Source: Takakia lepidozioides | Lineage: Eukaryota; Plantae; Bryophyta | DNA: 64,000 bases | Direction: 5' to 3' | Assembly: GCA_030704615.1 (NCBI GenBank) | Contig: CM060731.1 | Coordinates: 15,810,001 to 15,874,000, forward strand | Shown here: piece after piece, positions 1-64,000 of the stretch | How the letters are laid out: the number at the start of each line of letters is the position of its first letter | Position numbering within the stretch: position 1 is the first letter of the stretch | The notes under the pieces: generated by a model | What the model was told of the DNA's origin: nothing | The model's input: the letters and a program-made list of their open reading frames with translations, nothing else | Database searches by the model: none | Position numbers and translations under genes: made by a program

Positions 1-1579
1 CACTCCGAATTGGACAAGACGGAAGTTAGAGGTCTTCATCCAAACTGCATGCAAAGAAAATAGATTCCCCAACCTGCCCAGTTGCCTCTAGTTTATTTTA
101 TGAAATCGCACTCCGAATTGGACAAGACACGACTTATGAATGGACATTTGAGATAAATAATTGATGTGGCAGGGTCTCCAGTCTCCACCGCTTCCGACTA
201 AATATCAGAGTCATTGTCTCCCATCTTATCGACCCCGTACCGTCACAGCCCAGTGGAGCACCCAGCCACTCCGCCCATTGAATATTTGAGGACCCTACAG
301 AGGACCCATCACAAGTGTTGAAATACTGTGGTGGTGTTCCCTTCCCTGCCATGGATGGTGCTTCTTGGAGTTTGACCTGCCCTGGGTTGTTTAAATATTC
401 AATGATGTATTTTAACAGAAGTCTGTACAGTTACAGTAGAGAAGGAAGCCTCTTGCCCAAGCAACCATATCTTATGGTGTGAAGGACCTCTGTTTTTTTT
501 CTTTTTTCTTTTTCCATTCTTTCTTCATTTAAATTTAAAGAAGTGGGCACAAATTTTATATCTGCCTTCCCTTTTGGAAGATGAACAGCAGTTAGGGTAG
601 TTATTTATTGTAGGGATCAATTTCAAGGGGTCCTCCACCCTCTAAAATCTCAATAACTTACTAGCGGATCTGTCTTCAACTGCAAAGTGAGATTGTCATG
701 TTGTTGGATCTGGAATCTTCATCAAGTTCTCAACATCTTTGACCAGGCCTTATGCTTTAAAGCGCAGGAAAAACTTAGAGAAATAATTAATATTAATATT
801 TAAAGGAAAAAACCTAGTCGGATCCACCAGTCACAAATTGAATAGGACCCTTAATTTTAGCCAGAGGAGAAAATATCCTCTTCCAAAGTAACCTTGCCTT
901 ACATGTTATTTGTTTTTACCCTTATGGCTCCTGCTTGTGAATAGTGGAATATACTTTCATCCATACTTGAAAATTCATCCATTATTTTTCGCATTATTAT
1001 CATCCATTGTTTTTCAATAACAGAGGCACCTCATGGAAGTGGTTTTGAGCAAAGGAGAGGAGCTGACACCAATGGAACACACAACAAAGTGCTTAGCGAT
1101 ATTTGACATTGGTGCGTAATCTTTGCTTTACAATAAACAGGAGCAAACAATGAAAAAAACCAAACCTTGTCATGAGCAAGGCTCATGGACACCAACTAAT
1201 CCGGCAATGTTTCGATAGATAAAAAAAACTCCTCAGATCCTCAAACTTGACTGATGAATCATGTTCCTAACCACATCCCTACCTTCATCTAATATTTCAT
1301 GGCATTTTGCAGACAGAATTGGAATCTTATCACTTGGAGTACAAACTTTGCAGAGTAGAAAACAAAACCAAAAATTTGTTTGAAATTCCTAAATGACTAC
1401 AATTGAGACTAATTCTGCAGGAACATGCCTCATGATGCTGACCACCTTAACTTTTGGATCAGACTTTGGTATACCTGCTTTGTAATGATTCGGAGGGAGG
1501 GGGGAGTCCATGGCCCCTTTAAGAAGAAAACATATTTATCGAAAAACCTTGAAAACAAACATATTGATACAAGGCCTTG

Positions 1580-4500
1580 CTATACCCAAGGCTGTTCTTG
1601 CATCCATGGATCCGGGTCCACCGCTTTTCCGTGAACGTGGAGACCCCTACAACACACCAGAAAAATTGAAGATATATCAGCTTTTTGCAGTGAAGTACCC
1701 CTGGTGAGCTTAATGTACAGAGATCAGCCTTTCAGCAAATATGACTGGTATCTGGTAATACAGAGAAACATGCTGCTGGTCACACGTATGATGGACAATA
1801 TAAGGGTATTCCTTGTGATTGACCCATTCACAATGAATTTCACATTCCAAATCAAAAGAGATGCATTACTGTACATCAAAAAGAGAGAAACACACTGCGT
1901 GAGAGAGAGAATGTACTCCCAGGACCTTGTTTGCCATAGCCTTCTGGCCATAGACCGTGGTTCAGTTTGGGTGGAAAAAGAGGGAACAGACACTACCTTT
2001 CTGAGGGCTCACCCCAGTAGTGGGACTAAGCTTGGAATAACCCATTGGTTTGAGCTTTCCAGATTTCCTCTATAAATTCCCTCACACAAGCATCAATGTA
2101 TGACCTGCCCCGCAATTAGACCCCGACAGGGCCAAAGATTTAGGCTCAACCTCAAGATTGTGAAAGGTGGTTAACAGAAGTTACTGGAGACTTAGCCTGG
2201 TTAACAGTGAGGTATTGCAGCCAAGAAATAAAGTCAATAAGGTATCCAGTATTAGGCATGCAAGTCAACTGACCCTGGCATCTGCATGCTGACATGCTCT
2301 TTTTGAGCACCGAAAGCTGAATGGATTCTAAAGTTTTAGCATGGTTGGAGTTGCACTCCCACAGCACATGCGTACTCCCTGGTAGGCCTAGATATCCTGC
2401 AATTCTGCATGAATGGGTCAGCTTCTTTGCATGCAGCCTTTGATCGCCTTCTGTAAACTTTGAGGATTGGCATGCCATTGAGCTTGCCATATGCTTCATT
2501 CAGTCACTTTGGGTCAAAGAAACATAGGCGAGGGGTCACAATACCAGCATTTGGTCATAGGGACATTTATGTGCTCCAATGTCAAGTTCACCCAGGCTAC
2601 CTAATGGGCAGGGAACTAGGCCCCAAAGGGCCAGGCTTCTGCCTCCACCTCGAGATTTTCAAAGTGGTAAACAGAGGTACAGGCCCGAATCCCTTGATGG
2701 ATTTGAAGAGGGCGTTTCTCTGTGAGAGTACCCAGGACAGGAATAGAGATTGTACTCATAAGACGTTGTTTGCCGTAGCCTTGTGGCCATTGACCCCGCG
2801 CCCAGTTTGAGCGGGAACAAAAGGGACAGAACCTACCTCTGTCAGGGGCTGACGTTGGTAGTAAGACTTACCTTCATATATAGAATTAATCCGGGTTTTC
2901 CAGATATCCTCTAGAAATCCCTTCACACAAGCATCAATCTGCTGTGTGTGATTTGCCCAAAAACTAGGCCTCAGGAGGGCCTGGGCTTTTGACTCAGCCT
3001 CGAGACTTTCAAAGTTGGTAAACAGGGGTACAGGCACAATTCCCTTGATAGATTTGAAGAGAGCGTCTCTTTGGTGAGAGAACCCCGGACAGTGTATCAG
3101 AAAATGAATACTGTCTTCAGATTGCCCACACAACGGGCAATTGCACTCTCCCTTTCCTCTCTGCTTCTGTTTGCTGTTCAAAGGTAGGCTTCCTGCCCTG
3201 AGTTTAAATTTCAGTCTAGTGCCGAGAGGTAGACCCTTGAGGTCATCCAAGATGTCCTCCCCCATGTCACTGACTGGAAACAAGTTCAGGGAAGTTTTCT
3301 GCCTAACTTCATTTTCATCAGACAATCTCATGGCAACAGACATCGCTTTGGACACTACAGCCTCTAAGTCAGATTTATCCAGCAGGGTCAAGACTTGCGG
3401 ATCCAGGTCCAGGTCCTTGAGAATCCTAAGTTCTGCCAGGACTTAGCCTGTTTGACAGGGCGGTCCTGTTTCCAAGATATAGAGTCGATTAACTTAGGAT
3501 ATCTGGTGTTGGGCATATGTTGCAGCTGACCCCACCATCTGACCTTGAATTCATCTCGTCGGGAGCTTAAGGACGGAATACCAAACTCACCCCGAACAGC
3601 CACATTGGCTGTTTTGGAGCATGCTGACATACACTCCTTAAGCACCCCCACTTGAATGGATTCTAGAGACTTAGCCTGGTTGGAGTTATCAACCCATATT
3701 GCAGATCTGTACTCCAAGGCAGGTCTAATAACGCGACAAAGCATGGTTTTCTTAACCTCAGAGTTGACCCCTCTGCAGTGGAAAAATTTAGTGAGCCCCA
3801 GAGCTTTGCCCTTGCCAGTTTGAACAACTTTCCAGATATGTGCATCCCAATTACAATTGGAGGAAACTCAACGCCCAGGTAAGTGTAGGAAGGGAGGACC
3901 GGGATCTCTTGGCTACCCCACTGCCACTTAAGATCACTTCCTCCCTCTCCTCTGTCGTTGAATGCTACCACTGCACATTTGCTGACATTAGCCTCTAGCC
4001 CCCAAAGATCAAAGAATCTCTTAACTAATGGGAGCGTTATATGCCATTGAAATATACTCCAGTTCATCAGGGCTGTTTTGAATCATAGGAACAGTTTTTC
4101 CAACTGTGTCCCTCCATTCAGCAGAAGACCCCTCACTGTTAGACCTAGAAGTTCTGCCAAGGATACTGTAGTGAGTTTCAAAGGTATTGACAATGTCAAC
4201 CGATGAAGTCACCACAGCACCTTTAGTAGTCTTCAGCGCTTGTACTTGCTGACCGTTTTTCGGCTTGTACAAATGAAGGGCCAACCAGGGCCATTGAGAG
4301 AGAGAGAGAGAGAGAGAGGGACACAAACCAGTGTAGATGGGGACCCGTGGCTAACCCCGTCTCACCAACCGTGCCTATAACTTGGCCAGCTCGAACCATT
4401 TCACCCTCCCTGTGGAGGCAGCCACCCATCAACTCGTTGATTGTTGCTCACCGTCAGCCTAAAACAAATTGATAACAGCCACAAGAGTCTTCTCCGATAC

Positions 4501-7370
4501 CATACTCTTCCTTTTATGAGATGTGAAAATTCATTAGGTTCTGCAGGAATTAAACTGAGAAAGATCTCAATTCCAAGCCTTGCACTGTCATCTGAGTCAA
4601 CTCGACTCAAGGAAACAATCAAACAGAGAGGCTTGCTCCTCCTCAAAACAATGTCTCCACAGGAGCACCTTTAGCTCGCGTCAACATTTCCAGGAGGTGA
4701 TTTGTGCTGTTAACATGTTGGATAGCTCCTTCACAGTTCTAAAAGTTCCATTGTTTATCTAAAGGTTAAAATAGTTTCTAGGAAAAAGTGGAGAGAACCT
4801 ACTGCACCCAAGCAGCACTGAGATGCATCAACATGCTAGTGACACCGTGGCCATGGTCCAAGCCCACACAATTGCCATGGATCACAAATCCGTTGCTTTC
4901 TTTTCCCACCAAAGCAACCCGTCCATTTGCAGGAGCTCTCACCGGAGACCCTTCATCAGCCCCATAATCCACTCCTCTGTGATAGTACCTGCAGCAGCAT
5001 CACCACCACTTTCGGAAGCCCTTCATATAATACAGTGACTGGGGAGATGGCAGTTTCCTGGCCCCTCTTCTACATGAGCAGCCTCAGAGCCTTCTTTACG
5101 TGTGTAACAAATTTTGAACCGGCCTTTGATAACCTCAAATTTTGCATAAAGTCCATACCCCTGAGCAAAGATGCCATTGTAGAACCGCTGGAGGCCATAG
5201 CTGGTAGTCACTTCCCCCTCACTTGGCAACAAAAATGGTCCACACCAAATCTGCTCCTCAGTTTTGGTTAAGGTGAATGCCCCCACTGCTTCCTTCTCCT
5301 CACGGGTACCTATAAAACCCAGCATACAAACCAGCAGTTGACTAGCAAGCATCTTGGATCTGTGACAATATCCCCAACCACCTTCATGAATGGAATTATA
5401 ATGAGGAGCTGAGGGCCTTGTGCATGGTTGAAACACCAGAGTTCAGGCCCTTGTGCATGTTAGAAGCACCTGGGCACTATGAGGAAGCCCCTCCAGTTTG
5501 AGAGAGACTTCCCATGAGTTATGCATGAACATGCACTGAGAAAGGTGGAACACATTGTGTTTATCTTGACCATATTACGGAACAGTCGTTTGGCTACAAG
5601 GATCCCAGGTACTGGACGATACAAAGTCTTGGAGGACTTTTATATGTATGCCAAGATTCTTTCCAACAAAATCATGAACTGATAGGCCAGTTTGTAGAGT
5701 GCACGATTTACTGCGAATGTTAGATTTGCTTTTCTTCAACCAAATCGATTCAACTGGATACTCCTTATTGCACAACTCCACAATACCATTGAATGCTTTA
5801 TGCCTGCCATCAGTCACCTCCACCTAGCAGTCATGCATTGTGACAACAAACATCCAATCAGTACGAATTTGTGCAGGTAACTTTCATGAACTTGCCTGAC
5901 TGCTCAACTAGCAAGCCAACTACAGCAGCCTCGATGATAGCAAACTTAACCTCCGCGTCATCAAATGTGGGTGCATCCTTCCACGCCGTACAAAGGACAC
6001 GGTGTTCAGCTTTAAAGCTTGATAATGATTGAAGTTTTTCGGTGTTATGTCACGGTCATGAGATTCAAGAGACATTTGAAATCTACATCTGCCTTAGCTT
6101 GCAGCACGGCGTAAGGACCCCTTTGAGGAGCCTCAGATGATCCAGCTAATTGCCATAATCCCAATTTTAAGAACAGATCTTGACCTACAATCCATCGATA
6201 ACCCACCAGAAATGCATGGACCAATATGGACAGTTTCGACATTACATTGTAGGAGGGATTCAAAACTCATTGTTATTCTGTTAATTATGAAGGACAGCCT
6301 CCTAAGTACCAGCTGCATTCATCAATCATCAATGACATATGAGTCTGTAGGTATCCACATGCTTACAATGAGGGGCCGCGGCCCAGGTTTGTCCAATGGG
6401 GTGGTGGGAATGAGAGCTCGCCAAACACTGGCATCCTTTGCTGTTGGAAACACTGGAACATCCGAGCCCTCATATGAGACGTGTATCAGTGGCTCTTTCG
6501 AAATCTTCTCCCTACCAAGAAGCACCCAAGATTCATCAACAAATTTTTTGTGCTGTGTATCACACCCACTGCTATAAACCCAAAAAGAAGTCTGATGTCA
6601 AATTCTTACAGGGATTACTGAGGTAGAGTTATTGAAGGTACAGATCCAACATCTTACTCTGCCTTCCCCCTTCTTTGGAAGACTTCATTGGGAGACACCT
6701 GAGAGTCAAAACAGAACACCTGCAAGACAGATTGCCCTACAGTCTATCTGGACCTCAAACTCGCAGTGAATTGTGTCCATACATCTCCTCAAGGACAGCT
6801 CGAGTTTTGATTTTAAGAGGAGTACCTGAAAGCGAATTTGAGCTCGTCAATACAGCCCCGAGGACGTGGCACCGACACAAGAATAGCAAGAGTGTCACCC
6901 ATGGCTGGCGTCCATGACGAAACCTGCAAGTCGATAGGCCTCTGCCTAAACCCAAGTAATCGAGCAGTTCTTTTGGCAGCTTGCTGTGCAAAAGTTCCTA
7001 GCATATCCCGTGGATACAACCTTTCGTTTTGCTGGCTCTCCTTTGCAATTGGCAATCCGTCTAGAAACAGTTTTAAATCTTCTAGGGGGCCAATGCGGGC
7101 AAACGCCATATGTCGCCCCCTACTTGAGCTTGTCAGACCAGCATCGGCGGGACGCATACTCTTGAAATTGGGGAGGCTGAGATCATTGTTACATTTACGA
7201 GCTTTCCTTGGTTCTCTTATTCCCAGATTTGAGATCACATAGTTTCTCAAAATGAAGTTCACATTCTCTAGCTGCAGAATCGGGGTCCACACATTATCAA
7301 CCGCCTGGTAGGATAAGGAGGTTTGTGTGCTCGCCTGCTTCTCCTTCCGGTTTGATGCAGTAAGGGACAT
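1580..7370 (-). CDS. M23-family zinc metallopeptidase, cyanobacterial type (candidate plastid peptidoglycan endopeptidase), 7 exons, about 428 aa
   Basis: Exons with GT-AG borders join in frame (1287 nt): 7370-6826, 6511-6367, 5823-5712, 5309-5159, 4988-4803, 4409-4329, 1646-1580. The protein reads ...WRALIPTTPLDKPGPR...IWCGPFLLPSEGEVTTSYGLQRFYNGIFAQGYYHRGVDYGADEGSPVRAPANGRVALVGKESNGFVIHGNCVGLDHGHGVTSMLMHLSAAWVQEGEMVRAGQVIGTVGETGLATGPHLHWGLHVHGKAVDPDPWMQEQPWV*. Both M23 zinc motifs, HxxxD (HRGVD) and HxH (PHLH), are intact. The start codon is uncertain. Confidence 0.92.
1901..2400 (-). mobile_element. Degenerate 3' fragment of RTE-X-like LINE (family 1) in the last M23 intron
   Basis: Aligns by eye to 2745-3025 and 3440-3730, with internal deletions. 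Ends in GAGTACATTC(TC)n. Confidence 0.75.
2614..2740 (-). mobile_element. Short internal fragment of family-1 LINE
   Basis: Similar to 2962-3091 and to 53218-53346. Confidence 0.7.
2741..4292 (-). mobile_element. 5'-truncated, internally deleted non-LTR retrotransposon (RTE-X/L2-like ORF2 C-terminus), family 1
   Basis: Frameshifted ORF pieces carry late-RT/thumb motifs (WGLEANVSKC, YTYLGVEF, AVRGEFG) and a C-terminal zinc knuckle (CPLCGQSEDSIHFLIHC). The RT core is missing. The ORF stops a few bases before the 3' end. A (GA)n tract at 4296-4318 flanks the 5' side. Confidence 0.85.
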
Positions 7371-8438
7371 GAGTACACAGTTCCCACGGAAGACAAGACA
7401 AAAGCTGGGCCGCCCACATAGACCAGACGTCCTTCTCCTCTCTATCACTGCGTATAAAGTGAGTTGTTTAGGTCTGCAGTCTGCACAAGTCGTTGAAGCC
7501 TTCAAACATGGTACTCATCATGCATATATCTCCACAGCACATTCACATTCAACCAGCGTTCATAGTTTACCCGTCCACCAGTGTTTGTACTCCAAATGTA
7601 GTGTGTCAACTTCCACTCTAATTGCTTCAGGTCTAGCCTACTGGTCACCTGAGCTGTTCCTGCATCACTTGAATTTGAGATTGAGAACATTCACAACTCC
7701 CCTCCACACATTGCGCATCTACTTGCAACTCCAGTTTCTTTGTAACGTGTAGAATAGTGTTGACAGTCAACCAAGTATCATGAATGTTGTGCAGGTCATT
7801 CCTTTGGAATTGTAAGAAATTTGATTTTTGGTGAGGTGGGGTGTGATGATTTTGCTCTCCTTGCAACACCGCTAAACAAGGGGGGAAAGGGATAGGAACT
7901 ACCAGCAAACATACATCTGGAACCCAGACTATAACACCAAGATATTCTTCTGTGGAATTCCCTTATCAGCCAAGAAAATGATCCGCGACAAATGACTGCT
8001 TGTGATCTTTCGTAGCAGTCTACTACGGAAAAGGAGGATGCCACAACCCACAAAGGAGCGCAAATGAACATGGTAACACCACATAGAATCTCCAATTATA
8101 AGACTGCTGGTTAGGACGTGATGAAGCCGGATGATACACACCTACATGTACTTATGCACCATCATTACATTGCACAATTCGGAGTCTAAATCAAAGCAAG
8201 CACATAACTCGGACAACAAACTTCAAACCAGTACATACAACCTAGAGGACAACGCATTCCTATTTACAAAGAAACTTCTGAAGCTTGAGGAGTAACCCAG
8301 ACTTGTGTCCGTTAGTGGTGTCACCATCAGTAGCAGAGAGGGATAATAGAAGCAAACGTCAAAGAGACTATGACATTGCGAAGGCCCTGACCACTCTCTT
8401 TTACATGTTTCGTCGACAAATACTAGGTGACTGCAAGA

Positions 8439-10848
8439 TTAGGCGCGGCGAACTACAGCTACCCTCTTGAACACCACGATAGCCAATATCACCACGGCCA
8501 GCATCATGCATGACTTGACTGTCCGATCAAGGAAGTTGTCCTTCTCATCAGCAAACACTTTCTTGTCAGCTGCAGCAAACACACCAGACATGATGTCTCG
8601 GAGAGTATCCATAAACTGCGAGAAGGCCCTCTTGGTGTGCCAGAAGAAGTGAGAAAAAACATTGGGGCCCTTCTGAGACTGAGCTCCAGTAGTTGTGTCT
8701 CCATCCTCCATAGAATCTGCTGCAGTCCAGGCAGCAATGAAGAGTTAAGGACTGCTAAAGAAAAACTTTGTAGAGGATGTGATTCAGCCAGCCCTTATCT
8801 GGGATGAGATCACTAATACATTTGTGCCACTGTGAATACCAGACCAAAAACAAAATCCATGCACATGACACTGACTGCAAGTGCCTGGATTGCCAACACC
8901 TTTCCATGGCCATCTGTGAATCAACACGGTCCACATAGATGCTAGACAGGCTGAGAGAGACAGCAGAAAGACCCTTCACACCAACCAATCGTCAAAACAT
9001 TCACTGCTGGTAGCTATAGGTCCAGAGCTCTGATGTAATTTTGTGATCACCAGCTCTTACCCTCACCAGGGCGCAAACAAGTCAAAATTTAATCACACAA
9101 AAGATCCCTGTGAGTTTCTTTCAGTTGGAGATGGGCACACATGCCTTGCGAGCTAACTAATACATCCCTACCTCTGAAACAAAAAAATCCACAAGAATAT
9201 CTGTGCAGACAACATTTATTATAGTTAGCTTTGCTAGTAGACCTACAACTGTTCAGATCTGTTTACAAAAGAAATGCCTGAAGCCAGGAAAAATTGAAAG
9301 CTAGTACCATCAGTTTCTTGAAAACTACGCTTGAACTCTTGAATCTTTTTGTTTGCCAAGACTGCATCCCACACTCCCTTGTCGGTTGCTAATGAGATCA
9401 CCATCCCCTGCAGAAAACCCCACATCAGATCCCTGAATGTCCACAAAGGTGATATATAACTCTAGGTTACCAAAGAATTAACATACCTGAACCTGTGGGT
9501 TATGCTGAAACTGATGAAAGGCCTCCAGCATTTCGCTCCTTGGAGCCCCCAGTTTTCCCTCTGGACTGGCTACCACTTGGAATGGCGGGGGCTCAATCCA
9601 ATCAGACTCTGATGAACCCCCTGCTTTGTCGGATGCTGCCTCATCCTCAGCATTGTTTACAGAGAAGATATCTTTTATATCAGTGCTGGTTGGCGAGGCA
9701 GAAAGAAGCTCGTCATCTTGGGAGGGGGAAGGAGCTGCTAAGATTCCCCTGCCATATAAACCCACAAGTCCTGATTCAACAAAGTAGGCCAAATGCTCTT
9801 CACAGCCAAACTATGAAATTCAATATACTCCTAAGTCTCGCCTTGCCGATTTGGGCCAGTCATAACCGGGAGCTGGATGGAATCCGGCATATTTGGAGTC
9901 CTCCCACACAACCAGATGTGTCCTCCAAGGTAGACCTAGTACCCTTGCAAAGCATGGTCCTTATAACTTCAGTATTTGTCAGATGCGCACAGAGAAATGC
10001 GGAAGTGGTATTGTCATCTTCTCCTGCTTCTTCTCCTGTTCAATCATGGGAGGCGCCAAGGGGCCGTGCAGGGCTTATAACTAATAACAAAAAGAAAGAA
10101 AGACTTCAAGGGAAAAGATTTCCTCTGCTAGTAAAAAGCCCCAGCACCAAATTCATCCCTAGGCTGACCTCCCAACAATACCCCATCTTGAGCACAATGT
10201 TTCCAGGTCAATCTGGAGTCGAAGTTGAACAACGTTGTGAGTGTCCCTTGCTTAGAAACATCACTTCAGAGTTAAAATTGTCACATGCTGAGTCAATGTA
10301 GACATCATTTTGTAATGAATTGGAATGCAGGCAGTCACCTCCCGCCAGACGTTGTACACAATCAAGGCACACAAAATGCATCCCAAATTATGCTTGCTGG
10401 AATGATATGTTGATCAGGCGGTTGCAATGTCAAGTACAGAATTGAGGTATCCCCAGTCATTTAAATAAAGCAGGGAAGGGAGAGAGCTAAAGAAGACCTA
10501 CAGACGAAGTGCATCTTGAAGGTCGGAAGCAGCCTCTTCAACTTCATTGTGACTTGGAAGAGATCCGAACACCAAGTGATCTTTTTCTTCATCTCCGGCA
10601 AACTCCCAATCTTCAAGGTCCCAGAATTGCCCTCGCCCCAAATTAACCTGGTTAGCAGGATGATAGGTCGACGTAGGGTCGCAGGAGCAGGACGACACGC
10701 GGGCAGAGGAAACAGGAGATCGGCGACCATGCGCGGTAGTGCATATGCTACAGCGCGCTGCATGGGATGTGGCAGTCGATGGCGGAGCAGCCCCTACCAA
10801 TCTCGCCACACCACGCCACACGGCCCCTCCACCCGCTCCTCCACCCAT
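8439..10848 (-). CDS. Conserved uncharacterised plant protein (UCP012943-like), 4 exons, about 329 aa, C-terminal transmembrane segment
   Basis: Exons 10848-10502, 9748-9487, 9407-9308 and 8719-8439 join in frame (990 nt). Motifs EDWEFA...LVFGSLPSHNEVEEAASDLQDAL and VISLATDKGVWDAVLAN, plus a hydrophobic tail MMLAVVILAIVVFKR. Family recognised from memory. Confidence 0.85.
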
Positions 10849-11727
10849 TTGCCTATACAGCACCCACCGCACGTCTTCGCCTCCACTCTTCTCCCTCCTT
10901 ACTTTCGCAGGTAGTGCACATTCTCTACCTCCACATCCTCCGTTTTATCTCCCTCCTTCCTCCCATATCTGCTTCGTCTTGCAGATCACCGAGACTGTGT
11001 CTTCTGTCACGGTGGGATGCATAATTCTAAGAATAGATTGGGTCGGGATCGGCGGCCGCTCCCCACCCGGTCTTTGGGTGGGTGGTGGCACTGACAAGTC
11101 GCTTCTTCAGTATCGTATTATCATGTCCGGCCATGACACTTGTGGGGGCTGACTCAGATCACATGAGGGTTTGGAGTTCGCGGTGGATTTGGTTCACAGA
11201 ATACATGCATTTACAGAAGCCAACTCGGCTGCAGACTCGGCCTCCGAGTAAATAGATGGCAACTGCTAGTCCGAATATAGGGGAGGCGGTGACCCATCTG
11301 CAATCCTCTCCTTGCAGATCGACACATTGCATTGCAAGTCTAGAAGAGTTTCAGTGGAGAAGCAAATGTGATTTTGGGCGGACAGGTCTCATGCAAGTTG
11401 ACTTGTGGAAGTGTAGTGGACGTTTTATTGTGACTAGACATGTTTGCTTGTAGCTCTAGAGCTCTCTCCCAGCAACACAGCCTATTCGCAATTACATCAA
11501 GGGAGGAGGTCATCTGCCGGATAAAAAAAACATCTAATGCTCAGCGGATTTGTATCCTACATGAGGAATGTGGATCACCTCCGTCGCAAACTGCTCATCC
11601 AACCCTTCAAGAATTGTCTAACCTCCCCTGGTTCTCTACAAAGAATGGCTTCACAGTAAATTATGAAGACTGCTAGCCCAAAATTAGAATTGTTGCTATG
11701 CAAGTTCCTCGTGTCTATTCCTGCATG

Positions 11728-14700
11728 TCATTTGTCAACTTTACGGCCCTTATATCTTGCCTTTAGCACTTTTGCGAGTTCATCCAGGCCTCCAACATCC
11801 TTTAGCTCCTGTCCCATGGCACAAAAAGGACAAGTTACATTTGTTTCAACAAGACTGCAGATGAAATGAAAGATAAGCCTGAAACAAGAGAACTAAGGCC
11901 AGCTGCTTCTCAGTGGAAATATACACACCTTGGGGCCGAGAAAAAGGCCGTAAGGAATACCACCAAACAAATCAGCATGATGCAGCTGGATCACACACGA
12001 CACAGAGACCAGTTACCAAAGTGCATCACAACTAGACTGAAGCTAGCAACAAAAACCTTATATGCAGATTCAAAGTCCTTATCACTTGAAGAAGAGAAGG
12101 GCAGAGTGCCTTCTTTAGATCAACTGTCATAAATTCCAACCTCTTATCAAACAATACCGATGTTGCACCACTACTACAAACTCATGGTTTAAGAAGGTGA
12201 AAGCTGACAATAGAGTTCGTCTCAAACATACCTGGTGGGCAGCAGCTACCTTTTGGAGGTACGGAACATCTGCAATAGGCCCAACAGGGAATCGCCGGTG
12301 GACAAGGCCATCATGTACAAACATGTAGGCCATGCCAAACATGGTTATCCCTAATCCCTGCAAGCACAAAACACCTTCAGCCTCCAGATACCCTTCCATT
12401 CAGTAAATTACAGTGTTGAGCCTCGAATGTAAGAGTTATTTGAATGGCATGTACCAGCCCTCCTGGCTCGAGAGATTGGAAAGAGAAAGAGCAAGCAGAC
12501 CAGCACACATGAGGTATGGACAAATACTGCTCAAGGGAGACAGGCCCCACAAGATTGTTGATGTTAGCAACCTCACCCCTGAGTTGCCATATCAAAAGCA
12601 TCCCACGAAAGGAAATTGCATACAGCAACTAGAACATTCCATGAAAGCATGATGTTATATGGCACTGTAGTTAGCCACAAGCAGTGGTTACATTGGGCAG
12701 TCAGTCGAAAGTACATACGCATACAAGAATGTACCCATAACACATATTTGCCGTAGCCATGTGGCCATAGACCCAAATAGAGACAGAAATCAAGATTAAA
12801 ACTTGTAACCTCTAAAGCTCAACAAAAGAGATGGTCATGTCATAAAAGGCCATGCCAGACAGTACAAAAGAGATGTCGAAATACAATGTGGTACCGGCAA
12901 TGTTCGAGTGAGTGAAACAAGCAGAGTCTGAAGGGACCACCCAATGAAAGACACAAGTGCAAACAAGCGGGGGCTTGCAGAGAACATCCTGCTATGCTTT
13001 GTGTAGTTGTTTAATGAGAAAAGGTTAAGTGTTGACTCACCGCTCCAAAGCAAAGACCCGGTACAAAGCCACTGCTAAAAAATCCATATGCCATCAGAGC
13101 AATGGCAGGAACTGCATTAATGATGGCGAATATGTCATTGAGCTCAAAAGGCCCCTCCCGCGGCCGATGGTGTGACTGCAAGTCCAGACATCAGTTCGGT
13201 AAATTAGTTCCTGGATAACCCCCTGATCTTGTATGCTTTCCAACAAGAAGAAAAATATCTTGTGCCCATGAAAAATCCTATCCCAAGCAAAAATTTCAAT
13301 GGTGCCACATCCTGCTTCAATGTAGCCATTGTACAAAGATCTAACCTCATGCATCTTCCAAAGTGAGGCATGCCACAAAGCTTGATGTGCCCAGCGTGCC
13401 CAAAACTCCATGCCCACCTGACTCACAAGGAATTGCTGATGTCAGTGTCAATTTTCAGAGAGTCTAATTGTGTGTTTTACATCTGAGTTACAAAATACAC
13501 TCTAATGGAGTACATCATCCAAACGGCACTCTACTCACCAGGAAGCCTCAGCCCAGTAGACACACCAGAAGTCTCACAAAAATCACCCAAACAAAAATTT
13601 AGTGCATGTACAAGCAGCTCCCTTACGACCTTGACGTATACATCTTCTCAGGCATCTCAAAGCCAATGTGGGCTTGAGATCAGATTCCTCTTTCCTTCCA
13701 TGCAGTGCTTTCTGCCCGCCTTACATTATTGTGATTCTGACCAGTATAATCTGGTGCTTCACCAAGTCTGTTGCTAAGGACAGTGACCCTTGTTACCAGC
13801 ACTTCAAAACTCTGACAGAAAATCGGTACTTGACGGAGACAAATGGCTACAAATGTCATAAAAGTGAATTGGAATATGTACGATAGCAGTAGGTACAAAC
13901 AGAAGTGACTGTCATGTCCACAACACATGCTTTTGACTTACAGAAGCACCAATAGCCAATGAGAATGTTCCCAGCATCTCCGCATACGGCACCTCTCCAC
14001 TACCCTGCAAAGAGTTGAGGAGGAGTTAGCAAGGATGTGTGCTTCGAAAGTACAGATGGGAAAACCTCCCCCACAGTTCTTCGAGGCATTGACGCATCCG
14101 AGACACAACAGGAAGAGAACTCAAAACCCACGGCTGACAAATGGAGGTTATCCATGCTCATGGGTAAGGCTCACACTCATGAAATAGGACGGGAATCGAA
14201 ATTTGAGGTCAATCGCTGGAGCATACCACAGCTGAACTTTGCTCACGCGAGTGTCATTGTCAGAAAGATGTGGTAAGCAAAACATGTCCAAAGGTTCAGT
14301 CTATTCGAAGACCTCCTAGCATCTAGCAAAAGCAATCAGAAGTGCAATAGACAGGATTCAACCAACGTCAACTGACGCCTTCAGGCAACGTGCATGATGA
14401 AGCTAGCCACCCAAGCCCACACATAGTAAATTTTCCGTTCAAGCTCTTGTAAAGGGGCACTTATTGTAAAATCGTTTATCGGACTCCTGGGTCTTCTCTT
14501 GTACATTAGAAGCACACGGAGTGAAGGTGGGACGCGGAAGAAGAATGGACATTTGAGTAGTCAAGCGAACATTTAAATGTAGAGATGGGACCAATCACAC
14601 CACAGGACTCACTCTCTTAATCCCCTATAGACGGTTTATCTACAGGGAGAAGGAGCAAAAGCTCGATTTCACATAAGAGGCAAAAATAATGGAGAATGCC

Positions 14701-15220
14701 CCACCTGCATTTGCCACACAAAGCGGTAGTAAACAGCTCCAGCTGCGAGGGTTGTGAACCCAATGCTGGAGGCAATAGCCGCCAGTAAATAAGCTGACCG
14801 CTCCCATTTCCTCCTTTTCATCTTCTTCAGTCGTATTTGCGCAGACCCCGCCTCATCTACCTCTACTGCCGATACCATGGACGACGCAAACTGAAAGGCA
14901 GATGAGGAGGAGGAAGAACTAGGTTCAGCCTCGCCAGAATTGCTTGGTTCTACTCTAACTTCCACTTCTGCAGGTTTATCCGGCCCTTTACCCAACACCA
15001 TACACACAGAACCGCTCAGTCTCTTGCCCGTACTCCGAGCTGCCCGTGACCCAACTACAGTCGCTGTCCACAGCTTCTCTCTCCTTTGCAGCGACAACTT
15101 GGGAACGAGAACAAGCGGCATTGTCACATTCTGACGACCATGATCCGAGGGAGCTGCATTCGACCAAACGATCCACGCGGGAATTGCACTCTTCAGCCCA
15201 CAGCTACATCCCCCCACCAT
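11728..15220 (-). CDS. BCH: Beta-carotene 3-hydroxylase (non-heme di-iron), chloroplastic, 7 exons, about 349 aa
   Basis: Exons 15220-14705, 14004-13942, 13417-13346, 13175-13041, 12357-12232, 11985-11929 and 11808-11728 join in frame (1050 nt). Motifs GMEFWARWAHQALWH, MHESHH, FELND, HDGLVHRRFP, AAAHQLHH, PYGLFLGP. N-terminus resembles a transit peptide. Confidence 0.96.
12726..12773 (-). mobile_element. Terminal fragment (about 50 bp) of family-1 LINE in BCH intron 4
   Basis: agaatgtacccataacacatatttgccgtagccatgtggccatagacc matches the family-1 3' end at about 2746-2796. Confidence 0.6.
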
Positions 15221-15570
15221 TTCTAATCCCCCGCCCCTTATCCTCCCTAAGCTATCGAGCCACAACCACCACCACCTCGTGGAGCCGATCAACCCAACCA
15301 CAACAGAGTTGCAACCCCTTCTCCTCCGCACACCAGACTCAGGAACAAAACACTCGATGCATGTCCACACAAGTGAGGGGACAGTGTGGAGCGAGAGGCT
15401 CCATAGAAGTAGAACAAGTAGAGCTCCAGTCCACAACAAAGTAACACGGGGGGCCTGAGCTTTCTCCCTCCCTCAAACGCGTGCAGCCTGTTTGCATCTG
15501 TTTGACCAACCTGCTCTCATTCCCTGGCGGCCTATCTAGCCAGCAGGAAAGCCCCTGCTGTTAGGCTTTC

Positions 15571-15580
15571 GCCACGTGGC
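15571..15580. promoter_or_regulatory. Perfect palindromic G-box GCCACGTGGC upstream of BCH
   Basis: Lies 351 bp upstream of the BCH ATG. A CE3-like ACGCGTG is at 15477-15483. Confidence 0.55.
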
Positions 15581-15993
15581 CTTCTTAGCCTCGGCTACGC
15601 GGCCGTACCATCTACCTCCACATCCTCACCCCGAAGGGAACACAGCATTCATCCGAAGGTCAGATGGAAACAGTTGAGAATGGATGAGAGATGACCCCAA
15701 TCCTTGGTCCAATGCGGAGCGCATCTGTGGACGATGGGGGCACATCTCGGCCAATCATCCGTGCCACATGATCCACAGCTTGTCCTTAAAAATGAATACA
15801 AACTTTTGGGTACTTTGTTGTTGTATTTGTTTTGTTTTATGCTAATATACCTTAACCTAATGCCAAACTTACCAGTGCCTGGGTGGGATGCTTGTGCAAG
15901 TTGCAGTTGTTGGCGATTCCGAGGGCCAATTTTCGCATTTTCACAGCCGCTTGTGTAGCGAAAGTTGCAGCCACGGATGGCTTACGGAGTGCA

Positions 15994-16325
15994 AGGGTTG
16001 GTATGGGGTGAGCACAACGGGAGGATGCTCGCGTGAGGACAACCCAAGGTAATGGGGGTTTCATTTTTTTATTTTATTTTTAAAGAAAGGGGATGGAGGC
16101 CCTTTTAATTAATTTAATAATAGAAATATTTGAATATAGCGATCGCCGTTTGGCGGTCTCTTATTTAATAGATTTTAAAAAATGCAGCGACCTTCTTTTT
16201 TTAATAAAAACTATAGCGACCGCCATTTGGCGGCGGTCATTTTTTTTTTTTTTTGAATCTTAAATAGGTGATCGCCGTTTGGCGGTTGCTTATTTAATAT
16301 ATTCTTAAATAATGCAACGACCGTT
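15994..16325. mobile_element. DNA transposon end: MULE-like TIR plus subterminal palindromic repeats
   Basis: gggttggtatggggtgagcac resembles the TIRs at 62768 and 63637. It is followed by three copies of GA(T/C)CGCCRTTTGGCGG in AT-rich sequence. No partner end was found. Confidence 0.45.
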
Positions 16326-16509
16326 GCTCTTATTTGTAATCAATTATTTCTGGTGGAACTGCATGGACAACTTGTGGTAACTCTGTGACAAGCCGATCAT
16401 ATGGCTGTGATGGCTGTGATAGTGAAGTAACTTCCTCTTCCCTCTCTGAAGGTCCCGCTTCTAATAATAGCAGTTCTCTATGCTGCTGTGCCCCTTCCTG
16501 CATAAGAGC

Positions 16510-16956
16510 TTAGGAAACATTATCATGCGGTTTCCGTGAAGCCAGTGGATCCGCCACTACAATCTTTCCCCGCCTCGGTCTCTTAGTCTGGGGTTGCCCT
16601 GCCAGTCCACCCTCACTGTGTGAAGAGCCTTGCTCTTCCATTGCAGTGGTTTCAATCTCAAACACTCCCATCTCCTTTCTTTCTCGAGCATCAAGTATGC
16701 CAGAATCAAGAATTATTTGAGCAATGATTGGGCCAGACACTATGATAGGAGACTTTGCGGCAGTGCCCTGTAATCTTTTCATCTCCTCTACCAGTGCGTT
16801 GTACATTATGTCCGCCCATTCTACCTCTTCTCCTCTCAGGGCTTTGAGTATTTTCTCTGTGAAGGATCTGCTCAAATACTGTTGGTTCTGTTTCATGGCA
16901 AACAGAACGGTAAATACCTGGCCTACCTCCCTTAGGTGGCTAGGCTTCCATTTCAA
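16510..16956 (-). pseudogene. Fragment of a transposon-associated accessory ORF
   Basis: Intronless 148-aa ORF among TE remnants. ILKALRGEEVEWADIMYNALVEEM resembles the G..V(N/D)WA motif of plant retroelement accessory ORFs. Confidence 0.35.
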
Positions 16957-17159
16957 TGACTACGGTGTGTGTGCTTTATGGCGTAATCTGAGGGTTTAAT
17001 TTTTTCCCTCCCAATAATTCATCTTGTAAGGGCATCGCCCACCAAAAAAATCTCATAATAAAGTTAACTAAGGCTCTCCCCTGTTAACCCAAAAAAAATT
17101 AAAAAAAATGTGTAACTCTGATAACTTTAAAAACACACATACTCTGATCTGTCGACTGA

Positions 17160-17435
17160 GGGGAGGAAAGCATAGGGGATTGTACATATGTGCAGCTATT
17201 CCCAGAACTATATAACAAAGGGGGAGGAAGCTGCTCCAAGATTTCCACAACTCCTGGGGCAAAGGCAACATGCTCGGAACCCATCTTCCCCACCTACATT
17301 TTCGCTGGCGGGACTCCATCCCCTCACAATGGAAAGTCCCCTAGTGAAGGGGACAATGGAGATTTCCACAAACGTCACAAAAGGGCTAGGGATACAACTA
17401 AGCGCCGCTTCATGATTTTTAAAAAAAAACGACCG
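17160..17435 (+). pseudogene. Degenerate PIF/Harbinger-type (DDE_Tnp_4) transposase fragment
   Basis: One frame reads GEESIGDCTYVQLFPELYNK...FHKRHKRARDTTKRRFMIFKK, resembling GS.HD....S.LY and FN.RH..AR..VERAFG.LK. Catalytic residues have decayed. Confidence 0.4.
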
Positions 17436-17721
17436 CCACACCCCATCTTGCGAGCTTGATGAGCTAAGCTTCTTTTATGTGATGATGCTACATTTTGTTC
17501 AAGAAGTCGGCCTTGTTGTAGACGTGGTTATGAAACTAGATGGATTGAATGATTAGCGGAAATTGAGCTAACTACTTGACGTGTTTCCAGTTGACATCCC
17601 TGTCAAACTCCGGCGAGGCGGTGGATGGTACCACGGACGTCCCTCCAGGCCCTTGGAGGCAGCTTGTTCCAGTCGTAGTGATCAAGGGAGGCGCTGTTGC
17701 AAATAATCCCATTCCTCCCCC

Positions 17722-18629
17722 GAGCGACGCTACGGCGTGAGCAGTGAGCGCACGCTCACGCGGGGCTGATGTGGCGTGAGGCCACGTCAGCGTGAGCGGA
17801 TGCCATGTCAGCGCGAACGAAGGCCATGTCAGCAAATGCCATAGGACGGGCGGTCGAAGAAGGAATACCTATTCCCGCTGGACCTATAACCATGGGAATA
17901 GGCATGTAAAGTATGATGAAATTAGACCCATTATGAAAAAAGAGCACATGGCTTCAATGAATAGGTAAGACTGTCAAGTGCTGACCTATGATGCATATTG
18001 CAAACAAGACAACTCCATTTTCAGCGACAATTGCCAATAAAAAACAAAAACAATATCCCTAAATAAACCAAAAAACCCCCAAAAAAGAAAAAAGAAAAAC
18101 GCCTAAAAAGAGGTGTGCGAAAAAAGAAAATCCTGAAGGGGTGTGCGGCACCGCACACCTCTTTCAGTGGCACCGCACACAAAAAAAAAACCCTAAGAAA
18201 ACCCTAAAAACCCTTTTTAAAAAAAACCTAAAAAGCCCTTAAAACCAAAAAACCAAAAAAAAAATCCCCTGAAAGTGGTGTGCGGCACCGCACACCACTT
18301 TCAATGGCATCTACGGGGAAAATAAAAACCCCCTAAGAACCCCCTAAGAAAACCCTAAAAACCCTAAAAAAACCCTAATTAATCATCTACTATACCACCT
18401 TCCCCTTAATTACTAATCTTCATTGTGCCCATTGTCAATATCGCAGCAATCGATTGGATCCTTGGCAACTGTGCTCTTCATATAATCTTGTCAATGGCAT
18501 GCCTACAGGGACATCATGCCCACGGTTTAGGTGCCATCCGCGGAATTGTGTACAGTATTTTTTTGCAAAATCTTGGGGCAGCATCGCTCACGTGAGCATA
18601 GGCTGACCGCTCACGATCTAGCATCCATC
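17722..18629. mobile_element. Non-autonomous MULE-like element, 908 bp
   Basis: Imperfect TIRs of about 40 bp: left gagcgacgctacggcgtgagcagtgagcgcacgctcacg, right reverse complement gatggatgctagatcgtgagcggtcagcctatgctcacg. 9-bp TSD tcctccccc (17713-17721) / ccctccccc (18630-18638). Confidence 0.7.
18110..18378. repeat. Palindromic GGTGTGCGG-CA-CCGCACACC units interspersed with degenerate telomere-like AAACCCTAA tracts
   Basis: Perfect 16-bp inverted repeat at 18270-18303, a second copy at about 18133-18167, and CCCTAA arrays at 18188-18245 and 18325-18378. Confidence 0.8.
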
Positions 18630-20417
18630 CCCTCCCCCAGGTCGCTGCAAAGGTAGAGTGGAGCTAGCTCGCTTGTTGGTCTGTTCTGGCTTTTTTGATA
18701 TCTGCACAGAGTTTTTTCCAAGTTTTTTCGTGGCCTCAATTTGAATGTCAAGGTAGAGTATTTTTGCGAGGACAGTGGAAGTCATAGCAGTTTTTGTAGA
18801 GACAGTAATTTTGTCACACCTTACTTTCCACAGGTGCTAGAGGGTGACGCTTCTAAGAGTGTCAAAGACTGCACAGTGTTGGGCTTTTGTCTTAATTGTC
18901 TGGTCATAGTTCAACAGAATGGCAGTAGGGGTGAGGTGCGCGCATGTACTGGCTCCATGTCTAGTAGAATACAATGACCAGGGGCCAAAGTGCCGATGGT
19001 GCGTGACAATGGAGCAAGCAGGGGGCGAAATTGCCATTGCCATTCCTTGGGGTCAAGTCCAGGTCAGGGAGGGGTCTCCCGCATATCCAAATAAAGGTGT
19101 GATTGGCAAGCCAGTTGCGCAACGATGTGGTGAGCAGCGGGAGGGGGTTCATCTCCTTGGCGGGGAATGACCACCAGCAAACCCTAATGGGAGTGCGGGT
19201 GAAGCGTGGGATGGAGAGGGGGAGGTAGTTTTGAAGGGTAAGCCTCATTGTGTTTGTGTCACAGTGAAACTGATACCCCTTGTAAAGGTGGGTGTTTGTT
19301 TCAGTAACAAACATAATGGTGATTGTTAATAATTCCCAATGTCCAGAAGTTGGCATTGGGTGTTGCTAGGCCTGCCGTCAGCTTGGGCAACCATAGTGTA
19401 GATGCTGATTGGACTATGGTATCGTAGGATGGCGAGGCTCTGGTTTTACCTACTGTAGCTTCAATATGGTCCTTTGGGAGGAAGGCACCATTACACCAGA
19501 TGTCTTTGACCTGACGGATGCCTCTGACCTCCCAAGCAGACCATGCATTTCCTGGATTGGTTTTTTTGCTCTAGGGTGGGCGGGTTGGTATTGAGGAAAA
19601 GGAATTGGCGGAGTGTTTCTTCATAGGTGTCGGGGTTTGATTTTGTTAGATAGGGTCTGAGTTTGGACCAAGCCTGCCAGATTGATGCCCACAGGGAAGA
19701 GCCTACTGTTTTATGCTTGAAACCATTAACTATCCATCTGAAGGAGGGGTACCAGGGGACCATTTCAGGGGCGATTTGAGGGCTATGTTGTCACAAACCA
19801 CGTGTTTCCAGGCCCCTCCTTCTGGACCCAGGAACCTCGGGATCCACTTTGCGAGAGAGCCGTGATCTGAGTTTCCGGATCTATGATGCCCAGGCCTCAT
19901 TTCTTCTTTGGTAAGCAGATTTGTTTCCACGAAACCCGAGGCCTTTTCTTTTCTGAGGGGTGCCTTGCTCCCCAAACAAAGTTGCGAAGAAGCTTTTTCA
20001 TTTCCTTGATTTGTGAAGTCTTTGGTTTCCAGGCTGAGGCAAAGAACCATTGTCCAACGGATAGGACTTGGTTGGCTGCCAGGACCTTCGGGCTATGGTT
20101 GACAAGTGATGGGAGCCCCAGTAGGCCAGCTTAGTTCTAAATTTGGCTTGCGTTGCTGCAAAAATATGCTGATCCGAGAGGTTGATGCCATAAGTGTAAC
20201 TGAGTAGGGTAGTTGACTAGCCTGGTTTCAGCCACCTGAGACCTTTGTCTTGTCCCCATAATGGATCTGTTCCCAGAGGTGAGGCTGAGGTTCCTCCAAC
20301 TAGCAGGGCACATGTTTTACTCCAGTTTACTCTGAAACCATAGGCCTGGCAAAATGCTTGAAGCGAGCTGCTGGCATTATCGAGGTTGGTTTGCGTGGCC
20401 TACAAGGCCAGGAAAGT

Positions 20418-21929
20418 GTCGTCCACAAACATTGACTCCTTGATTTGTTGTGGCTGTCAGGAAAGGGGAGAGGGGACAACCCTAGCGGACGGATCGGAGA
20501 AGGGGAAAGGATTTGGAGGGCATTTAGGAGTGCTATGCCCGATGATCCTAGTAATAGTGTTTGGACCTGTGAGCAGAATGCCTTGGGGATACCAATACGA
20601 TGGAGGGCCCCAAGAAGAAAAGACCACTCAACCTTGTCGAATGTCTTCTCGAAGTCGAGGAGGAGCATAGCGATAGCCTGGTTCGTGTTTTTGGCAAAGA
20701 TTGGAATCTCCTGGGCCAAGAGCAAATTGTCCAGAATGTACCTTCCCTTAATGAAGCCCGTCTGGCTAGGGCGAATGATAGCTGGTAGGTGGCCCGGTTG
20801 CAGGCAGATTGCCAAAGCTTTGGCGATGATCTTGTAAGCCACATTTAGTAGGGTTATTGGTCTGTAATTTCCAATGTTGGTTCTGTCTCCCTTCTTTAAA
20901 AGGAGGATGATGACTCCCTGCGACAGGTGGGTTGGCATATTCCGAGTTTGAAAGATATGGTTAGCCTGCATTTCTACAAAGTCATGAGAGATATCTGTCC
21001 ACATGGTTTTGTAGAATTCTACCGGGATTCCATCCAAGCCCGGAGTTTCCCATTCTGAAGCTTGTCCAGGGCATCCTGAAGTTCCATGTCCGTAAATCCC
21101 CCCTCTAGCGAAGATGCTGCTGAGGGGTGGAGCAATCTTGGAGTGTGTTCCAGGCAGTACCGGACCTGTGTTGGTCGTCCACAAACATTGACTCCTTGAT
21201 TTGTTGTGGCTGTCAGGAAAGGGGAGAGGGGACAACCCTAGCGGACGGATCGGAGAAGGGGAAAGGATTTGGAGGGCATTTAGGAGTGCTATGCCCGATG
21301 ATCCTAGTAATAGTGTTTGGACCTGTGAGCAGAATGCCTTGGGGATACCAATACGATGGAGGGCCCCAAGAAGAAAAGACCACTCAACCTTGTCGAATGT
21401 CTTCTCGAAGTCGAGGAGGAGCATAGCGATAGCCTGGTTCGTGTTTTTGGCAAAGATTGGAATCTCCTGGGCCAAGAGCAAATTGTCCAGAATGTACCTT
21501 CCCTTAATGAAGCCCGTCTGGCTAGGGCGAATGATAGCTGGTAGGTGGCCCGGTTGCAGGCGGATTGCCAAAGCTTTGGCGATGATCTTGTAAGCCACAT
21601 TTAGTAGGGTTATTGGTCTGTAATTTCCAATGTTGGTTCTGTCTCCCTTCTTTAAAAGGAGGATGATGACTCCCTGCGACAGGTGGGTTGGCATATTCCG
21701 AGTTTGAAAGATATGGTTAGCCTGCATTTCTACAAAGTCATGAGAGATATCTGTCCACATGGTTTTGTAGAATTCTACCGGGATTCCATCCAAGCCCGGA
21801 GTTTCCCATTCTGAAGCTTGTCCAGGGCATCCTGAAGTTCCATGTCCGTAAATCCCCCCTCTAGCGAAGATGCTGTTGAGGGGTGGAGCAATCTTGGAGT
21901 GTGTTCCAGGCAGTACCGGACCTGTGTTG
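20418..21929. repeat. 756-bp near-perfect tandem duplication inside the L1 RT
   Basis: 20418-21173 is repeated at 21174-21929. I noticed only two substitutions by eye. Confidence 0.95.
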
Positions 21930-22463
21930 GGGTTAGGGGGGAGAGGCTTGTGTCACTGTGGAACTGGGCCCTGAAGTGGCTGGCAGACATTACTGCTAGT
22001 TCTTTAGGAGTAGTCGCGGAGATGCCTGAGATTGGATCCTTGAACTCGCAATTGAGTGGCCGGCCACTCTTTTCTGCCTGGCCTTATCAAAAAAATACTT
22101 GGTCATCTTTTCGCCTTTAGTGGACCAATTTATACCAGCCTGAAGCCTAAGTTTCTCTTCCTTGAGTGTTTGGAAGAGTTCCATATGTTTTTTTGCTTCC
22201 AGGTAAGTCTGGTATGTGGCCTCATCGCACCTAGAGGATTCCATCCTGGCTTGGCATACTTTAAGGCATTTCATTAGGGTATCGAACTTTCTTTTCCTGG
22301 CCTCCGAGATTTCTTTGCTAAGCGCTTTACTAGCAGCACCAACTGCCTTCAGTTTGACAAGGAAGCGATCTGAGGGATTAAAAGTATTCCCAGCCTTCGC
22401 CCACGCCAGGGAGAGTCCCCATTTGAAGGCTGGGATGGCTAGGAGGGAAGCATTCATCCTATA

Positions 22464-22528
22464 GAGAGAGAGAGAGAGAGAGAGATGACTCCGGCCGAAG
22501 CGGGCGTAACTAAGAGCCACTTCGCCTT
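22464..22528 (-). mobile_element. 65-bp retroposed element (family 2) inserted in the L1
   Basis: AAGGCGAAGTGGCTCTTAGTTACGCCCGCTTCGGCCGGAGTCA(TC)n, flanked by the 11-bp TSD TTCATCCTATA (22453-22463 and 22529-22539). Confidence 0.85.
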
Positions 22529-24171
22529 TTCATCCTATATATACCTTTGCCTCTAACCTGACTATTCGGAATTGAGATGGTGGCTGAAACCTGGGCATGG
22601 TCAAAACCTACCGCCCGATGGGTTCCTGGGGTAGACGGGCAGTCCACTGGATGATGTTTAATGAGGCGTAGATCCTGTCAAGTCTTGCCATGTGAGGATG
22701 GGCTAACTCTCTACCATTTGTCCAGGTAAAGAATGGCTGATTTGTGATACTCGATTGCTGGTGGATCCAGTCAGTCTCAATGAGATAATTGTGGTTTTGG
22801 GCCAGTTGTAACCATCTATCGACATCCTCAGTGGCTGATCCTGCTAAACATGAGCCTCTTCTATCTGTAGGTTGTTCCACCATGTTAAAGTCCCCCGCTA
22901 TGATCCACTGGTTTATACCCTGTTGGTCCCTCATTTTGGAGTCAACTAGCTCCGACCAGAATGCCACTCTTTTGAAGGGGCAATTGGGGGCATAGATATT
23001 AAGTTTCCAAGATTGTTTGGCAAGGAGAGGGAGCAGAACTGAGCTCTACCAGGGGCCCGGGCTCCTCGATGTCAACATTTCCTTGTGAATACCTCTTGGG
23101 TGCAGTTCCGGTTTAAGGCCTACTCCCTGAGTGCTGGGTTGATTTCCCTGCCTTTGCTCTATGCAAATTTTCTCTTTTCCCTTGCAAGCTGCTTCCATTG
23201 GGTGCATCTTCCCAGCTTCGAGATACATCGGATCTGTCAAATGGCCCTGAATCTTTGTCCCTCTTGGTGTTGGGCCCTTCCTCCTCCACTGTGGGTTGGT
23301 TGGCGGTGGTGGCCCAATTTTCCCTCCCATCCCTAGGGATCTTTTCCTCTTACCTGATGGGGCAATCTGTTTTGATGTGTCCTGTTTCACCGCAGTTTAA
23401 AGCACGCCGAGGAGGCTAACTCTTCCAACAGTCTGATTGTGAAGTAATTGCCTTCTTCGTCAATGGGAAGCTTGACAAAGTCCGGCAGTGTGCCGCACCA
23501 TTTTTGCAAACCCATTGTCATTTATCAAATACTTAAAAGATATATTTTTGGATTAACTTTATTTGCATTATTTGAAGGAAAAAATTATGGCGGCCCTGGG
23601 GGACTCGAAGGTTCTAATATTAAACTCTTACTATCGATTCACCTCAAATGCAAACAAAAAAGCTTCACCAAGGACAATACAAAAGGCCGGGGTGTGACAC
23701 TCAACACCATATAAACCCAAATTCAACCAGGGTATCTCAAGGCTTCGGGGTAAATATTCGGGGTATCTTGGGAGTATATTGCATTCGTGCTTGTGAGCTA
23801 GTGTTTTTTTTAATTTTTCCAAAATCGCCACAGGTGCCACATGTAAACTCTACACAGCACCCATGTGGCGAGAATAAGGAGGTGGCAGGGCTAGAAAAGT
23901 GGCTGTATAACAATTGGCATGTTTTAACAGGTCCACGTAGATAAAGCTAAGCTCCTGATATTCAACTACCTGCGCTTTCTGGCAAATCTTTCATTTTTTA
24001 CCCCTATAATTGTACAACTAGCTAAGGTCAAAATCTGACAGGGTTTGCCGTTGCACAGCACAACGACACAACTTACTACCACAAGCGTCATGTCGCCGAC
24101 TCTAACATACGACTCCTACACATGGGTTGTGTCCGACTCTAACATATGACTCTTAACACGGGGGTTATGTC

Positions 24172-24981
24172 CAGTGTTGGGCGGTTCTTGCATTTGTGAA
24201 GGAACCTTCGGTTCCGGTTCCACAATTATTTCAAGAGACGGTTCCGGATTCCGGTTCCGGTTTTTTTTTATTGAGCCGGTTCCGGTCCAGTTCCGGATCC
24301 AACTTTTAAACATGGGGGCGGTTCCGGTTACCGGTTAGTTGCTCATAAAAACCATCAGTTCCGGTTAGGTTCCGGTTCTATTTTAAAAATATATTTGTTT
24401 AATTTAATTAGATTTAAAATATTTTATCAGTCCGGTAGATTAAATAGCAGTGTATTCACATATTTAAAATCCAACTATTTTGTTAGTTTTCACTAACACA
24501 AAAAAACAAACAAAAATACTCTAAATAAACTGGTAGAAGAAAATGGGTAAAATTTTATGGGTTGAAAGTACTATTCAGCTACCTGGCAAGTATTGGCATC
24601 TTCAAACATTTTATTAATGAACTTAGCCAGGATATCATGGAGCTGGAGATTGAACCCAAGATCTCATGGCGCTCAAGCATTGAACATAGAATCTCATGGC
24701 CTTCAAGCATTGAACCCAGGATCTCATGAGCTTGAGAGCATTAAATAAGTTTTTCCCTGGCCCACCAGCCCCCACCAAGGGGTCAAGAACATGAACCTGT
24801 TTTTATCCCCCAGCGCCCGGTTCTCCGGTTCTCACACCCAGCAGGAACCGCCGGTTCGGTTCTGCGCCGACCCCCATTGGCAGGTTCTGGTTCCGGGTCA
24901 GGTTCTGTAGGAATGGGTCTGGTTCCGGTTAACCTGAACCAGCGGTTAACGTGGGTCCCGGCGGGTAACAGCCCAACACTG
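24172..24981. mobile_element. hAT-type MITE, 810 bp
   Basis: TIR CAGTGTTGGGC(G/T)GTT (14/15 match), exact 8-bp TSD GTTATGTC (24164-24171 and 24982-24989), and many subterminal CCGGTT repeats. Confidence 0.9.
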
Positions 24982-25003
24982 GTTATGTCAGACTCTAACA
25001 TAC

Positions 25004-25084
25004 AAGAAGAAGAAGGCTCTAGCCAAAAGCTGGTGTAACTAAGCCTTGCGGCTGCTGCCCTCCTTTCTTGGGTGGGCCCTATAT
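25004..25084 (-). mobile_element. Diverged family-2 short retroposed element
   Basis: ...CAGCCGCAAGGCTTAGTTACACCAGCTTTTGGCTAGAGCC(TTC)n with a partial TSD TCTAACA. Confidence 0.6.
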
Positions 25085-25778
25085 TCTAACAAGCGACTTA
25101 CCACATGGGTTGTGTCTGAACATACGATTCTTAACACATCAGTTGTCCGTTGTCCGCCGACTCTAACATATGACTCTTAACATATGAGTTGTAGACCTTT
25201 CTCACTGCGTGCATTGGGAATATTTTTTTCCCATTTCATTTATTAGCCATTTAATATTTAACATCATATATACATATATATATATATGGAGAAAGGGCAT
25301 ATCAACAGACAAATGACACAGTTGCCAGACTCACCCTCAGAATAGGTGCAAAAAACTGCTGTAGAAAAGGTGGCCAAATTCACAAGCCCTATTTAGCATG
25401 TTCTACCTTCTCTGACTAGCCTTCAATACTGTTGCTGGTCTTACAGGCACGTTAGAAGGTACACAGACTTGAAAACAACAGAAACACACGCTGCCCAGGG
25501 AAAGAATCCCTACTAGCCTATCTCCTCACCGGCACAAAATAGAGTAGTTATCCAGCATTTGTTAACCTGTTCCAAGTGCTTCAGTCACAAAGGGATTCTC
25601 CCTAAGCCCAACCCTGTCAGACCTCTTCTCTCTCCGCATTTCCAGCCATGTACAACCATTGGAATTTGAAGGAGGTCAGGAGGTGCAAAAGGAGGTGCAA
25701 ATGCGTGTTTACGACAGAGGTTGCAACGTTAAGACATGCATGTTAGGCTCTCTCTTTCTCTCTCTCCCTTAAAGCGGC

Positions 25779-26137
25779 CTGAAGACAATATCCATTTTCT
25801 GATACATTGTCAGGACATTCTCACCAGAGAGCGACCCTTTTCAGGATTGTCAAGAGCACTACTGCACCTCTGTTCACTAACATTGAAAATCTCCAGCTCA
25901 GCCCTGGCCCTGTTGGGGTCTAATTGCCAGGTAGCTCACACACAGCAGATTGAAGGCTTTGGGTTTCAGTCTCCATGCTTGAGTTTGTTCTCTGAAGTGT
26001 GAAGGGATTTGTAGAGGATATTTGGAAAGCCAAGGTAAGTCCTCACAAAGTCGTGTTGGTTCCCTTTCAAACTGGGTGTGGGGCCTATGGCCACAAGGCT
26101 ACGGCAAACTGCGTCTTATGAGTGCGTTCTCTCTCTC
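25779..26137 (+). mobile_element. Family-1 LINE 3' fragment
   Basis: Reverse complement of 2745-3122, encoding EDNIHFLIHC. Ends TTATGAGTGCGTTCTCTCTCTC. A CT tract also lies just upstream. Confidence 0.75.
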
Positions 26138-26497
26138 AAACCATATTTACACGAGCCTCCATCCCTGTGTATCTAAACCTGTAGTCTCTCCCCTTTCTTT
26201 CTCTAGGAAAGAGACCAATGGAATCTTAATGCAAGTAGCTTCCTTGAGTTGCATGCATTTCCCAAAGATCTTGATTCCAAACCAAGCATCCAAAGTAATG
26301 CAGCATGCAAGATAAACATTCTTATCTTATCTCCTCAACTAGCACAGCAGCTAGAAAAAATCATATTTACACAATATATCCTCATGTGGAGACATTGATG
26401 CAGAGTATTCTGGAAGGTTCCTATACAACCTCCAACCATATGCAGAACTGTGTCCGGCTATCAAGGGCAGCATTTGCTGCAATAAATACTGTTTCAC

Positions 26498-27317
26498 TCA
26501 TCCCATTTGCCACTGCATGTCATACACATCTCTATGTTAGTTCCAGTTCAGGGGAAACAAAGGTTGAACCAAGCGAGACTGGCAAAAGCAGGTACTCATC
26601 CCCCGTACTCCTCCCCCGAAGATGCCTACCAGCCAATCTATCCTGATTTCCTTTGAACGGATCAAAATACAATATACATTGATAGATCAGATTGGCTGGA
26701 GTGAAAGAATAATCAAGCCACACCTTGAGAGTGGGTTCTCCTCTACTTGGAGGAGGGGCGGGCTTTGCCGCTGCAGCTGCTACAACCCGGGCGGCCCTTC
26801 CTGTAGCTGACTTGTCAAACGCTTCCGCTCTGCACCCCGAAATCAGTGTATGATCATATCAGCGCACATGCAGAGGCAAATGAACATAATCCAACTACAA
26901 CGACCTCACTTTCTTAGCTCACAAATGCCATGCTCTCATTCATTGAAATGAAATTCCCAGTCCCCTGCTGCCATCGTCATTGGGGTGGTAAGCGACAGTG
27001 GGGAAGAGCATAACCCCATCTTTACGCGTGCAAGAGTGCACCCATAATTAAGTTCTCGATTGCGAGAATGATTTATGAAGTGTGCAGAAGCTCTTCTATT
27101 CATGAACTCCTGCTGAATGGGAGCCGTGTACGTACCATCAAATACAGAAATCCAGGTCACAACCGCAAAGATTTCACACGGAGACACAAAGACAAAGAGA
27201 AACGTACCGCTGTTGGGCTGCAAGCCCTGCCTTAGCCTGCGCTTCTGTCATGCGGGCACGCTCTTGCTCCGACAGATTTTCATTCCGTCCAAAGCACGAC
27301 GCACACAGGGCTCCCAT
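26498..27317 (-). CDS. Small conserved plant protein, SVIP (small VCP/p97-interacting protein)-like, 76 aa, 3 exons
   Basis: Exons 27317-27208, 26829-26724 and 26512-26498 give MGALCASCFGRNENLSEQERARMTEAQAKAGLAAQQRAEAFDKSATGRAARVVAAAAAKPAPPPSRGEPTLKWQMG*. Splice sites are canonical, the N-terminus has an MG + Cys acylation signal, and the GEPxLKWQMG ending is recognisable. Not in the ORF track. Confidence 0.88.
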
Positions 27318-28346
27318 GCTAGCCTCCACATCTGTTCTTCACGCTCCTGGCTGCTGCACCTACAATCCCATCTACTTACCGCATCATCTCAACACCTCCG
27401 AGCTCCATTCTCCTCAGAGAGTGACGATCTACCCAAAACCCTAAGTGGGCCATGGATGCTCCCCTTCCCTCTCTGGATGAACGACGTTCGTTGAGTGTTT
27501 GGATGGTACGAGGGAACTGCAACTAACGGAGCCTTGTCGCCACTGCCGGATGCACGCCTCGCTGCCCATCTCAAGTTAGGCCTACTCGGCTGAAATCGTC
27601 GTGAATCCTTGTCTCCTCTATCTCTCTCTCTGCCTGGGTGCTGAATTCTGGGTTTTTTTCTCTGTTGGGATGGAGCTGCATGGTGATGGACGTTGGAGCT
27701 AGAGAGAAGCGATTGCAGCTGAGACGAGCTGTCTGTGTTCCTGGATCCCAAAAGAGCCTGCACGGGCTGAACATCCTGAGATTGTGGATTTGAGTACCAC
27801 TTGGAGCGGGCGAGATGCTGCTCGGTTTCCTTGGACGCTCGCCTCAAAGTATGCTCGTCTTTAAGGCCACAGAATATCGTATTGGAGTCTTGTGCGGATG
27901 CCAATCTCGAGGACGGATTGCTAGGTTGCCTTCGTATTTTGGGTTGGGCTGAAGAGAGTTTAAGGGGGAGACGACCGGTGTGAGCATTTCAACTAGTCAT
28001 CGCATGGGCAGAGCATTACTGGTTGGCCCCAGGAAAGAATTTTCGGCAATGACCTTGGATTTGTCTCTGATGTATTTGTTGGGTAAGAAGTTCGAATGGT
28101 GTCTCTCTGGTGTGAGTAGGTGTGGGGGAGCAGTGTGAGCGGAAGCAATGAGCGAGACGGTAGAGCAGACAAAGGGGGCGCTAGAACAGGTTCCGTGCTC
28201 GGACTCCCCTGCATCGCCTGTCTCCGATGCCTCAGATCTTCAAGCATCTAGTTTTACGAGTATGTTGGGCTGCGAACTCCCCCAGGACCAGGTACAGTCT
28301 GTCATTTACGATACTTGACACAGAAATCTCTAACGAGATTTTTTGC

Positions 28347-30979
28347 ATGGAGGATAGTCTGGAATTTATACACTTTTTGCAGGTTTGCATTTCTGAGTTT
28401 TCATGGGAAGGTTTGTTAATCCCAGGTTGTGGTTGATTCTAGAGAAGTGGGGGAAGGGGGGCTGGGGGTGATCCAGTTTATCAGATATACTGCTCTACAA
28501 TGTGCGTTAGCAGTACATGGTTTTAAGCAGTAAGGAGGGCTGTATGCAGGTTGTGGCAGCTCTAGGGCCTTGTCTAACCGCAGCTGAAAGCAGAGTGTCC
28601 AAAACAATTCAGCAAACAGTGGAGTCCATCGAGTCAAGAGTCCTTGGTGCTTTGAATCAGGCGGTTACCGATATAATCGATCACTTGGGGAAGGAGGCAG
28701 CAGCTCGGGTTGTAATGGCAGAGTGCAAGGCAGCATTAGTAGAGCAGGAGCATATTCACACCAAACAGCAGGCTCTTGCCATGATGCTTCGGCTAAAACA
28801 CACTTCTGACAACCTGGTATGCTGTATATCCTGGCTCTGTTTTTCAACTCTGTCCTCCTGCCTGCACACAAAGTCAAGCATATTGTTACGAACTGTTTGG
28901 GCAAGAGATGGAATTGGCCTGAGATGATTTCGCCCATTCAGTGCATTGACCATTTGTCTCCTTGGGACAAGCAAACTGCAGCAAAGGGATTGGGTGTTGT
29001 CATCTACTACTTCCTTCAGCTTGACTAGACAATGATGTCAAAAGGTGATATCTGCTTGAATTGCTGGAGGATACCGTGTAACGCAATATCCATGGTCTCA
29101 TTGCTTAATCTGGCAAACTCGTGGGATTAGCGGATATTCTAGCATGATAAACCTGAGAAATGAGCAACTGTGGTGTGGTCTGATTGACTGTGCTAGCAGA
29201 TAATGGAGACAGAAAGAAAATTACTACTGGAGAGAAGGCGTGCGCAAGATGCGGAGGCAAAGCTTCTGACCATGCAAGAGACTGCAAAGCGGCTTAGATT
29301 AGAGCTGAAAAGAAAAGGGGAGATGTTGGAGGAGATGCAAAGGCATGCACATGCAGTGGGTGGAGCATTGGGCAGGTCAGGTTCGGCTAGTCTGAATGAA
29401 GGGCTTGATAAAAGGAGGAAAGGGATCAGCCGAATCAGACAATCTGAGGCAAAACCATGTCGTGTAGAAGAAAGCCTTGGTGAGGAGGACTTGGATGACA
29501 GTGCTGCTGTGCACTGCATTCCTGTGGCGTCACCTTCCACAACTGATCTCCCGTCTCCACCATCTGCCCCTACCACCATCTGTCCCTCCTTCACAAGTCT
29601 GCTGTCAGAAGAACATGCTCAAGTTTCTCCCGTGTCTCACAAACAAGCGGCCCAAGCACTAAGCCGCATTAACGCACACGAAGGAGTTTCCTTCATGTCA
29701 CTTGGCTGCCAGGAAGGGCCAGATGCATTGCTTGATAGTTTTGCTGAGCTCAGAAGAGAGTCAGATATTAGTGGCACTTGTGGAGGTACTGTAGAGTTTC
29801 AACACATTTTGGAAGCATATGATCCTGATGAGAGCGGTGCGCATGGACAAGAGTCATATGGCAGAGGTGATATTGTTCCTGGCGGGCAGGATTTAAATTG
29901 CATTGATGATGGAGCTGCAGCTCTAGTTACCCTCCGATCTTCAGCATCTATCTCTCTGTCGCATCATTCACCTAGCTGCCAAACACGGAAAGGTATGCAA
30001 TTCCAAGTTCAAGATGCAGAATATTAGAACTCTGAGATATGGGGCAAAGAAAGTGTGACAAAGTATCAGAAGTTCATTCCAGTGTAGAAGACAGGCATCA
30101 AAGGCCCTTCTCTCAGTGTTTTAGTGAAGAGGTCAGTGCGGAGTGGTGTCTGGGGTCTGCATTAGCGAGAGACTGGCACAGTCAGGTCTAGAAAGCAAAT
30201 TGTGTTGTGACACTCAAACTGGATTAATGTGATGTGATCTGAAAGCGCTTGAAATGGAAACTTGAAATCAACAGAGACAGTTCCAAGACTGAAGTTGGAG
30301 GAAGAACAACATCCGGGTCACGGATTGATGGCTGGTAATGGGAAAGAGGAAAGCAGATTCACACATGGTGAGCCAGGAGGTGCCAGGCTTTCAATGTCCA
30401 GTCAAAGCATTCGCCACACTTGTAAAGAGGCAACTTCACAACATGTGGCAGGAACCAGCGAGCCTGTATCAGGAGACACATTGTTGGGAAGTGTTGATGA
30501 CCAAACAATGCAGTCCAGACATAGCTCTGCAGGATCAAAGAGGAAGCGAAGGCAGGGGCTGACACCTGAAAAGCATAGTGGATCAGCATCCAAAGAAAAG
30601 GAAACAAAACTTTCTGCCGACAGCGTTTGTGTAGGAGGCTTTGAAAGTTGTGGGTCACCGGGACAAAAAGCAGGGGTGCATGCCGATGCGCAAGACGGCT
30701 CTAGCATTCTGGTTGTGGAATCATCTCGTGACAGCAGACGACTTATGCAGGGTGCCCGTCAGGTCTTTTCAGAAGTCTTTGAATTCACATATATTAGTAT
30801 ATACTAGAACCCTGGTGGTTTTAAGTTGCATCTTGCATTTGGGATGATTTTCACTCAGCTGCAGATTCAAGTTAGTAGTACGGTTGTGGTTAGTATGTTG
30901 TCTCGTGCTGGATGGAAAGACTTTTGCTGACCTCAGCTACATGATCTGTTGTGTGCAGTTATTGTCGTTGAGGAAGTGA
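28347..30979 (+). CDS. Conserved uncharacterised plant coiled-coil protein, 5 exons, about 534 aa
   Basis: Exons 28347-28382, 28550-28816, 29200-29992, 30275-30762 and 30959-30979 join in frame. Conserved blocks KEAAARVV...KQQALAMMLRLK and ESSRDSRRLMQGARQLLSL resemble the Arabidopsis At1g19010/At1g74860 family (from memory). Confidence 0.8.
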
Positions 30980-33026
30980 ATGCTGGGGTTGGAGCTGCCC
31001 TTTATTGTGCCTATATGGAGCGAGTTGAAAGACTTTGATAGGTCTTGGTAATGTGCAGAGGCATACCTGTCCTTCAATGAGACTGCAAGCCTCAATGGAC
31101 TGTCGATGGAAACCTGGGCGAGGTTTTGTTGCTCTCTGTTTGAACCGATGCAGATGATTACTTTCTATGGCAGTAAGAGCTGCTTCAGAGTGCCTGTAAT
31201 CCAGGCCTGCACTGCTATCCATCAATCCTGGGTCATAGGTTTGAATCCTGCTATGGAGTGAGAAGTTGGAGTCACATTCTATTAGCACTCCAAGCACTTA
31301 CTAGATTATCCAATTTATCCACAAGGAGCTCACCCTCTGTTGATTGTGTAAGTTACAGATGGCTGCTACTGCCTTTACACTTCATTTATGATTGCAAGCT
31401 TGAGGATTAGGAGTCTCCAGTTAGCTGGAATAAACCTCATGTTTTCTAATATCATGACAATGCCCATAAAACAGCTTAAGCCTTTGAAAACAGCATCGAT
31501 TGGTGTACTTCCATGTATAGATTTTTGCTGTTTAGGGATGATTTGATGTGACTTCACTGGAAGGGAGGTCTTGCACGGTTAGGTGAACAGAAGTGGGTAC
31601 TGCAGCTGTATGCCTGGTTGGCAGTATCAAAACCATCACAGCTGTATTCAAGGATGCATATGTTGGATAACCTGCAAAATGGAGATCAACGATCAGATTT
31701 GTATGGCATCAGAGATGCATAATTTGGCTTTTGTCCCAGGATTAACAGTGACATGGTCACTCCGTGTTGGACAGGCTAACTTTCTTTGGAAGATAATGTT
31801 GACAAGGACCACTATAGTTAGCACATATTGAGGTATCGGAGCAGTTTAGGCAATTTCCAGGTTTCTAATGTCTTTCTCATGTAAAGCGGGGGTGAATTGC
31901 CACTATTAGGTTGCAAATTGAATGTAAGATCAAGTCATTGCGAATTGACTTTACAAGTCAACCAACTTCTACTGTAACTGAAAATCCTGTTGACCTTGTG
32001 AATGTCTGAGCCGCATGCCTGACCAGGACAGTTGTTCGAAATTTAAACCAAATCGATTCGACTTCAGCTACTGATGTTCCAATCACCTCAACATCTCCAG
32101 AGATCTTTACTGTGATCTGTACACTAGCTTGTTTGACCTGGTTCATACACAGGTTGAGATACTACAATAAGAATTGAGATATGACTTTGAGCATACACAT
32201 GTTGGATTTAATTTCAATCACCCCACATGGGCTGTAGCAACAAAATGAGAGATGGCGCACATGGAACGCCTTAAATTATGCTGGTACACAATGCTGTATC
32301 TGGCTCATGGTTATCATTTCTGCTATGCACAGCACACACTTTCCTAAGCTGTCAGTAGCGGGAGGAACATGTCTTCTAGTGTAATCAGGATATTTTACTG
32401 CAACACAGCCAAGAAACCCCCATAATCACTACCCTTGCCTGATGGCAGACTTTCCCTGGCCCTTGACTGCTCCCTTAACAGTTGCCAAGTGAGCGTGGCG
32501 CTGTGAGTGCCTTCTCTCCTCAAGGGGTTCTCCTGCTTCTGCAAGGCAACATCATTATCAGACACTCGGATTCGCTAGCCGCCCACCGATGCAAATACAA
32601 ATTTGTGTGAAGAAATCACAAGCTAATATGCTAGAGAGCCATTCTTCTAGATCTTCTCCCTGAAATGATTGTTCCCTAGAAAGGTGAGAAGACAGACCAA
32701 CATCCTATTTCACTACTGGACCAGAGACTAAGAGACTAACAGACTGAGACCTGAGACTAAGCTTGCATTCGCAGGCTAGGTCAACAGAAGGTTATTGAGG
32801 AAGGAAAAACACGACATACTTCCATGTCTTGACTTTGAGCTACCTTCCAAACCTTTGGAAAAGGCATTCATGGTGACCAAAACTACAAGATTCAGGGCAC
32901 TAAAATATCCTTCAGGTGCAATCAAGATGCCAAAACAGGAAAAACCAAATTGACAATAAAAAGGCCCTCTTGACGTTCAAATGTCCCAGTGACAATCAGT
33001 TCTTGTTAATTGGACTACAACATCTT

Positions 33027-36000
33027 CTATCTTCCAATCAAATTTCCAATTTCTGGAGATTTTTCCCTGCAGAGGACAAAGTACTCGCCTTCTTACCGGA
33101 GAAAAATACAAACATTCCCATCTCCATCAAACAGTAAAGAGAATGACCCAGCTATTGCGGACAGTTGGTTGCTTACATGGCCATAAAGATGACTCACCTT
33201 CCAGGAAGCGGCTGAGAAGAACTATTTACAGTCCCCTTTGCCATGCTGAGTCGTCTTGCCCTGTGTTCATGCTCCTTCTCCACTCGCATGCCAGCAACCT
33301 CCTTCTCCATGGCTACTACTTCTCTACGCATTTTCTTTGCCTCAACTTCCATTGCTTTGGTCAACGTATCCACCTTCTTTGAGAGCATCTGAGAAGAGAA
33401 CAAAGTTAACTCAGGAAAGAACAGACCAAAAGACATGTCGAAGTAAATGGGTGAAATTGACAGTTGAAAGCTGTTGAATGGCAGGGTCAACAGGCTGCAA
33501 AGGAAGCTCCAAGCCAAAAGCAAGCTCACAGAATAAATGAAACACACCTCAATTGCATCATCCTTGTCCTTGAGGCTTTGATCCTTCTCATGGCTCCACT
33601 TCCTAAGAGAAATGACTTCTTTCTGCAACATATCATACAGCGCGCCTGAAACGACATCATCAACCAAATCTGGGGCTTCAACATTTCTATCCATCTTCTC
33701 CTTTGAAGGATCAACCGTCTCCAAGTTTTTGTTTACTGTGGCAGAGCCGTTCCTGGTTGACCAATGATCCTGGACTCCATTTGTATAAGCCTTGACCCTG
33801 TTCGTGCTGTCAGCGTCTAAAGATCTACCACCATCAAAGGACTTGGATGTCATCCTTCCATTTCTTAGGAGGGTGCTGCTAGCCACTGAACCCCTTAGCT
33901 GAGACATGGAGGAGCGTTGGCGTCTGGAGCCATTTGCAAGTAATTTTGATGCTTCCTCAGATCCAGTTGATGGACGTCTAGATGAACCATTCATCCCACT
34001 TCGCAATCCTTCCTCTGCACCGCTTGTCGAATGCCGCCGCATTGTGCCATTGCTGGATGCCCTTAACCCTTCCTCTAGGACCTTCAGGCGCAATTGGAGT
34101 TTCTCCTGCATATCATTAAGTCATTCAGCTAAGCAGCTCCTCTGACCTTCAGGATGATCATGCATACAAAGCCAAGAAAATGAATACTCACCTTGAGTTG
34201 TGACTCAGACTTAGCTGTCCTCTCAGTAATCGCCAATTTGTCACGAAGTTGCTGCATCTCGCCCTACACTCACAAAGTCGCACTTTAGCAAGGTTTGATA
34301 CTTGAAGTTGTCAGTTCCGGAGTATACTTGTACACATGTAGTTGGCAAAGGGAGTGGAGGAATTAGTTACCTGCATGAACCGTCTTTCTTCCAGCCATTG
34401 CTTCACTGGCATAACCTTATCATTTGCATCCTTCCATTCATTTGCCACCACAGCTGCTACTCTGTTAGCACTGATCTTAGAACGTGCAAGCTCACGCTCA
34501 AGTGTTTTCTTCCCTTCCTGCAAATGAAATACGTCAGTCACAAACAAGAGGGGTTTGGTGAAGCACCCATGTTAGAGAGGTAGCATGATTATCCTTGACT
34601 CTGTTGACTTGAGTCCTTTGTTACCCAAAACTAAAGCTTAAAAACACTACAATGTTACAGCTCCATGTTGAACTTGATGTGCAGTCTTACCATCAGTTCT
34701 TGAACTTGCCGCTGGTAGTCTCGTGCAGCATTTACAGCAGCACCACCAGCAAGCACTGCTTCTTCCAGTTCAGCAACTGTGGTGCTCAACTTCTCCACTT
34801 CAGCGACCTTTTGACGGTGCATTTTGTCCATACATTTGTTCTCTTCCTGTCGTAAAAAAGTTTATCAAAGCTGGTAAACACTCACCCCACAAAACAAATG
34901 TGCAAATATAAGGATGGAAAACCATGTCAAACAGCAGTGCCACTATCAAGACAAAGAAATAAGGGACACCAACCTGGCAAAATTCTATTTGTTTCAGTAG
35001 CTCTTGATTGCGATTCAGCAAGTCATCCACCATAGAAGCCTTCGCCTCGGCAACTTGCACTGTCCTCTCTGCTTCGAGTAGTGCAGCCTCCTTTGATTTG
35101 GTCAGACGATCCAGAGCCCTATTGTCCTCTAGCAACCTTGCAATCTGCATGAAGATACAGGTTGGAAACCAGAAAGCAGTGTAAAATCAATCAACTATGT
35201 ACAAACACACTTGAATCAAATATAATCAGATGCAAATATTTTCTCAAATCCACCGACTCTATACCACTCCAGCCACTTTATTAATAGAAACAATCACCAG
35301 GCTTTCTATTGCGTAACATGCAGCCAGTTTTAAACTCTGCCGGGAACAAGTTTCCAGTTTGACGGGCCTACTCAAAAGAAACCAAGCCAAGAAACACATA
35401 CTTCTTGACGTGAGAGCTTGATCTCGGATTGGAAAGGGGCAAGAATGGCCTCAAGTGGAGGCAGCTCTTCATCCTTCTGGGCAGCATGCACCCTTCGCAA
35501 AGTAGCCTCTGCTGCAAACTGTCCAGCTAGTGCTGCTTTCTTCTCGTCATTAATTCTCTTGACATCAAGGTTCTGTTCACACAATCAGCAGCTTAGGTCA
35601 GTTGCCAACAACCCTTATCCATTACTGCTGGAAACTTGAAGCCAGAATATGCATGCTGGGCCTTGACAACCACACCATTGCAATCAAATACTAGCAACCT
35701 CCTGAATGGCCTGCATAGTGAAATGGGCAGAGTGAAAAACCTTGTTCTGCAGGGTAATCTCGGCGGCCTTAAGTTTCTCATCAACCTTGTCCAGCTCCTC
35801 AGAAAGCTGAAAAAGATCCAACAAATATGGGAGTGAATTGGTAACCTCCTGTGATAAAGAGATCATCACCAGTTACAAAAGCACATTGCCCGTTCTGGAA
35901 AACGTTAGCAACTAACTTTTTTCTCAGAGTACAGTGCTCCATGCCAGGTCCAAATTCACAACAGAAGAGATACTGGAATGAGCCTTACCACTTCAACAGC

Positions 36001-36927
36001 TTTTTCTTTAAGGCGCTCAGACAGCTTTAGAGCTTTTATTTCAGCCTGGGCTTCCGCCAATTCCCGATCTTTATCTAAAAGCATCAAATGAAGCGAAGCA
36101 TTAGAACTTCAACACTTCAAGACAGAGCACTCCTGCAACAAGATTTGTAGGGAAGAATGTTTCGGATTCACAAAGCAAGAGCTGCAGTTAAAGGTTGTGG
36201 CAAGCTGGAGATTCTGCTTATTGGCATTGTATTCCCAGCATGTCGATTGCAAACAGGAAAAAACACACCCAGCGTTTGACGTATGGCCCACATTATGGCC
36301 CAGATCTACTCTAACACGTCGTAAATGGTCAACACTCCAGAAAACATGCTTCTTTTCGAAGGTGTAGAGTGATTCCCCATACTCTAAGAATATTACCAGA
36401 TACTCGAGCCAGGTTTGGATTTGCAGTTGTTTGGTAATGTGTAAGCATTCAAGACCTAAGGAAAATATGGCACTGGTGTGGAGACCAGATATACAATTAA
36501 ATGGTTCATCTGCTTACTCCGAGTCCCCGTCCAGACGCCAGCTTCAAGGGAACATACCAATGGAATATCAAGCTATAAGCGGTTCGTAGTCCTTGCTTTC
36601 CTAAAGCTGAAGCCAGCAACAAAAGTGCATTTGTAACAGTCTGAAACACTCATAGTTGCAACATCCCTCTGTGTCGTATGGCTTACCCCTGACTTCATTC
36701 TCAAGGCGGTTCAGCTCCACCTTGACCGGATCGGAACCATGCAATAGGTTCAAGAGGTCTTCAGTTTCCAGACCAGGACGCAACGAGTTCTTCCGCTTAG
36801 GTTTCGACTCCGACTTGGACATGCCTGGCGACAAAAGCGCGCCAAAGTCGAGTGACTGCTTGCCATTGCTGCACGGTCCATCCAGAAAGTGATCATCTTC
36901 CTCAACACTACTCAATGACTCCGCCAT
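33027..36927 (-). CDS. MAP70: Microtubule-associated protein 70
   Basis: Exons 36927-36687, 36074-35989, 35806-35741, 35572-35402, 35144-34974, 34846-34691, 34517-34371, 34263-34192, 34105-33548, 33388-33198. Motifs LLHGSDPVKVELNRLENEVRDKDREL, QFAAEATLRRVHAAQKD, ANEWKDANDKVMPVKQWLEERR, LYDMLQKEV. The last exon is ambiguous (33066-33027 or 32538-32520). Confidence 0.95.
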
Positions 36928-38270
36928 CGGGCCCGCAGCGGCGCGGCCCGCCAATCACCACTAAACTTCCTCGACTATCTAGAATGCACTCAAAGAACTC
37001 ATTCCTGCAATGGCTGCAGAAAATTGCGCGCAAGAGCTAACGGCTGGCGGCACGAGCATTGCGCGCAAGCGCGGGGGGCATGGCAGCAGCAACAGCAACA
37101 GCCGTAATCGTAAGCCGCTATCCCTCTCCATCCTGCTTCCCCACCACCTCCGGCATTGCCCTCACTACGCTACCTACCTACAATCATCAAGAAAACTAAA
37201 CTCCGCGAGCATTCCGGAATCTGCGAAATGCGTCACACAAGTGCGCAATGCAAAGTCTTGACCGCCTCAGTTCCGTGCATCACAGCGACATCGGAGCATG
37301 AAAGCTCAACATCCGCCTGTCCTGTCCAAGCCCCAGAGCTCGTCAGCCCCCCCGCAGCAAAGCAGCGTGGCCGGCAAGAGTGCAAGAAGCTCAAAGAAAG
37401 AAAAGATGTGTCAGAGAGCTGGCACACTGTGCCATGCGCCGGGTGCCCTCGCACGCTTCAGCGCGGGCCCGGTGACGTGGCCCGCGCTCTGGTTCGCCCG
37501 CCCCCGCCCTCTCAACGCCCACCTACTACTCCACCTAGCCTAGCCATCTCACGCTTCACCACTGGATGGATGTCCACCCCTTCCTGGATGTACTCTGTCG
37601 CCAGAATGTCCAGTCTGGCGTCAAATTCGAATTCTGCAAATGCTGAATCCTTACAACATAAGTTAAAATAAAATATTCCGGGAACAAAATCGCCGGCGGC
37701 CGTCAAGCTACAAGTGGACGACAGTCCCTTTTCACAAAACATTAAGCAATTAAAATTGTTTTAAAGGAATATATTGCCGATAAATCGACACATGGTGCCA
37801 CGCAGATGTGGCTGCCATGTCAGTCAAAAGTGGACTATCATGCCTGCCACAGTGTCCAACGCATTTCATCCATCAGTCATCGACTCTCATTATTCATCCT
37901 CCATCCACTCTAGTGCAAAGAGTTGTCTTGAAGGCAGTCCACACATTATTTAAGGGTCGAGGCGAGGTGGGTCTCATTACTTTGCGCGGACTCCAGTCAG
38001 CTCTCTATTTAAGTTAAGGCATTTTTGCGACGCATGAGATCCTCACCAGGAAGTTGGAGGCCAGTAAAACACACCGAGTGGGATTTCCAGGCCTCCGGCC
38101 TAATGCTATTTAAACCCCCCAAAAAAAAGGATCCACGATGAAAGTCTGAAACACAGCCTGGCCTTGATTCAAAAGAAAAAAGTTGTGATTACCATCAAGC
38201 AAGACATAAAGAGAGACCATTGAAACACATATCACTCCAAAGAAACACCCCAATAGTTTACATAGCGAAT

Positions 38271-38316
38271 TAACCGCAAAGCGTAGTTACGCCGGCTTCG
38301 GCCGGAGTCTTCTCTC
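38271..38316 (+). mobile_element. 46-bp family-2 retroposed element
   Basis: TAACCGCAAAGCGTAGTTACGCCGGCTTCGGCCGGAGTCTTCTCTC with an exact 14-bp TSD TTTACATAGCGAAT (38257-38270 and 38317-38330). Confidence 0.85.
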
Positions 38317-38369
38317 TTTACATAGCGAATGGGAAAATAACATTTCGAATGGACTATCCATGCAACATA

Positions 38370-38423
38370 GAAGAAGAAGAAGACTCCAGCCAAAGCCGAC
38401 ATAACTAAGAGCCACTTCGCCTT
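38370..38423 (-). mobile_element. 54-bp family-2 retroposed element
   Basis: AAGGCGAAGTGGCTCTTAGTTATGTCGGCTTTGGCTGGAGTC(TTC)4 with TSD CATGCA(A/T)CATA (38359-38369 and 38424-38434). Confidence 0.8.
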
Positions 38424-40154
38424 CATGCATCATACTACCTAAGTGAGCCGCGTGATACAACATTTTGGGAAATGTTAGTAACAACATAGGCTCACTTCCA
38501 ACTATGAGGAAAAAGGGATGAATAGTGTGCGACTCTCCCCACCACAACACACATCACATCTTCGTCATCTCAATTATATGGTTAAATTTATGCTGTATAC
38601 TCATGATGCGCGGAACATACCTCATGCACCATGTGTGACTCGCTAGGATAGATAAAATGCATTGCTGTGGAATTAGCTCATGATAAACAATGATTGTTCC
38701 ATTTATGAACTTACTATTGGCATTCAAGATGTTTACTCATAAAAACCAAAAATATTATTAAATCTGTTTTGATTCTAAAGGTCCTCCGACACTTGTTCTT
38801 AAAAACCTCCTTTCAGCACCCTTTAAAGGAAAGTGGAAATTGCAACAAATGCAACTTGCCCAACGAATTTAAGGCAAGCAAACTTCCAATCAAATCTCTT
38901 CCCATACTGGGAGGGTGGGGAGCACTGCACACCTCCCGCTCCTTGGGAAAGGGAGCAGGAGCAGGGGAGAGCAGGGACAGGGATGCGGGAATCCGGAGAG
39001 GGCCAGGGGAGCGGGGATCTAGGACTTCAAATAATTTCTGAGCTGAAAATTATTCTCTTTTATTCAGGCTGGCAATTTGATATAATATCGCGGAGTATTC
39101 CGGGGTTGGTTTCGAGACCTAGGTGGAAGCCCGATAACGATCTGTGAGTGGAAAGGGTACTCCACACGAAATACCCGGCCAAAAGATCCCGCCCTTTCTA
39201 CGCCGCGCGCCAGAAGACGTAAAAACTACATTCGCGCCTCTCCCACCCAACCAAACGAAAGATTGGTGCCTATTTGGCCGGCTCGATTTGGAGTGATGGC
39301 TGCATGATCATACCTCCTTCGACATCGTAATCAAACACACTACCCTTTCATTGAAATAAACTTCCGAGCGAAAGAAAAGCCTTTGGCCTGAAACCTAAAT
39401 TTTTTTTGGCGTGATTGGCGATGCATCTATGAAATGATCTTGCATGAAGAAGGGAGATTGTGCGCGTCAAAACAGGTATGAATAGGAAGAGTATTATTGT
39501 AGACATGCCAAACATGCCAAACCGGTTAGCAATTGAGTCCTATTATTGTCACTCATTGCACCCAGCCACCACACTACCTACCACTTACTCCGAGCATCTT
39601 TACTAGAGGAGGAGCAACAGGGAGGTGGGGATTTAACAGCAAACCCTCCCAGATGCACCTGTGAGGGTTTCCAAGCTTGCATTCAACTTGTTCTGTCATC
39701 TATTTAGAGTGTGACACTGTGACCCTTAAAATAAATTATTATATTGTACTCTAATAGTGTGTTAAAAAGGGGTCCCCAAGCACCACTCCTGAAACTAAAT
39801 GCTATAAATGCATACAGATTGGATCGATTGTTCAAAGGAATATACAGGAGTAGAGATTTCACAATGTGACCTGTTGAGGCATTTAAAAAACAAAAAAAAG
39901 AATTTAAACAAATGTTAATAACTAATTCTCAAGTCCTTTCTCCCTGTCCCTTTCTCATGCACAACTAAATCCTTCTTGTCGGAGCTGGCCTTTACTACAA
40001 CCCACCACGGTGATCTCACTGTAATCCACTTTTCCCTCTTTCAATTCTCTCCCCAAATTTGGAAAAAGCCAAAGTTTTTTTATGACATTCATTTGGTGTT
40101 GGATGTGACTGTTGACTTCACCAAGTTACTTAACTGCAGCTCATTGTACGGCCG

Positions 40155-40233
40155 CAACTAGCCCTAATTTTTGTTTTCTACAAAAATTTGCTACAACTAT
40201 CCCTAATTTTTGTTTTCTACAAAAATTTGCTAC
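40155..40233. repeat. 39-bp tandem duplication
   Basis: caacta(g/t)ccctaatttttgttttctacaaaaatttgcta occurs twice. Confidence 0.85.
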
Positions 40234-42368
40234 GAGGATGCCATGGAAATGTGGGAACTCTTAGCACTGACGAGGTTGGACACTAGAGATGGGATCACCG
40301 TGCAAAAACACCAACATTTCATACAACCACCAATTGACACCACCTACCTAACACATTGCTTCGGGTTGGGGCACTGATCGATGCCATATTCAGTGCGGAA
40401 AAGCCTTTCTTTGAAGAACCAATGTTTAGTCCATGAAAAACTAGAGATTCTCAAAGGAAAACAAAGAATCAGTTCAAGACTTCAACCAAGTTCCCAGGTG
40501 CCCTAAGCTTATATGATGCATGCTTTTAAGCTGGACGCCTCGCCTTGGTTGAGGCATTGGTTCAGGCCTACAGCCACGGTGATTCAGTGGTTAAATAACA
40601 AGGTGCGCCCTTAAAGCCCTTTTTGGCACCGACAGAGGGTTGCTTTGGAATTGTCAGAGGAGAGGTGAAATAGAGGGAGTTACACATAATAGACGGCCTG
40701 CATACCAAGGAGACTTGCACTTCCACAATCGACTTATCCATTATTACAGAGCACGGAATAGACTTAGAAGGTGAGAAGGAAAGGAAGGACAGATGATGGC
40801 ATCATCGTAGGTCTGACTAGTGGATCAGCTGCCGCACTGATTGTAAGATATATTTAAAATGGTCATCAAACAAAGGGCTTCAACAACCGTCTTGATTTCC
40901 TATGTAGCAATCCCCAACTACCAAATTACACCAAAGCTCTTACAAACTTCAACAAAATTAGCCATTGGATACCACCCAAAAGAATGACTACTCGTCTGGG
41001 CATTAGTTGAGCCGATGGCTGTGATTCTCGCCAGCACTTCCAGCATCATTACTGATCATAACCCAGATTGGCCTTTCCCAGAAAGGTTTCAATTGTTAAC
41101 AGAAAGTGAAGAACAAAGCTCCCAAACTGCGAGAACTGACTGACTCGTTAAGTGGATCCCCTTTGATCCCAAAGCATATTCAAGGTTTGAAGTATCTGAA
41201 TTATCTGACAGTAATACTTTTTTGTAATGGTACCTAGGTGAGCTAGCAGCTATAGATAACACGCATTTATTTAATATCAGCTCCATACCTTCTCTATCTT
41301 CAAACAAGAGCCCAAAATTTTAAGATACATGCAACCCAATAAATTTTAACAGACTGACAGCATCACAAGCATGAATGCCGGATTTGCAAACTTCAAGAAC
41401 CCACTAAATGTATTGAGTCTGAAACACAACGGACATGCTGTGATGTGCGCAGGTCATGCCAAACCACAAACCTAAGAGGGCTTACCTGCTGGTGAGAAGG
41501 GACAGAAGAAACAGGTAGGCCTGACACCAACATTCTCTCCCTCGTATCACGCCAAGTGACTCCATCTGCTGTTAGCGCGAGCCAAGTTCTGTTTTCCTTC
41601 CATACCGTAAGTTAAATCCAACTAATCCCAATAAGCTTTCACCAAAGAGGCTGGGTGATGCAAACTTTGCTCCATTTGACAGAACAATTCAGGCAAAGTT
41701 GCATCACCATTAAGCCCCTGGGATTGAAACACAACCATTTAGTAACCAAGCAACTTCTCATTCCAGCCCTTACAACTATGTATTCCTTTTTAAATTCCAA
41801 AACTTCTGAGATATACTTGGACTGCAGATCAGTGCTCTCGATTGTACCTAGCACCTCCATCAGATCAGACTGCCATAATGGTCTCTGTTCCTATGAAACT
41901 CCAGCAGCATACACTAACATCCAAACTGAAAAGTACATGATATCACCATATATACAGAAATAAGAAATATACTATTGCAAGATATTCCAAAAGACTTCAA
42001 GAAAAGAAAAAAAATTTGGACAAGCAGGTAAAGATGAATGGAGAGTTTTTTTGAAGACAATGTGCTAGGTGTTTGTCAACCAAGAAGATGACATGAACTT
42101 GCAGCTCTACCACTCGAGTAGCTACAAAAATAAGGTTTCTCTTGTGAATCTTCTGCTGAGGCAAATGTGACTAGGTCTTCTTTGTATGTGAAATGCACAA
42201 AAACGAGATAGCAGGCATAGAAAATGCTGCGGAAGATTAAGCCCTCAAGAAAATGAATCGAGCTGGTTCTTTATGGATATTGGTGAACCACCAACTGGTG
42301 GAACCCCGTCAGAAGTGAGTCAGGGGCTCAAGAACACACACACACAAGATGGCAGGACAGAGGTAGGC

Positions 42369-45300
42369 CTATCGAATTTCGCCATCCTCGCCAACTTCTC
42401 CGTCCTCCAACTCGTCTGCTCCTCCATTCCTCCGCCCTCCGTCCCGATCCCGCCTGTGCCGCTTTTGCTTTGTCTCCCCTTCAGACTCTGAATCATGCCC
42501 ATGCTGCACAAGACCACAGACAACATTCAAAACAGCCCATGTCAGTCGGGCGCGACGAACAAGCATTGATTATGGCCCGTACGATTTTGTGCCTACACAG
42601 GGCACTTTGTGGTAAACGTAACAACAGTGAACCTAACAAAAAAATAGCATATATCTACTGTACAACAAAAACAATCAGGGCGGAGCAGTGTTTCTCTTTC
42701 TGGCGAAAAATCGCCGGATTTTGACCTGGAAACTTGGTCAGCTACTTGTATAAAGGAATTATGCGGGGTAAAATCCGAGATTTTCGCCAAAAAGCACCAG
42801 GAGATAAATTTCAGGAGCCTAATCTTGCCGACGTGGACCAATGAAAACGTGACACCTGGAATATAGAATTTTCTAACTTTGTCATCTCGAATTTCTCGCC
42901 ACATGGGCACTGGGTGTAATTCACAGGTGGCCCCGCCAGCGATTTTGGAAATATGAAAAAAAAAACACTGGGCCGGAGGTTCTACGAAGTCAACCCAGGA
43001 CCTAAATATGGAGAACCAGCTGGACAGGCTTAGTAAGGATGATAGCCATCAATATGCTCATGCAGCGGGCTCTCCGGTAGGTGTCTTCAAGGTATACTCC
43101 AGTCATGGCAGATGCTTACCTTTCTAGACGACTTTTTGTGATCATTGCCATGTCGGCGTGACTTCTTACTGTCGTCCTTATCATCCCGATCTTTATCCGT
43201 GCCAACTTCCTCACTGCTCCCACTCCGGTGCCGTTTCTTGTGCTTCTTCTCACGATCTCTGTCCTTTTCACGTTCTTTCTCTTTCTTCTTTTCATCTTTG
43301 TGAACAGTGTGATTAGCAGCCAATTCAATGCCATCATTATGAGGGGCTTCCTTGTCTCTTTTGACTTTCTCTTTGTCTTTCTCTTTGTCTTTTTCCTTCT
43401 CTTTCTCCTTCTCTTTCTCCTTCTCTCTTTCCTTGTCTTTTTCCTTCTCCCGATCCCTCTCCTTTTCTTTCCTCCTTTCTCTTTCTTTCTCCTTCTCTTT
43501 CTCCTTCTTTGCCTGCTTTGGGAAAATACAGTATGCAAACAGATTCCAAGAAACAAAACATAAGTTCACTCCTTGTTAGCTGCAAGGAAAACAAACAAAT
43601 GCCAGCCCAGCACATCAAAATACACTTTTTCCACAGCTTCAGACAAGAAATTCTCCTCCCTTCACCCTTCCTTCCACTGATCTCATCTGTTACAGACATG
43701 TGAGACTACGAACAAATGGAAGAACAGAAGTTCAATTCCATGGCCAGCGCAAATACCCTACCTTTTCATCCTTTTCTCGTTTCCGATCCTTCTCTTTTGC
43801 CTTGTGCTGTAAGTGAGCAACATAATCATCAAAGAGCTTCTTGCGGAATGATTCGTCAGTAACAGCCCTGCAAACAATAATAGAGAGGGAAGTCACCACC
43901 AGTAAGTGAATAAACAAAAGTATGTGGCAGACAAAGTCAAGAATGCAAGTATATCACTCTGAGAGCCTACCAAACTCTGAGCCCAGAGCCAACTAAAGGT
44001 TAAAGATAGCCACATCCAAGGTAAAGATGAGCATATGAGATGAAAACAAAGGTAGCAGGATAAAGAAGTAACACAAAGAGGAAGGAAACCAGAAAGTGAT
44101 GTTTCATTACTGAGGGAGTCAGTCCAAGAGAACGAGATAATCAACTCAATCCTCTGTAAAAGCAAGCAGCTGTTAAAAGTCCACACTGACTTCATCAGTC
44201 CACGACAGCAAATGCAGATGTACTGAGTGTCTTTGTCAACAACACAGGAAGACTGGGCAAAGAATAGTTTCCGCATTCAAATCATAGAAAATACCAGTCA
44301 AGAATGCAAGTATACCTGAAATCTTGCAAATCTTCTAGCAAGGCCCTGATATCATCCCACTTTGACGTTGAAGTAATTGCCTGCACAGGTCAAGTATTTT
44401 CATGTCTTGAGTGATCCTATATATATGTCTCTGATCCTTGCAAATGGAGTCATTATCTTGACAATTTGTCAATATGAGGTAAGCACATTTGGAGACACAA
44501 ACCTTCGTGGATCGAAGCAAATCCGTGAAGTCATCTGCCAACCGGCGCCTTTTCTTTGCTTCCTTTTCCTCCTTCTCCTTTGCTCTTTCAAGAGCATCCT
44601 CAAACACAAGCTGCACCGATGACCAACAAACCCAGGACATCCATCCGACACAATGGTCACCTATTAGTACACGCTGACCGTGTTGAGTAATACACAGAAT
44701 TAAGAACAACTATGTCACACGTACAAAGAGTGAGACACAGCGACATTTAAGTAGATTTCAACAGTTGGATATTAATAAATTGCCACCTCAGTATAATAAC
44801 AGCCAAAACATTCTGAGGGGGCCCATGCACCAAACAGACACACTGAAGCCAACTCTTAATCACAGAGGAGAGTTAGAAGCATTGACAACTGAATTGATAC
44901 ACAATCCTTCACATCATGGACAGTCACATTTTAGTGGCAACTATTAGAGATTCGCTGTCCCAAGATTAGTTTCTTGATGTACAAGTAGCATAAACATAAC
45001 AGGACAAAAACCTAAACAACATACATGATATAGGGTCCAAATGAACCTTCAACACACCATTCTGACAAATCCAACGAAAACAGCACACATTAAGAGATGT
45101 CACATCACTTATTGGAGGAATAGAGGGGACTAACACTTAAAAGAGCCAGGTACCCACCAAGTATACTTACTGCAGCCCGCATTTGTGGACCCAACGGAGG
45201 TGTGCTAGATCACCGCATAACCGCTCCACAGGCAAAGCAACAGACAGGCTGGGTGCCTTTAGCTGCTACACACCAGCAGGCCTGGTGTGTAGCAGAGAGC

Positions 45301-48300
45301 AGGCACTCAGTCAGACAACCACAATTGTCACAGAGTTGTCACTAACCTTAAGGTTTGGTTCAGCTATCGCCGCCAAGTCACCTGCTTCAGCAAATGCAGC
45401 CTTGAACTTGTCGAATGTCCACGTCGCTCCAACGCTTATCTACAGTCACCAGTGGATTATTCAAACTCCCTGCCTTACTTTGGCTAAAACAACTGTCTGC
45501 CAAGGGGTGCTCTGTACAAAGACAAAAAATACCAGATACAAGCAACCAAGTCTCCTACCTTTCCAGCCTTCATCGCATCCTTCGCGTGCGCCTTATCCTC
45601 GTGGTACTGTCAACATAATATGCAGGATTTAGGCATCAAATTCCTCAAAATGCAATATACAACTAAAGGCAACGTACATCACGCAGCACTGGATTTATAT
45701 TAAGCAGTTCCAAGTCCTGTCCAATAGTGCCCCATCACGATGGCACCTTAAACCACTTCGTTGATCCTTTGGACCTGGATCCTCCTACTACTGCCATGTC
45801 TCCATCGCCTAAACTGAGCTCAAAGTCAAGAAAAGCGCAGGCATCTGACCCTCCTTGTAGTTAACTATTCTACATAGGTACCAACTGGAACAGAAAGCAG
45901 GAGTTAGACAGGGAGAGGAAAATAAGCTCGTCACAGCAGACTAAAGAAAAATCATTCATCCACTCAGCTCAAGATACGCAACTACAAGCAGACACAAAAG
46001 CTAGTCCCAAACAAAAATGCTGTGAGATGTTGGGAAAGAATCCAGAATGGAAGATTGATACAAGGATGCCCAAGAACAGATTTACAGGACGGAACACCTA
46101 TCCATCTTAGTAGCATGCAGCCTTTTGTCAAGAGACTAGCCATATAGAATCCAGTTTCGTGCGAACAGGTCCAAATTCATGACCATAAGGCCTACTTTGC
46201 AAGAACTGTAGTGGCCATACACAGCAACTTCCTACCAAAAACAGGTCGCTCCCTGCAATAAATGATCAGCATGTGTTCTCTGATGACATCCCTACCACCC
46301 TCTGGACCCTATTGACAATTTGCGCCCATGATCTTCAGTCGTCATTTCTTGATATGAATGTGAAGAAAGTCACTCCCACAATGTCATAAAATGGTACCGT
46401 TCAACTGCTTCCCACAGCCATAGAGCTTAGGCAAGAGGACCAAGACAATTATTTGCATGAACTGAGAAAACATTCCAGTACACACACACAGGATATACCT
46501 GCTTATCAAGCTCTTCCAAGACATCCTCAAACAGCTCCTTGGGAGTAGAGCCAGAGGTGTTTGCAGCCACTGCTTGGTATGCAACGTGATCCTTAACCTG
46601 CTCCAGTCCATGTTTTCATCACAATATGTACCATGTCTGCTTGTTATCTACCATGCATGAATAGAAGAGAAGTCAACCTAAAGATGAAGCACAGTAAACA
46701 GAGTTGAATAAGAGTCACTAATGACGTAGTGGTTGAGGGGAATGCAACACACCTTCCCCAAATAGTCTCTCCACAAAGTCTTGGCTGTGAGTAGTCCCAA
46801 GGCCTTATGCTCGTCCATCAACTTTCTAAAATCGTCACGATTTCTGCGCTCCTTGCGACGCATTTGCTCCTGCAATTGTGCAACATCAAATTGCTCTCCA
46901 TATCACAAAACTGACAAACTGCACCGCTCCCCCCGCCGTTAAGCAAGAAGAACTAAAATAATACAAGCTTAAGGAGCAACCTTCTGGAGTTTTTTCTCCT
47001 CTTCCTCCTCTTTCTCCAGGTCCCGAATGTACTCCTACAAGAACAAAGACAAACCCATTAATATAACCACTCCAGCCGGATCTCAATTAGGAAAAAAACC
47101 ACCTTTCCCACTCCACGTTAGCCAGCCTCAGAAATGATATTATGTCAACCTTTCAACAGCCACCACTCATGAAACATCACTAAGACTACAAGATGATCAC
47201 CTGGAACACCTCAAGCCGATCAAGTTTGTCCAGACGAGAGCAACGTTCATCATCTTCTAGCCTGTCCTGCACCTTCCTCCACTGTGTATTGGCCTGCAAA
47301 TGCTGACAACCGATCTTAGCAAAGCTGAAATGATTAAAAAGCACACTTTGCCTCATCAACAAATTATTTGGAAGGGCAGGGGAAACATATTTACCCTAAT
47401 AAAGTCACATGAATCCAAAAATATTCTGTATTCTCCCAGATTCTTTTTTCTCTCTTCCCGAGCCTTTTCTCGTTCCTGACACAGAAACATCACAACGTTA
47501 CTTCCCATGAGTTCTCAGTGCAAGCCAAGCTCAAAACATGAAGGATCACAAAGCTGGTTGCCCATTAGCATGATTAGGTGGTACAACACAGCATGATAGT
47601 ATTAAAAGCATAAACCACAGCTGCATCGAGCTTGTGACATCTACAAAGAGAAACCACTTGCACAATTCACCCAGAGGACAGTAACTCTGATGTCACACCT
47701 TACGATCCAAATCTACCAAGTAATCCTCAAAAAGCTCTTCTCGCTCGCGATCCTTTTCCACACCCAGAAACCTTGGGTCGTCTTCAAACATAGCAAGAGC
47801 CTTGCTGTTGAGAACACATGGAAACACATGCCAAACACTTTTGTCAATTGCAAATATATTCATGATATGCTTCACAAGAATTCATCATCACAGAGAACCT
47901 CGCTGCTTAAGTGCAAGGACAAAGGAATTGCATGAAGATAGCCTGATGAGCTGGCGATCAAAAGCTACCACTAAACCATTTCCATGTGGGAACAATGACT
48001 GTGATTGCTAAAGCAATTGTTGAGCAAAGAAAATAACCTCCAGCGCATTGTTGAGGTGAGCTCCTTCGATTCCTGAAGGAAACAATTGATGTATGTAAAG
48101 ATGGATAAAGATCTTTGTTTCAATCCATGTGAACTTAGACCTGCTTCAATCACATTTTGCTACACAAGAGGAACGTGTATGCAACATTACCTATGATCCC
48201 CTGTGGATAGATACTACAACAAACCTGCATGCATTGCGGAAAGACACTAGATTATGGCTCTTTTGTCCCACTACCTGAAAATGGATCACCGTGTTACCTT

Positions 48301-51300
48301 CTACCCATAGATAAAATAACAAAAAAATGTATGACTCCAGTTCACACTGCAAAGGTGACTGCAATTAGAGGATACTGGAAACTGGCAAGTACACATTACC
48401 TCCAGCATAATCAAAAACTCTTCTCGTGCCTTCTTTTGCTTGAGCCGTTTTTCCTCCGTCTCCTGCTTCTTTCGTTGCGCAAGATACTAAGATGAGGCAC
48501 ACACGCAACCAAAAAGCATATGAGCCACCTAGATTTGCATCTGACCAAACAAAGTGCAAACATCGACCACTTTCAAGACCGAGACATTCAAAGACGCCAT
48601 ATGTTCCTACAAGTTGCCCACAGCTGAGACCTTAGATGAACAGTTTACCTTTCAACATAAGTCAACACAGCATACAGAGACAAAGATACTACATACAAGA
48701 GTTCATGCACTGAATGTACAGCTATAGATATCCATATTTCAATTCTGCAAGTGAGAAAGAAGACCATGGTACTAAGAATATTCATTTTACTAGTATGCCC
48801 TGAACCCAAGCGACGGGGATATGACAACACTCTCAAGACCCAGTCTGCCGGGTACAGTATCTTCTACACAGATTGGTTGTGTGGTGATAATATAATGTAG
48901 GCCATGCTCCAATCGAAGATAACACCAGAACGAAGAAAAGTTCCTTACACATCTATTCACATGTCAATCAAGGTCCAAAAAGAACAGTCCTAGTGAGCTA
49001 TATAAGCTCGCCATTTTGGTAAACAAGTCTAATAAAGGACAAAAGCAGCTACTGGAATGCAACAAACAAAACCACAGTACAGAAGTTCTTACTTCATTAA
49101 ATGCCTGCTTGCGCTCTCCGAGGGTTTTGAGAGCACCATAGCGTTTGTCATTTATGATCACTCGCATTGCCTGCATATCAACCGGCCTTCATAAATAACC
49201 AATTCAAAGGTGTGTACTGTAGAGTACCTGCTCTGCAGAACCTCCATCCCTAGTCTCCCCTAGCCCCACACACGATTTCCAGCCACTTTAAAAAACGAGC
49301 TGACTAATAATGGCTGGATTGATTATATGTCTGCTAACCCATTTCATCAACCTGAATATAACACAACTACCACCAATCACACATCACGAAAATGGGACGA
49401 GGTAAGACTCAGACCTGCTCCCAGGTCCAATCTGACTCAACGTGGACAGACTCCAATAACTCTTTAAATGCATTTTTGGCTTCCTGAGAGAGAAACAACA
49501 TTGTCAGATAAATACTGCAAGTATCGCTTGCTGTGCCAACAGAAGCAAAATGAAGACTAAGAAAAGAACTAGTTTTATGCTGGCATGTAGACGAAGCCAA
49601 CATCAGAAGCAACCAATCTACATCAAATACATCAGAGCAAACAAACTTACAGTCTTGGTGGCATAAGTCAACGGCTCTTCAGCAACAGGTGCAGGCTTCT
49701 CATCTACTACAGGTGTCACATTGATCTTGCCAGCAAGGGGCATAACCTTCTTGGCCTCCTACATCACACAGTTAGCCAGATGTTCATAAAATCCAACAAA
49801 ACCATCCACCACATTTAAATCACATGTATAGGACTGCACAGTGTCTTGACAGCTTCCATAAGACAAAAAACTGGTTCCTGCATCAGTTGCAGTTTTTGGG
49901 CAGGAACATATGTACAAATCCTGTCAAGAAACAAGGAGCTAAAGAAATTTCTAACTTGCACTAGCCACTGTCAAAAGCTTCTCAGTCCATTACCCCAGTA
50001 ATATTTAAAAGGAGACATTCACATATAGAGACCAGGCCATTGAAGCATGGAGATCTAAGTTCAACCAGATGGGAGCCACAATGGGATGATATCCAAGATC
50101 TGAACAATTACCTCAAGGTCCTGAGCAGATGCTTCCTCCAACGTCTCCTCTTTAGACTCTTTCACAGCAGCCTCATCAACAGTTCTACAAAGGGCAATTT
50201 CACAAAGGTCACTCACCTGCAGTGGCTCATATGCATAGGCAATCATGGAACCCTAGCCTGTACTCCAGAACGCACCTCCACCAAGAGAATGAGGCTCATC
50301 TTCCACCAAACATATGTGCACTAAAACACAAAGACTTGTATGCCTAAATATATCACCTGATAGTCCCCCCATGGGGTTACCAAGACAAGCTAGCTCAAGC
50401 AAAGAAAAACCTTCACTTGAACAGAAATACGAGCCAAAGAGGTTAGAATAGCAGTCTCACAGCGTGCCAGCTGAAGGTGCTGGAGAAGTAATGGCAACAG
50501 CAGCAGCAGCAGCAGCAGGAGGGGTGATTGTTGGGAGAGGTACTGCAGGAGTGGCAGCAGGCGGTGGGATCAGAAATGAAGGAAGGGAAGTGGGTGGTTT
50601 TGGAGATGCCACCGGAGGTGCAACAACCATTGCTGGTGAAGTGCCTGCTCCAGCTTCTACCATTGGTGTAGAGGGAGCTACTACTTTTTCTGCTTGCTCG
50701 CGGGCAACCTGGATATGGCACCCAAATCCCATGAGGAGCCATGTCTATTTGGAAAATGAATTAAACAATTGTAATCTTGGATCAGCAAACTCCCAGATAG
50801 CAGAACAAAAAGCGTAAACTTGCCATAACTGGCAGACTCTACGCACGACTTCAACATGTCACTGTGCTGTCTAGGATTATGCAAGCGCATCAGAAAGGAA
50901 AGCGTAAAGTAGTACAACAATGGGATATATAACAACAGATTTCCAAGACCTCACTGGCATGAGACTGAGGTCAAAGTAGGTACACAACATCCAATGATGT
51001 GAGGTACTGAAACAATCAAAAGTGATTCCCATAGAGCACAATTAAGCCCCTTTTTGTTTCATAATCTGCATAACAACCGACGAATGTAGTTCAACAGCAA
51101 GGGAGCAACATGACCGAACCTTCATCTCCTCTGGCATTATCCACTTAGACTGCTTTGTGAGCTTGTTGTAATAGTACCTGATTATTCAGAAGCCATTCAC
51201 AAACAGACAACCAAGACCACCAATGGTATTAATAGACATCACAAATTGGAGATCAGCTTTATTCAGAAAGTGCCATTAAGCAAACACTAGTGTAAAGATG

Positions 51301-54300
51301 AATCCTTCCTCATACTTATCCCTGCTACAGCAAAGCACTACATGCTTACACTCCCAGCCACACACAAACTTTCTAAATATACACTTACTTTCTGCCATCT
51401 GAAGTAGTGAACTCTTTCCAGACGGTCGAAGCATCTGCACGCTGCCCCAGCAATCACAGTAACCTCACAAATGTCAAATTCATGCCTACAAACTTCTATA
51501 GCCACCCTTTCTTGCTTTAAAACAGACAAAAACCACCTATGATGAGCAGCAAGCAACTTATACCCAATCAGAATCCTTTTTAGTTCAACATAAGTCTGAG
51601 TAATACTAGCAGGCTTTTCTGCTGAAACCTGCATTACAGTCAAAGCAATACAAGAACTAAACTTCCACTTCGCAACAAAAAGTCTTCACGGCCACTTCAA
51701 AAGAGTAGCAAATGTGGACCCACTGGGACTAGACAGATCAGTATTCACATACATATTGCTGCTCTGGTCCGATGCAGAAACTGTATAATAACAGATAAAA
51801 CATGGCTTCATAGGAGTGCCGAAAAATCCTCAATTTTCTTCACTAGCACAATCAAACAGTGAAGTATGAAATGACGCTCCAGGAAAAGTGATCCGCACTA
51901 TTACGCGATGACCAATTCAATACTCAATATAAATGCTGTTACCTGCAGAATCATACTTAGATTGAAAATATTAAGCACACCTCTAAAGGTGTCTTCATTT
52001 TATATAAGGTATATGCTGCAAAATCAGACAGGGATCAGGAACTCCAGCCTTGCTACTACCAGCCCGATATCCAGTTATGGTTACACGATGAGAGGAGCTC
52101 CTTACCTCAGTTGGACTCATGAGTTCCACAGGTTTTTCCCAACTCGACTGCTTCGTCCTTTTATTATAATAGTACCTAAGAATAAGGACAACCCCAAACC
52201 ACTAATTAGTCTACTGCTCCATGGCAGTGCACATTAGTGTGTTACAAATGCCCCTGATTTCTGATCTACTAACTAGCCCTTCCCCCATGGCGGTAGCATA
52301 TTATCCAACATAGGGGAATCGACATCATTCAGTAAATGTGTTGCTGGGTTAGATGCAAGACCAATCCTGACATAGGTTTGTACATCAATTAAGTTCTGCA
52401 TCCAGAAATCTTGATATCTAAAGCTGAAAAGATCTGAAGTTCTTTCTTTCAGTGTCATAGCCATTACTTTAACTCTGTCATGTGATATTTAACACTGTCC
52501 ATTCTTGGCAGTTTGCAGGTTACTTGTGAGCTTTCTCTATTTCAAGACCTCAACCATTAGACATAAGGAAGTTTAAGAAAATAATTTAGACTCTATTTTG
52601 AAAATACCCTTCGGATGATCGAAACCAATCACAGAAGGGAATGTGGGTGCAATCAAATTACTTATCATGCAGAGAAGCACTTCAGTTGGACAACAGAGAA
52701 CATCAAAGAACAGCTGTTCAATTCCCTACCCAGCGAGGCACTAGCAGATTTTACACAGCTATAACAAAGTAACATACTTCTTTTGGAGAACTGTTTCACT
52801 CAAGCTGAAGAGCCAATGTGTCCAGGCAAATTTGCACTAACATAGACTATAACCTCCAGTAGCATTGCCATCTACAAGTTAATTATTCCTTCATGAACTA
52901 ACTCTGCACAATATGGTCATGCCAAACTATGGGAGAAGCAACAAGTTCCAACTTTGGAATGCAAGATGTACCCAACCATCCCTTCCACTTCGTGATGTAG
53001 AATTAAGAATGTACTCATAAGACGTTTGCCGTAGCCTTGTGACCATTGACCCCGCGCTCAGTTTGAGCGGAACACAAAGGGACAAACACTACCTTTGTCA
53101 GGAGCTGACGCCGGTACTATGACTTATTTTGGAACAGACAATTAATCCAAGTTTTCCAGATATCCCCTAGAAATCCCTTCACACAAGCATCAATCTGCTG
53201 TGTGTGGTTTGCCAATAACTAGGCCCCAAAAGGGCCTGGGCTTTTGGCTCAGCCTCGAGACTTTCAAGGTTGGTAAACAGAGGTTCAGGCACAATTCCCT
53301 TGATGGATTTGAAGAGGGCATCTCTCTCGTGAGAGTACCCAGGACAATGAGATGTAGAATAAAGAGGTGGGGATGAGTTTCATACCTCCGGCCATCTGGA
53401 GCTGTATGCTCCTGCCAATCCGCACCCAATGAAACAGAAGCAGCTGTGGGGATCTGTTCAAATAAATCCAAGTTAGACTACCATGTATAGACACACAAGT
53501 GAAGCTTTGCAGATCCATGCAAGAATTTGGCATCAACCATACAACGCGATTAAATCATTTTTATATTTGAGAATCAAAGTGTAAGATTGGACTCACAGCT
53601 GTCGAAGGGGGTTGGACAGGTTGCAGAGGACCAGGGGGATTGATTGCTTGACCTCCAACAACTGACCATGGCTGGCTTCCAGGCTGAAGCATTTGAACTT
53701 GTGGCTGACTAGGGCCTTGAAATTGAGGAGCCATGCCATATGAGATTGGAGGTTGGGGGAATGGTAGGGATGATGGAAACTGTAAAGGAAATCCACACAA
53801 CAGGGCATATTAGTTTCCTGCTCAATAAAACAAGTTGTACCAAGTTAATACACCACACACTGTGTCTAGCATATAGTATCAGTAGCCTGAAACAAACCTA
53901 ACAGAGTAACCTGCTCATAAAATTGCAACGCGCCCCACACCCTAAGTAACTGGACCCACCATACACAAAGTGGTTCCAGAGAAAGCAAAGCAAAAATCTA
54001 CAGGAATGAACATAAGCATCAGCTATTTTTGACACTGCTGATAACTTTACGTACAGCGTAGGAAGATGCTGATTGCAATACATGATTGCCTGGACCAGGA
54101 GGTGGTGGCATGTTGAGAGGTTGCGGCTGCTGCTGCTGCGGAGCTTGGGGTCCACTGGACATGGGTCGCTGCTGCACAGGATATGGCATACCCATGCCTT
54201 GTGATGAGGGAGGCGCTTGAGGTGGTTGCTGTGGCGGCCGCTGCTGCAACTGTGAAAGTGTATACTGCTGCGATTGTTGGGGATTAATGCCTCCCATATT

Positions 54301-55935
54301 TGGAGGCGGCATGCCTAGCTGTTGAGGGGGACCCATGCCCACTCCAGGTCGATACTGCTGAGCACCAGGTATAAACTGCTGCCCTGGTTGCAGAGGACCT
54401 CCAGGTCGAAACTGCACACCAACCACAGGCACACAAGCCTCCATTTTAACAACAGCATTTGAACAACCCTTTTCCAACAATAATAACAAGCACACAGACC
54501 ATAGTTACTACTCAAGGAACAAACAATACCTGCATTTGTGGCGAACCGCCAAAACTTGAAGGTGTCCCAGAGGGACCCAGACCAGGCATCCGTGGAGGCT
54601 GCAAAAATTGGAATGTGTTTAGTTTCAGTACTGTGGTCAGTGGACAGAAGATGCACTATAACCATTGAAGTACGACCATTTGCAGCAAGAGAACCACGAT
54701 CCAGAGGAACACATTCAAAGAATCAAAGAAGATACGCACCATAGATCCAGCGGCTGTTGAATTGCCTGCTAAGTGCACCTGTGAAGGGGGGCCTGAACCT
54801 GGTGAAATGCCTGGTGACGGGGGTCCACCTGTCCCACCATTTTCGCCCTATTAGCCTTCAATCTCTCACTGAGTTATCCAAACACCACAATGAAGACTGA
54901 CACTTGCATCCAAAACAGATGGTGCCATCTTCCATGAAATAAGCTGAGTGGTGGCAACCCCTTCTTACCCTTAAGATTTCTCCGTTCTTGTGGCACACCA
55001 TGTACACTAACCTGCCTGCATAAAATTAACTACCGAAACATGGCAGACAATGAAATCGTGTCCTCTACCTACTACAACCACCTCTCTAACCTAAATGAAG
55101 GCTCGAAATACAGGACTGCCAACAAACCCTAACCATTGCACATTTGACCTACTCATTCACGTTCTGCCAATACCAAATGCAACAACTAAGTCGGTGATAG
55201 TTGCACTGTGCAGACGCAAGAAAAACAAGACCAAGGTGGCATCGAGAAACAGTGCAAGTCTACTCTTGCTTTGCTTTGAACAGAGACAGCACCGGGAGCC
55301 AGAGGTGACCTATTGACAACATGGAGCCCCTGAGTAACATCTTACAGGAGCCTATTTGAAGTCAGAAAGCTTCGATCACATCCCGTATCAAACTTCTAAC
55401 AGCAGAAAGTGTATACAATCAACCCCTTTACAAGCCCAGCTCCTTGCACCAAGTACAAGGCTGAAACAAAGAAGACATCAACTCAAAAGTAGACTGTCCC
55501 AATGTCAGCCACACCCTAATTGAACGACCCAGCAAAGCGGGAAAGGAGAGCCGCTACTGCTGACTCAATGTGAGGAAACAGACTTTCTAGATCTTGAACA
55601 CCCTTCCCAGACGTCCAACTGATGCAACAGCAGATTGAAAAGAAAAATTTAACAGAAACCAGTCCACTGTGTCCACGCACTGAGTTGCTCTTGAGCACAA
55701 TTAGGACAGAGTACATAAGACGTGGAGCAGACACGACACACACTTTCCGGCACTCGTTGATAACAGACCCCTGGTAACTGCCCTATCGTCCTTGGCAAGG
55801 ATTCTTAACAGCTTTCCGAGCAACAAGCGCTCCACAACCAGGAACTTCAAGGAGCCACAACCGCAGATTACCTTTCATCCACGCAGGAACCGTCATTCCT
55901 CTACCTCGCCCTGCACCCGCCTGCTGCTGTGCCAT
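42369..55935 (-). CDS. PRP40: Pre-mRNA-processing protein 40 (PRP40A/B type), more than 25 exons
   Basis: Pro/Gln-rich N-terminus. Two WW domains ([27 protein letters not shown] and [26 protein letters not shown]). FF repeats ([50 protein letters not shown]). Lys/Glu-rich tail ending [14 protein letters not shown] at 42369. The 5' exons (55935-55872, 55015-54969, starting 54847) are tentative. Confidence 0.95.
42686..42970. mobile_element. hAT-type MITE, 285 bp, in the last coding intron of PRP40
   Basis: Ends CAGTGTTT...AAACACTG, 8-bp TSD GGGCGGAG/GGCCGGAG (7/8 match), internal GGCGAAAA/TTTTCGCC motifs. Confidence 0.75.
43360..43510 (-). repeat. Coding low-complexity (KE/KD)n repeat in the PRP40 C-terminus
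   Basis: Purine-rich hexamer-like repeats on the coding strand translate to [26 protein letters not shown]... Confidence 0.85.
53006..53350 (-). mobile_element. Family-1 LINE 3' fragment in a PRP40 intron
   Basis: Colinear with 2746-3091. TSD GATGTAGAAT(T/A)AAGA at 52994-53008 and 53351-53365. Confidence 0.85.
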
Positions 55936-56363
55936 GCTGTAGCGCGGGCCAGCTTCTTCTAGTTCCCTGGTGCGAGCAAGTCTGTGCGGCTTCCGACCCC
56001 CATACAAACCTCTGCTCGCTCGACTATTTCTCACGTCCCCTTCTACACACTTCCATCCCCGCTTCTGTCGTGAGCTCTGCCTTCAATTCTGAACCCAACC
56101 CCCAAAACCCATCTTCGCATCACCGATGAAATCTCGTAACAGAGCCGCATCTCCACCGTCCTTCACTGGGATTCGGATTCTGTCCCCATTTCTTTATGAG
56201 GGTTCCCGGAGACACTACACTGCCGTGAAGTTGCTGCAACGGCCAAAAACTGCCGTTAGACGGCAGAAACCGACCGTCAGCACTGTAGTTCCGTTAGTAA
56301 GTTGCCGTGCCTTCTGATGCCTAATACATGACAATATCACGATTCACTATTAGTTATCGGGTG

Positions 56364-56578
56364 TTTTTTTTTTAAAGGGAAACACCTGGGAGCGACAGCT
56401 CACAAATCATGCCCCTTAATTATAGTTAGAGGAGAAAATAACCTCTTTCACAGTATTCTCGCCATAAAAGCTTTCACATGGGACACCGCCCAAGGCACAC
56501 CCGTCAAGGTAGCAGGATTTGACCCCAGAATCATGTGGGTGGCACTCGGTGCACTATCCAACTGAGCTACTGACTGTT
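56364..56578 (-). mobile_element. tRNA-derived SINE
   Basis: The minus strand has an A box (TAGCTCAGTTGG) and a B-box variant (GGTCAAATCC) at tRNA-like spacing, a tRNA-unrelated body and an A10 tail. No full cloverleaf. Confidence 0.65.
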
Positions 56579-57247
56579 GGTGGTTTATTTTAAAAAGGGG
56601 GCCGAACAGGAAAAAGTAACCTTCCAAATATGAATACAACTTCAGTACAAGAACCTCTTGGTTTTTTTCTTTTTCTATCTTTTTTTTGTTTTAATAGAGA
56701 ACAGTGACAGTGGCCGTGGAGATTTTTCTCTTTGTTTCTTAGAAAAGGGACAGAGGCCCTGTAGTTCATATTACATGACAGCACAGAAAAAATAACCGCG
56801 ACCGCAGACCATAACCGGATCAAATGGTCAATTGCCAGAACCGCGACACAGTTTGCTTTCAGTAGTAGTTAGAAGAAGATGGTGAACAAGGGAAGAGTTG
56901 TGAGTCTTGTACATGGAAGAAACTTTACCGCAAAAAGTTCCAACTTTGAAATGCAAGATGTAGTCCAATGCCAAGTGAGGAGTCGTTGGATTCCCAAGAT
57001 TAGCTTTGTTAAATTATAGTGGGATACCATAATCAATTTCATAACCATGCATCTCAGCTTGCTGGCCATCGCTAGGCAGCTCAAGCAAAGCAGGATAGCG
57101 TTGTCTACATACTTTCACGATGGGACTAAATTGAGCATAGCTACATGTAGTAAACAATTTAGAGAGCCCAAGGAGCCTTATTTCACTTCTATGCCTATAA
57201 TTGTCAGACGACTTACTCCTATTTTCTTTTGTACTCCACAGATCCCG

Positions 57248-60200
57248 TCAGCTTGCCTCAGTATTGCAAGGCAAGAGCAATGCAAGCCGTGGCTTAAATC
57301 TGGCAATCCTGCGCGAGCGCTCATCCCTTGACCTGCATACCCACCCCACGCTGGCATCATCATCCTCCAATCCACAATCTACCATTGGCTTTCATCTGTG
57401 GGTTAACAAATATTGTCACACTCACATGCATTGAGTGATGATATAGAATGTACTCATATAATAGGTTATGGCCACAAGGTATTATAGAGTTATTATAAGA
57501 CTCTGTTTTCCAAATAAGACTCTGTTTTCCATTGCCTTGTGGCCATAGCACCGTGCCCAGTTTGGACGGAAACAGATGGAATAGACACTATCTTTGTGAG
57601 GGGCTCACTCCAGTAGTGCGACTTACCTTGATATAGTGATGATATAGAATGAACTAACTGGTAGTTTTTGAGCATCTAAGCGATATACTGTTGCTAGATA
57701 TACCAGACAGCTATCTGGACATAGGTACACATGATCCAGTTCATGTGCCTTCATCTTGCTCTGAATCTGCAAGACACAAGGAAGTCTTGTACTGCAGGTC
57801 TGACACAGGAGTCTGAATGACAAAAAGGCAACCGGTGACAAGAATGTGAGTGCACCTAACTTAGGGGACAGAAGCTTGCATCACCTATACTTACACCAGC
57901 TTACCTCTTCCGCACATTTTTGAACTTCCGAATATAAGACTGCAATAATTGGTCCTCAGTGAGCAAGTTTACTGAACCAATCGACTCCACCTGCAATCAT
58001 CCCGGAAAAGTTCATGTCAGCGATCAGAGATTCAGCTCCCACTACTTGTTCTACCAGTCTCTCTTCTCTGACAGGCATCCCCTTATCTTCTGATATAATT
58101 AAACAAAACAACTATTCTCATGAACAAAAAGGGAGGATACTGCAAATCTGAAGCAGCTGCCGTTGGGATGGGCATTTCCTACTAGGTCTTAGAGTATTCT
58201 ATGGACAGCACTTTAAGTCTGCTCCCGTTTGGTCCACTGCTCTCTGCTTGGAGCCTTGAAAGTCACAGCCCCATAATTCAATATTTATTTGTCGCACTGA
58301 TTTTAAAATAACTCTATTCAGCAGGAGCAGCTTTTACTGCCTGTTAAACCCTGCATCTACTTCAAATTACAAGAACTTAACTTGCAACACCCAACTCTTG
58401 CAACAAACACAACATCAACAAATTATGCCCAAAAGGAGAAGGCCACAAGCATACGCAAGTGCAAAAACAAAGTCAATTCGACAACTGCGGAGGATAAGAC
58501 AGCCTGCTAAAAGGCAAGTAAGTGGCGATCCCTGCACACAAGAGTGTTCCCTGCAAGCATCGCATGTGAGAGAATGAAAGAAACGTCTAGCATCCACAGA
58601 CTGCCCCAACAGGCCATCAGACAGAGAGGGAGGGATTCAGACAAGCACTACAACTTTGAAAACACACCTCAGAAGGAAAGTCGTCCTCGCTTTTCTTGCC
58701 ATTCTCCATGACTTGAACTTCAGACTTGTCTACTTCTTCAGCAGACAAGGGTCTTGGGAGAGGTATAACACAATCCCACAGCCCCGGCTGCCAATTGCAA
58801 TGCATATTCTTCAGTGACTGCTAATGTCAAATACAGCTTTCTGAAGTAAGTGCTGTAGAGATGAAAGCATAAAATGCTTGAAGCTCCTATACAATGCTGG
58901 CTACCTGTGACTAATGTCCTCTCCCTCTTTCCTCTCCCAAAACCCTAATACAAAGAAAATCATATGATTTGGTAAAGAGAGAATTCCCCCCAAGCCTGTG
59001 TGTTTACAGACCATATTGCTACTCCAAATCCAAGGTTGTAGAACTTACGCCAATGTATTTGGCCTAAAATTGGCTGTATACTTGAATGAGTGAAAACTGA
59101 TGGCATGCAATGACAAACCAATATGATCTAAAGATCCAGTAGTCACAAGTCCAGAAGCACCTAAAGGCAGATTCATAAACCTCACCTATTCCCCAAGAAA
59201 GATCACATTGACAGAATGCCAAATCCTGTAGACGAAACCAACAAGTGTCGCCTATAATACCCTTGAGAAACCATAAATTGCAATCATCCCTTTGCAGCAA
59301 GGTTTGCTTCCATTCATCTACTCTGCTCACTACTGACACAACCAGATTCCAGCCAAGAGACCCCACCTGATCTTTTCTTGGCACGTCATTCCTCACCCAC
59401 CGGCGGCAGAGAGCATACAAAGAGGTTGGATCTGCCTCTGAAGACAATCTTACCTGCACATGCAAGTTCACTTATGACTTAAGGATGGACATGGGAGAAG
59501 CAAGAAGCACCCAACCTGCCTCTGCAGATTTTGAGTAACCCTTGTCCTCTTCAACAGGAGAACTCATGATAAATCCAGTCATATATTCATACAGGCCAAA
59601 GAGGTTGGTTCGACAACAATTTGGAGGCCCTCCACTAAGATCTGACTCATACTGGTGCTAGATTGAGATAGTGCAACCCTACTCCAATCAAACAGAACAA
59701 ATACAGGGAAACATTAATTTCTCAAAAGCACAAAATGCTACAGAATAAACCTGATGACTAACTTGTGGTAACATGTGTTTGCTTCTGTTTGTCAAATGTG
59801 AACTTACACCTTTAAGGATTGCAACAGCAGGCCTAAACCTACCTGCTAAAGTATGAATCTTGGCAGAAAGAAAATTGCAAACAGGTGTGTACTCAATCCA
59901 ATCAGTAAAGAAAGTGAGCATTGTCAGCCAAGCACTACCAATGTATCAAGAGTCCCATCACTTACTTTGCGATCACTTACGCTCACCACAACATGATTGT
60001 CCACAGCTCGCTCCCTGCAAAATGAAATCTATAACTGAGAGGGTATGGCAGAAATCAACTCCCTCCCAAGCAGTAAGATGAGAGACTCATTCCAACAATG
60101 AACCATGTTGAAATCTCATGTGTATGCCGCAAATGAGATGTGCAACAGTGAAGTTGATCCTTCATGTATATTGAACTTGTCCAACTTCAAACCCATGAGA

Positions 60201-61513
60201 AACAAGACCTTGCACCTTGGGGCCCAATCAGTTCTCACTCCCCTCAGTTATTTCTTTGTAGTTCCATGCAATTCACCTTTAACAAGCAGCTCAAAGGAGT
60301 TATCCACAGTAGGCAAATACATCATTTAAGTGCTAGAATGTTAGTACCTGTAACCAGAATCAGAAGGGATGGGTGTGGATGTTCCAGAGGCAGCCGGGCG
60401 CATTACAGGATACTGCACAAAGCCACCAATTCGAGTCATAATTCCACTCCATGTATACCTCGCACGGACGAACTCCTCCAACCCAGACGAAACACTAATA
60501 GATCGGCTGTATGCCACTAGTGCAGGAGGACAGAGCCAATCAATATAACACACCTGGGGAAGTGGCGGAAGGGCCGCAGACATAGGCTTGCTCCCAGCTG
60601 CCGCTGCCTCTCTAATTTGTTGCTGCTGAACAAGCTGCTGTGTTGAGACACCCGCCAGAGAACTGGGTGGGAAGTGTTGAGGAGCTTGAGGTGCCCTGGT
60701 TTGAGATGAGAGAGCGGATTGTTGAAGAGAAGAATACACTCGAGGCACGGAAATTTGTGCCGGGTGACTAGGTGGAAGGGGCTGTAGCCCTGAGTTGCGA
60801 GGAGGTGCTCTATGCATAACAGGCCTTTGGAGCGCTGCGTGTGACTGCGACAGTACACCTTTCTCCTGGGGACTGATTTGAATTCTTTGTGTGGATTGTG
60901 GCTTACCCTGCTGAATTGTCGTAACAGAAGAAGGGCCAGCTTGCAGTTGACCCATGTTGGCTAATGGTCTGGTTAACGCAGCTTGCGCTCGCCCTTCCAA
61001 TGTCCCCTCCTGTGATTGCAGATTAATCTGAACCTGAGGACGGGGAAATCTGGAGGAGGCGGGTGCCAGCATAGACTGTGCAGACTGCTGGTGTGGGCGA
61101 GGATTCCCCCCTGCCCCCAATTTCTGCGCGAGCCGCTGTTGTGTTGAAGCACTTGATGATGCCTCTTTCGGTAGAGCATTCGGGTTCACCGCTACACTTT
61201 GACCTAGGGGCTGACTACAACCAGCTTTCTGAGGTTGCGGTTGCTGCTGCCGAGGAACTACTAGATTTGCCATTGCCGCCTGCGCTTGTCCAGGTAAGGC
61301 AGAGGCAGGCATGGCCGTGAGTAGGGAGACTGCATTCTCGACGCAAGCCACCTGACCGGGGCCAAGCCCCGACTCATGGCGACGCCCATGCACTTCACCA
61401 TCACCTGCAGGCAGCTTACCAGGAGCAGGAGCGCATGCAGGCACAGCGCCTCCATTCTGCGTCAGCACTTTGATCCTCACATCACTCTCTGTCGAAATTC
61501 CCCCGCTTGCCAT
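57248..61513 (-). CDS. LIN37-like (DREAM/MuvB subunit) Pro/Gln-rich protein, 7 exons, about 483 aa
   Basis: Exons 61513-60554, 60412-60348, 60014-59966, 59453-59367, 58787-58668, 57990-57905 and 57332-57248 join in frame (1452 nt). Motifs SLYALCRRWVRND, LPRPL, LLQSYIRKFKNVRKRSRDERSRRIARFKPRLALLLP. Confidence 0.85.
57444..57634 (-). mobile_element. Family-1 LINE 3' fragment in the last LIN37-like intron
   Basis: Matches the family-1 terminus. Exact 17-bp direct repeat AGTGATGATATAGAATG at 57434-57450 and 57635-57651. Confidence 0.8.
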
Positions 61514-62767
61514 CTGCTTCTCCTTCTAGTCCATCCCCCACTCCTTCAACCAATCCTTACTCCATCCTAAGCCGGAAACGAGACCACGGTTTGAAAAACT
61601 GACACTCCTTTCGAAACCCAACCTGGAATTTCTCTCGAATTGTGATCCTGATGCGGGTTTGCGCTCCGTGTGAGGACAGACCGTAGGGCTCCCCGCAAGC
61701 CTGGATGGAGCTGAAGATCCCTCCCCCTTGTCTCTCCCTCTCTCTCTCTCCCTCCACGCACACAAGCAGAGCTGCAGTTCAAACGCAGTGACGCACGACA
61801 CCACGTTGGCGCCCACCCTTCGTAGCCTAGGGCTTACTCGTAACTGCTCTCGGGCTCAAATCCTGCCGACCCCATATTTTTGTGTCCCACAAGCACCATA
61901 ACACTAAAGTAGAAAAGATTGTAACCCAAAGGAGCCGATATGTGGGTCTCGTGTCTCATATTATTGGGTCTTCAGCTCTTTCCTCTATGCTGAAGCGAGA
62001 CACGAGTTTACTTTGGTAGTTTTGATGGGGCGTAAGTTGTCTCTCTGTTATGGTGAACAGACAGCGTCCGCTGAGCTTGCTTGGATAGCTTTGATGTAAG
62101 CACACATGAACGGAAAGGAAAGGAAAGGAGGAGAGGAGGAGAGTTGTACGACAGGACTCAGGACGCAGGGCTCTGGAGGCAATTCGGCCTTGTTCCTCAC
62201 ATGCTGCGGGATGAAGAACAAAACGATCTGTGCTCAAACGGGCGCTAGGTACCGCTCGGGTGAATACTCTTATCTCTCTTTCTCGTTTCTTTCTTCCTCT
62301 TGTCCCTTAAGCTCTTTGAGCTTCCAGGGGACGTTACAAGGACCATTTTATTTCTACTCCCGTCCAGGGTTCTCTTGCCCGCTATGTCTGACCAGCGCCA
62401 TTGTCGATGTTTGCAGGTCAAGTGCAACACCTCAAAGAACACACATCTGAAGCTTCAAGCGACGCTTTAGGAACTGCTTTATGAATCCATAAGAACGCTA
62501 CAAACGTTCTCTTTGTGGAACTCAAATATTTCGATGCAACCTTAACTACAGGTACTGAAGGTCATAAGGTCACTTGAATTTCGCGAATCTTGAGACTGCT
62601 TTCCACCGGGCTATGTCTCGGTTTGCAGAAAGTGCAAGAAGAAGCAAAAATGGAAATACGGTCCCATTTGTGGTTGATGTACAAGTGAAATTAACTTATC
62701 CGCACTGTCCGATTAAAACAATGTCTAGAATGTGTCACTTTTTCTCTCTTTGGGGCTCGTTTAGGAG

Positions 62768-63637
62768 GGGGTTGGTAGAGCATGAGCACACCGGTGAGCA
62801 CAAATGGCCTGAGCGCACAAGAAAACGGAGGCGTGAGCTCAAAAACACGGCCATAGGGTACATTTGTTTGCACGGAAATCGAATAGGGTTCCAAAATAGC
62901 GAAAATGTTACTTCCGCACCTATCTGAGTTTCTATTCTGTCCCTAAATCCTAATGAAAATAGGCACCCGAAATATGTATCTCAAGCTCCAAGTTCCACAT
63001 ATCTACAGCTGTGGTATCCTACAAAAAAAATAACACGTTAGGGAAAAATAAAGTCACAATAGCATCAAAACATAAATACCAAACAATAATTGAACAATTT
63101 AATATAATGAGGCAAACAACGAGTTTCGCCAGCAAAAATTTTAGGTGTCGTTGCGTAGGTCATTATCCAATGGTTTCGTGGGCGAAACAAAGTGTGTTTG
63201 AAAACACAATGTGAAGTTACCGTTGTGTATGTCATTGTCGAATGTTTTTTTTTGTTGGCGAAATAAATGTAGTTCTTTTTGGAATTGCTTTGTGCGTACT
63301 GCGGAATGCACCCATGCTTTCGTGGGCAAAACAAAATGAAATTCTTGTTTCGCGTATTGCTGATATGATCGAGTGTCACCTGCACTTGACTAAATTCCCC
63401 CGTATCAAAGCGATGGATTTTTTTGATGCATAAGGCACTGACCGGATATTGCTTATGCCCCAACTTTGTTTGCCTTGTGCTCACATAAGCACAATTTGGT
63501 CTGTGAGCACAAATTTCAAATTTTAGTTTCGTCGTAGCATCTTTTTGGGAATATTTGCGGAATTTCCGTCATTTTCTCTTCTGTTCACATGAGCACGTGC
63601 ACAGAGGCGTGAGCGTGCTCACGTGCTACCCAACCTC
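62768..63637. mobile_element. Non-autonomous MULE-like element, about 870 bp
   Basis: Imperfect TIRs ggggttggtagagcatgagcac and (reverse complement) gaggttgggtagcacgtgagcac. Flanking repeat (g/a)tttaggag at 62759-62767 and 63638-63646. Internal GTGAGCAC and TTTCGTGGGC repeats. Confidence 0.5.
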
Positions 63638-63644
63638 ATTTAGG

Positions 63645-63830
63645 AGAGAGAGAGGACTTTGACCGAAGCCAGCATAATTAAGCGACACTTGACGTTCCGA
63701 CTATTGTCCGTCATTGGCTATATGTAGAGCAATTTCTTAACGAGGGATTCTTTGGAAGGTCCAAAAATAAGAGATGGAAGGTCGGACAAATGGGATGGCG
63801 CAAAAAGGGGTGTGGATGCGGGTAATTTGG
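63645..63830 (-). mobile_element. Longer, diverged family-2 3' end, possibly the parent LINE terminus
   Basis: Reads ...AAGTGTCGCTTAATTATGCTGGCTTCGGTCAAAGTCC(TC)n. The 5' limit is uncertain. Confidence 0.5.
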
Positions 63831-64000
63831 CTTGTGAGGTGTTAAGTGAAGCGAGAAAGAAGGCCCTTTTTTTCTTTTTTTTTTAAGAATGAGGGTGGGC
63901 CCTCCTTCTAGTTCTAGAGCTTTCCATAAGGAGGATGAGGCAGTTGGCCCTTCTAGAAGGCTCCACCACCGCCCTGAGAGACTTATATAAAGAAGGTTGG

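Follow-up and report, generated by a model that had tools for sequence, protein, structure and literature searches.

Does the nuclear genome of the moss Takakia lepidozioides encode a complete peptidoglycan hydrolase of cyanobacterial type, and would such an enzyme differ from those already assigned to the plastid wall? The chloroplasts of mosses lie within a wall of bacterial type, and their division depends on both the synthesis and the cutting of this wall. The plastid wall-cutting enzymes named so far are DipM, MltB, and VanY. The window analyzed here is a 64,000-nt stretch of contig CM060731.1 (positions 15,810,001 to 15,874,000), in which a sequence-only reading had proposed a spliced gene for an M23 peptidase.

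Gene model and transcripts

Joining the seven exons between positions 7370 and 1580 of the minus strand yields 1287 nt, comprising 428 codons and a stop with 0 internal stops, and all introns are of the GT..AG type. This recomputation reproduces the exon count, splice sites, and frame of about 428 amino acids (aa) of the sequence-only reading. The features, in window coordinates, are as follows.

7371 to 7587, minus strand: 5' leader, transcribed; a contig reaches 7490 and continues for about 97 more letters, so the end position is approximate
6826 to 7370, minus strand: exon 1, with the ATG at 7370 and a GT donor; one contig covers it unbroken
6367 to 6511, minus strand: exon 2, N-domain with the WRALIPTTPLDKPG motif; homologues align; joints 6511/6826 and 5823/6367; 5/5 conserved columns
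5712 to 5823, minus strand: exon 3, N-domain strands; spliced contigs; 72% identity to Sphagnum here
5159 to 5309, minus strand: exon 4, linker helix and first LytM-domain strands (W.GPF...G..TS.YG..R.YNG.FA); 12/12 conserved columns; weak match to the Pgp3 model
4803 to 4988, minus strand: exon 5, encoding the leading half of the M23 core; zinc motif HxxxD (as HRGVD), DHGHG, and the catalytic histidine of MHLS; joints on both sides; 25/25 conserved columns
4329 to 4409, minus strand: exon 6, encoding the other half of the M23 core; HxH motif, present as PHLH; joint 4409/4803; 13/13 conserved columns
1648 to 4328 (2681 nt), minus strand: intron 6, occupied by two decayed pieces from the 3' end of a LINE-like retroelement, oriented like the gene
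1580 to 1646, minus strand: exon 7, C-terminal strand (W-GLHVHGKAVDP..W) and stop at 1582-1580; 81% identity to the Sphagnum C-terminus
1221 to 1579, minus strand: 3' untranslated region, its extent deduced from a contig that runs 279 letters beyond window position 1500

Exon 1 encodes a lineage-specific N-terminal extension of ~145 aa and, after it, the first part of the cyanobacterial-type N-domain, with the SSWTPAMGDTLAILVSV block. The position of the start codon agrees with that in Sphagnum, residues 81-181 aligning to Sphagnum residues 82-182, and upstream of 7370, as far as the stop at 7515-7517, no in-frame ATG occurs. The leader contains several short upstream open reading frames (ORFs), and its ATGs are all out of frame with the main ORF. 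Two exons had been reported as absent from the ORF track, and these are exons 5 and 7, whose ORFs both fall under the default 60-aa limit: that of exon 5 is given only from an internal GTG (57 aa, lacking H-R-G), and that of exon 7 is 25 aa.

Spliced contigs in two public runs, which come from two studies, make the joints of introns 1-5 directly visible. For the remaining intron, one 1509-nt contig contains exon 5, then ~79-81 nt, which matches exon 6 in length, and then exon 7, an order implying that the 2.7-kb intron at 1648-4328 is removed, as the sequence-only reading expected. The 1647/4329 joint is thus read from the order of contig pieces, its own alignment row having been removed by a repeat filter, and the pieces at exon 7 stop exactly at 1647. 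Assignment of the intron's contents to a retroelement is based on ORFs resembling a reverse transcriptase tail, internal direct repeats of 72-84%, and contig depths at the repeat level (10^3-10^4); these ORFs have no significant Pfam match (best, zf-RVT, E 0.13). A (CT)n run lies immediately past the donor (4285-4328).

Both contig-bearing runs are typed "RNA?" (presumed RNA), and no run for the species is recorded as RNA. With the runs presumed to be RNA, the Takakia M23 gene is a spliced, transcribed plant nuclear gene. The window also contains a MAP70 gene and reverse transcriptase ORFs and retroelements, indicating that this is plant nuclear DNA. Bacterial contamination, previously dismissed on account of the introns, is ruled out by these together with the spliced contigs and the plant neighbor genes.

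Domain structure and cyanobacterial affinity

Evidence for the family was gathered exon by exon or via orthologues, with the structure and the tree resting on the latter. The Pfam Peptidase_M23 model (PF01551; cutoff, 28.7 bits) is matched separately by exon 5 (46.1 bits) and exon 6 (32.8 bits), and the orthologues score 89-105 bits. The hallmarks of M23 enzymes are the H(x)nD and HxH zinc/catalytic motifs (PMC9662197), and HRGVD, PHLH, and the MHLS histidine are all present in columns that are invariant in family alignments (55 members). The protein keeps 63 of the 64 columns that are conserved in 90% or more of these members; the remaining one is explained by a slip in the alignment where exon 3 ends. 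The segments singled out by the sequence-only reading match the family consensus (WRALxPTTPLDxPG and YGVRRYYNGVFAxxY[FY]HRGVD), and the motifs that it called intact lie in exons 5 and 6, respectively. By its sequence, the protein belongs to the M23 metallopeptidases, and every metal-binding and catalytic residue is intact.

In the AlphaFold model of the Sphagnum orthologue, ~90 disordered residues (1-90) and two helices precede a beta-sandwich N-domain and a C-terminal LytM/M23 domain. Carried over from this model, the Takakia protein would consist of three parts: an extension of ~145 aa absent from bacteria (previously estimated at about 150 aa), the beta-sandwich N-domain, and the LytM/M23 zinc domain. 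The Sphagnum model also matches 2HSI, which is among the PDB relatives of exon 5 along with 3SLU and the Pgp3 entries. Its best two-domain match is Campylobacter jejuni Pgp3 (6JMY/6JMX; template modeling score, 0.79-0.83 by target), which shares the HxxxD/HxH chemistry and is also the best NCBIfam model. Despite this high similarity of fold, identity to Pgp3 is only ~22%, and the Sphagnum orthologue scores 121.8 bits against a cutoff of 300 for NF052530, so that membership in the Pgp3 family is rejected. Pgp3 is a periplasmic cell shape enzyme of a proteobacterium, whereas the plant protein adds the eukaryote-specific extension.

Orthologues occur in Sphagnum, Physcomitrium, Ceratodon, Selaginella, Diphasiastrum, Psilotum, and Cryptomeria, and in the algae Klebsormidium, Chara, Mesostigma, Chlorokybus, Chloropicon, Picocystis, and Myrmecia. 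The family thus ranges from prasinophytes to a conifer and includes lycophytes, streptophyte algae, and some chlorophytes. Homologues are collinear with all seven exons (identity to Sphagnum, 65%), and the orthologues are annotated as "uncharacterized" proteins. The lineages holding the family are those reported to retain plastid peptidoglycan genes (PMC4815162, PMC12681378), and no angiosperm member appeared in the homologue search. Marchantia and hornworts are absent among the named matches, making the fit with peptidoglycan retention imperfect.

The closest bacterial relatives are cyanobacterial. Searches of 185,579 prokaryotic species genomes returned cyanobacteria for 78 of the best 80 loci, with E values of 1e-58 to 1e-76, and matches beyond these cyanobacteria-dominated top loci fall to 1e-45. 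These relatives, annotated as "M23 family metallopeptidase" (~280-330 aa; e.g., Microcoleus WP_333061317, Geitlerinema PCC 7407, and Planktothrix), are homologous from the N-domain through the C-terminus, with 44/61 identities in exon 5, but they have a signal peptide in place of the plant extension and no introns. Neighboring genes often encode ComFB and a YkuD L,D-transpeptidase. No functional work on these cyanobacterial M23 proteins was found in the literature.

In the tree, which was obtained by a quick search with long outgroup branches and no Gloeomargarita, glaucophyte, or red algal sequences, the eukaryotic proteins form a clade (SH-aLRT, 98) that is sister to the cyanobacterial proteins (94), and both are set apart from other M23 proteins (96). 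The Takakia gene was placed by exon-wise matches rather than as a joined row of the tree, and its collinear N-domain and LytM homology, with a clade beside cyanobacteria, assign it operationally to a cyanobacterial-type two-domain M23 family. With cyanobacteria as nearest bacterial relatives and a single plant/algal sister clade, an endosymbiont-derived origin, as first proposed, is the simplest reading.

Alternatively, an early green alga could have acquired the gene later, by horizontal transfer from a cyanobacterium or some other bacterium. In favor of this, the eukaryotic clade lies beside the sampled cyanobacteria as their sister rather than nested within them, and no glaucophyte or red algal member was identified among the named matches. 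However, the single eukaryotic clade spans chlorophytes and streptophytes, placing the gain at or before the green lineage ancestor, and its branching roughly follows green plant phylogeny. Moreover, endosymbiotic transfers commonly yield a long-stemmed sister clade, and we regard a later horizontal transfer as unlikely.

Relation to DipM and predicted activity

The known enzyme most like the Takakia protein in setting is DipM, an M23 enzyme shown in 2014 to be required for moss chloroplast division (Miyagishima et al., PMC4015805). DipM (in Cyanophora, and as DipM1 and DipM2 in Physcomitrella) is likewise encoded in the nucleus, is an M23/LytM peptidoglycan hydrolase probably descended from cyanobacteria, and occurs in the same plant lineages, but it is defined by LysM repeats with LytM, whereas the Takakia protein has a Pgp3-like beta N-domain and no LysM. 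No LysM match was found in any exon (E up to 1) or in any orthologue (E up to 0.1), and the Sphagnum orthologue scores 45.2 (cutoff, 900) and 28.3 (cutoff, 740) bits against the NCBIfam DipM models and 39.3 bits (cutoff, 311) against the NlpD model. Identity with DipM is rejected on both counts, and by sequence the gene's family represents an M23 lineage separate from DipM, which is where its modest novelty sits.

The literature searched contained only the DipM paper on M23, LytM, or endopeptidases in a moss, plastid, or streptophyte context. The reviews and surveys PMC10784329, PMC4815162, and PMC12681378 make no mention of M23, and no paper was found under the orthologue accession numbers. 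Under "DipM", Table S1 of PMC4015805 also contains two additional P. patens entries without names (GI:168061355 and GI:168053993) that are unmapped to A9SYC0. The sequence-only reading had called the hydrolytic arm of plastid peptidoglycan metabolism poorly characterized, which overstated the case given DipM in 2014 (PMC4015805) and, as cited in PMC12681378, a 2021 paper on the hydrolases MltB and VanY. The family is nevertheless a genuine addition to the nuclear peptidoglycan hydrolases of cyanobacterial origin, with no study of it found in the literature searched.

The intact site and the likeness to Pgp3 and MepM predict DD-endopeptidase and/or DD-carboxypeptidase activity; Pgp3 has both (PMC6978369). 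Escherichia coli MepM and Vibrio ShyA, M23 endopeptidases of the "space-maker" kind whose active site is intact, offer a functional analogy for wall expansion, but their N-terminal domains differ from that of the plant protein and whole-chain superposition is poor. The Csd3-like domain 1, which autoinhibits ShyA, is missing from the plant protein. Membership in the MepM and ShyA equivalogs is rejected (61.3 bits against a cutoff of 341 and 50.6 bits against a cutoff of 700), and with the Sphagnum orthologue as query no NCBIfam equivalog reached its cutoff.

The site of action is less clear, and plastid targeting of the Takakia protein is putative. The N-terminus contains acidic residues and only 16-30% Ser/Thr, with no clear transit peptide composition. 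This departure from a textbook transit peptide leaves room for a role outside the plastid, either as a lysostaphin-like antibacterial enzyme, given that M23 enzymes include bacteriocins (PMC9662197), or as a peptidase on non-peptidoglycan substrates in another compartment. However, the N-terminus has no secretory signal peptide (maximum hydropathy, 0.71 versus ~2.0 in cyanobacterial relatives), and the family's distribution follows the lineages in which plastid peptidoglycan is said to persist, with no angiosperm member found in the search. P. patens DipM1 also lacks a predicted transit peptide, yet it localizes at the chloroplast surface (PMC4015805), and an extraplastidic role seems improbable.

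Slightly less probable again is that the protein acts as a noncatalytic LytM factor, like EnvC, NlpD, or Caulobacter DipM, that regulates another hydrolase. In structure, the C-terminal domain also resembles the LytM domains of EnvC and DipM well (4BH5, 7QRL), and there are weak NCBIfam matches to the EnvC, NlpD, and ActS models. But degenerate LytM factors are without metal ligands, whereas HxxxD, HxH, and the extra histidines are kept here and throughout the 55 family members. Moreover, the usual partner of such a factor is missing, as Table S1 of PMC4015805 contains no AmiA-type amidase for P. patens. An artifactual model or decaying pseudogene, which the 2.7-kb retroelement-filled intron in the catalytic domain might suggest, is highly improbable given the open frame, the GT-AG boundaries at every intron, the retention of all conserved columns, and the spliced contigs from two studies that span the gene, long intron included.

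A proposed second M23 lineage in the plastid wall

We consider it fairly probable that the gene descends from the plastid ancestor and that its product cuts or trims remnant peptidoglycan in the chloroplast envelope space, beside DipM. The product would be sent to the envelope space holding the remnant wall, where, as a DD-endopeptidase and/or DD-carboxypeptidase like Pgp3, its closest solved relative, it would cleave peptide cross-links or trim stem peptides. Such cleavage would let the plastid wall expand or be split, with the enzyme working alongside the LysM-bearing DipM and not duplicating it. A more elaborate scheme is tentative and, in our view, rather doubtful: two cyanobacterial M23 lineages would divide the labor, with DipM splitting the wall and the Pgp3-like, LysM-less enzyme serving as the space-maker for growth of the sacculus, while the helical N-terminal module of the plant protein would control targeting or latency, and the family would have been lost with the wall in angiosperms.

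The gene marks a second family of predicted M23 endopeptidases that is conserved and, by its motifs, catalytically intact, making it a candidate to supply the missing cleavage of cross-links as the plastid wall grows and a good choice for knockout. The model moss Physcomitrium patens has an unstudied annotated orthologue (XP_024380799), so this candidate is immediately testable. The family also provides a further marker of which plants still keep a plastid wall.

Gene structure and transcript evidence

The minus strand of 1400-7600 was read, and the joining of seven exons was checked by script for length and stops.

Exons of the M23 peptidase gene (script-checked model) and other window features
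7370-6826, minus strand, exon 1
6511-6367, minus strand, exon 2
5823-5712, minus strand, exon 3
5309-5159, minus strand, exon 4
4988-4803, minus strand, exon 5
4409-4329, minus strand, exon 6
1646-1580, minus strand, exon 7
33194-34111, minus strand, MAP70 exon (ORF), microtubule-associated protein 70 (PF07058, E 1e-61)
20327-21793, minus strand, 488-aa retroelement ORF with reverse transcriptase domain RVT_1 (E 1e-33)

The exons sum to 1287 nt, comprising 428 codons and a stop without internal stops, and all introns are GT...AG with compatible phases, bearing out the seven GT-AG exons and frame of about 428 aa proposed in the sequence-only reading. Its remark that two exons are missing from the ORF track fits an exon 5 ORF that begins at an internal GTG (57 aa) and an exon 7 of 25 aa, and in the HMMER search that it proposed, the Pfam Peptidase_M23 threshold of 28.7 bits was exceeded by exon 5, at 46.1 bits, and by exon 6, at 32.8 bits. 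Searched singly against Pfam, the exons contained neither LysM nor any domain other than Peptidase_M23. The MAP70 gene and the reverse transcriptase ORFs confirm that the window is plant nuclear DNA.

Contigs from two public runs (X1 and X2; two studies, one organism), which are tentatively classed as RNA, were compared with the gene over 1500-7490. With cut offsets applied, five contig joints from the two runs coincide with introns 1 to 5 (4409|4803, 4988|5159, 5309|5712, 5823|6367, and 6511|6826), the junctions for which RNA confirmation had been proposed. A 1509-letter contig (X2 record 6) covers 6825-7233, 5709-5821, 5156-5306, and 4802-4985, followed by 79 unlisted letters and then 1500-1647. 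Because the unlisted letters approximate the length of exon 6 (81 nt; the short side of the 4408|4802 joint is 78 letters in the joint table), this contig passes from exon 5 through exon 6 to exon 7, and we infer from the record coordinates, rather than from a directly read junction, that the 2681-nt intron at 1648-4328 was spliced out, as the sequence-only reading had predicted. The 1647|4329 joint has no table row of its own owing to the repeat filter, there being a (CT)n run at 4285-4330.

A lower-depth X1 contig spans 4380-4796 (intron 5) unspliced, with four differences (4562, 4622, and 4623 among the positions), and could represent a transcript that retains the intron, carried-over genomic DNA, or an allelic copy. 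Within intron 6, which interrupts the catalytic domain, a LINE-like retroelement family is represented at 1900-4270 (minus strand) by two degenerate 3' fragments, which are 72-84% alike and oriented as the gene, with a weak zf-RVT match. Contig depths reaching 10^3-10^4 over this retroelement in the two runs indicate that the family is abundant or expressed.

Distribution and cyanobacterial ancestry

Single exons or full-length database orthologues served as queries. When exon 5 was run exhaustively with HMMER against 1.84 billion representatives, 40 matches reached E ≤ 1e-10, and the best of them include proteins of Chloropicon, Chara, Mesostigma, Myrmecia, and the cyanobacterium Microcoleus. 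Queries with full-length members from the databases, as profiles or as single sequences, brought further relatives. Orthologues occur in three Sphagnum species (426-427 aa) and in Physcomitrium patens (XP_024380799/A9SYC0, annotated "uncharacterized protein"), and the family extends to Ceratodon, Selaginella, Diphasiastrum, Psilotum, and Cryptomeria, as well as to Klebsormidium ("Peptidase M23 domain protein"), Chlorokybus, and Picocystis. Cyanobacterial proteins rank directly beneath the green-lineage members, and there are no angiosperms among the best 120 matches.

When family proteins were aligned to the window by tblastn, seven collinear segments fell exactly on the seven exons, with identity highest for Sphagnum (233/356, 65%), about 60% for other mosses, 56% for Selaginella, and 53% for Cryptomeria. 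These identities mark the source as a bryophyte, probably of a moss lineage other than those named among the matches. With each exon piece entered on its own into an alignment of 55 family members, the gene keeps 63 of the 64 columns conserved at ≥90%; the lone exception, at the end of exon 3, reflects the misalignment of one residue. In the 918-aa Chara braunii protein GBG75882.1 (P0002), the M23 module is confined to residues ~560-918, and the long stretch N-terminal to it may be genuine or may result from fused gene models. In two ENA contigs from other assemblies (P0001 and P0004; 12-22 kb), ORF fragments stop where exon 5 stops and are followed by nonhomologous sequence, such that the intron position appears common to other plants.

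A scan covered 185,579 prokaryotic species, each represented by one genome, and of 598 confirmed relatives the best 80 were kept, using patterns that were derived from the family and favor close relatives but leave non-cyanobacterial pattern carriers eligible. Of these best 80 loci, 78 belong to cyanobacteria or to unnamed bins whose scores fall among theirs (E 1e-58 to 1e-76), and the other two belong to an unnamed bacterium and to a Chlorobium bin (1e-45). The maximum likelihood tree (quick search, LG+C20, 78 rows, long outgroup branches) has no glaucophyte, red algal, or Gloeomargarita rows, and the window gene is placed by exon-wise similarity rather than as a row. The 26 rows that are eukaryotic, or unlabelled but eukaryote-like, all join in one clade (SH-aLRT 98); its sister (94) is a clade that unites all 39 rows from cyanobacteria, and the two split from more distant M23 proteins (96). 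Scan and tree thus uphold the claimed cyanobacterial affinity, the eukaryotic clade lying beside the cyanobacteria and not away from them. The internal order of the eukaryotic clade is roughly chlorophytes/Mesostigma/Chlorokybus, Klebsormidium, Chara, and then land plants, with mosses together (95). A later horizontal transfer is the rival reading of these relationships, which fit one acquisition in the green-lineage ancestor or earlier, with vertical descent thereafter, and which are most simply read as endosymbiotic gene transfer.

A protein labelled Diacronema (Pavlova) lutheri (P0324) groups tightly with a Picocystis protein (P0313; SH-aLRT 100), and its label may reflect contamination. 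In cyanobacteria, a ComFB-domain gene lies next downstream on the same strand as the orthologous M23 gene in 54 of the 80 loci (e.g., L051:2921-3628:+ and L053:2973-3761:-), and a YkuD L,D-transpeptidase gene is nearby in 25 of the best 80; the cluster looks like a conserved wall-remodelling neighborhood.

Start codon and N-terminal extension

Going upstream from 7370, the in-frame stop at 7515-7517 is reached without any in-frame ATG. Exon 1 residues 81-181 align with residues 82-182 of a 427-aa Sphagnum protein, an offset of one residue that makes a start codon at 7370 consistent with that protein; the first ~80 residues are unconserved. Another contig follows exon 1 up to 7490 and continues for ~97 letters more, so the 5' leader exceeds 200 nt. 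The leader region (7371-7700, minus strand) contains about ten upstream ATGs opening short ORFs of 1-62 codons, none in the main-ORF frame, which could have a role in translational control.

The AlphaFold model of the Sphagnum orthologue has disordered residues 1-91, two helices (90-138), a beta domain (144-260), a further helix, and a high-confidence LytM domain (295-421). Moss N-termini have no hydrophobic signal peptide (maximum 19-residue hydropathy ~0.7, versus ~2.0 in cyanobacterial relatives) and by composition are not clearly transit-peptide-like. The plastid-division hydrolase DipM1 of P. patens was likewise reported to lack a clear transit peptide, yet it is processed and localises to the surface of the chloroplast (PMC4015805). 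The rival to plastid targeting is a role elsewhere in the cell or against bacteria; the family is carried by lineages in which plastid peptidoglycan genes reportedly persist (PMC4815162, PMC12681378).

Kind of enzyme and putative plastid role

NCBIfam has no equivalog for the family. Its best model is Campylobacter Pgp3 (121.8 bits versus a cutoff of 300), aligned across both domains, and the MepM, ShyA, EnvC, and NlpD models score far under their cutoffs. With the Sphagnum model, Foldseek ranks Pgp3 first (6JMY, 6JMX, and 6JN1; TM 0.79-0.83 by target, ~275 columns), followed by the Pseudomonas structural-genomics protein 2HSI, and all remaining M23 structures match via the LytM domain only. 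Pgp3 is both a DD-endopeptidase and a DD-carboxypeptidase, with its active site gated by a loop (PMC6978369). Identity with DipM was rejected: two DipM models score 45 and 28 bits versus cutoffs of 900 and 740, and LysM is absent.

H(x)nD and HxH are the defining motifs of the M23 family (PMC9662197). Both are present in the window gene along with further conserved histidines, a pattern that argues for an active enzyme and against the rival reading of a regulatory, degenerate LytM factor, for which, moreover, Table S1 of the DipM paper lists no AmiA-type amidase to activate in P. patens (PMC4015805). Against the remaining rival, a pseudogene, stand the open frame, the conserved columns that are kept, and the spliced contigs.

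DipM homologues are defined as LysM-plus-LytM proteins (Miyagishima et al. 2014, PMC4015805), with nuclear copies in Cyanophora, charophytes, P. patens, and Selaginella; DipM shows peptidoglycan hydrolase activity in zymograms, and the dipM1 dipM2 double mutant has enlarged chloroplasts (PMC4015805). A 2021 moss paper, as cited in PMC12681378, concerns MurJ, MltB, and VanY. Nuclear, cyanobacterium-derived peptidoglycan hydrolases on moss plastids, an M23 enzyme included, are already established. Unlike DipM, which has LysM, the window gene represents a different M23 lineage without LysM and with a Pgp3-like N-domain. Literature searches found no paper on this family, whose orthologues are annotated only as uncharacterised, and it may already have been seen, though not studied, among the two unnamed P. 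patens GI numbers under DipM in Table S1 of PMC4015805. The gene is an unstudied addition to a known class of nuclear peptidoglycan hydrolases.

Our analyses show that the M23 active site is intact and that the orthologue model has a two-domain Pgp3-like fold, and they establish cyanobacterial ancestry, expression, and a distribution among lineages with reported plastid peptidoglycan genes. The N-terminal extension would replace the bacterial signal peptide and bring the protein to the envelope space, where, by analogy with bacterial space-maker endopeptidases, the enzyme may cleave D-Ala-mDAP cross-links or trim stems, allowing the plastid sacculus to enlarge or split. It would complement DipM and not duplicate it; the conserved helices at ~90-138 might, speculatively, serve targeting or latency. 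The sequence-only interpretation is partly supported, in that origin and enzyme class hold, with plastid targeting and catalysis putative. For the plastid peptidoglycan field, the M23 gene is a direct candidate for knockout and assay.
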